From: an uncultured Clostridia bacterium
GTDB taxonomy: Bacteria; Bacillota; Clostridia; TANB77; CAG-508
Direction of reading: 5' to 3'
Length of the DNA: 61,518 bases
Assembly (NCBI GenBank): GCA_948517135.1
Contig: CAORJJ010000001.1
Coordinates: 1-61,518, forward strand
Part shown: piece by piece, positions 1 through 61,518 of the stretch
Layout: the number at the start of each line of letters is the position of its first letter
How positions within the stretch are numbered: the stretch's first letter is position 1
Translations under genes and position numbers: made by a program
Notes under the pieces: model-generated
The model's database searches: none
What the model saw: the letters and a program-made list of their open reading frames with translations, nothing else
What the model was told of the DNA's origin: nothing

Positions 1-652
1 ATATTACATACTACTGGACATACTTTTGATAGATAAATGAATATATAAATCTTCAAAAAAATACGAATATTTTTTTTAGAAAATTGAAAAATATTCACTT
101 TAAGTTAAATAAAAGGTATTAAAAAATTTTTTTATAGCTAAAAAAAGATTGCTTTAAAAGCTGGAAATGCTTGAAAAATCAAGGAATATTTTAAAAAATA
201 TTAGAAATAAGAAAATTTTTATATTAGTAAAATTATATAAGAAAATAAGAGAAAAAGATATTTTATTTTTTTTAAAGGGGAAACTAGATTAGAAAATTTG
301 CAAGGTGTAACTTGTTAATAAGACAATACGGTTCAAATGCTTGTAATTTTAAATAATACCTGTAATGCTTGGGAAGAAAGAACATATGAATATTAGGGTG
401 AAAAGTAATTGTTGAATTAACAGATTATGTAAAAATAAAGAGTGCTAAAAGATAGGAAAGTAGGGAGAAAATATTTAATGAATAAATTATAATGATTTAT
501 AAAAAATATAAAAATATAATTGATTTTTTTCAAAAAAATGATTAAATTTTGAAAAAAAAAGACGTTTTTATGCTTAAAAAAGATAGTTGATTTTTTTGTT
601 CCAAAAATGCTTTTTTATGACGTTAAAATTATACACACTTAAAAAAAGACAT

Positions 653-688
653 AAAAAAACCCCAGTATATCAATGTTTTATACTGGGG
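653..688 (-). terminator. Rho-independent terminator of the activase-fusion gene
   Basis: Perfect 10-bp stem CCCCAGTATA (660-669) / TATACTGGGG (679-688). On the minus strand it is followed by a 7-U run (A-run 653-659), 20 nt after the stop at 708. Confidence 0.8.
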
Positions 689-707
689 ATAAAATTTTTA
701 TATTAAA

Positions 708-3700
708 TTAATTTGATTTTAATGTAGTTTTTTCTTTTTCATCAACAATATTTTCAATTTCAATTGCTTTTTTTGATAGTTTTTTCTTTTTTAAATTATC
801 CTTGGCTACTGTGGTTAAAAGTTTAATTCTGTTTGTTTGATTTGTTTCACTGGCTCCTGGATCATAATCAATAGGAGAGATGTTTGCATATGGATATTTT
901 TCTCTAATTGACTTTATAACACCTTTTCCAACAACATGATTTGGAAGACAAGCAAATGGTTGTACACATACAATGTTTGGAATGTCATTTTCTATGTATT
1001 CAATCATTTCTGCAGTTAAAAACCATCCTTCACCAGTTTGATTTCCAATAGATAATATATCTTTTACTTTACTTTCAAGTTCAAAAATGTCACATGGAGG
1101 TAAATAACCTTTTTCTGAAGTTGCTAAAGCTTTTTTTAAATCCTTTTCTAACATTTCAATTAAAGAAATTACTGCACGGAATATTTTGGCTTTGGCTTTA
1201 TCAATATTCAATAATTTATTATTTGTTATTTTATGTGTTGCAATAAATTTTATAAATCCCATAAAATCAGGAGAAATAACTTCGGCGCCTTCTTTTTCTA
1301 AAACATCTATTACATGATTATTGCCAAAAGGATGATATTTTATTAATACTTCACCAACAATTCCAACTTTAGGTTTCTCAATCGAATTATTAAGTTCAAT
1401 TGTTTCAAAATCATTAACCATTTCATATATACTTTTCTTAAACTGATTATATGTAGATTTTGAACAAAGTTTTTTACACTTTTCTAGCCACTTTTCATAT
1501 AATGCTTGTGATTCACCTTTGTTTATCTCATATGCTCTATTTTTTAATAATAGTTTTTGTAATAAGTCACCATAAAAAATAGCCTTTACAAGATTTATTG
1601 CCATAGGTATTGTTATTTTAAATCCAGTAGATTTTTCCATACCAACAACGTTAAATGATACAATTGGCACATTTCCAAATCCAGCATCTTTTAATGCTTT
1701 TCGTATAAATCCAATGTAATTTGTTGCTCGGCAACCACCACCTGTTTGAGACATTATAAGAGCTGTTTTATTAGTATCATATTCTCCGGATTGTAATGCT
1801 TCTATAAATTGACCTGTTGTTAATATAGAAGGATAACATGCATCATTATTAACATATCTTAATCCAGTTTCAACAGTTTTTTCTGTACACTCTTTTAATA
1901 ATTTCACATTATATCCAAGAGATTTAACAGCAGATTCTATTAATTCAAAATGGATAGGAATCATTTGTGGTATTAAGATTGTATATCCTTCATTTTTCAT
2001 TTCTTTAGTAAATGGAATTCTTTTGATTTCATAGTTTCCAAGTTCATGATGTGTGTTGTTTTCAACATCAAGTTGTTCTTCAGCTTTTTGTGCGATACGT
2101 TTATTCATACTAGCAAGTAAAGATCTAATACGAATACGAATAGCACCTAAGTTGTTTATTTCATCTATTTTAATTAATGTGTACATATTATCATAGCTTT
2201 TTAAGATTTCTTCAACTTGATCTGTTGTAACAGCATCAACACCACATCCAAAAGAATTTAATTGTATCATTTCTAAGAAATCATGTTTTCCAACAAATTC
2301 TGCTGCTGCATATAATCTTGAGTGAAATACCCATTGGTCAACAACACGTAAGTGATGACTAACACCATCTTTAGGTTCACAAATACTATCTTCTGATAAT
2401 ACACATAAACCTAAACTTGTAATTAGAGTATCGATACCATGATTTACTTCAGGATCAACATGATAAGGACGGCCTGCTAAAACAATACCTCTTAAATTGT
2501 TTTCTTTAATATATTTAATTGTTTCTTTTCCTTTTTTACGTACATCATTTTTGAATTTTTGATATTCTGCTTCTGCGGATTCAGCTGCTTCTAATAATTC
2601 TTTTTTAGTAAATTTGTAGTCCTTAAATTCTTCACATTCATATGCAACTTTTACCAAGTTTTTTACATTATCAATAGGTAAGAATGGATTTAAGTATTTA
2701 ATATCAGAATTTCTTAACTCCTCAATATTATTTTTTATAACTTCTGAATATGAAATAACAATAGGGCAGTTATAATGATTATCTGAATCCTCATATTCTT
2801 TTCTATTATATGGAATGCAGGGATAGAATATTGTTTTTATACCTTGTTTTAATAAACTCATAACATGTCCATGTGCAAGTTTTGCTGGGTAGCAAACTGA
2901 CTCAGAAGGCATTGATTCCATTCCTTTTTCATAAGTTTTTCTATTTGATTTTTCAGAAATTATAACTCTAAAACCTAATTTTGTAAGAAAAGTAAACCAG
3001 AAAGGATAGTCTTCATACATATTTAAAACCCTAGGGATACCGATTGTTCCACGTTTAGCATTTTCCTCAGAAAGTGGTTCATAGTTGAATAATCTTTCAA
3101 ATTTATATTTATATATATTAGGTAAATCTTTCTTTTCAGAATTTTGATTTCCTGCACCTTTTTCACATCTATTTCCAGAAATAAATTTACTTCCATCTTC
3201 AAAAGTATTAATTGTTAATAAGCAATTATTTTCACAACCTTTACAACGAACATGAGAAATTTTTATGTTTAAAGTGTTTAATTCTTCTGTTTTTAATATT
3301 GTTGATCTGTGTGTCATATCAAGGTTTGCATGATATTGTTCTTGTGCTAAAAGTGCTACTCCATAAGCCCCCATTAAACCAGCAATATCAGGTCTAACAA
3401 CATTTCTACCAACTATTAATTCAAAAGCTCTTAAAACAGCATCATTGTAGAAAGTTCCACCTTGTACCACAATATTTCTTCCTAATGTTTTTACATCTCT
3501 AACTTTCATAACTTTTTGGATAGCATTTTTTATAATTGAATAAGAAAGTCCGCTAGAAATATCACCAACAGAATACCCTTCTTTTTGAGCTTGTTTAATT
3601 TTTGAATTCATAAATACAGTACATCTTGAGCCCAAATCAACAGGAGTTTTTGATTTTAAAGCTTCTTTAACGAATTGTTCTATACTTAAATCTAAGCTTT

Positions 3701-5072
3701 TAGCAAATGTTTCTAAGAAAGAGCCACATCCAGATGAGCAAGCTTCATTTAGCATAATATTATCAATAGCACTATTTTTTAACTTTATGTATTTCATATC
3801 TTGTCCACCAATATCAATTATACTAGTAACTTTTGGTAGAAATTTTTTTGCAGCAGTATAATGTGCTATTGTTTCTATTTCATTTAAGTCAACATGTAAA
3901 GCAGTTTGTATTAGTTTTTCTCCATATCCAGTTACACCACTATAACGAATAACAACTTTTTCTGGAAGAGCTTTATATAAATCTTTAAGCATAGATATAA
4001 CACTTTTTAAAGGATTTCCTTTATTATTTCCATATAATGAATATAATAATGCACCATCTTTATCAATTAAAACAACTTTTGTTGTTGTAGAACCAGCATC
4101 AATTCCTAAGAAAGCATCACCTTCATAAGTTTTTAAGTCATTTCTTTTTACTTTATCTTTATCATGTCTTTCTTTAAATTCTGTAAAATCTTCATCTGTT
4201 GCAAATAAAGGATCTAATGTATTTCCTTCTGTAAATTTTGCATTTTTAAAAGAATTTAGACGTGATTTTAAATCTTTTGATGTTATAGAATCGCTTTCTA
4301 TTGATGAATAAGCAGCTCCTGTTGCTACTAAAAGATGAGCATTTTCAGGGATAATAACTTTTTCATCAGTTAGATTTAATGTTTCTATAAATCTTTTTCT
4401 TAGTTCAGAAAGATAGTTTAATGGTCCACCTAAAAAAGCTACATTTCCCTTTATAGGTCTTCCTTGCGCTAAACCACTAATTGTTTGATTTACAACTGCT
4501 TGAAAAATAGATGCAGAAATATCTTCTTTTCTAGCACCTTCATTTAACAATGGTTGAATATCAGTTTTTGCGAAAACTCCACAACGTGAAGCAATAGGGT
4601 ATATAGTTTCATATGTTTTTGAAAGTTCATTTAATCCATTAGTATCAGTATTTAATAAAGATGCCATTTGATCTAAAAATGCACCTGTACCACCAGCACA
4701 AGTTCCATTCATTCTTTGCTCAATAAATTTGTCAAAATATATAATTTTTGCATCTTCGCCACCAAGCTCTATTACAACATCAGTTTGTGGGATTATTTTT
4801 TCAACAGCGGATTTACAGGCAATAACTTCTTGAATAAAATTCACATTTAAAATTTTTGCAATATCAAGAGCGCCTGAACCTGTTAAAGACATAGTGAATG
4901 TGTTATCTGGGTAGTCTTTTACAAGTTTTGTTAAGACATTAAATAATGTACTTTTTGTATCTGAATAATGTCTTTCATAATTTGAATAAACAATATTTAA
5001 CTCTTCATCTAGAATTACAATTTTAACAGTTGTTGATCCAATGTCTAATCCGACGTGTAATAATTTATTCAT
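708..5072 (-). CDS. Fused 2-hydroxyacyl-CoA dehydratase-type activase (two BcrAD/BadFG ATPase modules plus dehydratase-component-like domains)
   Basis: 1454-aa ORF. Two ASKHA phosphate-binding motifs (GLDIGSTTVKIV at the N-terminus, GIDAGSTTTKVV near res 322) and a Cys-rich segment CKGCENNC. SD AGGAGA lies 7 nt upstream of the ATG. Confidence 0.85.
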   Translation of the reverse strand: MNKLLHVGLDIGSTTVKIVILDEELNIVYSNYERHYSDTKSTLFNVLTKLVKDYPDNTFTMSLTGSGALDIAKILNVNFIQEVIACKSAVEKIIPQTDVVIELGGEDAKIIYFDKFIEQRMNGTCAGGTGAFLDQMASLLNTDTNGLNELSKTYETIYPIASRCGVFAKTDIQPLLNEGARKEDISASIFQAVVNQTISGLAQGRPIKGNVAFLGGPLNYLSELRKRFIETLNLTDEKVIIPENAHLLVATGAAYSSIESDSITSKDLKSRLNSFKNAKFTEGNTLDPLFATDEDFTEFKERHDKDKVKRNDLKTYEGDAFLGIDAGSTTTKVVLIDKDGALLYSLYGNNKGNPLKSVISMLKDLYKALPEKVVIRYSGVTGYGEKLIQTALHVDLNEIETIAHYTAAKKFLPKVTSIIDIGGQDMKYIKLKNSAIDNIMLNEACSSGCGSFLETFAKSLDLSIEQFVKEALKSKTPVDLGSRCTVFMNSKIKQAQKEGYSVGDISSGLSYSIIKNAIQKVMKVRDVKTLGRNIVVQGGTFYNDAVLRAFELIVGRNVVRPDIAGLMGAYGVALLAQEQYHANLDMTHRSTILKTEELNTLNIKISHVRCKGCENNCLLTINTFEDGSKFISGNRCEKGAGNQNSEKKDLPNIYKYKFERLFNYEPLSEENAKRGTIGIPRVLNMYEDYPFWFTFLTKLGFRVIISEKSNRKTYEKGMESMPSESVCYPAKLAHGHVMSLLKQGIKTIFYPCIPYNRKEYEDSDNHYNCPIVISYSEVIKNNIEELRNSDIKYLNPFLPIDNVKNLVKVAYECEEFKDYKFTKKELLEAAESAEAEYQKFKNDVRKKGKETIKYIKENNLRGIVLAGRPYHVDPEVNHGIDTLITSLGLCVLSEDSICEPKDGVSHHLRVVDQWVFHSRLYAAAEFVGKHDFLEMIQLNSFGCGVDAVTTDQVEEILKSYDNMYTLIKIDEINNLGAIRIRIRSLLASMNKRIAQKAEEQLDVENNTHHELGNYEIKRIPFTKEMKNEGYTILIPQMIPIHFELIESAVKSLGYNVKLLKECTEKTVETGLRYVNNDACYPSILTTGQFIEALQSGEYDTNKTALIMSQTGGGCRATNYIGFIRKALKDAGFGNVPIVSFNVVGMEKSTGFKITIPMAINLVKAIFYGDLLQKLLLKNRAYEINKGESQALYEKWLEKCKKLCSKSTYNQFKKSIYEMVNDFETIELNNSIEKPKVGIVGEVLIKYHPFGNNHVIDVLEKEGAEVISPDFMGFIKFIATHKITNNKLLNIDKAKAKIFRAVISLIEMLEKDLKKALATSEKGYLPPCDIFELESKVKDILSIGNQTGEGWFLTAEMIEYIENDIPNIVCVQPFACLPNHVVGKGVIKSIREKYPYANISPIDYDPGASETNQTNRIKLLTTVAKDNLKKKKLSKKAIEIENIVDEKEKTTLKSN

Positions 5073-5304
5073 TTTTTATTCTCCTATTCGAAGCACATAA
5101 GAGTGCATAATTTTTAATAAAATTTCAATAATTAATAGATACATTTTATAAGCTTTATCGAAATTTGTCAATGTTTATATTTTCCTTATTTCCGTACAGG
5201 TTAAAATATTTTTATGAACAAAAAATGAAGTTTCATTTTGATGAAAAAATAGAACAATTTAGAAATTTAGAATGCCTAAATCCCATATTGTTCCAGTGTT
5301 TTTT

Positions 5305-5904
5305 TTAGTGAAAAATATATATAAAATAAAAAATAAATTCTAATAAACAAGCAATAGAAATTAATATATGAGAGAAAATATGTTGAAAATTAAGTAAATC
5401 AAGAAGTTCAGCTATAAAATATAAAATAACTCCAATCAAAATTAAAATAGGAATTTTATTAAATAATATAAGTGGAATTATTGATATTAAAAAACAAATA
5501 ATTATTAAAAAATAAAGTATTGATGAGAGTACTTTTGGAATATTTGTCCAAATAGAAGTCATAATAATAGAAGTTAATAATATTCCTAAAGTTGTTCCAA
5601 ATAAAGCCCATCCCCAAGCTCCTTGCAATATACATAAAAATATTGGAAATACTGATGTTGCTAACAATATATGACTTAATATATTATCAAATTTCTTGAA
5701 AAAAGTTTTCACATTTGTAAAATGATAAATTGTACTAAATAAAAAATATATAAAACTTGATACTGAAAAAATAGTAATAAATATAATATTTATAGCAGAT
5801 TTATTTATACAAGTAAAAACAATTAATAAAATAGAGCAAACAAAGAATATTGATGCACTTATGCAATGAATAATTGCACTTGAAATACTTTTTTTATTTT
5901 CCAT
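5305..5904 (-). CDS. Polytopic membrane protein, possibly hemolysin-III/PAQR family
   Basis: 199 aa with about 7 hydrophobic helices. The STIYH...FD..LSH and C-terminal HIFSH motifs recall HlyIII channels. The family call is tentative. Confidence 0.45.
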   Translation of the reverse strand: MENKKSISSAIIHCISASIFFVCSILLIVFTCINKSAINIIFITIFSVSSFIYFLFSTIYHFTNVKTFFKKFDNILSHILLATSVFPIFLCILQGAWGWALFGTTLGILLTSIIMTSIWTNIPKVLSSILYFLIIICFLISIIPLILFNKIPILILIGVILYFIAELLDLLNFQHIFSHILISIACLLEFIFYFIYIFH

Positions 5905-6041
5905 AATAGATTCCTTTAATTAATTAAAATAAGATTTTGAGGCAATAATACAACATTTTGAGCAAATAGTCAATTTAAAATGAATAAATATACAAGTTTA
6001 GGAATACCATTTAGAAAAACAAAAATAAAGGAGGAGAGATA

Positions 6042-6623
6042 ATGCAAAAGTGGATAATTATAGCTGTTATAGCTATAATATTAATTTTAACCACAGTTAT
6101 TGTACTAAATGTGGATATTGAAACTGAATATACTCCAGAAACTGAAATTGAAGAAACAGAATTAAGAAAAACAATTATATCATTATATTTTTTAGACAAA
6201 AATACAATGGAATTGGTTAAGGAGAGTAGGTTAATAGATTCTAAAGAATTAATAATTAATCCATATGATAAAGTTTTAGAAATGATGATTTCAGGACCAG
6301 AAAATGAAGCATATACTAGAACTATTCCAGAAAATACTAAAGTTATAGAAACAAAACTTGAAAGTGATTGTTTAGTAATTAATTTTAGTAGTGAATTTTC
6401 AGGGGCTCTAACAGATGATTCTAATAAGCAAAAGGTTATAGACTCAATTTATCAATCATTAAAAGAGTTTACAGAAATTAATAGTATAAAGATATTAATT
6501 GAAAATGTTGATATAAATGGAGAAAACACAACATCAAATGAAAACCAAAATTTAGTTAATAATCAAATAGCAGAAAATACTATATCAAATGAAGTAACTA
6601 ATCAAACTGTTGAAAATATGTAG
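6042..6623 (+). CDS. GerMN domain-containing (germination/sporulation-associated) protein
   Basis: 193 aa with an N-terminal TM anchor, then ISLYFLDKN..LVKESRLI typical of GerMN domains. SD AAGGAGGAG upstream. Confidence 0.7.
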   Translation: MQKWIIIAVIAIILILTTVIVLNVDIETEYTPETEIEETELRKTIISLYFLDKNTMELVKESRLIDSKELIINPYDKVLEMMISGPENEAYTRTIPENTKVIETKLESDCLVINFSSEFSGALTDDSNKQKVIDSIYQSLKEFTEINSIKILIENVDINGENTTSNENQNLVNNQIAENTISNEVTNQTVENM

Positions 6624-6672
6624 GTTTTGTGATATTATAAAATAATTGAAAATGTAGATATAGGAGTATTAA

Positions 6673-7413
6673 GTGGATTTATTAGAAAATGAAAGAATAG
6701 ATGATTTAGAATATAAGGGATTAAAAATAATTCAAAACAAAAATGGATTTTGCTTTGGAATAGACAGTGTTTTATTATCTGATTTTGCTAAAAATATTAA
6801 GAAAAATGCAAAAGTTATAGATATTGGAACAGGTACAGGTATTATATCTATTTTGTTATCAAAAAAAGCAAATTTATCTAAAATATATGGAATAGAGATA
6901 CAAGATGAAGTTGCAGATATGGCAAAAAGAAGCGTATATCTAAATAATCTGAACGATAAAATTGAAATAATTAATACTAATATAAAAGATATTTTTAATA
7001 TTTTAAATCCAAATGAATTTGATGTTATAGTAACAAATCCTCCATATATGAAAATGAATACTGGAGCTATAAATGAAGAAAAAAAGAAATTAATATCAAG
7101 ACATGAAGTTGAATGCACATTAGAAGATATAATAAGAATTAGTTATAAATTATTAAAAAGTAATGGAGAATTTTATATGGTACATAGAGCAGAGAGAATT
7201 GTAGACATATTATTTTATTTAAGACAATATAAAATAGAGCCAAAAATTTTAAGATTTATACAACCTAATTTGAATAAAGAACCAAATCTTGTATTAATTA
7301 AAGCAGTAAAAAATGCTGGATATCAGTTAAATGTAAAAAAACCATTAATTGTGTATAATGAAGATGGAAAATATACTGATGAAATATTAGAAATATATAA
7401 TAAGGAGAAATAA
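6673..7413 (+). CDS. SAM-dependent N6-adenine methyltransferase, tRNA1(Val) m6A37 (YfiC/TrmN6)-like
   Basis: 246 aa with SAM motif DIGTGTGI and catalytic TNPPYM (NPPY). GTG start 7 nt after AGGAG. Confidence 0.75.
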   Translation: MDLLENERIDDLEYKGLKIIQNKNGFCFGIDSVLLSDFAKNIKKNAKVIDIGTGTGIISILLSKKANLSKIYGIEIQDEVADMAKRSVYLNNLNDKIEIINTNIKDIFNILNPNEFDVIVTNPPYMKMNTGAINEEKKKLISRHEVECTLEDIIRISYKLLKSNGEFYMVHRAERIVDILFYLRQYKIEPKILRFIQPNLNKEPNLVLIKAVKNAGYQLNVKKPLIVYNEDGKYTDEILEIYNKEK

Positions 7414-7415
7414 AT

Positions 7416-8249
7416 ATGCCAGGAAAATTATATTTAGTAGCAACACCAATTGGAAATTTAGAAGATATAACAATTAGAGCTTTAAATGTATTAAAACAAG
7501 TTGATCTAATTGCAGCAGAAGATACGAGGCATACATTAGGATTGCTAAATCATTTTGAAATTTCAAAACCATTAATTAGTTATTATAAACAAACTGAAAA
7601 ATCAAGAAGTGAAGTATTAATTGAAAAACTAAAAGAAGGAAAAAATATAGCAATAGTTTCTGATGCAGGAACTCCAGGTATTTCTGATCCAGGAGAAGAG
7701 ATTGTGAAATTAGCAATACAAAATAATATTGAAATTATACCAATTCCAGGAGCATGTGCACTAATAAATGCATTAATTGTTTCAGGTCTTTCTACTAGAG
7801 AATTTTCATTTATTGGTTTTTTATCAACTATAAAAAAAGAGAAGAAAGAAAAGTTAGAAGAAGTAAAATTTGAAACAAGAACATTAATTTTGTATGAGGC
7901 ACCACACAAGTTAAAAGGAACTTTAGAGCAGATTTTTGAAACATTAGGAAATAGAAACATTGTTTTAGCGAGGGAATTAACAAAAATACATGAAGAATTT
8001 ATTAGAGGAACAGTTAGTGAAATATTAGATAGAATTGAAGAAATTAAGGGAGAATTTGTTATTTTAGTAGAAGGAAATAATATTTCTAAAAAAGATTTAG
8101 AGTTAAGCAATTTAAAAAATTTATCTTTAGAGGAACATTATAGTAGATATGAAAATCAAGGATTAGATAAAAAGGAAATTATAAAAAGAATAGCTAAAGA
8201 CAGAAATGTAAATAAAAATGAAATTTATCAATATTTTATTAAAAAATAG
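7416..8249 (+). CDS. rsmI: 16S rRNA (cytidine1402-2'-O)-methyltransferase
   Basis: 277 aa. The N-terminal LYLVATPIGNLEDITIRALNVLKQVDLIAAEDTRHT is the RsmI signature. Confidence 0.9.
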   Translation: MPGKLYLVATPIGNLEDITIRALNVLKQVDLIAAEDTRHTLGLLNHFEISKPLISYYKQTEKSRSEVLIEKLKEGKNIAIVSDAGTPGISDPGEEIVKLAIQNNIEIIPIPGACALINALIVSGLSTREFSFIGFLSTIKKEKKEKLEEVKFETRTLILYEAPHKLKGTLEQIFETLGNRNIVLARELTKIHEEFIRGTVSEILDRIEEIKGEFVILVEGNNISKKDLELSNLKNLSLEEHYSRYENQGLDKKEIIKRIAKDRNVNKNEIYQYFIKK

Positions 8250-8412
8250 GGGATAGTATAAAAGTACTATTCTCTATTTGTTTTATATTAAACTAAACTG
8301 AATTTTTTATAAGTTTCAAAATTTTAGAACGACTCAAAATTTCAGTATTGTAATTTGCAGTTTAAAATGATATAGTTATTATGTATAAAAATATTTTATC
8401 GTGGAGGTCGAA

Positions 8413-9936
8413 ATGAGTAGAAGTAGAGGAAGAAGATATGACGAAACTCCTAAGTTAAATTTAAAAAAAGTATTCGCTACAATAATTGCTATAATTGTAC
8501 TTATAATGATTATTGTTTCTTTAAAAAATCTGTTTATTAATACAGATAATACAAAAGATGTTTCTTCATTAACGACCTATGTTAGTGTATATGAGAATAA
8601 TAAATGGGGAGTAATAGATAATAAAGGAAATATAATTGTTGATTGCAATCATGATGAAATGGTTGTAGTTCCAGATAAAAATAAAGCTTTATTTATTTGT
8701 ATAGAAAATCCAAATTATAGTAATGACACATATACAACAAAAATAATTAATGAAAAAGGTGAAAAAATTCTTACAGAGTATAATATGGTACAACCTTTAG
8801 AAAATACAGATGGCTTAACTTCTTGGTATGAAAGTAATGTTTTAAAATTTGAAAAAGATGGTAAATATGGTTTAATTAATTTTGATGGCAAAATTATATT
8901 AGATGCAATATATGATAATTTATATGCTTTGCAAGGATCTGAGAAAAGTATAATAATTGAAAATGCTGGAAAAAAGGGGTTAGTTAGTACAGCAATGGGA
9001 GAAGTTATTATTCCAGCAGAATATCAAGAAATCAAAAGTTTAACTAAAAATTATGATGATGGATACATTGTAAAAGATGATAGTAATAAATATGGAGTCA
9101 TTTCTCCAGATAAATCAATAATATTAGAAACAAAATATGATGATATTAAAAATATTACAGGAAATGATTATTATGTTGTTTCAGAGAATGGTGTATTAGA
9201 GATTATAAATGGAAAAGGCGAAGTTATATTAAATAGTGGTTTTGAAACAGTTGAAGAAATAAATGCTGATTATTTTATTATAACAATAGGTGGAAAATAT
9301 GGAGTTATATCTAAAACTGGGGAAACAAAAATAGAACCTAAATATGATTTTCTAAAAAATTCATTTTCAAATAATTACATTGCTAAATTAAATGGTAAAA
9401 CAGGAATTATAAATGAACCTTCAAATCAAATTATTGGATTTTCATATGAAAATATTAGTTATATAAAAGAAGCAAATTTTTTTAAAGCAGAAAATGCAGA
9501 CTTTACAACAGATATTATAGATAGTAGTTTTAATATTGTTTTAAATAATATTATTGTTTCAGAATTAAATATAGATAATGGATATTTAAGAATTAGAAAT
9601 AGTAATGAATATAAATATTATAATTTAAAATTAGAAGAGAAAACAAATAAAGAAATATTAACAACAAATACATTATTTTTAGTAAAAGAAAATGGTAAAT
9701 ATGGATATGAAAATAAAGCAGGAAAAAGAGTTGTTGATTGTATTTATGATGATGCAAAAGAACAAAACGAGTTTGGATATTGTGCTGTAAACAAAGATGG
9801 AAAATGGGGAGTATTAGGAGCTAATGGCTCAGTTATAGAAGATCCAAACAATGATTTTAATGATTATTTATATATAGATTTTATAGGCAGTTGGCATAAA
9901 CATAAAGATTTAAAATTGAACGTTTATACAAAATAA
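8413..9936 (+). CDS. Membrane-anchored WG (KWG)-repeat protein
   Basis: TM anchor followed by about 10 degenerate KYG(V/L)I..G..I(I/L)...YD repeats. Start moved from GTG 8401 to ATG 8413 (GGAGG 8403-8407). Confidence 0.7.
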   Translation: MSRSRGRRYDETPKLNLKKVFATIIAIIVLIMIIVSLKNLFINTDNTKDVSSLTTYVSVYENNKWGVIDNKGNIIVDCNHDEMVVVPDKNKALFICIENPNYSNDTYTTKIINEKGEKILTEYNMVQPLENTDGLTSWYESNVLKFEKDGKYGLINFDGKIILDAIYDNLYALQGSEKSIIIENAGKKGLVSTAMGEVIIPAEYQEIKSLTKNYDDGYIVKDDSNKYGVISPDKSIILETKYDDIKNITGNDYYVVSENGVLEIINGKGEVILNSGFETVEEINADYFIITIGGKYGVISKTGETKIEPKYDFLKNSFSNNYIAKLNGKTGIINEPSNQIIGFSYENISYIKEANFFKAENADFTTDIIDSSFNIVLNNIIVSELNIDNGYLRIRNSNEYKYYNLKLEEKTNKEILTTNTLFLVKENGKYGYENKAGKRVVDCIYDDAKEQNEFGYCAVNKDGKWGVLGANGSVIEDPNNDFNDYLYIDFIGSWHKHKDLKLNVYTK

Positions 9937-9963
9937 CAGAAGAAAAAAGGAAGGTAATTTATT

Positions 9964-11220
9964 TTGGAACTAATGACAAAATATCAGTATACGTATTTTA
10001 TACATCCGTATATAATTGATGAAACAAAATATAGTAAGTATATTCTTAAATTATTAAAGGACAGAAAATGTTCTTATAAAACATTTGAAAAGGAAAAAGA
10101 TTTAGATATATATAATTTCTTTTTACCAGCAATTAGAACATACTTATTTCCTACATTTGAACTTAGAGGAGAAAAACTTAGAGATTTTAAGAAAATGAAG
10201 GCAGAGGAACAATGTAAAATTTTAGTAAAAGATAATTGTGTTCACTTCAATTACAATTTAGCTGAGGACATTCAAGGAAAAGTTGGAACAGAAAATGGTA
10301 TCTTTTTTAAGATTGAAGGAATAGAAATAATTTGTTTTAATACTGGTGTATGTTTTTTTACAATGAAAACTCATTTAGAAAATACAAATAAATTTTTTGA
10401 TTTATTAGATTTTAATTATAGATTTAAAGGAATCACTTCTGAGTTTGCATCTTTAAAAGATTTTGAAAATATTAAAATTCAAACAGATACATTTCAGGAT
10501 ATAAGTGATATATCAGAACTAATAAATCAAATAACTGGTATAAGTACTAAAAATAATAATTCAAAAGAAGAATTGTTAAATTCACAATTTTATACATATT
10601 CATATGTATGTGTGGAGACAAGTAACTGGAGTGAGAAAACAAACTTTTTTAATATAGAAAATGATTTTTTAAAGTTTGCAAATGTATTGCCAAGTAATTA
10701 TACTTCAGACTTTAATAAGGCAAACTTAGAGCATAATTTACATATAATAGAAAAATTTAAGTATGTAAAAACAACTATATCCAGAACCAGCTCAAATTTA
10801 ATGTGTTCTGGAATAGATACATATAATTATACGAGATTGCCATATGAGTATGAGAATCAATATTTTTATATGTATATATTATCATTATATAAACTTATTT
10901 TTCTAATGAAATTAAATAATGATTTTAAATCATATGATAAAATTATTAAAATGAAAAAGAAATTTATTAAATTTACAAAAGACATATGGGATAAGGATAT
11001 TACACTAGATGATACAGGAGCTCTATATTATAAAACTTTAAATAAAACTCTAGAATTAGAAAGCTTATATGAAGAAATTCAAAATAAATATGAGGTAATA
11101 TATAAGGACTTAAATATAGAAAAAAATAATAATTATTACTCTGTAATAGTTATATTACTTATATTTTCTCTAGCATTTAATACAATAAATATTATATTTT
11201 TAATGTATTTATTAACATGA
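9964..11220 (+). CDS. Hypothetical protein with C-terminal TM helix
   Basis: 418-aa ORF with native composition and a single C-terminal hydrophobic helix. TTG start about 10 nt after AAGGAAGG. No family recognised. Confidence 0.6.
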   Translation: MELMTKYQYTYFIHPYIIDETKYSKYILKLLKDRKCSYKTFEKEKDLDIYNFFLPAIRTYLFPTFELRGEKLRDFKKMKAEEQCKILVKDNCVHFNYNLAEDIQGKVGTENGIFFKIEGIEIICFNTGVCFFTMKTHLENTNKFFDLLDFNYRFKGITSEFASLKDFENIKIQTDTFQDISDISELINQITGISTKNNNSKEELLNSQFYTYSYVCVETSNWSEKTNFFNIENDFLKFANVLPSNYTSDFNKANLEHNLHIIEKFKYVKTTISRTSSNLMCSGIDTYNYTRLPYEYENQYFYMYILSLYKLIFLMKLNNDFKSYDKIIKMKKKFIKFTKDIWDKDITLDDTGALYYKTLNKTLELESLYEEIQNKYEVIYKDLNIEKNNNYYSVIVILLIFSLAFNTINIIFLMYLLT

Positions 11221-11235
11221 TAAAAAGGTGGTAAA

Positions 11236-11601
11236 ATGAAGTTATCTGTTGGAACAGACATAATTGAAATTAATAGAATAAAAAGATTAATAGATAAAGA
11301 TTCAAAATTTATACAAAAAATGTATACTGATAAAGAAATTTCATATTGTGAATCTAAAAAAGAACAAAAATATCAAAGTTATGCAGCTAGATTTGCAGCA
11401 AAGGAAGCAATATATAAAGCTTTAAGTGATAAAATAACATCATATACATGGAAAGATTTTGAAATAATTAACTCAAATAAGGGAAAACCAGAAGTATTTT
11501 TACATTTAATTATTGATGAAATTGATAGTATAGAAATAAGTATATCACATTGCAAAGAATATGCGGTTGCATATGTTACAGCGATTTTAAAGGAGAGTTA
11601 A
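11236..11601 (+). CDS. acpS: Holo-[acyl-carrier-protein] synthase
   Basis: 121 aa. N-terminal VGTDIIEINRI and the ARFAAKEA..KA motif are typical of AcpS. Confidence 0.9.
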   Translation: MKLSVGTDIIEINRIKRLIDKDSKFIQKMYTDKEISYCESKKEQKYQSYAARFAAKEAIYKALSDKITSYTWKDFEIINSNKGKPEVFLHLIIDEIDSIEISISHCKEYAVAYVTAILKES

Positions 11602-12369
11602 ATGGAATTTTTTGATTCACATTCACATTATAATGATGAAAGTTTTGATAGTGATAGAGAAGTGCTAATAAATAAGACATTAAAGGAAAATATAACAAGA
11701 ATGATGTGTATAGGATATGATGTGGAGAAGAGTGCAAAAGCTATTAAAATAGCTGAAAAATACAATTATATATATGCATCATGTGGAATATCTCCTAATG
11801 ATATAGAAGATTTTTCAGTAGAAAACCTAGAAAAAATAGAAGAAATGGCTAAAAATAGAAAAGTTGTGGCAATTGGAGAAATTGGCTTAGATTATCATTG
11901 GAATAAAGAAAATAAGGAAGCCCAAAAAGAGCTTTTTATAAAGCAAATTGATATTGCTAATAAGTTAAATAAGCCAATAATAATACATACACGTGATGCA
12001 GTAATGGATACTATTGAGATTTTAAAAACACATTCTGTGCAAAATACAGGAATATTTCACTGCTGTCCATTAAATCAAGAGCTAATAAAAGAAGGCTTGA
12101 AATTAGGATATTATATATCTTTTAGTGGTGTAATTACATTTAAGAATGCTAAACCTAATGAAGCTGTAAATCAAGTTCCACTTGATAGAATTCTTATCGA
12201 AACAGATTCTCCATATATGTCTCCTGAACCACATAGAGGAGAGAGAAACACATCATTATATGTGAAGTATGTAGCACAGAAGATAGCTGAAATTAAAGGT
12301 ATTTCATTAGAAGAGGTTGCAAAAGCTACATATAATAATGCAAGTAAAATATTCAATATTGATAACTAA
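11602..12369 (+). CDS. tatD: TatD family metal-dependent DNase/hydrolase
   Basis: 255 aa with FDSHSH.. at the N-terminus, EIGLDYHW, IIHTRDA and ETDSPYM motifs. Start abuts the acpS stop. Confidence 0.9.
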   Translation: MEFFDSHSHYNDESFDSDREVLINKTLKENITRMMCIGYDVEKSAKAIKIAEKYNYIYASCGISPNDIEDFSVENLEKIEEMAKNRKVVAIGEIGLDYHWNKENKEAQKELFIKQIDIANKLNKPIIIHTRDAVMDTIEILKTHSVQNTGIFHCCPLNQELIKEGLKLGYYISFSGVITFKNAKPNEAVNQVPLDRILIETDSPYMSPEPHRGERNTSLYVKYVAQKIAEIKGISLEEVAKATYNNASKIFNIDN

Positions 12370-12380
12370 ATATATAGTTT

Positions 12381-12427
12381 ATCCACAAGGTAAAATATAA
12401 AAATAACCTTGTGGATTTTTATTTTTT
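12381..12427 (+). terminator. Rho-independent terminator after tatD
   Basis: 11-bp stem ATCCACAAGGT (12381-12391) / ACCTTGTGGAT (12406-12416) followed by a T-run. Confidence 0.85.
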
Positions 12428-12674
12428 ATAAAAAATTTTTCTGTAAAAAATTTCCTGAAAACGTTGATTTCGTAGGAAATGTAATAAAAACTTCCAAAAA
12501 AGTAATAAAAACTTAATAAAAGAATATTAAATCACTGCAAAAGCACTTCCGTAGTGGTTTTTTACAAGGTTTGGAAAAACTGAAAAAAAGTGCTATTGAA
12601 AAAATTTCTGGAAATGCTATTATGTTGCTAATGAAAATATTCAAAAATTCAGAAAAAAACAGGGAGGATTTATT

Positions 12675-15600
12675 ATGAAGAAGAAAATGTTAATTTCAAT
12701 AGCAATAATATCAATTTTGTTATTGAATTGCATCGCTCCGATTCTAAAAGTTGCAGCTGGTACAGACATAAGAGTAATGTTTGAAAAAAATATGTATGCT
12801 GCAATTAAGGATGAATTGCAAAGACAAGGCATTACTGCAATTTATAACGATGCACAACGTACAATGATTATTAATGATGAAGAATTAGCAAAAGTAACAT
12901 CTCTTTCTTTATCTAATAGTGAATTAACAGACTTAACAGGTCTTGAAGTATTTACAAATTTAAAAGAATTAGATTTATCTTCTAATGAATTAGATAAAAC
13001 TAGTAATTTAGAAGTTTTAAATTCATTCACATTAACAACATTAGACTTATCTTCAAATGAAATTGAAGATTTAAGTATGGTAACTGGTATAAAGAATATA
13101 TCAAAATTAAACTTACATAACCAAAAATTTGATGTTGTAGAAGTTATCCAAATTGATACTACTGAAACATCAGATCAATATAATGAAGTTCTTTATCCAT
13201 TACCAAAAATTTTAACAGATTTAGTAGACTATATACCATCAGAATGGTTAGTTGAAAAAAATTACTTTGATAATGGACATGAAGATTTAGGAAATCCAAA
13301 AGCTACACCACATGTAGATTGGAGTAAATTTGACCAAGAGAATGTGAAAATAAGATATGCTTATAAAACAGCAACAACTTATGAACTTCTTAAAGGTATG
13401 GTTAAAATTAGTATAAAAGTAGTTGATTCTACAAGTACATTATATAATTCAGATATTAATTTATATTTTGTAACAGCAGATTCAGAAGAAAGAGGAATAC
13501 ATATTAAAGATACTAATATGTATAATGCAATTAAAAGACAATTAACAAAAGGTCAAACTGAAAATGATCAATTAATCAGTTATGGAAATGCAGATACAGC
13601 AAGAACATTATATAATAGATCTTTTGATGATGCACAAACATTAGTAATAGGTATTGATGATCTTATCAACAAAATTTCAAATTTAAAACTTGATAATAAG
13701 AGAATTAAAGATCTTTCAGGAATTGAAAAATTTGTTGGTTTAGAAACAAACTTAGATTTATCTGGTAACTATATAAAATCAATTGATCCATTAATAGAGT
13801 TAGAAGAAAATCAAGAAAAAGAAGAAGCTTTATTAAAAGAAAGAGTTCAAGCTCAAATTGGATTAGTTTCAGAAACAGTTGGAAAAATTGAAAGTTTAAA
13901 ATCTCAAATTGAAGCACTTCAAAAAGAAATTGCAGATATAGAAGCTAAATTTAATACAGACTTACAAAAATTACAAGATGAATTAAAAGCATTAAGAGAA
14001 AAGGAAGCTCAAATTAAAGCTCAAGTAGGAGCAGACTCTGCAAAAGTTGAAGAATTACAAAAACAAATTGAAGATTTGAACAAAGAACAAACTGAAGAAT
14101 TAAATAAACAAAAAGAAGCAACAGAAAGAATAAATGCATTAAGAGAACAACTTAAAGAATTAGAAGCAGCAGATCAACCAATAAAAGATGAAATTGAAAG
14201 ATTAAAAGCTCAAATTCAAGAATTAGAAAATACAATAAGAAATTCTCAAGAAAGAGTTAATTCTTTAACAATAGAAGTTTCAACAAAACAAGAACAAATT
14301 TCAACTGCTAAAACAGCAATAGCGATTTATGAAACAGAAGTAGCAGAGTTAAGAGAAAATATTATAGCAGCACAAGAAATTTTAGAATCAATCACAGATA
14401 CTGCAACTGGTGTAGCAAATCCAGTAGATGTAGAAAACTACATACAAGGTGTAAATGAAGAAATAAGGAAATTACAAGATAGAATTGATGAACTATACAG
14501 AGATATTTCTACAAGTACAGATGAACAATCAAGATTACAAGCAGAAATTGAAACTTTAAAAGGTAGAATTGAGAAAGCTGAAGATGATAAAGCAGAAGCT
14601 CAAGAAAATTTAGCAGCTAGAGAAGAAGATTTAAAAAATAGTACAAATGCACAACAAGCAGAAGATGTTAGAAAACAAATTGAAGAAGAACAAGGAAAAA
14701 TAGATGCTTCTAATGCTAATATTGAAGTTATTAAAAAAAGTATAGAACTTGCTCAAAAACAATTAGAAGAAGAAGAAGCAAAATCTAAAAAAGTACAAGA
14801 TGAACTTGCTGATGTTGAAAAACAAATAGAAGCAAAACTTGCAGAAATTCAAAAATTAGTTGATGATAGAAATAATCAAGAAAAAGCATTAGGAGAAAAA
14901 AGAGCAAAACTTGCAGAACTACAAATGGATTTAGCTAGAGAAGAAGCAAGACTTATGGAAAGAATGCAAAGATTATATAATATCTATAATAGAATAGATA
15001 GATTAGCTGGATTTGCTACATCTAAAGTAAGAACAATAACAGATAAAGAATTTAAAGATGCAACATTTGAAGAAGCAAAATCTATGTATTCAGCTCAAGT
15101 TTCTAAAATTTCTAATATAGAAAAATATTTAACAGGTTTTGAAAGAAATTATTTATTAACAACATATAATATTCCAACAACACTTACTTTTGAAACAGAA
15201 CATCGTACTGTAAATCCAGAAACTGGAGAAGTAACTGTTACAACAGAAACAGAAACAAAACCAATTGAAAATCCAATTACAAAATACTTTACAGAGTTAC
15301 CACAAGATAGTTGGACAGTATTAGATTATAAATTAGCAATTAGAAACTTCCAAAGAGATGATATTTATATGCAAATGTATACACATTGTTATTTCACAAG
15401 ATTATTTGAAGGAACAACAAATTGTGTTGCAACAGAATATGCTGATTATATGATCAAAAGATTAGAAATTGATGGTGAAGATACAACATTATATAGAGAA
15501 GCAATAGAAAATTATGCAGATATTTATAAAACATTTGGTGGAGATGATAACTGTGCAGGAAAAGCAACAACAGATAAATTATTCTCTTATGCTAAGAGAA

Positions 15601-17312
15601 TTACATTAGCACCAGGAGATGAAATAGAAGCATATGTATATTTACCAAGATTAAAAGTATTAGACATTAGTGAAAACTTAATTGAAAATATAGACAATAT
15701 ATCAAAATTAACAAAATTAGTAAAATTATATGCTGGAGATAACGAATTAGTAGATATCTCAAAAGTTGATTGGACATCAATGAATGAACACTTAAAAGTA
15801 TTAGATTTAAGTTTAAATGATATTAGCAATATTGAACCATTAGAAGTATTAACTAATATTGAATACTTAGATTTATCAAAGAACTTAATTGAAGGAGAAT
15901 TCACATTCAAAGTAGAAAAATTAGAAAATTTAAAAAATTTAGATTTAAGCTACAATAGAATTGACGATATCCAAAGATTAATAAATTACTTAACTTATGA
16001 AGCAAGAGCTCATGGATATGATGGAGACATTGGTTCATATTTAAGAACAGGAAATTTAACAGTTAACTTTAAATATCAACAATTAGAAATGACTGTTGAT
16101 GGAGTGTTACCAGTAGGTGATACATATAAAGTTGAATTACCAAAAATATTTAGACAAATAGAACAAATTGATTATGCAAATACAAGTTTTGGAATTGACA
16201 GTATACGCGGAAATGTAACAAGTGATGGTAAAGATGTTATAGTAGATACAAGAGTTGCTGGAAAACATACAGGAATTGTAACAATTATAAATACAAAAAC
16301 TGTAGCAAGTTTAGGATATGGAACAACATGTACAATCACATATAAAGTAGGAACAGCTAACATGTTAGAAGTAAAAGTTACTCCAGAAAATGCAAATGTT
16401 GAAAAAGGAAAAACTCAAGAATTTAAAGCAGAAGTAACTGGAGATAATGTACCACATAAAGGTGTTACATGGTCAATTGCAGGAAATACAAGCGAAAATA
16501 CAAAAATTTCTGAAGCTGGATTATTAACAGTAGCAGAAGATGAAACTTCAGAAAAAATTGAAGTAATTGCTACATCATTCTATGATACAACAGCTATTGG
16601 AAAAGTAGAAGTTGTTATTACAGAAAAAGCTGGAGAACCAGTAAATCCAGATGATAATAAAGAACCAGAAACACCAACAAATCCAGACGATAATAAAGAA
16701 CCAGAAACACCAACAGATCCAGACGATAATAAAGAACCAGAAACACCAACAAATCCAGACGATAATAAAGAACCAGAGACACCAGCAAATCCAGACGATA
16801 ATAAAGAACCAGAGACACCAGCAAATCCAGATGATAAAAAAGATGAAACAACAGCAATTGAATTTGGTTATGATGTTGATGTAGATAATGATTACTTAGT
16901 AGGAATAAAAGCTCAAACATCAGTTGATAGATTCAAATCAGTATTATTAAATGATAATGATGATTATAGAGTTGTTGTAAAATCTGCAAATAGAGAAGTT
17001 AAGACAGGAAATATTGCAACAGGAATGTTTGCACAAGTTCAAGATAAGAATGGAAATGTTGTAAAAGATACAAATGGAAACTTATTAGTTTATGAAATCA
17101 TAGTAAAAGGTGACGTAAATGGGGATGGTGTTGCTGATTCATTAGATACAGTTTCAATAAAAGCACACAGAAGTGAAGTTAAATTATTAAAAGGTGCAGC
17201 TTTAAAAGCAGCAGATATTAATAATGATAATTCAGTAGACTCAACAGACTCAAAATTATTACTATATCATAGAGCCGAAGTTAGTGGATACAACTTAAAT
17301 TATACAAAATAA
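12675..17312 (+). CDS. Secreted LRR / coiled-coil / Big_2 surface protein with C-terminal dockerin
   Basis: 1545 aa with a signal peptide. Two blocks of leucine-rich repeats (L..L..LDLS.N.I.D) and an approx 400-aa heptad coiled coil (res approx 375-780). A Big_2-like domain (res approx 1235-1315) and a 12-aa NPDDNKEPETPT linker repeat follow. The C-terminal dockerin has two Ca-loop motifs, DVNGDGVADSLD and DINNDNSVDSTD (nt approx 17109-17280). Confidence 0.85.
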   Translation: MKKKMLISIAIISILLLNCIAPILKVAAGTDIRVMFEKNMYAAIKDELQRQGITAIYNDAQRTMIINDEELAKVTSLSLSNSELTDLTGLEVFTNLKELDLSSNELDKTSNLEVLNSFTLTTLDLSSNEIEDLSMVTGIKNISKLNLHNQKFDVVEVIQIDTTETSDQYNEVLYPLPKILTDLVDYIPSEWLVEKNYFDNGHEDLGNPKATPHVDWSKFDQENVKIRYAYKTATTYELLKGMVKISIKVVDSTSTLYNSDINLYFVTADSEERGIHIKDTNMYNAIKRQLTKGQTENDQLISYGNADTARTLYNRSFDDAQTLVIGIDDLINKISNLKLDNKRIKDLSGIEKFVGLETNLDLSGNYIKSIDPLIELEENQEKEEALLKERVQAQIGLVSETVGKIESLKSQIEALQKEIADIEAKFNTDLQKLQDELKALREKEAQIKAQVGADSAKVEELQKQIEDLNKEQTEELNKQKEATERINALREQLKELEAADQPIKDEIERLKAQIQELENTIRNSQERVNSLTIEVSTKQEQISTAKTAIAIYETEVAELRENIIAAQEILESITDTATGVANPVDVENYIQGVNEEIRKLQDRIDELYRDISTSTDEQSRLQAEIETLKGRIEKAEDDKAEAQENLAAREEDLKNSTNAQQAEDVRKQIEEEQGKIDASNANIEVIKKSIELAQKQLEEEEAKSKKVQDELADVEKQIEAKLAEIQKLVDDRNNQEKALGEKRAKLAELQMDLAREEARLMERMQRLYNIYNRIDRLAGFATSKVRTITDKEFKDATFEEAKSMYSAQVSKISNIEKYLTGFERNYLLTTYNIPTTLTFETEHRTVNPETGEVTVTTETETKPIENPITKYFTELPQDSWTVLDYKLAIRNFQRDDIYMQMYTHCYFTRLFEGTTNCVATEYADYMIKRLEIDGEDTTLYREAIENYADIYKTFGGDDNCAGKATTDKLFSYAKRITLAPGDEIEAYVYLPRLKVLDISENLIENIDNISKLTKLVKLYAGDNELVDISKVDWTSMNEHLKVLDLSLNDISNIEPLEVLTNIEYLDLSKNLIEGEFTFKVEKLENLKNLDLSYNRIDDIQRLINYLTYEARAHGYDGDIGSYLRTGNLTVNFKYQQLEMTVDGVLPVGDTYKVELPKIFRQIEQIDYANTSFGIDSIRGNVTSDGKDVIVDTRVAGKHTGIVTIINTKTVASLGYGTTCTITYKVGTANMLEVKVTPENANVEKGKTQEFKAEVTGDNVPHKGVTWSIAGNTSENTKISEAGLLTVAEDETSEKIEVIATSFYDTTAIGKVEVVITEKAGEPVNPDDNKEPETPTNPDDNKEPETPTDPDDNKEPETPTNPDDNKEPETPANPDDNKEPETPANPDDKKDETTAIEFGYDVDVDNDYLVGIKAQTSVDRFKSVLLNDNDDYRVVVKSANREVKTGNIATGMFAQVQDKNGNVVKDTNGNLLVYEIIVKGDVNGDGVADSLDTVSIKAHRSEVKLLKGAALKAADINNDNSVDSTDSKLLLYHRAEVSGYNLNYTK
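16644..16837 (+). repeat. In-frame 36-bp tandem repeat (5.4 copies) encoding NPDDNKEPETPT
   Basis: Copies start at 16644, 16680, 16716, 16752 and 16788, with a partial copy from 16824. Only a few substitutions between copies (N/D, T/A). Confidence 0.95.
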
Positions 17313-17514
17313 TTTGAATGTTTGAATATTAAAGAGATGAAAACTATATAATAGGGAAGTATAAAAACTTTCCTATTATATAAAATAAAACAATTGTAAA
17401 AAATTTATAAAAGATAAAAATCACTTTTATAAATAGTAAAAAAAGGTATTGCAATTTTTTAGTATAAATGATATTCTAGTGTTGTATATAAGCAAATGAG
17501 GAGAATGATGATAT

Positions 17515-18366
17515 ATGAAAAACAAAACTAAATTAATTATTTTGCAAGTTTTTATTGCAATTATATTAATATCTACAAGCGTTTATGCAGCTATTGATAC
17601 AACAATAGGAGTCAAAGTTTCAAAATCTATTTTATATAGAGGAGATACAGTTGAGGTTACATTATCATTAAGTGATGTTAAAAGTGATAAAAAAATCACA
17701 AATGTTGAAGGATATATAAATTATGATAAAGATGTTCTTGAAACTATAACTTATGATAGTATAGTTAAAGATGAGAATAAAAAAGTAACAATTGGTGATG
17801 AAACATTACCAGTTGAAGATGCTTCAAATGTTCAATCTTCATCAGCATTTGTATTATTTAATGGTTCACCAGAAAGTGATAACGATGCAAAAATTCTTAT
17901 TGATTTTAACAATGGTTTAACAAAGGATTCAGATTTAATAACAATCAAATTTAAAGTTAAATCAAATGCTTCAATAGGTGATGTAGAGGATGCTATTAAA
18001 TATTCTTTTGTTGTAAAATCAAATGAAGAAAAAACAGAAGAAATAACTAAAAATGTTAATTTAACAGTAAAAGAAACAATAAAAGATGAAAATAAAAACG
18101 AAACTAAAAATGAAACTAAAAATGAATCAAAATTAGAAGATACTGTTGGAAAAGTTGATAATAAAAACGTAAATAAAAATACTAATAAGAATACAAATAC
18201 AAATACAAAAAATAATGCAGTAAACAACACAAATACAACAGATAACTCAGTTTCAGGAACTAAATTGCCTGCAACAGGTGCTAAAATATTTATAATACCA
18301 GCAATTGTATTAATTGCCCTAGCTTATATAAGCTATAACAGATATATAAGAATGAGAGGTATATAA
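17515..18366 (+). CDS. Sortase-anchored cohesin domain protein
   Basis: 283 aa with a signal peptide. Cohesin-like signature GDTVEVTLSL..ITNVEGYINYDKDVLE ... LITIKFKVKSNASIG, then an N/K/T-rich linker. LPATG (18265-18279), a hydrophobic helix and a basic tail form the sorting signal. Confidence 0.75.
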   Translation: MKNKTKLIILQVFIAIILISTSVYAAIDTTIGVKVSKSILYRGDTVEVTLSLSDVKSDKKITNVEGYINYDKDVLETITYDSIVKDENKKVTIGDETLPVEDASNVQSSSAFVLFNGSPESDNDAKILIDFNNGLTKDSDLITIKFKVKSNASIGDVEDAIKYSFVVKSNEEKTEEITKNVNLTVKETIKDENKNETKNETKNESKLEDTVGKVDNKNVNKNTNKNTNTNTKNNAVNNTNTTDNSVSGTKLPATGAKIFIIPAIVLIALAYISYNRYIRMRGI

Positions 18367-18397
18367 TATTTTCTAAAAAAATAATTAATAATCCCTG

Positions 18398-18431
18398 GAG
18401 AGATAACAATTAACGTTATCTCTTCTTTTTT
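18398..18431 (+). terminator. Rho-independent terminator after the cohesin gene
   Basis: Stem GAGAGATAAC (18398-18407) / GTTATCTCTT (18415-18424) followed by a T-run. Confidence 0.75.
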
Positions 18432-18450
18432 ATAACTATTTAAAAATATG

Positions 18451-18479
18451 TTGCAATAATAAAAGTATATTGATATAAT
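18451..18479 (+). promoter_or_regulatory. Sigma-A type promoter of lemA
   Basis: TTGCAA (18451-18456), 17-nt spacer, extended -10 TGATATAAT (18471-18479). Confidence 0.6.
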
Positions 18480-18507
18480 GTTCTTAATTTAATAGGAGGA
18501 ATAGATT

Positions 18508-19059
18508 ATGATTTTGTTAATAATAATTTTACTCGTAGTTATAGTTGCTATTATAGCTATGTACAATGGTCTAGTTCAAGCAAAACTAAAAACAGAAAAT
18601 GCTTGGAGTCAAATCGATGTTCAATTACAAAGAAGATTTGATCTTATACCAAACTTAGTTGAAGCAGTTAAAGGTTATATGAAACATGAAGAAGAAGTAC
18701 TTACTAAAGTTACTGAACTTAGAACATCATGGGCATCAGCTTCATCAGTTTCTGAAAAAGCAGAATTAGATAATCAGTTATCTGGAACATTAAAAACAAT
18801 TATGGCAGTTTCAGAAAACTATCCAGATTTAAAAGCGAATCAAAACTTTACACAATTACAAGAAGAATTAAGAAGTACAGAAAATAAAATTTCTTATTCA
18901 AGACAATTTTATAATGATAGTGTTACAATGTATAATACTAAATTACAAGTATTTCCAACAAACATTATAGCAGGAATGTTTAATTTCTCAGCAGCTGATT
19001 TATTTAAAACATCTACTGAAGAAGCTAGACAAAATGTTAAAGTTGATTTTAGTAAATAA
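18508..19059 (+). CDS. lemA: LemA family membrane protein
   Basis: 183 aa. N-terminal TM helix, then YNGLVQ...ENAWSQIDVQLQRRFDLIPNLVE, the LemA signature. Confidence 0.9.
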   Translation: MILLIIILLVVIVAIIAMYNGLVQAKLKTENAWSQIDVQLQRRFDLIPNLVEAVKGYMKHEEEVLTKVTELRTSWASASSVSEKAELDNQLSGTLKTIMAVSENYPDLKANQNFTQLQEELRSTENKISYSRQFYNDSVTMYNTKLQVFPTNIIAGMFNFSAADLFKTSTEEARQNVKVDFSK

Positions 19060-19131
19060 TTATTACACAAAATACGCTATTCGTTTGAATAGCGTATTTT
19101 AGTATAAAATTTAAGAAAGGAGATTTTGAGT

Positions 19132-20025
19132 ATGTATGATGATATAAGAAAAAATAAAATTAAAACAGGAATAATAGTTGCAATTTTTATGGCTATGATA
19201 AGTTGTATAATATATTCACTTTGCTATTTGCTTGGTTATAGTGAAATTGCTTTATTTGTTGCTTTAATTTTTTCTATAATATCTACAATTGCTACATATT
19301 ACAATTGTGATAAAATAGTTCTTGCGTCTGTAAATGCAAGACCAGCAACAAAAGAAGAAGATTTACAATTAACTAATATATTAGATGATTTAATGGTAGC
19401 TTCAGGAGTACAAAGTAAACCTAGATTATATGTTGTTGATTCTATGCAACCAAACGCATTTGCTACTGGAAGAAACCCTGAAAATGCGATAATATGTGTT
19501 ACAAAAGGTTTAATAGAAAAATTAAATTATTATGAGCTAGAAGGAGTTGTTGCTCACGAATTGGCACATATTAAAAATTATGATATTAGATTATCAGCAG
19601 TTATTAGTGTAATGGTAGGCTTTGTTATAATGCTTTCTGATATGTTTACTAGAATTTCATTTAGAAGAAGCAGAAGAGATAGTGATAATAATAGTGGTGG
19701 AGTACAGCTTATAATTTTAATAATTGGTTTAATATTTTTAATAATTTCCCCAATCATTTCACAACTTATACAATTAGCAGTATCAAGAAGAAGAGAGTTT
19801 TTAGCTGATGCTACTGCAATTTCATTTACAAGAAATCCAGATGGATTAATATCAGCGTTAAGGAAGATAAGTGGTGATGATACAGAACTTGAAACAGCAA
19901 GTAATAGTAATGCTTATATGTATATAGTTACACCATTTAAAAATAAAAGAAAGAAAAAAAGTAATTTATTTTCAACACATCCATCAACATCAGAAAGAAT
20001 TGAAGCATTACAAAATTTAAGATAA
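19132..20025 (+). CDS. htpX: M48 family zinc metalloprotease HtpX-like
   Basis: HELAHIKNYD (HExxH) plus a downstream EFLAD motif and 4 TM segments. ATG 19132 is preferred over TTG 19126 because of AAGGAG spacing. Confidence 0.88.
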   Translation: MYDDIRKNKIKTGIIVAIFMAMISCIIYSLCYLLGYSEIALFVALIFSIISTIATYYNCDKIVLASVNARPATKEEDLQLTNILDDLMVASGVQSKPRLYVVDSMQPNAFATGRNPENAIICVTKGLIEKLNYYELEGVVAHELAHIKNYDIRLSAVISVMVGFVIMLSDMFTRISFRRSRRDSDNNSGGVQLIILIIGLIFLIISPIISQLIQLAVSRRREFLADATAISFTRNPDGLISALRKISGDDTELETASNSNAYMYIVTPFKNKRKKKSNLFSTHPSTSERIEALQNLR

Positions 20026-20033
20026 GTATTAAG

Positions 20034-20064
20034 AAGTCTAATTTTACAAAATTAGACTTTTTTT
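20034..20064 (+). terminator. Rho-independent terminator after htpX
   Basis: 11-bp stem AAGTCTAATTT (20034-20044) / AAATTAGACTT (20049-20059) followed by TTTTT. Confidence 0.85.
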
Positions 20065-20155
20065 GTATCTTAATAATATAAAATTAATTTGATATAACCG
20101 TTGATACATAAAGAACTTGGACATTTTGGACAAAGAAGGTTGTTCTTTTTTTAGA

Positions 20156-20184
20156 TTGACAAACATATAAATACATTATATAAT
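20156..20184 (+). promoter_or_regulatory. Consensus sigma-A promoter of the G5/3D gene
   Basis: TTGACA (20156-20161), 17-nt spacer, TATAAT (20179-20184). Confidence 0.7.
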
Positions 20185-20211
20185 GAAAACGCAAATTAGG
20201 AGGGCAGAATT

Positions 20212-21183
20212 ATGAAAACAGATGAAAAATTATCTATAAGGATAATTAGAAAAATTGTTTTTATAAGTATTATTTTAATTTGTATTCTTACAATTGGAGT
20301 TAAGGCCTCAAAATCTGAGGTAAATTATGTAACAATTGTTTTTCCAGAAGGATATGAAACAACTGTTATGACTTCAAATGTAAAAGTATCTGATATATTA
20401 GCTGAAAATCATACAATTGTATTACCAGATGAAACAGTTTATCCTGATATTAATTCTAATATAGACTTAAGCAAAAAAATAACTATTTCTAAATTAACAG
20501 AGGAAAAAGTTGTAATTTCTGAACAAGTTGAAAGTGTCTCTACTGAAGAAATATTAGGAAAATATGTAACAGTTACTGAAAAAATTGTTATAGAACAAGT
20601 TGAAATACCTTATGAAACAATAACAAAAGATGTCTCAAAAGAAGGAACTGAAACTAAAGATAAAGTTCTTCAAGAAGGCGTTAATGGTTTAAAAGAAATT
20701 AAATATAAAGTAAAATATCAAGATGATGTTGAAATAGAAAAAAATGTAATTTCAGAAACTGTTATTCGTGAACCAGTTAATAAAATAATTCAAATATCAA
20801 CAAAACTAACATCAAGGTCTAGAAGTAGAACTACTGAAAATCCTACTACAATACAAGCAAGTGTTGAAGGAATGACACCTCAAGTAGTTAAAATGAATAC
20901 TTCAGCATATTGTGCATGTGCTAGATGTACAGGAAAAACAAATGGAATAACAAGTTCTGGTGCTAGAGCAAAAGAGTGGTATACAGTAGCAGCAGGAAGT
21001 GGATATCCAATTGGAACAGTTATATATATACCAGCATTAGCAAATAAACCAAATGGTGGATGGTTTGTTGTAGAAGATAGAGGAGGAGCAATATCTAATA
21101 ATAGAATAGATATTTATATGGATTCTCATTCATCTGCAATAATATTTGGAAGAAAAAGTTTAGAATGTTATGTTTATAAATAA
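20212..21183 (+). CDS. YabE-like cell-wall protein (DUF348/G5 plus C-terminal 3D domain)
   Basis: 323 aa with a TM anchor and a G5-like segment (EIPYETITKD...VLQEGVNGLKEIKYKVKYQDD). The C-terminal 3D/RlpA-like fold includes SAYCAC..CTGK..G.T.SG and DRGGAI...IDIYM. Confidence 0.8.
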   Translation: MKTDEKLSIRIIRKIVFISIILICILTIGVKASKSEVNYVTIVFPEGYETTVMTSNVKVSDILAENHTIVLPDETVYPDINSNIDLSKKITISKLTEEKVVISEQVESVSTEEILGKYVTVTEKIVIEQVEIPYETITKDVSKEGTETKDKVLQEGVNGLKEIKYKVKYQDDVEIEKNVISETVIREPVNKIIQISTKLTSRSRSRTTENPTTIQASVEGMTPQVVKMNTSAYCACARCTGKTNGITSSGARAKEWYTVAAGSGYPIGTVIYIPALANKPNGGWFVVEDRGGAISNNRIDIYMDSHSSAIIFGRKSLECYVYK

Positions 21184-21185
21184 AA

Positions 21186-21214
21186 AGAAAGGCAAGTTTT
21201 GCCTTTCTTTTTTT
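21186..21214 (+). terminator. Rho-independent terminator
   Basis: Stem AGAAAGGCA (21186-21194) / TGCCTTTCT (21200-21208) followed by a T-run. Confidence 0.85.
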
Positions 21215-21318
21215 GTGTTATAGTATTGACAAATTAGTTTTACTATTGTATTATACTAAAAATTATTTCTTGAGCATTCGCTCAAAATTTTTCCAAAATA
21301 AAAATTAAATATGAAGGA

Positions 21319-22842
21319 GTGATGCCTTTGTTGTCATTTGTAAAAAGTATGTGTTTGCAAGGTCTAGAAGGAGTTTTAATAAATGTAGAAGTTGATATTT
21401 CTTCAGGACTCCCATATTGGGAAATTGTTGGCTTGCCAGATACCAATATACGTGAATCAAAAGACAGAGTAAAAACAGCAATTAAAAATTCAGGAATAGA
21501 ACTATTAAGTAGAAGATATGTTATTAATTTATCTCCAGCAAGTGTTAGAAAAAATGGAGCAAGCTTAGATTTAGCAATAGCCATAGGAATACTAATTTCT
21601 ATGAAAATAATAAAGTGTACAAATTTAAGAGATACAATACTTATAGGTGAGTTATCTTTAAATGGTGATCTAGTAGGAATAAATGGTGTTTTACCTATAT
21701 GTATTGAAGCGCAAAAGTGTGGAATAAAAAGAATAATATTACCCAAAGTAAATGCTAAAGAAGCGTCAGTAGCAGAAGGCGTAGATGTTATAGGTATTAG
21801 AAATTTAAAAGAATTAATAGATTTTTTTAATGGAAAAAAGAAAATACCAGAAGAAAAGTTTGATAGAAATAATATTTTTAAAAGTGTTAATAAATCAAAT
21901 TTAGATTATTGTGATGTCAAGGGGCATGAAATTTCAAAAAGAGTCCTGGAAATAGCTGCTGCTGGTAGTCACAATTGTTTGATGATTGGAAGTCCAGGAT
22001 CTGGAAAAACAATGATGGCAAAAAGATTGCCAAGTATTTTACCAAATTTGAGTTTTGATGAATCTTTAGAAATAACACAAATTCATAGTATAGCAGGAAA
22101 TTTAAAAGATAGAAATATTATTACAGAACGACCATTTAGAGCACCTCATCATACAATTTCAGAAAAATCATTAATTGGTGGAGGAAAAAATCCAAAACCA
22201 GGAGAGGTAAGTTTGGCACATTTAGGAGTGCTATTTTTAGATGAATTATTGGAATTTAATAAAAATATAATAGAAGTTTTGAGGACTCCTATGGAAGATA
22301 AAAAAATTAATATAAATAGATTAGAAAGCAAAGTTACATATCCATGTAATTTTATGACAATTGCAAGTATGAATCCATGTCCATGTGGATATTATGGAAG
22401 TAATATTAAAGAATGTACTTGTACAAATGTGAAAAGAAAAAATTATATTTCAAAATTAAGCAGACCATTACTTGATAGATTTGACTTACATATTCAAGTA
22501 AGTTCAGTTAATTATAATAGATTAAGAGATAAGAAAATTGAGAAATCTCTAGAAATAAGAAATAGAGTAAATAAAGCTAGAACTATTCAAATTAATAGAT
22601 ATACAGAAGATAGAATTTATTTTAATTCAGACTTGACAGCAAACATGATAGAAAAATATTGCAATATAGATGATGATACATTTAATTTATTAAAAGAATA
22701 TTTAGAATGTAAGAAATTATCAACAAGGTCTTATTCGAAAATTTTAAAAGTGTCAAGAACTATTGCTGATTTAGAAAATGAAGAAAACATTAGAAAGGAA
22801 CATGTTTTAGAGGCAATTCAATATAGAATATTAGATAGTTAA
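21319..22842 (+). CDS. comM: YifB/ComM Mg-chelatase-like AAA+ ATPase
   Basis: 507 aa with a Lon-like N-domain, Walker A GSPGSGKT, Walker B LFLDEL and a C-terminal ChlI domain. The true start may be TTG 21328 or 21331 (better spacing from AAGGAG 21314-21319). Confidence 0.9.
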   Translation: MMPLLSFVKSMCLQGLEGVLINVEVDISSGLPYWEIVGLPDTNIRESKDRVKTAIKNSGIELLSRRYVINLSPASVRKNGASLDLAIAIGILISMKIIKCTNLRDTILIGELSLNGDLVGINGVLPICIEAQKCGIKRIILPKVNAKEASVAEGVDVIGIRNLKELIDFFNGKKKIPEEKFDRNNIFKSVNKSNLDYCDVKGHEISKRVLEIAAAGSHNCLMIGSPGSGKTMMAKRLPSILPNLSFDESLEITQIHSIAGNLKDRNIITERPFRAPHHTISEKSLIGGGKNPKPGEVSLAHLGVLFLDELLEFNKNIIEVLRTPMEDKKININRLESKVTYPCNFMTIASMNPCPCGYYGSNIKECTCTNVKRKNYISKLSRPLLDRFDLHIQVSSVNYNRLRDKKIEKSLEIRNRVNKARTIQINRYTEDRIYFNSDLTANMIEKYCNIDDDTFNLLKEYLECKKLSTRSYSKILKVSRTIADLENEENIRKEHVLEAIQYRILDS

Positions 22843-22851
22843 GGAGAGAAA

Positions 22852-23700
22852 ATGAGAATATTAATGTTAAATCAAAAAAATTTTCCAGAAAAGTTAAAAA
22901 AGATTGAAAATGTACCTAAGAGACTATTTTATATAGGAAATATAAATTTATTATATGAAGATTGTTTTGCAATAGTTGGAACAAGAAAAATAACTAAATA
23001 TGGAATTGAAACTTGCAGAAAATTTTCAAAGGAATTTGCATTAAGAGATATACCAGTTGTTAGTGGAATGGCTATTGGTACTGATAGTATAGCACATAAG
23101 AGTGTTTTGAAATATTCAGGTAAAACAATTGCAGTTTTAGGTTGTGGTTTAGAAAGAATATATCCAGAAGAAAATTGCAATTTGTTTAAAGAAATTATAG
23201 AAAAAGGTGGATTAATTTTAAGTGAATATGAAAATGATGTGCAAGCCAATAAAGAGAATTTTCCACTAAGAAATAGAATAGTATCTGCAATTTCAGAAGG
23301 AGTTTTAGTTATAGAAGCAGCACATAGAAGTGGAACTACTATAACCGCAAACTATGCTAATAAACAAGGAAAATTAGTATTTGCTATACCTGGAAATTTG
23401 AATAGTTCTTATAGTAAAGGTGTAAATATTTTAATAAAAAAAGGAGCAATATTAACAACGTGTATTGAAGATATTCTTGTTAATTATCCACAGTTTATGA
23501 ACAAAAAGAGGAAAAAGGAACCTCAAATTAAAATAGAATATAAGCAAATTTGTAAGATATTAGAAAAAGGTGAGTGTAGTTTAGAAAGTTTGCTAAACAA
23601 TACAAATTTAGAAATAAAAGAAATGCTTAATATATTATCAAATATGGAGTTTGAAAATATTATTTTTAAAGAGATGGGAGTTTATAAGTTAAATGAATAG
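22852..23700 (+). CDS. dprA: DNA-processing protein DprA
   Basis: 282 aa with a Rossmann-like DprA core (IVGTRK.T.YG....., VSGMA.G.DS.AH, PGN). Located directly after comM. Confidence 0.88.
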   Translation: MRILMLNQKNFPEKLKKIENVPKRLFYIGNINLLYEDCFAIVGTRKITKYGIETCRKFSKEFALRDIPVVSGMAIGTDSIAHKSVLKYSGKTIAVLGCGLERIYPEENCNLFKEIIEKGGLILSEYENDVQANKENFPLRNRIVSAISEGVLVIEAAHRSGTTITANYANKQGKLVFAIPGNLNSSYSKGVNILIKKGAILTTCIEDILVNYPQFMNKKRKKEPQIKIEYKQICKILEKGECSLESLLNNTNLEIKEMLNILSNMEFENIIFKEMGVYKLNE

Positions 23701-24064
23701 TATTAGTCATAATCAAAAATTTGGAAAAATAGGTGAAGAGGAAGCATGCAAATATTTAAGAAATAGTAATTACAGTATAATAGATAGAAATTATTTTACA
23801 AGATACGGAGAAATAGATATTGTTGCAAAGTCAGATAAAAATGAATATATTTTTATAGAGGTAAAAACAAGACTTTCTTTAAAGTATGGAACACCTGCAA
23901 GTGCTGTAAATCAAAATAAACAAAGACACATTATGAATAGTGCCAAATATTATATATATAAGAACTTTTTGCAAAATAAAAATATTAGATTTGATGTTAT
24001 AGAAGTCTATATAAATAGAAGTAATATTTTGATTAATCATATAGAAAATGCTTTTGCATATTAA
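23693..24064 (+). CDS. yraN: YraN family (UPF0102) endonuclease-like protein
   Basis: 123 aa with GEEEACKYL...GEIDIVA....IFIEVKTR. Overlaps the dprA stop by 8 nt. Confidence 0.85.
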   Translation: MNSISHNQKFGKIGEEEACKYLRNSNYSIIDRNYFTRYGEIDIVAKSDKNEYIFIEVKTRLSLKYGTPASAVNQNKQRHIMNSAKYYIYKNFLQNKNIRFDVIEVYINRSNILINHIENAFAY

Positions 24065-24153
24065 TTTTTTATTAATTATATTATAATGCTTGTCTTATTA
24101 AGTTATTATAGTTATAATAACTTTGTATAATAATATAAAATCAGGAGATTTGT

Positions 24154-25299
24154 ATGAATAAAAAAGAATGGAAAAAGTGGTTATATTGGTTTTCGTTTGC
24201 AATTGCTGTTATTACATTTTTTAAAGTTATAAATAGTGTAACATCAATATTTGGAATATTTGGAAATTTTTTTAGTGTAGTAGCCCCGTTTTTAATGGCA
24301 CTATTATTAGCATATATATTATATATTCCTTGTAAAAAAATAGAGGGGATAGTAAAATCTTCTAAAAATAATTTTATGAGAAATCATTTTAGAGGAATTG
24401 CTGTTTTTATTACATATTTAATAACTTTATTAGCTATATTTATAATAATAAATATAGTTATACCAAATATAATTACAAGTGTAAGAGATTTAATACAAAA
24501 TGTACCAAATTACTATAATAGTACAATAGATTATTTGAATAATGTTGATGAAGAATCGGTATTTTCAAAATTAAATGTTAAAGAGTATGTTGAGCAACTT
24601 CAACAGATAGATATTATAAAAGAAATTGTGAAATGGATAGATTTAGAAAATATAAATTCATATATACAAGGTATTGTAGGTACAACAGGAATTATATTTG
24701 ATGCTTTTGTAACAATAGTAGTATCTGTATATATGTTATTAGAAAGAGATCAAATAAAAGGATTTTTTGCAAAATTATCAGAAGTGATATTTTCTAAGAA
24801 AGTTAATGATTCATTAGTAAAATATTTTAGAAAAACAAACAGTATATTCTTTAGTTATATATCAGGACAAATTATAGATGCAGTAGTTGTTGGTATTATA
24901 ATTGGAATAGCCTTAACTTTAATGAAAGTAAAATATGGAATTCTTTTAGGATTCTTAGTTGGATTATTTAATATAATTCCATATTTTGGTGCTATATTTG
25001 CAGTTGTTTTAACAATAATAATTACAATATTTACAGGTGGTATAACAAAGGCAATTGCTGTTGCTGTTGTAATTATTGTTTTACAACAGATTGATGCAAA
25101 TATAATTAATCCAAAAATATTAGGAACTTCATTAAATTTAAGTCCAATATTAGTAATTTTTTCTGTTACAGTTGGAGGAAGTTATTTTGGAGTTTTAGGA
25201 ATGTTTTTAGGTGTTCCAGCAATCGCGTTTATAAAACTATTAATAACAAATTTTATAGAATATAGAACAAAAATAAAGTTTGAACAAACATTCAAATAA
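24154..25299 (+). CDS. AI-2E family transporter (PerM-like permease)
   Basis: 381 aa with about 8 TM helices and the conserved C-terminal IPYFG and LGVP motifs. Confidence 0.8.
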   Translation: MNKKEWKKWLYWFSFAIAVITFFKVINSVTSIFGIFGNFFSVVAPFLMALLLAYILYIPCKKIEGIVKSSKNNFMRNHFRGIAVFITYLITLLAIFIIINIVIPNIITSVRDLIQNVPNYYNSTIDYLNNVDEESVFSKLNVKEYVEQLQQIDIIKEIVKWIDLENINSYIQGIVGTTGIIFDAFVTIVVSVYMLLERDQIKGFFAKLSEVIFSKKVNDSLVKYFRKTNSIFFSYISGQIIDAVVVGIIIGIALTLMKVKYGILLGFLVGLFNIIPYFGAIFAVVLTIIITIFTGGITKAIAVAVVIIVLQQIDANIINPKILGTSLNLSPILVIFSVTVGGSYFGVLGMFLGVPAIAFIKLLITNFIEYRTKIKFEQTFK

Positions 25300-25309
25300 A
25301 AAATAAGCC

Positions 25310-25912
25310 TTAAGCGTTTTGCTTAGGGCTTATTTTAAAATTATTAACTAAATCGTTTATTATTACATGATTATCATTAAGTGAATTAAGTGGGAATTCA
25401 ACATCTATCACATAATAACCACTTTCTGTTTCAATCCAGAATATTTGTAAATAATATGCACTTTTTTTATTTAAGTAATGAAAGCTGTATGTATAAGCTG
25501 GAAATCCATTTACTACTAATTCTGTAATATTAGATAAATTTGAATAACTTTTGAATTTTGAAATGTAAGAATTTTTATCAGCAGATACTACACTTTCTAA
25601 AGTTTTATTTTCATATAAACTTTTTTTAGAAACAAAAATATTTGTTTTATTGCTTGAACGTAATTCTAAAATATAATCTTGAGCTGGAATATATTCTGTG
25701 AATTCATATTTTTTTGACAGCTCAATATTAATAGAATTATCAGTGCTAGAAAATGTTGAATTAGGTTTAGCGTTTTCTATTTGTTTTTCTTTAATTTCTT
25801 TTCCTGTTTTAGGAACAAAAATTATTAGAAAAATAATTATCAATAAAATTGCTATTACTATTAATATTTTCTTTAAATTAAGTTCTTTGTGAAATTCAAA
25901 TAACTCATTCAT
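25310..25912 (-). CDS. Membrane-anchored hypothetical protein
   Basis: 200 aa with one N-terminal TM helix and native composition. The bidirectional hairpin 25301-25336 overlaps its 3' end. No family recognised. Confidence 0.55.
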   Translation of the reverse strand: MNELFEFHKELNLKKILIVIAILLIIIFLIIFVPKTGKEIKEKQIENAKPNSTFSSTDNSINIELSKKYEFTEYIPAQDYILELRSSNKTNIFVSKKSLYENKTLESVVSADKNSYISKFKSYSNLSNITELVVNGFPAYTYSFHYLNKKSAYYLQIFWIETESGYYVIDVEFPLNSLNDNHVIINDLVNNFKISPKQNA

Positions 25913-26088
25913 ATCAATAATTTTAACTCCGTTTAATTAGTATTTTTATTCATAATTTAATATAACTTATTTTGAATCAAAAAGCAATATTAAAGTTATG
26001 TTACATTTATATAAAATTTTAGTTCTATTTTAAATTTTAAAATATATTTAAAAATACTTATATTTTCAATAAAATCTAAGACAAAAGC

Positions 26089-26117
26089 TTGACTATTTTG
26101 CATATATATTATATAAT
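26089..26117 (+). promoter_or_regulatory. Consensus sigma-A promoter upstream of rpoB
   Basis: TTGACT (26089-26094), 17-nt spacer, TATAAT (26112-26117). This predicts an approx 210-nt leader. Confidence 0.6.
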
Positions 26118-26333
26118 ATTGTAGTGATTTTATGGGATGAGTCCGCCTTATTCCATAAAAATATGTTACGAAACGTTTAATAGGAGGAATTGAGTAAAAG
26201 AGGAACTATTTTAAAAAGTTATTTTTTGGCAGGGATTTCTTTTTAGAACAACAACCTTTTACTGCAAGAAGGACCTATTAAATAAAATATACATTATTAC
26301 CTGCTAAATTTGTTGAGAAGGTGGTATTTTATT

Positions 26334-29300
26334 TTGAAAAAAGTTCAAGTAAAAGACGTTGTACACGAGAAATGTGTTCGTAAAACTTTTTCTAAAATAG
26401 GTGATTTTGTTGAAATACCTAATTTATTAAAAGTTCAAAAAGATTCTTACGACTGGTTTATTAAAGAAGGTTTAGGAGAAGTATTAAAAGATATTTCACC
26501 TATAGCTGACTATTCAGGAAACTTAGTGTTAGAATTTTTTGATTATTACATGGAAGAAAAGACAAAATATTCATTAGAAGAATCAAAAGAAAGAGATGCA
26601 ACTTATTCTACTAGATTACATGTAAAAGTTAGATTAATCAACCGTGAAACAGGAGAAATTAAGGAGCAAGAAATTTACTTAGGAGATTTCCCACTTATGA
26701 CAGATAGCGGAACATTTGTTATAAATGGTGCAGAAAGAGTTGTAGTAAGCCAATTAGTACGTTCTCCAGGATGTTATTATGATTCTACTTATGATAAAGT
26801 AGGTAAAAAATTATACACTGCTACTGTAATGCCAATTAGAGGTGCATGGATTGAATATGAAACAGATAGTAATGATGTATTTTGGGTAAGAATTGATAGA
26901 ACAAGAAAATTACCAGTTACATGCTTATTAAGAGCTTTAGGGTTAGATTCAGATGAAAAAATTATAGATTTTTTCGGTGAAGAAGACAAATTATTAGCAA
27001 CAATAGCTAAAGATCCTATCAAAAATGCTGATGAGGCATTAATTGAAATATATATAAAGTTAAGACCAGGAGAACTTCCAACAGTTGATGCTGCTAGAAA
27101 TTTATTTGATGGTTTATTCTTTGATAGTAGACGTTATGATTTAGCTAAAGTTGGTAGATATAAATATAATAAAAAATTAGGTTTAGCTTCAAGAATAGTT
27201 AATCATATTGCATATGAAGCAATTGTTAATCCAGAAACAGGAGAAGTTTTAGTAGAAAAAGATGAAGTTATTTCAAAAGAAACTGCTAAAGAAATCCAAG
27301 ATAGTGGAATAAACGTTGTATATGTAAATATAGAAGGTAAAAAAGCTAAAGTTATTGGAAATGGAACAGTAGATATTAGAGCATTTGTAGATCCACAAAT
27401 AGCTGAAGACTTAAAAATAAAAGTTGATGTTAATTATGTTGCATTACAACATATATTAGAAATGTCAAAAAATGATAAAGAATTAAGAAAAAACATAGAA
27501 GAAGCTATGGAACAATTAATTCCAAAACATGTTACAACAGAAGATATCTTAGCTTCTGTAAATTACTTATTAAATTTAGATTATAATGTTTTAATTACAG
27601 AACCTTCTAAACCAAGACTTGGAAGAGTAGATGATATAGATCATTTAGGAAACAGACGTATTAGATGTGTTGGTGAATTATTACAAAATCAATTTAGAAT
27701 TGGTTTAACAAGACTTGAAAGAGTTGTTCGTGAAAGAATGACATTACAAGACTTAGATGTTGTAACACCACAAAGTTTAATTAACACAAAACCAATTACA
27801 TCATCTATTAGAGAATTCTTCGGAAGTTCTCAATTATCACAATTTATGGATCAAACTAACCCATTATCAGAATTAACTCATAAGAGAAGAATTTCTGCAT
27901 TAGGACCTGGTGGTTTATCTAGAGAAAGAGCTGGTTTCGAAGTTCGTGATATTCACTATACTCATTATGGTAGATTATGTCCAATTGAATCTCCAGAAGG
28001 ACCAAACATTGGATTAATCTCAGCATTATCAACATTTGCTATTATTAATGAATATGGATTTATTGAAACACCATATAGAAAAATAAATAAAGAAACATGT
28101 CAAGTTACTGATGAAGTTGAATATATGACTGCTGATGAAGAAGATCAATATATTATTTGTCAAGCATCAGAACCACTTGATGAAAATAATTGTTTAGTAA
28201 ATAAAAGAGTTAGAGTTAGAGATCGTGCAGAAATAAAAGAAATTGAAAAATCAAAAGTTGATTATATAGATGTTTCACCAAAACAATTAGTTTCAGTTGG
28301 TGCAGCTATGATTCCTTTCTTAGAGCATGATGATGCTAACCGTGCATTAATGGGATCAAACATGCAACGTCAAGCAGTTCCATTAATGATTACAGATTCA
28401 CCAATGGTTGGAACAGGTATCGAATATAAAGCTGCTAAAGACTCAGGAGTTATGATTTTAGCTGATGAAAATGGTACAGTAGAAACTGTTGAAGGTGATA
28501 AAATTGTTATTAAAAATGAATTAGGAAAAAATAAAACTTATTATTTAAGAAAATTTAAAAGAACAAATGGTAGTACATGTATTAACCAAAGACCAATTGT
28601 TAAAGAAGGAGAAGCTATTAAACGTGGAGACGTTATAGCAGATGGACCTGCAACGCAAAAAGGTGAGATGGCTTTAGGTAAAAACTTACTTATTGCTTTT
28701 ACAACTTGGGAAGGTTATAACTACGAGGATGCTATTCTTTTAAATGAAAGATTAGTTAAAGAAGATGTTTTAACATCAATGCATATTGAAGATTATGATT
28801 GCGAATGTCGTGATACAAAATTAGGACCAGAAGAAATTACTAGAGATATCCCAAATGTTGGGGAAGATTCTCTTCGTGACTTAGATGATAATGGTATTAT
28901 CAGAATTGGTGCTGAAGTTAAACCAGGAGATATATTAGTTGGTAAAGTTACACCAAAAGGTGAAACAGAATTAACAGCAGAAGAAAGATTATTAAGAGCT
29001 ATCTTTGGTGAAAAAGCTAGAGAAGTTAGAGATACATCTTTAAGAGTACCTCATGGAGAAGCTGGAACAATAGTTGATGTTAAAGTATTTACTAGAGAAA
29101 ATTCAGATGAATTAGCTCCTGGAGTAAATCAAGTAATTAGAATTTATATAGCTCAAAAAAGAAAAATATCTGTTGGAGATAAAATGGCTGGACGTCATGG
29201 TAATAAAGGTGTTATTTCAAGAATATTACCAGAAGAAGATATGCCATTCTTACCAGATGGAACACCAGTAGATGTTGTATTAAATCCACTAGGTGTACCT

Positions 29301-30068
29301 TCTCGTATGAACTTAGGACAGGTGCTTGAAGTTCACTTAGGTGCTGCTGCAAGATTATTAGGATGGAAAATGGCTACACCAGTATTTGATGGTGCAACAG
29401 AAGAAGACATTGAAACAATGCTTGAAACAGCAGGACTTGAAACAAATGGTAAATCAGTTTTATATGATGGTAGAACTGGAGAGCCTTTTGATCATCCAAT
29501 TACAGTTGGTGTAATGTACATGTTAAAACTTCACCACTTAGTTGATGATAAAATACATGCTCGTTCAACTGGACCATACTCACTTGTTACACAACAACCT
29601 CTTGGTGGTAAAGCTCAATTTGGTGGACAAAGATTTGGAGAGATGGAAGTTTGGGCATTAGAAGCTTATGGTGCTGCATATACATTACAAGAAATCTTAA
29701 CAATGAAATCAGATGATGTTGTTGGTAGGGTTAAAACATATGAAGCAATTGTTAAAGGTGAAAATATTCCTGAACCAGGAATTCCAGAGTCATTTAAAGT
29801 TTTAATAAAAGAATTACAATCATTAGGACTTGATATTAAACTTTATACTGAAACTGATGAAGAAATTGAAATCAAAGAACATACTGAAGAGGGTATGGAT
29901 GGAGTTGAAGAAAGACTTGATGAAAGTGAACTTGAAGAAGAAAATTTAACAGAAGTTAGTGAAGACGAACTTGAAGAAACTGAGGAAGAAGATGGAGATG
30001 AATTCTTTACTAATATATTAGATGAAGATGAGATTCAGATGATGAAGATTAAATATAGTAAATTTTAA
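26334..30068 (+). CDS. rpoB: DNA-directed RNA polymerase subunit beta
   Basis: Unmistakable RpoB sequence (FSKI....PNLL..Q..S...[27 protein letters not shown]) with an acidic C-terminal tail. Start set to TTG 26334, about 8 nt after GAAGGTGG, rather than the 26310 start in the track. Confidence 0.97.
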
Positions 30069-30108
30069 TAAAATATCTTTAAGATAATAAACAAAAATTA
30101 AATATTTT

Positions 30109-30175
30109 ATTCCAAACAAAATTCAAATACTTCAAGAAGATGTACAGCAGTGTATATTTGAATTTTCTTTGGAAT
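30109..30175 (+). other. Long imperfect hairpin in the rpoB-rpoC spacer
   Basis: ATTCCAAACAAAATTCAAATA (30109-30129) pairs with TATTTGAATTTTCTTTGGAAT (30155-30175). This is 21 bp with 1 mismatch and a 25-nt loop. No U-run follows. Confidence 0.7.
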
Positions 30176-30237
30176 ATTGGTAAATTATTTGATTTGCCAC
30201 CTAGATAAATAAAAAAATTAAGGGGGCTACTTTAAAA

Positions 30238-33200
30238 GTGGAAGAATTAGAAGTTTTTAATAAGTTAAAAATCGGATTAGCTTCAGATGAGAAAATAAGA
30301 GAATGGTCTCATGGTGAAGTAAAAAAACCAGAAACAATTAACTATAGAACTTTAAAACCAGAAAAAGATGGTTTATTTTGTGAAAAAATATTTGGTCCAA
30401 CAAAAGACTGGGAATGTCACTGTGGAAAATATAAAAGAGTAAGATATAAAGGTATAGTTTGTGATAGATGTGGTGTTGAAGTTACTACTGCTAAAGTAAG
30501 AAGAGAGAGAATGGGTCACATTGAACTTGCAGCTCCAATTGCTCATATATGGTATTTTAAAGGTATACCAAGTAGAATTGGATTATTATTAGATATCTCA
30601 CCAAGAAGTTTAGAGAAAGTTATATATTTTGCATCATACATAGTCACAGATAAAGGAACATCTGGATTATTAAAATGCCAAGTTTTAACAGAAAAAGAAT
30701 ATGTTGAGGCTGAAGAAAAATATGGTAGAGGTTCTTTTAAAGCTGAAATGGGTGCTGAAGCTATTAAGAAATTATTAGCTGAAGTTGATATTGATAAATT
30801 AGCAGAATCTTTAAAGAAAGAATTAGCTAAAGCTAGTGAGCAAAAGAAAGCTAAATTAATTAAAAGATTAGATACAGTAGAATCATTTAGATCATCTCAA
30901 AACAAACCAGAATGGATGATAATGAGTGTTATTCCTGTTATTCCACCAGAATTAAGACCTATGGTTCAATTAGATGGTGGTAGATTTGCTACATCTGACT
31001 TAAATGATTTATATAGAAGAGTTATAAACAGAAATAACAGATTAAAAAGATTATTAGAACTTGGAGCACCAGAAATAATCGTAAGAAATGAAAAAAGAAT
31101 GCTTCAAGAATCAGTAGATGCTTTAATAGATAATGGTAGAAGAGGAAGACCAGTTACAGGTGCTGGAAATAGACCTTTAAAATCATTATCAGATATGCTA
31201 AAAGGAAAACAAGGTAGATTCCGTCAAAACCTTTTAGGAAAGAGAGTTGACTACTCTGGACGTTCAGTTATCGTTGTTGGTCCAGAATTAAAAATCTATC
31301 AATGTGGTCTTCCAAAAGAAATGGCTGTTGAGTTATTCAAACCATTTGTTATGAAAGAATTAGTTGGTAGAGGAATTGCACATAATATTAAAAATGCAAA
31401 GAGAATGGTTGAAAAATTAAGACCAGAAGTATGGGATATATTAGAAGAGGTTATTCAAGATCATCCTGTAATGTTAAACCGTGCTCCTACTTTACACAGA
31501 TTAGGTATTCAAGCATTCCAACCAATACTTGTTGAAGGTAGAGCAATCAAACTTCATCCATTAGTTTGTACAGCATTTAATGCTGACTTTGATGGTGACC
31601 AAATGGCTGTTCACGTTCCTTTAACACCAGAAGCAATTGCAGAGGCAAGATATTTAATGCTTTCTACAAATAACTTACTTAAACCACAAGATGGTAAACC
31701 AGTTACAGTACCTACACAAGATATGATTTTAGGTGCTTACTATTTAACTGTTCAAATTGATGGTGAAAAAGGTGAAGGAATGTTCTTCAAAGATGAAGAA
31801 GAAGCATTAATGGCTTATCAAAATGGAGATGTTGGCTTACATTGTAAAGTAAAAGTTAGAAGATTTAAAATAGATGAAGATGGAACTGTAAGACATAAAA
31901 CAATTGAAACAACAATTGGTAGATTAATATATAATCAAGGAATTCCACAAGATTTAGGATTTGTTGATAGAACAGATCCTGAAAAAGAATTTGAGTTAGA
32001 AATTGATTTTCCAGTTATCAAAAAGAATTTAGGAAAAATTGTTGCAAATTGTATAAATGTTCATGGTTTATCTAAGAGTGCTGAAGTTTTAGATTATATT
32101 AAAGCTACTGGTTATAAATATTCAACAAGAGGAGCTATAACTGTTTCTGTTGCTGATGTTGCTGTACCTGAAGCAAAAAAAGAAATCTTAACAAAAGCAG
32201 ATGATGATGTTACAAATATATTCAAACAATATCAACGTGGTATGATTACTAACGAGGAAAGATATAATGCTATTATTAAAGTGTGGGAAAAAGCTACTGA
32301 CGATGTAACAGAAGCAATGAAAAACAATTTTGATGAATTAAATCCAATCTATATGATGGCTCAATCTGGAGCTCGTGGTAACATGAACCAATTAAGACAA
32401 ATTGCAGGTATGCGTGGACTTATGGCTGATACATCTGGTAAAGCTGTTGAAATTCCAGTAAAATCTTGTTTCCGTGAAGGATTAGATTCACTAGAATACT
32501 TTATTTCAGCCCACGGTGCTAGAAAAGGTTTAACAGATACAGCTTTAAGAACAGCAGACTCTGGATATTTAACAAGAAGATTAGTTGACGTATCTCAAGA
32601 CATCATTATCAGAGAAGATGATTGCGGTGCAACAAGAGGTATTGTTGTTGAAGATATTAAAGATGGAAATCAAGTAATTGAGCCATTAGAAGAAAGATTA
32701 GTTGGTAGATATCCATTAGAAGATATTAAGAATCCAGAAACTGGAGACTTAATAGTAGATACTAATACAATGATTTCTGATAACATGGCTAAACAAATAG
32801 TTAAAGCAGGAATCACTAAAGTTAAAGTTCGTTCTATACTAGAATGTAGAGCAAGACATGGTGCTTGTGCTAAATGCTATGGTATGGGATTAGCTACTCG
32901 TGAAAGAGTAAATGAAGGAGAATCAGTAGGTATTATTGCTGCACAATCAATTGGTGAGCCTGGTACACAGCTTACAATGAGAACATTCCATACTGGTGGT
33001 GTTGCTGGTGGAGATATCACACAAGGTCTTCCTAGAGTTGAAGAATTATTTGAAGCTAGAACTCCAAAAGGAATGGCAATCATTTCTGAAATTGCTGGTA
33101 AAGTTAAAATTAACGATGAGAAAAAGAGAAAAGAAGTTATTGTTACAAGTAATGATGATTCAAAAACATATACAATTAGCTTTGGTTCTAAATTAAGAGT

Positions 33201-33786
33201 TAAAGAGGGAGATGAAATTCAAGCTGGTGATCAAATTACAGAAGGGTCTGTAAACCCAGCAGATTTACTTGCAATTAAAGGTGTTGAAGGTGTTTACACA
33301 TATGTAATAGCTGAAGTTCAAAAAGTTTATAGAAACCAAGGTGTTGATATTAACGACAAACATATTGAAGTTATTACAAGACAAATGCTTAAAAAAGTTA
33401 GAATTGAAGAACCAGGTGATTCTGAATTCTATACAGCTTCACTTGTTGATTTATTAGAAGTTGAAAGAAGAAATGAAGAATTAATAGCAGAAGGAAAAAC
33501 TCCTGCAACATATAGAAGAACTTTATTAGGTATTACAAAAGCATCTCTTGCAACAGAAAGTTTCTTATCAGCAGCATCATTCCAAGAAACAACAAAAGTA
33601 TTAACAGAAGCTGCTATAAAAGGTAAAGTTGATAACTTAATGGGATTAAAAGAAAATGTTATCATTGGTAAATTAATTCCAACAGGAACAGGTTTAAGAC
33701 GTTATCAAGATATAAGAATTAGTACAGAAAATGAGAAAAAACCAGTTGAAGTAGATGTTGATACAGAAATAGAAAATCAAGAATAA
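30238..33786 (+). CDS. rpoC: DNA-directed RNA polymerase subunit beta'
   Basis: 1182 aa with the Zn-finger CHCGKYK...CDRCGVEV and the catalytic [15 protein letters not shown] start after AAGGGGG. Confidence 0.97.
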
Positions 33787-33794
33787 TAAAAGAG

Positions 33795-33825
33795 GAATAG
33801 CCTAATTATTTAGGCTATTCTTTTT
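33795..33825 (+). terminator. Rho-independent terminator after rpoC
   Basis: Perfect 11-bp stem GAATAGCCTAA (33795-33805) / TTAGGCTATTC (33810-33820) followed by TTTTT. Confidence 0.9.
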
Positions 33826-33848
33826 ATAGTTATAAAAGGAGAGCTCAC

Positions 33849-43645: not shown

Positions 43646-45472
43646 TTGAAGAGCGGATTTAAAACATTAGCCACATGGTTAATAATAGGATTAGTAATAC
43701 TTTGTGCTTTAAGTGGATTACTAGGAATGTCAGATAATAAAATTACTTATTCTGAACTTGTTACTAAAATATCATCAGGTGAAATTACTAAAATAGTAAT
43801 ATCAGCAGATGGAATATCTGTTACAGCATATTCAAATGGAAAAGACGAAACAAAAGCTACAAAAGCAGATATTAGTACATCAAGCATTCCAAGTATAGAT
43901 TCATTTATGGAACAAATTTCAGAAAATATAGTAAGTGGACAAATAGAAGTTGAACAAACAGAAGAATCTTTTTTTGTAGAAATACTTAGTTTAATTTCTC
44001 CAGTACTTTTACTATTAATTTTCTTATTATTTAGTTTTGCTATAATGAATCCAAATCAAGGTGGAAATAAATCAATGACATTTGGAAAAAGCAAAGCTAG
44101 AGTACTTAATACAACAGATAGTAATAAAACAAAAATAACATTTAAAGATGTTGCAGGTATAACAGAAGAAAAAGAAGAGCTTGCTGAGATAGTAGAATTT
44201 CTAAAATCACCAAAGAAATTTACAGATATGGGAGCAAGAATTCCAAAAGGAGTTTTACTTGTTGGTCAACCAGGTACTGGTAAAACATTACTTGCAAAAG
44301 CAGTTGCAGGTGAGGCAGGTGTTCCTTTCTTTATTATAAGTGGTTCTGATTTTGTAGAAATGTTTGTTGGTGTTGGTGCTTCAAGAGTTAGAGATTTATT
44401 TGAACAAGCAAAAAAGAACTCTCCTTGTATTATATTTATAGATGAAATTGACGCAGTTGGTCGTCAAAGAGGTGCAGGACTAGGTGGAGGACATGATGAA
44501 AGAGAACAAACATTAAATCAATTATTAGTTGAAATGGATGGATTCTCAGCAAATGAAGGAGTTATAGTTATTGCAGCTACAAACAGACCAGATGTATTAG
44601 ATAAAGCATTATTAAGAGCAGGTAGATTTGATAGACAAATAGTTGTTGGAGCACCAGATGTTAAAGCAAGAGAAGAAATATTAAATGTACATGCAAGAAA
44701 GAAGAAATTAGCAGATGATGTTGAATTATCAACAATTGCTAAAAATACAGCAGGATTTGTTGGTGCAGATTTAGAAAATATTTTAAATGAAGCAGCTTTA
44801 CTTGCTGCAAGAAGAGACAAAGTAGAAATAGGAATGGCAGAAATTGAAGATGCAATGATAAAAGTTACAATGGGACCTGAAAAGAAAACAAGAGTAATAA
44901 GTGATAAAGAGAAAAAACTTGTTGCATTCCATGAAGCTGGTCATGCTGTTGCAAGTCACTTCTTAGAAACACAAGATGATGTACATCAAATTTCAATAAT
45001 TCCAAGAGGAATGGCTGGTGGTTATACAATGTATAGACCATCTGAAGATAGATCTTTTATGAGTAAATCAGAAATGGAAGAACAAATTATATCATTGTTA
45101 GGTGGTAGAGTAGCAGAAGCTTTAGTTTTAGGAGATATTTCTACTGGAGCAAGTAATGATATTGAAAGAGCTTCAAAAATTGCAAGAGCTATGGTTACAA
45201 AATATGGTATGAGTGAAAGATTAGGAGCTATTACTTTTGGTTCAGGACAAGAAGAGGTATTTTTAGGAAGAGATTTTACTCAACAAAAGAACTTTAGTGA
45301 AGAAACATCTGGATTAATAGATGAAGAAGTTAAAAGAATAATTGATACAGCATATAAGAGAACAGAAGACATTTTAAATGAGAATATGGGAAAACTTCAT
45401 AGTGTTGCAAATGTCTTATTAGAAAAGGAAAAGATAGATGGCGAAGAGTTTGAAGGAATAATGAATTCATAA
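43646..45472 (+). CDS. ftsH: ATP-dependent zinc metalloprotease FtsH
   Basis: 608 aa with Walker A GQPGTGKT, the SRH region and Zn site HEAGHAV. TTG start 8 nt after GGGAGG. Confidence 0.96.
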
Positions 45473-45507
45473 ACTACTAGAAATCTAATCTAATTAAATA
45501 CTAAAGC

Positions 45508-45541
45508 AAAAAGCGGAGAAACCAAAGTTCCTCCGCTTTTT
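45508..45541. terminator. Bidirectional terminator between ftsH and the islet
   Basis: Stem AAAAGCGGAG (45509-45518) / CTCCGCTTTT (45531-45540). A-run and T-run flanks. Confidence 0.8.
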
Positions 45542-45548
45542 GTAGTTC

Positions 45549-46115
45549 TTAATTGCTTAATGCATCTTCAATTGTTCCAGTTATTGCTTTTATTGGAACA
45601 CCCAAATCCATAAGACTATGGATTGATGCTGACAGCTTATTAAGTTGCTTATTGATGTGGTCAACATTTTTCTGCTTTTTATTGGCCACAACGTCATTGA
45701 AGTTGATGAAGCGCTTGTCAGAAAAGATGTTAAGCCTCTGGCAGTAAGTGTAAGCTCCTTGCCCAACGACTACACCGATTTCATAACCAATGCCATTGAA
45801 TTGAATGTACACATGAGATTCATGTGCATCTTCAGAATACACAGGCAGAAAGTTATTATCGGCGTATTTTGCAATTCCATTAAAAAAGGAACATAAATTG
45901 TGGACATTTTCGGAGTCAATTGCTGAAAGTTTTTCTGGATCATAAAGCCAAGAATCGTCACTAAACCCATGATTTTTAGCTGTGAATTCTTCCAGCCAAA
46001 GCATATACTTGGTGTTAGAAACGAGTTTCTTAGCTTTCTCCTCAGAGTTAATTAATTCCTGCAATACTTCGTTTACTGCATTTTCAATAGCGCTTTCCCG
46101 AATACTACTGTTCAT
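45549..46115 (-). CDS. Hypothetical protein (188 aa), foreign composition, second gene of a two-gene operon
   Basis: Long ORF with GGAGG 7 nt upstream of the ATG. G+C is clearly above the native level (28/60 at 45721-45780). No TM segments and no motif recognised. Confidence 0.7.
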   Translation of the reverse strand: MNSSIRESAIENAVNEVLQELINSEEKAKKLVSNTKYMLWLEEFTAKNHGFSDDSWLYDPEKLSAIDSENVHNLCSFFNGIAKYADNNFLPVYSEDAHESHVYIQFNGIGYEIGVVVGQGAYTYCQRLNIFSDKRFINFNDVVANKKQKNVDHINKQLNKLSASIHSLMDLGVPIKAITGTIEDALSN

Positions 46116-46138
46116 AAATCTACCTCCATGTTTTTGAA

Positions 46139-46417
46139 TTAGTTGTACCGTTCATCAAAGAAAAGTATGAACTGGTAAATTGTGTTGTCAGGTTCGTAAG
46201 TTGCATAATGGTTGTTACCGATGTTGTTAGAACTGGGTGGAAACTTACTATACATTGGCTTAGTACCCAAAAGATTAGAACAAATAAATAGTAGAGGATA
46301 GACAGAAGATGATTTTATAGAATTGATTTTTTCCTCAAGTTTTTTTGCTATTTCTGCTGGGTTACTATTAGATGGTGGATTTTCATCAACAATATCTACG
46401 TATTCGACTTTTGTCAT
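46139..46417 (-). CDS. Hypothetical protein (92 aa), first gene of the two-gene operon
   Basis: ORF with GGAGG SD, ending 23 nt before the 188-aa gene start. Uses a CGG Arg codon (46148-46150). No family recognised. Confidence 0.6.
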   Translation of the reverse strand: MTKVEYVDIVDENPPSNSNPAEIAKKLEEKINSIKSSSVYPLLFICSNLLGTKPMYSKFPPSSNNIGNNHYATYEPDNTIYQFILFFDERYN

Positions 46418-46474
46418 ATAAATACCTCCAAAATTATTTGAAAATACACGTTAACGAGTTACAAAACACATTTA

Positions 46475-46546
46475 ATTATAACAAAAATTTACTTGATTTG
46501 CAATAGTATACATAATATTGCAAATAGATTTGTTTTTTGATATAAT
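46475..46546. promoter_or_regulatory. Back-to-back divergent promoters sharing a perfect 10-bp inverted repeat (operator)
   Basis: Inverted repeat ATTTGCAATA (46496-46505) / TATTGCAAAT (46516-46525). + promoter: TTGCAA 46518-46523, 17 nt, TGATATAAT 46538-46546. - promoter: TTGCAA 46498-46503, 17 nt, TGTTATAAT (complement of 46475-46483). Confidence 0.7.
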
Positions 46547-46614
46547 ATATAAGATATTTTTATAGTGATGATACAATTTTTTATAAGTAAATACTTGTAT
46601 GAAAGGAGAATGTT

Positions 46615-47046
46615 TTGTTTACTATGTTCAAAATTCCAAAAGAAGTTATTAGAAAAAATAATCAGGCTATGCTTTATTCAGAAATTCTTTTAAAAAGTGG
46701 AATATTAACTCAATTCGAATTAAAGCGGATTGGAGATCTTTTTTCAGAATATCCAATACAGGAAGGGGAGTTAACAGTTCAGATAGTTAGTAGCAAAGAA
46801 AAGAAAAAGCGTATACGAAAATTGCTGACAAGTAATGAAAATTCTGAGAATGGAAATATTGAAGAACGAGTAATTGTACTATTTGGCAAGGTAAAGACGG
46901 GGTATTTTATATTCAATAATGGTGAAATGAAAGAGGTGAAAGCAAAATTTAGCAAGAAAGAAAAGTTTGCAGTAGCTTTTGTTAAAAAGATGTCAAATGG
47001 GAGAGAAACTGTTTTTAGTGAGAGGTTAGTTTTATATATTCCTTAA
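46615..47046 (+). CDS. Hypothetical protein (143 aa), divergent from the 92/188-aa operon
   Basis: TTG start 6 nt after AGGAG. Uses CGG (46726-46728), CGA and GCG codons that are atypical for native genes. No family recognised. Confidence 0.6.
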   Translation: MFTMFKIPKEVIRKNNQAMLYSEILLKSGILTQFELKRIGDLFSEYPIQEGELTVQIVSSKEKKKRIRKLLTSNENSENGNIEERVIVLFGKVKTGYFIFNNGEMKEVKAKFSKKEKFAVAFVKKMSNGRETVFSERLVLYIP

Positions 47047-47064
47047 GTAAGACTAAAAATGAGC

Positions 47065-47100
47065 AAACTCGGAGATGATTTATTATCTCCGAGTTTTGTT
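47065..47100. terminator. Bidirectional terminator between convergent islet genes
   Basis: Perfect 12-bp stem AAACTCGGAGAT (47065-47076) / ATCTCCGAGTTT (47085-47096) followed by TGTTTT. Confidence 0.85.
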
Positions 47101-47107
47101 TTGCTAA

Positions 47108-47713
47108 TTATAGCATGTACTTATTTTTGTGATATCCTTTTAATTTCCATACCTTTTTAATTTGTTCTTTTTCCAGTTCCCAAAATGTTGCTTGTACATA
47201 AGCTGACCGACTTACTATATCAGGAGAAAATATATTTTTCCAGCTGTTTTCTTTATAAGTGATTTTTTCTTCATCTGATAAATTTTCATAATATACATCT
47301 TCTTTATCTGTTTCGAGTTCCCATTCTTCGGATGAAATATTTTCTAATAAACTTGCTTTATAGAAAATGCCATCATTAAGAACTAAATGCCAATGATCAA
47401 AATCAGAGAGTAATACTTTGTTATCTTGTATTTCAATTTCCATAAGAACTGATTCTTCAAATACTCTCATTCCTATTGTTCTCATATCAGGTCTCCGATT
47501 TTTTCCATCAACACGATACCAAGCCCATACAGGAAAAGTTATATCAGCAGATGGATTACCAACTCGATTTTTCATTTCATTAGAAATCCATTTGTAAGCA
47601 TTTATAAAAGAATCCTCCTCTAAAAGAGAACTTAAATGTGGATTACATTTATAAATGCCAGTTGCAGTAAGTGTTTCATAAACATTATAAGGCTGAACTG
47701 TCCATAATTGCAT
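47108..47713 (-). CDS. Hypothetical protein, DUF3841-like (from memory only)
   Basis: 201 aa from ATG 47713 (AAGGAG 8 nt upstream). The N-terminal MQLWTVQP..VYE.L...G.Y recalls DUF3841 proteins. Two in-frame CGG codons (47207-09, 47495-97). Confidence 0.65.
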   Translation of the reverse strand: MQLWTVQPYNVYETLTATGIYKCNPHLSSLLEEDSFINAYKWISNEMKNRVGNPSADITFPVWAWYRVDGKNRRPDMRTIGMRVFEESVLMEIEIQDNKVLLSDFDHWHLVLNDGIFYKASLLENISSEEWELETDKEDVYYENLSDEEKITYKENSWKNIFSPDIVSRSAYVQATFWELEKEQIKKVWKLKGYHKNKYML

Positions 47714-47760
47714 AAGATATCTCCTTAAAATATAAACATTGATATTCAATTGCAATGATT

Positions 47761-47789
47761 ATTATAACACATCCTTTAAGTTATGTAAA
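47761..47789 (-). promoter_or_regulatory. Promoter of the DUF3841-like gene
   Basis: On the minus strand: TTTACA (complement of 47784-47789), 17-nt spacer, extended -10 TGTTATAAT (complement of 47761-47769). Confidence 0.6.
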
Positions 47790-47813
47790 CATTGAGCATA
47801 TTAATTATTAAAT

Positions 47814-47844
47814 AAAAAAAACAGCAGATTTGGATTTCTGCTGT
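47814..47844 (-). terminator. Rho-independent terminator of tRNA-Lys
   Basis: Stem ACAGCAGA (47821-47828) / TCTGCTGT (47837-47844). On the minus strand it is followed by a 7-U run (A-run 47814-47820). Confidence 0.85.
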
Positions 47845-47846
47845 TT

Positions 47847-47922
47847 TGGTGCGCCATCGCGGGATCGAACCGCGGACCTTCTGATTAAGAGTCAGCTGCT
47901 CTACCAGCTGAGCTAATAGCGC
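47847..47922 (-). tRNA. tRNA-Lys (anticodon CUU)
   Basis: The reverse complement folds as a cloverleaf. Acceptor GCGCUAU/AUGGCGC, D-arm AGCUCAGCUGGUAGAGC, anticodon loop CUCUUAA, T-arm CGCGGUUCGAUCCCGCG. CCA is encoded. Confidence 0.93.
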
Positions 47923-48055
47923 ATGGTGTTTATTCAACAATGATTATTATAAATCAAAAATAGCGATTTTGTCAAGATAATAATAATTTTATGTATAAAA
48001 AAATAAAAAATAGAAATAATAAATCCTAAAAGTACTTAGGAAAGGATGGTTTTTT

Positions 48056-48241
48056 ATGGCAACATTAAATCAAATGGAATTACAAAATTTACGTCATTTT
48101 ATTGGAGAACAAGAAAATTCATATTGTAAATTTACACATTATGCAGATACTGCAGTAGATCCACAAATTAAACAGATTTTAAACAAAGCTGCACAAGATT
48201 GTTTAAATTCTAAACAAAAATTAATATCATTTTTAGGTTAA
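48056..48241 (+). CDS. Small spore-coat-associated protein (CotF-partner-like)
   Basis: 61 aa with SD AAAGGATGG. Translationally adjacent to the CotF-like gene. Tentative. Confidence 0.5.
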   Translation: MATLNQMELQNLRHFIGEQENSYCKFTHYADTAVDPQIKQILNKAAQDCLNSKQKLISFLG

Positions 48242-48251
48242 GGAGGAAAAA

Positions 48252-48500
48252 ATGGAAGAGAAATCAATAGTTAATGATGTTTTATCATCAACAAAATCTT
48301 CTTTAAAAGACTATGAAGGAGCAATAATTGAAACTGCTAATATGGAACTTAGACAAACATTTCAAAATTTGAGAAATTCTTCAGAGAGTTTTCAATATGA
48401 ATTATTTAAGCTTGCAGAATCAAAAGGATATTATACTCCTGCTCAAAATGCAACACCAGAAGAAATATCAAAAGTAAAAACAGAAGTATCAAATTCATAA
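48252..48500 (+). CDS. Spore coat protein F (Coat_F domain) family
   Basis: 82 aa. The pattern ..NDVLSS.K.....Y..AI.E.AN..LR..F......S...QYELF......GYY matches Coat_F. Confidence 0.7.
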   Translation: MEEKSIVNDVLSSTKSSLKDYEGAIIETANMELRQTFQNLRNSSESFQYELFKLAESKGYYTPAQNATPEEISKVKTEVSNS

Positions 48501-48510
48501 AAAATTTTTT

Positions 48511-48544
48511 GTGGCATTAACTCTAAGAGCTATGCCACTTTTTT
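48511..48544 (+). terminator. Rho-independent terminator
   Basis: Stem GTGGCAT (48511-48517) / ATGCCAC (48532-48538) followed by TTTTTT. Confidence 0.75.
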
Positions 48545-48624
48545 AAATTTTATATAATAAAATGCTCTTGACATTACAAATTAAATATTATAATCTATAT
48601 GTAAATTAAAGTACAAAGGGGTGA

Positions 48625-49605
48625 TTGGCAATTACTAATATTTTTAAAAACATTGTAATCTGTTTAAGAGCATGGATAAAATGGATTGTTGTGCTTCTTA
48701 TAGGACTTGCAATCATAGGATTTATAGTTTTTGTCGTGTATAAGCCAATGTACAGTGTAACATTAGAAGGTGAATTTATAGGTTATACAGAAGACAGAAG
48801 TAAACTTCAGAAAAAGCTAAATAAGTACTTAAATGAGGGTGATGATAAAACAATTGCTTTCGTAGATGTAGAAACATTACCAGAGTATAAGCTTTGTTTA
48901 CTACAAAAAGGGCTTACAGCTAATGATGATGAAATATTTAGCAAAGTAGTTAGTTCAGGTATACCATATTACAAGTATTATGCTATATCAGAAAATAATG
49001 AAGAAAAATATTATGTACAAACTTATGAAGAAGCAAATTCAATTATAGAAGAACTAAAAACTCAAAACAGCCAAAACAAAGACTCTGTTACATATACTTT
49101 AAAATACACAACAGATTTAAAAGAATTTTCAAATAAAGAAACTGCAGTTGCAGCATTATATAAGAAGATGCCTGTGGTAAAGAAAAAAACTAAAGTTGTT
49201 ACAGCTAAGAATATAGATAATTCAACATCAGCATTAGGAATTGCTTTAGCACAGCCAGTATCAGGAACAATTACATCTAGATTTGGTAGAAGAAGCAGTG
49301 GAATGCATACAGGATTAGATATAGCAGCATCAGCAGGAACACCAATAAAAGCAGCATCAGCAGGAACAGTAATACAAGCTGGATATAAAGGGTCATATGG
49401 AAACTTAGTAGTAGTAGCACATACAGATTCAATACAAACATACTATGCTCATTGTAGCAGATTATATGTTAATGTTGGAGAAACTGTTAATCAAGGTGAG
49501 GTAATAGCAGCAGTTGGTTCAACAGGTAATTCAACAGGACCACATTTGCATTTAGAAATTCGTGTAAACGGAAATGCAAGAAATCCACAAAGTTATTTAT
49601 ACTAG
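48625..49605 (+). CDS. M23 family metallopeptidase (LytM-type)
   Basis: 326 aa with a TM anchor. C-terminal motifs HTGLDIAA, GTPI.AA..G.V and GSTGNSTGPHLHLEIR. Confidence 0.9.
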   Translation: MAITNIFKNIVICLRAWIKWIVVLLIGLAIIGFIVFVVYKPMYSVTLEGEFIGYTEDRSKLQKKLNKYLNEGDDKTIAFVDVETLPEYKLCLLQKGLTANDDEIFSKVVSSGIPYYKYYAISENNEEKYYVQTYEEANSIIEELKTQNSQNKDSVTYTLKYTTDLKEFSNKETAVAALYKKMPVVKKKTKVVTAKNIDNSTSALGIALAQPVSGTITSRFGRRSSGMHTGLDIAASAGTPIKAASAGTVIQAGYKGSYGNLVVVAHTDSIQTYYAHCSRLYVNVGETVNQGEVIAAVGSTGNSTGPHLHLEIRVNGNARNPQSYLY

Positions 49606-49610
49606 AAATT

Positions 49611-49637
49611 AGAAGAAGGCGAAAGCCTTCTTTTTTT
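49611..49637 (+). terminator. Rho-independent terminator
   Basis: Stem AGAAGGC (49614-49620) / GCCTTCT (49625-49631) with a GAAA loop, followed by TTTTTT. Confidence 0.85.
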
Positions 49638-49827
49638 ACTTTATAATTATCATATCGTCCACTTTTGTTCTTATGTTAGAATGAAGAAATTCTAAAAGAA
49701 CTTTTATTATAAAAAAACTATATAAATTACTTGAAAATTTACATGTATCAAGATATAATATAACAGTATAAATTTAGATTTCCGTAAATAAAAAAATATT
49801 TTGTAAAAAATACATATGGGGGTAAAT

Positions 49828-50085
49828 ATGGCAACAAAAGAAAAAAATTTTTGGATACTATTAGTATTTCTATTATCTGGACTAGTTGTAGGAGGTTTAC
49901 TTGGAATATTAGCAGAAGGAATTAATTGGCTATGGTGGCTAACTTATGGCCAAAGTTTTGGAATTACTAGTCCCGTAACATTAGATTTAAGTGTCTTAAA
50001 GATAACTTTTAGTTTTATGATAAAAATAAATATAGCAAGTATTTTAGGAATGGCGATATCAATTCTTATATATAGAAAAATTTAA
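49828..50085 (+). CDS. DUF4321-like small membrane protein
   Basis: 85 aa from ATG 49828 (GGGGG SD). Two TM helices. Position upstream of radC/mre as in other Clostridia. Confidence 0.6.
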   Translation: MATKEKNFWILLVFLLSGLVVGGLLGILAEGINWLWWLTYGQSFGITSPVTLDLSVLKITFSFMIKINIASILGMAISILIYRKI

Positions 50086-50116
50086 TTTAGGCATAAAGGC
50101 AGACAGAAAGGAAAAA

Positions 50117-50804
50117 ATGGGTAATATAAAAGATATACCAACTTCTGAGAGACCATATGAAAAAATGCTTATGTATGGTGAATCAGCTCTTACAAACAGT
50201 GAGCTTCTGTCTATAATAATAAAAACAGGTACAAAAGAGAAATCTTCAATAGAAATTGCTCAGGAGATTATGAGCAAAAATATAGATTATTCAAATAGTT
50301 TAAGATTTTTGCAAACAATTTCAATTCAAGAATTAAGTGAAATTAATGGAATTGGAACAGTAAAAGCAATAGAGCTTAAAGCTGTTGGAGAAATTGCAAA
50401 AAGAATATCAAAACCTTTAAAAATAAATAGATTAAAAATAAAAACTAGAGATGATGTTGTTAATCTTTTTATGGAAGAACTTCAAAATGAAAAGAATGAA
50501 GTTTTAAAAATTGTAATGTTGGATAATAAAAATATTGTAAAAAGAATTTCCTGTATAGCAGTAGGAAATGAAAATAATATTTTTACAAACATAAAGGCAA
50601 TTTTATCTGAACCAATTAAGAATCAGATTCCTAAAATTATTTTAATACATAATCATCCAAGTCGGAAATCCAATGCCAAGTAAAGAAGATATTGAATTTA
50701 CAAAGAAAATTTATAATGCTACAAAACTTGTAGATATAACATTACTAGATCATATAATTATTGGCGATGGAATATATCAAAATGTTGAAATAAATGGTTT
50801 ATAG
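50117..50804 (+). pseudogene. radC: radC (JAMM-family) interrupted by a 1-nt insertion (C at 50663)
   Basis: The zero frame ends ...IHNHPSRKSNAK* at 50683. Skipping C50663 gives [20 protein letters not shown]...[10 protein letters not shown]..* ending at 50804. This is the canonical RadC HNHPSG..PS..D motif and C-terminus. Confidence 0.85.
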
Positions 50805-50842
50805 GTATCCCAAACCTAAATAATTTTTTAAGGAAGATATTA

Positions 50843-51658
50843 ATGAATAGAAATAAACAAACTGAAATTTTAGGTGGAATTATAACTGCCATTATTTTAA
50901 TATTGTTAATTTTTCTTTCAAATGTTGAAACAAATAAATTAACTTATTTAGAAAGTGTAGCAAGTGCTATAATAAATCCTATACAAAGAATTACAACAGA
51001 TATTAAAAATAAGATTCAGGGGAATAGTGCGTATTTTTCTAATATGGATAATATTATAGCAGAAAACGAAGCTTTAAGAGAGAAGAATAGTCAATTAGAA
51101 ACAGAATTAAGAGAACTTGAAGTAATTAAAGCAGAAAATAATACATTAAAAGAACATATGAATTTATTTGAAAAATATTCTGAATACAATACAATTCCAG
51201 CTTATGTAATAAATAGAGATGTAAGTAACTTTAGTAGTACATTGGTTTTAAATGTTGGTGCAAATGATGGAATTAGTGAAAAAATGACAGTTATCGCTGA
51301 TAAAGGTTTAGTTGGATATGTTATTTCAGTAACAGATAAAACTTGTAAAGTACAAGTTATAATAGATTCAGCTTCCACAGTAAGTTCTACAATAAGTACA
51401 ACTTCAGAAAGTATAATTTGTAAAGGAACTCTTGAAAATGATCAAGTTTTAAGAGCATCATATATTCCAACAGGAGCAGAATTAATTCAAGGAGATAATG
51501 TTTATACATCAGGAATTGGTGGGATATATCAAAAAGGGATAATAATAGGAACAATAAAAGAAATTATTACAACAAACAATCTTACAGATAGATATGCAAT
51601 TGTTGAGCCAGCAGTAGATTTTTCAAAAATAGATACTGTACTTGTAATAAAAAACTAA
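50843..51658 (+). CDS. mreC: Rod shape-determining protein MreC
   Basis: 271 aa with a TM anchor, a coiled coil (ENEALREKNSQLETELRELE) and beta-barrel domains ending G.IYQKG..IG.I. Confidence 0.88.
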   Translation: MNRNKQTEILGGIITAIILILLIFLSNVETNKLTYLESVASAIINPIQRITTDIKNKIQGNSAYFSNMDNIIAENEALREKNSQLETELRELEVIKAENNTLKEHMNLFEKYSEYNTIPAYVINRDVSNFSSTLVLNVGANDGISEKMTVIADKGLVGYVISVTDKTCKVQVIIDSASTVSSTISTTSESIICKGTLENDQVLRASYIPTGAELIQGDNVYTSGIGGIYQKGIIIGTIKEIITTNNLTDRYAIVEPAVDFSKIDTVLVIKN

Positions 51659-51703
51659 GTTTATAGGAGTTCAAAAACCTAAATATATTTTGATGGAGTT
51701 AAA

Positions 51704-52237
51704 ATGAGAAAATTAGCAATAGTAATAAGTTTAATTTTAATGTTTTTCTTAACATACTTTTTTCAAGTTAATATATTTTCTTATTTTACAATAGCTGGAA
51801 TCAGTCCAAATTTGTTTATTATATATATTTTATTTATAGGCTTATATGCAACACAATTTTTAGGCATTTCATTTGGAGTTATTTTTGGTTTAATATTAGA
51901 TTTAATATTTGGAAGAACAATAGGTATTTCAGCTGTAATGCTTTGTGTAGTTGCATATTTAGGATCATACTTTGATAAGAATTTTTCAAAAGAAAGTAGA
52001 CTAACAATTATATTTATGGTTATTGGTTCAACTTTAATATATGAATTTGGAGCTTATTTTTTAAATTCAATTATATTAGAATTTAATAGAGAACTATTAT
52101 ATTTCACAAAAATAGTAGTAGTTGAAGTTTTGTACAATATTTTAATTACAATAATTATATATCCATTAATTCAAAAATTTGGATATATAATAGATAGAAA
52201 TTTAAAACACACAAATATATTAACAAGATATTTTTAG
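51704..52237 (+). CDS. mreD: Rod shape-determining protein MreD
   Basis: 177 aa with about 5 TM helices, directly downstream of mreC. Confidence 0.75.
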   Translation: MRKLAIVISLILMFFLTYFFQVNIFSYFTIAGISPNLFIIYILFIGLYATQFLGISFGVIFGLILDLIFGRTIGISAVMLCVVAYLGSYFDKNFSKESRLTIIFMVIGSTLIYEFGAYFLNSIILEFNRELLYFTKIVVVEVLYNILITIIIYPLIQKFGYIIDRNLKHTNILTRYF

Positions 52238-52270
52238 CAATAGATTTTTAACTTAAAGGAGGTGGAGTAG

Positions 52271-54403
52271 CTGAAAAGTGAATTAGAGAAATCTAATTTT
52301 AGGTATAATATATTAACAACAATTGTGTATCTAGTAGGAATAGTAATATTAATGCAATTATTTAATTTGCAAATAGTAAATGGTTCTGAATATAGAAATG
52401 ATTCAAATAAAAAACTTACTCGTGATGCTAAAATTGAAGCAGCAAGAGGAAGTATAATGGATAGAAGTGGAAATGTTCTGGTGAGTACAGAGATGCACTT
52501 TTCATTAGAAATGTATAAATCTAAAACAGAAGATGAACAATTAAATAATTCTATATTACTTATGACAAATATATTAGAAGCCAATGGAAATGAGTATATA
52601 GATAATTTTCCAATAAGTATAGAGCCATTTGAATTTCATTTTGAAACAGAAGACGAGTTAATCGATTGGAAAACAAAATACAAAATTCCTGAAGCAGCTT
52701 CAGCAGAAGAGGCATTTTATCTATTTAGAGATAAATATAAAATAAATATAGATAATCCAAAAGAAATAAGGCAAATTTTGGCAATAAGATATGCAATTTC
52801 AACAATTGGTTATTCTACAACAAGATCAATTGAAATATCCAAAGAAATATCAAGAGAGAGTGCCGTACAACTTCAAGAAAATTCTCAAAATTTAACTGGT
52901 GTTAATATTGTTATAGAGCCAATTAGAGTATATCATACAGGAAATTTAGCTGCACATATTATTGGATATATGGGAAGATATTCAGATGACGATAAAAAAG
53001 AATTTGAAAAAGAAGGCGATACACATAAATATGATGTTGATGATAAAGTTGGAAGATATGGAATAGAAAAAATATTTGAAAATTATTTAAGAGGAGAAGA
53101 TGGAAAAAAACAAATAGATATGTCTGTTGATGGTATAGTAATGGGTGAATACACATCTCAAGAGGCAATAGGTGGATCAGATGTTGTTTTAACAATAGAT
53201 GCAAATCTTCAAGGAATAACTGAAAGAGCACTAGAAAACAACATAATGAAAATTCGAGAAGGAGGTTTCTCAGAACAGCATCCAGCAGAAGGTGGTGCAG
53301 CAGTTGTTGTAAATGTAAATTCAGGTGAAATATTGGCAATGGCAAGTTATCCAAACTTTCAACCAGAACTGTTTTATAATGGTATTTCACAAGCTCAAAT
53401 GAATGAATATCTTGCAGAAGATGCTTACAATCCATTATATAGTAGAGCAACACAAGGAGCATATCCACCAGGATCAATATTTAAAATGGTTACAGCAGTT
53501 GCAGGTATAGAGGAAGGAAAAATTTCAACAACAGAAAAAGTAAATGATAATGGTAGATTTATTGTTAGTGATGATCCTAATTATCAAAGAAATCCAGCAT
53601 GTTGGTATTTCAATTCTTATGGCAGAGGTCATGGATGGCTAGATGTTAAAGGAGCTATAAAAGCTTCATGTAACTATTACTTTTATGAAGTTGGAAAAAG
53701 AGTTGGTATAGATACATTAGATTATTGGGCAGGTTACTTTGGTCTAGGAAATAAAACAGGAATAGAATTAAGTGAAAGTACTGGAATATTAGCAAAAAGA
53801 GAATTAATTACAGATAGAAATTGGTCACTTGCAGATACAGCATCAGCTTCCATAGGACAGAGTTTAAATACATTTACACCAGTACAAATGGCAAAATACA
53901 TTGCAATGATATCAAATGGAGGACATCCAATTGATTTATCAATTGTAAAAAATGTAGTAAATTCAAATGGAACACAAGTATCGCAAGATGAAGTGGATAA
54001 GTACGTAAGTAAAAAATTAAATAGAGAAATTGCAGTTACAGAAGATAAAAACATTAGTGAAGAAACTATGAATGCTATTCACGAAGGTATGAAATCAGTT
54101 GCAGAAGATGCTGGAGGAACAGCCTATACAATTTTAAAAGATTTTGAAATTGAAATGGGAGGTAAAACAGGATCTGCCGAACTTACAGATGATAAAGAGT
54201 CAAAAGAAGTTATAGCTTGGTTTGCTGGATATGCACCATATGATAATCCTGAAATTGCAATTGTTGTTATGGTTGAAAAGGGAGGACATGGTTCATACGC
54301 AGCAGAAGTTGTAAGAGATATAATGACTGAATACTTTGGAATGAATATGGACGAAATAAGAGAGCCTATGTCTGCAGTGTCAGAAATGGAATCTTTTAGG
54401 TAA
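52271..54403 (+). CDS. mrdA: Penicillin-binding protein 2 (elongation-specific transpeptidase)
   Basis: Motifs SIFK (SxxK), SCN (SxN) and KTGS (KTG). The ORF is open from 52271. A start at CTG 52271 (8 nt after AAAGGAGGTG) preserves the N-terminal TM helix, whereas GTG 52325 has no SD. Confidence 0.88.
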   Translation: MKSELEKSNFRYNILTTIVYLVGIVILMQLFNLQIVNGSEYRNDSNKKLTRDAKIEAARGSIMDRSGNVLVSTEMHFSLEMYKSKTEDEQLNNSILLMTNILEANGNEYIDNFPISIEPFEFHFETEDELIDWKTKYKIPEAASAEEAFYLFRDKYKINIDNPKEIRQILAIRYAISTIGYSTTRSIEISKEISRESAVQLQENSQNLTGVNIVIEPIRVYHTGNLAAHIIGYMGRYSDDDKKEFEKEGDTHKYDVDDKVGRYGIEKIFENYLRGEDGKKQIDMSVDGIVMGEYTSQEAIGGSDVVLTIDANLQGITERALENNIMKIREGGFSEQHPAEGGAAVVVNVNSGEILAMASYPNFQPELFYNGISQAQMNEYLAEDAYNPLYSRATQGAYPPGSIFKMVTAVAGIEEGKISTTEKVNDNGRFIVSDDPNYQRNPACWYFNSYGRGHGWLDVKGAIKASCNYYFYEVGKRVGIDTLDYWAGYFGLGNKTGIELSESTGILAKRELITDRNWSLADTASASIGQSLNTFTPVQMAKYIAMISNGGHPIDLSIVKNVVNSNGTQVSQDEVDKYVSKKLNREIAVTEDKNISEETMNAIHEGMKSVAEDAGGTAYTILKDFEIEMGGKTGSAELTDDKESKEVIAWFAGYAPYDNPEIAIVVMVEKGGHGSYAAEVVRDIMTEYFGMNMDEIREPMSAVSEMESFR

Positions 54404-54414
54404 TAGGAGGAGTT

Positions 54415-55024
54415 ATGCTAGGCAATAATATAAAAATCAGCCAAACTACAAATGAAATTATTTTAAATGTAAATGTAATTGCGGAAATAGATGAAATAAT
54501 TGCGGAGTTAGAAGATAAACTACCAAAACTTAGTGAATTTTATCAAACCTCAACAATGCCAATGAGAGTTACAGGAAGGCTTTTTACAGATTTGGAAATA
54601 GAGAAAGTAAAAAAATTAATTAAATCTCAAATTGATGTAGAAATAAGGTTTGACGATGTATCAGATTTACTAGGATTACATGCAATAAAGAGAACATTTG
54701 AAGTCGATACAGATATATCTGAAACTAAGTTTATACAGTGTTCCCTAAGATCAGGACAGAGAAAGGAATATCCAGGGAGCTTAGTGATTTGTGGAGATGT
54801 AAATGCTGGTGCAGAAGTTATAGCTGGCGGAAATATCATGATTATGGGCGCTTTAAGAGGATTAGCTCACGCAGGAGCTAATCGGAAACAAAATGGCTAT
54901 TATATCAGCTAATTCAATTGATGTTACACAAATTAGAATAGCTAATTTGGTAAGAGAAGTCGGAGAGAAAGGCGAAAGATGTCCTGTTTGTAAAATAGAA
55001 AACAATGAGATAATAATAATCTAA
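54415..55024 (+). pseudogene. minC: minC interrupted by a 1-nt insertion (C at 54883)
   Basis: The zero frame ends ...LAHAGANRKQNGYYIS* at 54912. Skipping C54883 gives ..HAGANGNKMAIISANSIDVTQIRIANLVREV...* ending at 55024. This matches the conserved MinC C-terminal beta-helix. Confidence 0.85.
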
Positions 55025-55410
55025 AAAATAAGAAGAAATAAGGTTATGATTAGAATATAATCATAGCCTTTTTCATTTTTATTAAACAAACTTATACCAA
55101 TATTCTGGGTCTCTAAAATAGTAAGTAAATTGGCAATTTTTATATACTGCTCTAACTTTTCTTGTTTTTCTTCTTCTAAATAAGGCTTTATAGATTGAAG
55201 CAATTTATTTCTAGGGCAATCACGATTTTGATTGATTTTTGTTAACACTTCTTTTATTTTTAATATAGTATTAATATCCAAAGAAAAATCTGAGTTTGTA
55301 TTTTCACATTCATCTTGTTTATTCCCAGAAGTAAAATTGTTTAAATCAATATCTTTTTCTTTAAGTATATTTTGAAATTTAGAGAAAATTTCTGAAAAGT
55401 CTTCATTCAT
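55021..55410 (-). CDS. Hypothetical protein with C-terminal TM helix
   Basis: 129 aa with native composition. Convergent with minC, with a 3-nt overlap. No family recognised. Confidence 0.55.
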   Translation of the reverse strand: MNEDFSEIFSKFQNILKEKDIDLNNFTSGNKQDECENTNSDFSLDINTILKIKEVLTKINQNRDCPRNKLLQSIKPYLEEEKQEKLEQYIKIANLLTILETQNIGISLFNKNEKGYDYILIITLFLLIF

Positions 55411-55411
55411 A

Positions 55412-55531
55412 TTATTTATCTTCTTTCTTTAAATTTGTATTTTCTAGTATCTGTTGAGCCTTATAAAGGTTCTTTTCAAGTTCTTCTTTATCCATTTTAG
55501 AAATTGCAGATAAAATTTTATTAATATCCAT
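55412..55531 (-). CDS. Possible 39-aa small protein upstream of the 129-aa gene
   Basis: ATG 55531 preceded by GGAGG (complement of 55548-55552). Sequence MDINKILSAISKMDKEELEKNLYKAQQILENTNLKKEDK. The stop lies 1 nt before the next start. Not in the ORF track because it is too short. Confidence 0.4.
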   Translation of the reverse strand: MDINKILSAISKMDKEELEKNLYKAQQILENTNLKKEDK

Positions 55532-55863
55532 ATTATCCAAGATAAACTACCTCCTATCTGTAGCATTTTTTTGTATTAATATATGTATATGCAACTTAAA
55601 TGAAAAAGTTGCCAAAAAAACTTAGGGATTTCCACAAATTGTTCATAAACTGTGGAAAACAAAGCATTTAAAGAAAAATGTAATTAAAACTTAATATTTA
55701 TTCAGTTCAGAATCTTAGTAAACACTTCCGTAAAAGGAAAAGTGAAGTGATGAGAAAACCTAGCAAATAGTGCCATTTACAAAGTTTTATAAACAGAGTA
55801 ATATTATATAGTAATATAAAAAAATAGACGTATTTCGTTAATTCTAAAGAAAAGGAGTAATTT

Positions 55864-58800
55864 ATGGAGACAATGAAAGCTAGAAAAAACAGATTTTTAG
55901 TAATTTTAATTGTATTTATGATTTTGTTTTCAAACTTTGGCTATACAATCACTGCAATAGCTACAAGTGATGAATTTGAAGTTATAACCAAAGGACTTTT
56001 CCAAAAAGATGAAGTTAAGTTTAATGCTTATTTTGAAGACGAAAATGGCAATAAAACAACTGAAATTACTGAAAATGTAAAAGAAAAAGTAAAACTAGTT
56101 GTTGAAGTTTTACCACAAGTAGAGGGATATTTGAAAACTGGAACAATTAAAGCAGTTTCAAGTAATGACGATAATATAAACTTTAAATTTACTAGTGTTA
56201 CAGAAAATCTTTTAAGTGATAGAAATTATCAAGCAGCTTTAAAAGATGTTCTTGTAAATGATACTGAGCAAAAGGAGGAAGAGCTTAACGTACCTGAAGA
56301 ACAACCATCTATTAATGATGTTCTTGTACAAGAGCCAGAAGAAAATGTAATTGATACAGATTCTACTAATACTATAGCTCAAAATACAGTAGATACAAAT
56401 GAAGTTGCAGGAACTGATAATACATCAGTATTTCAAAATGCATTATCAAATGAAGAACAATCAAACCCATTTGCTTCTGCATTAGAAACACAAGGAACAT
56501 CTGTAAATGAAAGTGATACAAATACAGCTCAAAGTAATCCATTTTTAGATGCATTATCAACAAATACAGCAGTAGAAGATACAAAAGCAACTGAGTCAGT
56601 AAATCCAAACACAGATACAGTGCAAGATCAAACACCAGACACAGTAGAAGAAAATGATGAAGAGCCAATAGTATCAGAAGATACTTTAGTAAATGAAGAA
56701 GAAATAATTAAAGAGAAAACAGAAGAATCTAGAATAAATGAAGAAATAAGAAATGCTATTCTAGATATTAAGCTTGTATCTGAAAATGAAATTAGTTTAA
56801 ATAATATTATTGATGATACAAAAATTGAGATAGAGATTGAATACAACCAAGGTGAAACATTTAATGTACAAGATTTATTAAAAGATATCAAATTACAAAT
56901 GAGTGGAACATACATTAATAGAAATCTTGAAGAAGTAAAAGTTGGTAAAGAAGAAGAAATCACAATTGGATGGGAATATACAAAAGATATTTCTTTAGAA
57001 AGTGAATTTACAAAATTCTCTCCATTTGAATTACAAGAGATACATGGAACAATAGTAGAAAACAAAATTACAGTTACAAGAGATATTCAAGATGAAAAAT
57101 ATTTACCAGTAAAATCTACAAGACTAGAAATTGTAGTTCCAGAAGTTAATGGAAAAAAACCAATAGCAGTAGATGTTTTAGCAAGTAAATTATTAGCAAC
57201 AAAAGGTGAAGACTCAGGATATGTAACATTTAATTCTGAAAATTGGAATTATGATGATGTAAATGGTTTAATAAATGTTTTTGTAGAAAACGACCAAAAT
57301 GCTTACTCATCAGGAACTGACGAATACGTAATTATATATAGATATGAAGATTATATTAGTAGCGAAAATTCTAACTTATTAAAGAATGTAAAAGCAACAG
57401 TTACAGAATATAGTGGAACAGAAAACAATACAATTATTAAAGAAATTAAAGATTCACAAGAGATTAAAGTAGATGTTGGTGAATTAGTTACTTATAGTAT
57501 TGGAACAAATGAAGATATTCTAAACAAAGGTAGAATTTATGCAAACTACAATTCAGAAAATGCATTGTATGAAACTACATTTACAAATCAAGTAAATGTA
57601 AATGTTTTAACAAGTGATGTTTTACAACAATTAAAATTAGACTGTTCAAAAGATGTTTATAAAGATGCTAACGGAGTTGAACTTCCTGCACAAGGAATCG
57701 AATATAAAGAAATAAAATTCAATTTTTCAGAAATTAGTTCAATATTATCTGAAGGTGGAGAAATAGTAATAACAAATACAGCAAATGAAACACTATATAT
57801 TTTAAACAAAGATGCTGTTACAAAAGAAGAAGATTGTGTTATTGGATTAAATGGTGCAAATGGAATTTATGTTTATGTAAATAATATTTCAAGAAATGGA
57901 GCAATTAATTTTGAAATAACAAAAGCAATTAAGAAATGTAATTATGACAAATCTATTTTTAAAGGAATTACTCAAATTGAAACTAGAATTTCAGGAGAAG
58001 TTAAATACTTAAACATAGAAGATAGACTTGCATTACAAACAATAGCAATAGCTAAAAATTTTGAAGAGAGTAAAACAGAAGCTACATTATCTATTAGTAG
58101 AACTTCATTATCTACAATAAGTTCAAATGATAATGTAGAGTTAAAAATTGAATTGAACAATGATAAAGAAACAAGCGATTTATATATAAATCCAAGTTTT
58201 GAAGTTGTATTCCCTAAATATGTAAAATCAGTTGCAATTGAATCTATAAACTTACTAAATGATTGTGGATTAAGAGTTAGTGATTTTGAAACATATACTG
58301 AAAGTGACCTTGTAAAATTGAGAATTGAACTAAGTGGAACTCAAACAACATTTAGTGAAAATTCAATTACAAATGGTACAAACATTATAATAAATGCAAA
58401 TATTGAAGTTGATAATTATGCACCAGCAAGAGAAGACCAAGTAAAACTATATTACTGCAATGAGGGTGTAGCAACATATCAAGCTCAAACAAAGTGGTCA
58501 TTAAATAAAAAAGCTGTACCAAATGGTATTTTAAAAACAACAAATGGATTTGACGTAGAAGTTATTAAATACCAAGCTCCAACAGGACTTTTAGCTATAA
58601 ATGGTATAGTTAATTATGATGGGAATTTAAGTGAAGTAAGATCTGTAAAACAAGGAGAAGTTGCAAAAGAGATTCCTGTAAACTCACCATCAAGAATTGC
58701 AACAATGGAATTACTTGCATTAAATAATACAGAAAATACTTGTTCAGATGTTATTTTACTAGGAAGAATTCCTTTCAAAGGAAATAAAGATATTATTTCT

Positions 58801-61518: not shown

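What the first reader, a model, noticed from the sequence alone, without database searches (positions are those of the whole stretch)
45549..47846. tRNA-Lys-adjacent islet of four compositionally foreign, family-less genes (best candidate for an undescribed module)
Seen: the 2.2 kb between the ftsH terminator and the tRNA-Lys terminator holds four small genes of 188, 92, 143 and about 201 aa. Their composition differs from everything around them. Hand counts give 28/60 and 21/60 G+C for 45721-45780 and 45781-45840, against 8-18/60 in the native lines I sampled. CpG is frequent. Arg is encoded by CGG four times (46148-50, 46726-28, 47207-09, 47495-97), whereas I found no ordinary in-frame CGG in about 17,600 native codons. 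The ORF track shows the stacked spurious ORFs expected of a GC-richer insert. Each transcription unit has a GGAGG-type SD, a near-consensus promoter and strong hairpin terminators, so the insert is self-contained. Two promoters carry the identical extended -10 TGTTATAAT that the HIT cassette at 34.4 kb also uses. Three of the four genes run head-on to the + strand housekeeping array. I cannot place three of the proteins in any family, and the fourth only recalls DUF3841. No integrase, transposase or repeat of the tRNA 3' end is present. Inference: compact, promoter-autonomous, tRNA-flanked ORFan clusters in conserved backbone positions are where defence, conflict or toxin-immunity modules are typically found. 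No catalytic motif was recognised, so the function is open.
Basis: partly seen in the sequence, partly recalled or inferred. Interest (0 to 1): 0.72.

Follow-up and report, generated by a model that had tools for sequence, protein, structure and literature searches.

The report
Hypervariable cassette of four uncharacterised genes
Between ftsH and a tRNA-Lys gene, an uncultured low-GC gut Clostridia bacterium carries four real, selected but uncharacterised genes that are unusually diverse between strains and match no known defence, toxin or mobile-element system, so their function remains open.

Summary
The four genes are real. dN/dS against a sister lineage is 0.10-0.28. Their composition is atypical: GC3 is 0.36, 0.29, 0.25 and 0.18 against about 0.10 for native genes, and CpG o/e is 0.61 against 0.30.

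"Family-less" is only half right.
- A (188 aa) belongs to a large family absent from the curated libraries searched: 702 representatives at 50% identity. Its model is confident (pLDDT 96.8) with no PDB or BFVD structural match.
- D is a full-length DUF3841 protein.
- B and C are found only in this clade.

B-A and the divergent gene C keep their order, and a conserved dyad-symmetric promoter region, in five lineages. In one lineage the B-C-D block has a different right flank. Remote A and D homologues occur without the other genes.

All 44 same-species contigs read carry the cassette, as does a sister lineage. Within the species it is a sharply bounded, mosaic patch of 21.6-fold higher SNP density.

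Searches found no defence model, phage or viral relative, integrase or att repeat.

Verdict: a real accessory cassette spread by recombination. A role in genetic conflict is plausible but unproven. Interest is moderate.

The parts
45507..45542 (.). Bidirectional hairpin terminator shared by ftsH (+) and gene A (-). It marks the left edge of the cassette and of the high-diversity patch, whose first SNP against L082 is at 45512.
   Evidence: (I4: 16-nt arms, 94% complementary)
45549..46115 (-). Gene A, 188 aa. Acidic, soluble protein (pI 5.2). Second gene of the B-A bicistron, with its own GGAGG Shine-Dalgarno site. Member of a large family absent from the curated libraries searched. GC3 0.36.
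   Evidence: dN/dS 0.105; 702 representatives; pLDDT 96.8
46139..46417 (-). Gene B, 92 aa. Acidic (pI 5.0). First gene of the B-A bicistron, 23 nt upstream of A. Found only in this clade at 50-96% identity, always upstream of an A orthologue where the contig reaches that far.
   Evidence: (dN/dS 0.28)
46418..46614 (.). Conserved divergent control region. The B-A promoter is on the - strand: -35 at 46503-46498 and TGTTATAAT at 46483-46475. The C promoter is on the + strand at 46518-46546. Together they form a 72-bp dyad (46475-46546) around the invariant core TTGCAAyAGTATACATAATrTTG at 46498-46520.
   Evidence: I1; 79-83% identity across lineages where B coding DNA is 66-68%
46615..47046 (+). 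Gene C. 143 aa from the TTG at 46615, or 140 aa from the ATG at 46624. Basic (pI 9.8). It is the best conserved protein of the cassette (76-84% between lineages) and is found only in this clade.
   Evidence: (dN/dS 0.14)
47065..47096 (.). Bidirectional hairpin terminator shared by the convergent genes C and D.
   Evidence: I5
47108..47713 (-). Gene D, 201 aa. Full-length DUF3841 (PF12952) protein with 9 Trp residues. It is its own transcription unit. It carries a premature stop at Trp65 in a minority of strains.
   Evidence: 96 bits, cutoff 27; dN/dS 0.23
47761..47789 (-). Promoter-like site for D: TTTACA, 17 nt, then TG-extended TATAAT. Homology with the L090 copy of the block ends at 47791, which gives the right edge of the cassette.
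47818..47922 (-). tRNA-Lys(CTT) at 47847-47922 and its terminator hairpin at 47818-47847. This is a boundary marker, not part of the cassette. It is absent next to the block in L090.

Best explanation
Shown: the segment is a clade-restricted accessory cassette of three transcription units, wedged between the ftsH terminator and the tRNA-Lys terminator. Its composition is atypical, which points to a horizontal origin. Purifying selection maintains it, and it is fixed in this species and its sister lineage. Divergent alleles are exchanged by homologous recombination, so its diversity is far above that of the flanking core genome.

Inferred: the functional core is the B-A bicistron plus the divergently transcribed gene C. 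They share a strongly conserved, dyad-symmetric promoter region. I propose that the basic protein C, or an unknown host factor, binds this dyad and co-regulates both promoters. A is a soluble alpha/beta protein. Its nearly invariant residues are mostly hydrophobic or aromatic, and no conserved His, Cys, Ser or Lys was seen. I therefore take it to be a binding or recognition protein rather than an enzyme. Its sequence turns over quickly at fixed chromosomal sites, as specificity determinants in genetic conflicts do (immunity or sensor-like proteins). B is a clade-specific partner of A. D (DUF3841) is a separately transcribed, partly dispensable passenger.

The biochemical activity of all four proteins is unknown. 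The confidence given is for this whole statement, including the inferred regulatory and conflict-type parts. The shown part alone I would put at about 0.8.
For: Real genes:
- dN/dS against sister lineage L084 is 0.105 (A), 0.28 (B), 0.14 (C) and 0.23 (D).

Atypical composition:
- GC3 is 0.18-0.36 against about 0.10 for native genes, and CpG o/e is doubled.
- The same block also has raised GC3 in L090.

Fixed in the clade:
- All 23 contigs with the identical FtsH and all 21 with the identical CoatF carry it. Sister lineage L084 carries it at the same place.
- None of the 80 ftsH loci from other species has any of the four genes.

Recombination and high diversity:
- Window against L082: 95 SNPs in 2372 bp between 45512 and 47709, against 16 in 8627 bp of flank. 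That is 21.6-fold, Fisher p = 2e-47.
- There are no SNPs in B, and alleles are reassorted among strains.

Linkage:
- A-B|C order is kept in the window species, L084, L123 and L124; L090 keeps B|C-D but its contig ends at B. A is 57% identical over the 70 residues held in L123 (88% in L084), and B is 50-63% identical in L090, L123 and L124 (about 80% in L084).
- The control region is 79-83% identical with an invariant core. The core is unique in the window.
- C has pI 9.8.

A family:
- 702 representatives. No consistent Pfam, NCBIfam or PADLOC match. Model pLDDT 96.8 with no structural match above TM 0.41.
- Between L098 and L119 the flanks are 83-90% identical in DNA, but the A-family gene between them is only 44% identical in protein.
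- Tandem paralogues occur in L083 and L095.

D is dispensable in some strains:
- A stop codon replaces invariant Trp65 in L117, and split products appear on about 22-24 contigs.
Against: - No activity, ligand or partner has been identified for any of the four proteins.
- There is no direct evidence that C binds DNA. No HTH or other DNA-binding family was detected.
- Conserved gene order among five lineages could be plain inherited synteny, since they may all be close relatives.
- Remote A homologues never have B, C or D beside them.
- DUF3841 genes on plasmids have none of A, B or C beside them.
- The cassette is fixed rather than variably present, which is unusual for defence cargo.
- Polarised substitutions show no GC-to-AT excess, so a recent import is not demonstrated (the counts are small).
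- There are no defence-model hits.
Confidence: 0.37

Rival explanations
1. The four genes are functionally unrelated. Lineage-specific hypothetical genes accumulated in a permissive gap at a synteny breakpoint. Higher diversity and odd composition reflect weak constraint plus recombination, not a shared role.
For: - There are three separate transcription units, each with its own promoter and terminator.
- Remote A homologues and DUF3841 genes occur singly, in unrelated housekeeping or plasmid contexts.
- Relatives with 70-72% FtsH identity have quite different genes downstream of ftsH, so the site is a synteny break.
- D is pseudogenised in some strains.
- No family or system annotation exists beyond DUF3841.
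Against: - A-B|C order (A, B and C together in L084 and L123; at least B|C in L090 and L124) and a 197-bp control region more conserved than the B coding sequence persist in five lineages.
- B-C-D moves or persists as a block with a different right flank in L090.
- All four genes are under purifying selection.
- The diversity excess is mainly synonymous. pS is 0.13-0.155 for A and C against 0.005-0.02 in flanks. Weak protein constraint alone cannot give this.
Confidence: 0.33
2. The segment is the cargo remnant of an integrative element (prophage, ICE or genomic island) that entered at the 3' end of tRNA-Lys and later lost its integrase and att sites.
For: - The cassette abuts the 3' end and terminator of tRNA-Lys(CTT).
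- Its composition is atypical.
- In L090 the same block is followed by a fragment matching a phage-type transcriptional regulator, phrog_2657, E 1e-10.
- DUF3841 occurs in accessory regions of large plasmids.
Against: - There is no integrase or transposase ORF.
- No repeat of the tRNA 3' end occurs anywhere in the window, even with 3 mismatches.
- A, C and D have no relatives in IMG/VR. D has none in GenBank phages. The dyad core does not occur in viral contigs.
- PHROGs gave no significant hits.
- No empty site was found in any strain.
- In L090 the block is not next to a tRNA.
Confidence: 0.15
3. B-A is a type II or tripartite toxin-antitoxin module, similar in layout to omega-epsilon-zeta: B is an acidic antitoxin, A the toxin and C the transcriptional regulator.
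For: - A small acidic upstream gene is followed 23 nt later by a larger gene in one operon.
- The promoter region is palindromic.
- A basic protein is encoded divergently.
- The locus shows fast sequence turnover.
Against: - No toxin or antitoxin family was hit in Pfam, NCBIfam or PADLOC.
- A-family genes stand alone, without any B-like gene, in L094, L098, L104, L106, L107, L110, L119 and L122. A toxin should not do this.
- The nearly invariant residues of A are mostly hydrophobic or aromatic and show no recognisable catalytic or Walker-type motif.
Confidence: 0.08
4. These are ordinary native genes of the clade with a housekeeping or sporulation-related role. Their odd codon usage is intrinsic rather than a sign of foreign origin.
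For: - The cassette is fixed in every same-species contig read and in the sister lineage.
- Substitution counts are balanced between GC-to-AT and AT-to-GC, which suggests compositional equilibrium.
- The organism appears to be a spore-former, with a CoatF gene next door.
- A-family genes in other genomes sit at conserved positions among housekeeping genes, for example CAP - A - prs - nrdG - nrdD.
Against: - SNP density is 21.6-fold higher than in the flanks, with mosaic alleles.
- Allele replacement is gene-sized at the CAP|prs locus.
- D is pseudogenised in some strains.
- The genes are absent near ftsH in all other species sampled.
- GC3 is up to 3.5 times the native level.
Confidence: 0.07

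Closest known systems
Pfam DUF3841 (PF12952), for gene D
   Same: The match is full length: residues 3-186 to model positions 2-178 of 178, 96 bits against a cutoff of 27, E 2.8e-27. The conserved Trp-rich motifs (PvWaW, rPD, LSDfD.W..VLN) are shared with plasmid-borne members from Paenibacillus, Bacillus and Azospirillum.
   Different: The family has no known function, no solved structure and no mention in the searchable literature. Other members are not next to A, B or C.
Defence islands and hotspot cassettes of variable anti-phage genes at conserved chromosomal sites
   Same: It is a compact unit with its own promoters, atypical composition and mixed gene orientation, lying between conserved core genes next to a tRNA. 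Allelic diversity is strongly elevated and alleles are replaced by recombination.
   Different: No component matches any of 5027 PADLOC models. There are no known defence neighbours. The cassette is not variably present, since all 44 same-species contigs read carry it. No nuclease, ATPase, NTase, TIR or Sir2-type domain was found.
Tripartite toxin-antitoxin operons such as omega-epsilon-zeta, and orphan immunity-gene arrays of polymorphic toxin systems
   Same: A small acidic protein is encoded directly upstream of a larger one. The promoter is palindromic. A basic protein could act as regulator. Sequence turnover is fast, and A occurs as tandem paralogues in L083 and L095.
   Different: No homology to any toxin, antitoxin or immunity family was found. 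A usually stands alone without B. No toxin-domain gene is nearby.
tRNA-associated genomic islands and islets
   Same: It is adjacent to the 3' side of a tRNA gene, has atypical G+C and codon usage, and carries accessory cargo.
   Different: It has no integrase, no direct repeat of the tRNA end and no empty site. It is only 2.3 kb long.

Membership tests
Pfam DUF3841 (gene D) | Score above the Pfam gathering threshold over the whole model | tested here: met
   96.0 bits against 27. Residues 3-186 match model positions 2-178 of 178.
Pfam DUF3841 (gene D) | Shares the family's conserved residues with annotated members | tested here: met
   18 columns, including W42, W63, W65, P75, S103, D104, W108, N113, W158 and Q174, are invariant across D and three RefSeq 'DUF3841 domain-containing' proteins.
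Pfam DNA_pol3_delta (gene A, weak hit) | Consistent match of the family to the HolA N-terminal domain | tested here: not met
   22.4 bits against a cutoff of 21, covering only model positions 30-91 of 124. Only 2 of 95 A-family members hit it. No PDB clamp-loader match by sequence or fold.
Known anti-phage defence systems (PADLOC-DB v2) | At least one component matches a defence-system HMM | tested here: not met
   No hits for A, B, C or D. Only scattered weak hits, none shared by more than 2 of 95 A-family members. None for 6 DUF3841 members.
Known anti-phage defence systems (PADLOC-DB v2) | Variable presence among strains, or location among other defence genes | tested here: not met
   Present in all 23 + 21 same-species contigs read and in the sister lineage. 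Neighbours are tilS, ftsH, tRNA-Lys, CoatF, an M23 peptidase, radC and mreCD.
tRNA-targeted integrative genomic island | Integrase or recombinase gene | tested here: not met
   Only the four ORFs plus short overlapping spurious ORFs lie in 45473-47846. No recombinase family was found.
tRNA-targeted integrative genomic island | Direct repeat of the tRNA 3' end (att site) at the far boundary | tested here: not met
   The 25-nt tRNA 3' end occurs once in the window, even allowing 3 mismatches. Direct repeats in the region are short chance-like pairs.
tRNA-targeted integrative genomic island | Atypical composition and adjacency to the tRNA 3' end | tested here: met
   GC3 is 0.18-0.36 against about 0.10. 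The cassette ends about 55 nt from the tRNA 3' end.
Type II / tripartite toxin-antitoxin module | Two small co-transcribed genes with an autoregulatory palindrome | tested here: met
   B and A are 23 nt apart and share one promoter and one terminator. The promoter lies in a 72-bp dyad. The layout is met. Autoregulation was not tested.
Type II / tripartite toxin-antitoxin module | The toxin gene is always accompanied by its antitoxin, or matches a toxin/antitoxin family | tested here: not met
   A homologues stand alone in at least 8 loci. No TA family hit.
Polymorphic-toxin immunity genes | Adjacent toxin-domain gene, or match to a known Imm or SUKH family or fold | tested here: not met
   No such neighbour in 10 contexts examined. 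No Pfam Imm or SUKH hit. Foldseek against PDB gave a best TM of 0.2.
Polymorphic-toxin immunity genes | Hypervariability and tandem paralogues | tested here: met
   44% protein identity between alleles at a locus whose flanks are 83-90% identical in DNA. Tandem pairs occur in L083 and L095.

The most novel reading that the evidence does not exclude
B-A plus C is a previously undescribed, self-regulated conflict module, acting in phage or plasmid defence or in immunity to a toxin. In this reading the A family, which has hundreds of members in low-GC Firmicutes and a fold with no solved relative, is a fast-evolving recognition component. It is exchanged as a gene-sized cassette at fixed chromosomal sites. 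DUF3841 would be a second, independent conflict-related protein.
Probability: 0.2. Interest if true: 0.7.

Novelty: new variant of a known kind. Interest (0 to 1): 0.42.

Why it matters
If the conflict-type reading holds, the A family would be a new class of hypervariable cytoplasmic proteins in gut and rumen Firmicutes. It has at least 702 clusters at 50% identity, no curated model, and a confident predicted fold with no solved relative. It would also give DUF3841 its first functional context. Even without a known function, the locus is a clean natural example: a 2.3-kb cassette whose alleles are far older or more exchanged than the surrounding core genome. That makes it a convenient marker for strain-level recombination in an uncultured gut Clostridia species. 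If the genes prove unrelated, this is an ordinary patch of hypothetical genes.

Tried and rejected
- **DNA_pol3_delta hit for A:** spurious. It barely passes the cutoff, covers part of the model, and only 2 of 95 family members match.
- **Weak hits for C and D:** DUF3598_N for C (E 0.052) and DUF5846 for D (E 0.013) are below their cutoffs.
- **Other libraries:** PHROGs, NCBIfam and PADLOC gave nothing meaningful for the four proteins.
- **PDB sequence and profile searches** for A, B, C and D gave only noise.
- **First AlphaFold run on A** with 3 sequences was unusable (pLDDT 55). The 95-sequence run gave pLDDT 96.8, but Foldseek against PDB and BFVD found nothing above TM 0.41.
- **B as a decayed A paralogue, and C related to D:** rejected by hhalign (probabilities 0.5 and 0.9).
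- **Viral origin:** no relatives of A, C or D in IMG/VR. No phage hit for D. The dyad core is absent from viral contigs.
- **Empty-site search:** the FtsH scan of GTDB genomes returned only relatives at 72% identity or less, with unrelated downstream genes.
- **Amelioration test** with L090 as outgroup showed no GC-to-AT excess. The counts are small.
- **Rfam:** only the tRNA matched. RNAalifold on the control region gave no covariation support.
- **Apparent domain fusions of A-family members** look like gene-call chimeras, for example with KsgA.
- **Literature:** searches for DUF3841 and PF12952 found no paper.


Full report
**1. What is at 45549-47846**

The window is about 27% G+C. Its cumulative GC skew rises steadily, so the + strand is the leading strand. 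The nearest species representatives found are uncultured gut Clostridia MAGs, with only 70-72% FtsH identity. Window genes are identical to those of MAG GCA_948996025.1.

Four ORFs lie between the ftsH stop at 45472 and tRNA-Lys(CTT) at 47847-47922 on the - strand:
- A: 45549-46115, - strand, 188 aa.
- B: 46139-46417, - strand, 92 aa.
- C: 46615 or 46624 to 47046, + strand, 143 or 140 aa.
- D: 47108-47713, - strand, 201 aa.

They form three transcription units.
- B-A is a bicistron with a 23-nt spacer, and A has its own GGAGG site. Its promoter-like site is at 46503-46475. Its terminator at 45542-45507 is shared with ftsH.
- C has a promoter-like site at 46518-46546 and a terminator at 47065-47096.
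- D has a promoter-like site at 47789-47761 and uses the same hairpin on the other strand.

Terminator-like hairpins are enriched (5 against 1.3 expected). The count of promoter-like sites is not (13 against 13.2), so promoters are supported by position only.

**2. Check of the observation**

Codon-level composition is clearly atypical.
- GC3 is 0.362 (A), 0.293 (B), 0.245 (C) and 0.18 (D). It is 0.06-0.16 for almost all other ORFs of 90 aa or more. Examples are ftsH at 0.094 and tilS at 0.115.
- CpG o/e is 0.61 in the islet and 0.30 elsewhere.
- Five in-frame CGG codons lie in the islet: the four listed plus 46098-46100 in A. Three lie elsewhere in the window.

The 'shared' TGTTATAAT is at chance level: 5 copies against 3.6 expected. 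There is no integrase and no repeat of the tRNA 3' end.

**3. The genes are real and selected**

Sister lineage L084 carries the same four genes at the same place. Against it, dN/dS is 0.105 (A), 0.28 (B), 0.14 (C) and 0.23 (D). For comparison, ftsH is 0.05. All four proteins are soluble, with no hydrophobic segment. A, B and D are acidic. C is basic with pI 9.8. D has 9 Trp residues.

**4. Families**

*D.* D is a full-length DUF3841 protein (96 bits, E 2.8e-27). It shares the invariant Trp-rich motifs of annotated members. The family has no solved structure and no literature. Other members sit in accessory stretches of large plasmids among hypothetical genes. Nearby genes there include Doc, HTH regulators, RepB, NucS and RNase H. 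None has A, B or C nearby. No phage hits were found.

*A.* The word-indexed search found almost nothing for A. The exhaustive profile search found 702 representatives at E <= 1e-3, and 437 at E <= 1e-10. So A belongs to a sizeable family of proteins about 190 aa long.
- The family is absent from the curated libraries searched. Pfam gave only a spurious DNA_pol3_delta hit in 2 of 95 members. The NCBIfam scan of A itself and PADLOC scans of A and of 95 family members gave no family-wide match, and sources give no names.
- With a 95-sequence alignment, AlphaFold gives pLDDT 96.8 and pTM 0.87. The model has a long N-terminal helix, a helical bundle, a three-stranded beta-meander and two C-terminal helices.
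- Foldseek finds nothing significant in PDB (best E 0.05, TM 0.2) or BFVD (best TM 0.41).
- The nearly invariant residues are mostly hydrophobic or aromatic, plus D67, N88, Q119 and P174. This gives no sign of a catalytic centre.

*B and C.* These have relatives only in this clade. No family or PDB hits were found. B is not a decayed A paralogue.

**5. Do the genes travel together?**

Within the clade they do.
- L123 has A (57% identity over the 70 residues present), B (51%) and divergent C (77%).
- L124 has the start of an A gene, then B (54%) and C (80%).
- L090 has B (58-63%), C (84%) and D (64%).
- L084 has all four.

In L090, DNA homology to the window runs only from 46322 to 47791. It then gives way to a 459-aa unknown gene, a 71-aa gene and a fragment of a phage-type regulator (phrog_2657, E 1e-10). 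There is no tRNA. So the block has at least two different right-hand contexts.

The 197-bp B|C intergenic region is 79-83% identical across these lineages, while B coding DNA is only 66-68%. The two promoters form a 72-bp dyad at 46475-46546. Its invariant core is TTGCAAyAGTATACATAATrTTG. The core occurs nowhere else in the window and in no viral contig. This supports co-regulation of B-A and C. Assigning C as the regulator is an inference from its charge and position only.

Outside the clade they do not travel together. Remote A homologues at 28-51% identity are single genes among housekeeping genes:
- CAP/SH3 - A - prs - nrdG - nrdD in L098, L099 and L119-L121.
- HD/WDGH - A ... proS in L106.
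- mutY - A - DAHP synthase in L110.
- Also L104, L107 and L122.
- smc followed by two tandem paralogues in L083, and a tandem pair in L095.

None has B, C or D nearby.

**6. Population behaviour**

All 23 contigs with the identical FtsH and all 21 with the identical CoatF carry the cassette. None of the 80 ftsH loci from other species does, although synteny is already lost in those.

Within the species the cassette is a sharply bounded island of diversity.
- Window against L082: 95 SNPs in 2372 bp between 45512 and 47709, against 16 in 8627 bp of flank. That is 21.6-fold, Fisher p = 2e-47.
- The excess is mainly synonymous. pS is 0.155 for A and 0.133 for C, against 0.005-0.02 in ftsH, tilS and the M23 peptidase gene.
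- The pattern is mosaic. B is identical between these two strains, and alleles of A, B, C and D are reassorted among strains.
- Against three other strains the excess is only about 2-fold. The pattern therefore reflects exchange of divergent alleles, not a uniformly higher rate.

The A family shows the same behaviour at another locus. Between L098 and L119 the flanks are 83-90% identical in DNA, yet the A-family gene between them is 44% identical in protein.

D carries a premature stop at invariant Trp65 in L117. Split D products occur on about 22-24 contigs.

Substitutions polarised with L090 as outgroup show GC-to-AT counts about equal to AT-to-GC counts. The raised GC3 is therefore not visibly decaying. 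The same block also has raised GC3 in L090, at 0.22-0.32 against 0.14-0.16 for its two complete neighbour genes.

**7. Interpretation**

*Shown.* This is a real, selected, compositionally atypical and clade-restricted cassette. It has a conserved internal architecture and recombination-driven hyper-diversity.

*Inferred.* B-A and C are co-regulated through the dyad, and A is a non-enzymatic recognition or binding protein. The behaviour resembles loci involved in genetic conflict.

*Not shown.* There is no evidence of any link to phage defence, toxin-immunity or mobility. No defence model, defence neighbour, toxin domain, integrase, att site or viral relative was found.

Rivals are listed with the tests that would separate them: unrelated genes at a synteny break, a remnant of a tRNA-targeted element, a tripartite TA module, and native genes.

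**8. Verdict**

The 'family-less' claim and the 'defence or toxin-immunity module' inference are only partly supported. Two results deserve follow-up: the large A family, which is absent from the curated libraries and has a fold with no solved relative, and the cassette-like hyper-diversity. Overall this is one of many uncharacterised accessory gene clusters in uncultured Firmicutes. I rate the interest as moderate, at 0.42.

Noticed in passing
window 34499-35554 (+): A 351-aa HIT-domain gene (Pfam HIT, 27.4 bits) is a second compositional outlier: GC3 0.30, 20 CpG and one CGG codon. It may be another horizontally acquired gene. The gene before it (33849-34364) has only a sub-threshold Zn_dep_PLPC hit.
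   Followed up: partly
L098 5874-6653 against L119 about 830-1748: At a conserved locus (CAP/SH3 gene | prs-nrdG-nrdD) the flanks are 83-90% identical in DNA. The A-family gene between them is only 44% identical in protein, so it behaves as a gene-sized hypervariable cassette. In L098 it also has GC3 0.32 against 0.10 for its neighbours.
   Followed up: partly
L117 5848-6453; corresponds to window 47108-47713: Gene D (DUF3841) carries a premature stop at the invariant Trp65 in some strains. The split 64-aa and 125-aa products are recorded on about 22-24 contigs.
   Followed up: yes
window 50117-50683 and the next small ORF; L081 14472-15159: radC is called as 188 aa plus an overlapping 43-aa ORF, both hitting Pfam RadC, in every strain examined. 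This could be a conserved frameshift or a split gene.
   Followed up: no
window 46418-46614: The B leader (TATTTTCAAATAATTTTGGAGGTAT on the - strand) is invariant across five lineages. A small hairpin just 5' of the C Shine-Dalgarno site (ATAAGTA...TACTTrTAT) is nearly invariant. There is no Rfam match and no covariation support.
   Followed up: partly
window about 55400-61518: No + strand ORF is listed over about 6 kb, although the skews look like coding sequence. The likely cause is one very large + strand gene that runs off the end of the window.
   Followed up: no
L092 4548-5438 (Bacillus velezensis plasmid pAD3): The DUF3841 protein here has an N-terminal extension of about 100 aa with two repeats of a motif of the form 'LGRPP...FGSW.KAL..AG'. 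From memory this resembles homing-endonuclease-associated repeats. That would be a possible hint of a nucleic-acid-related role for DUF3841. It was not tested.
   Followed up: no
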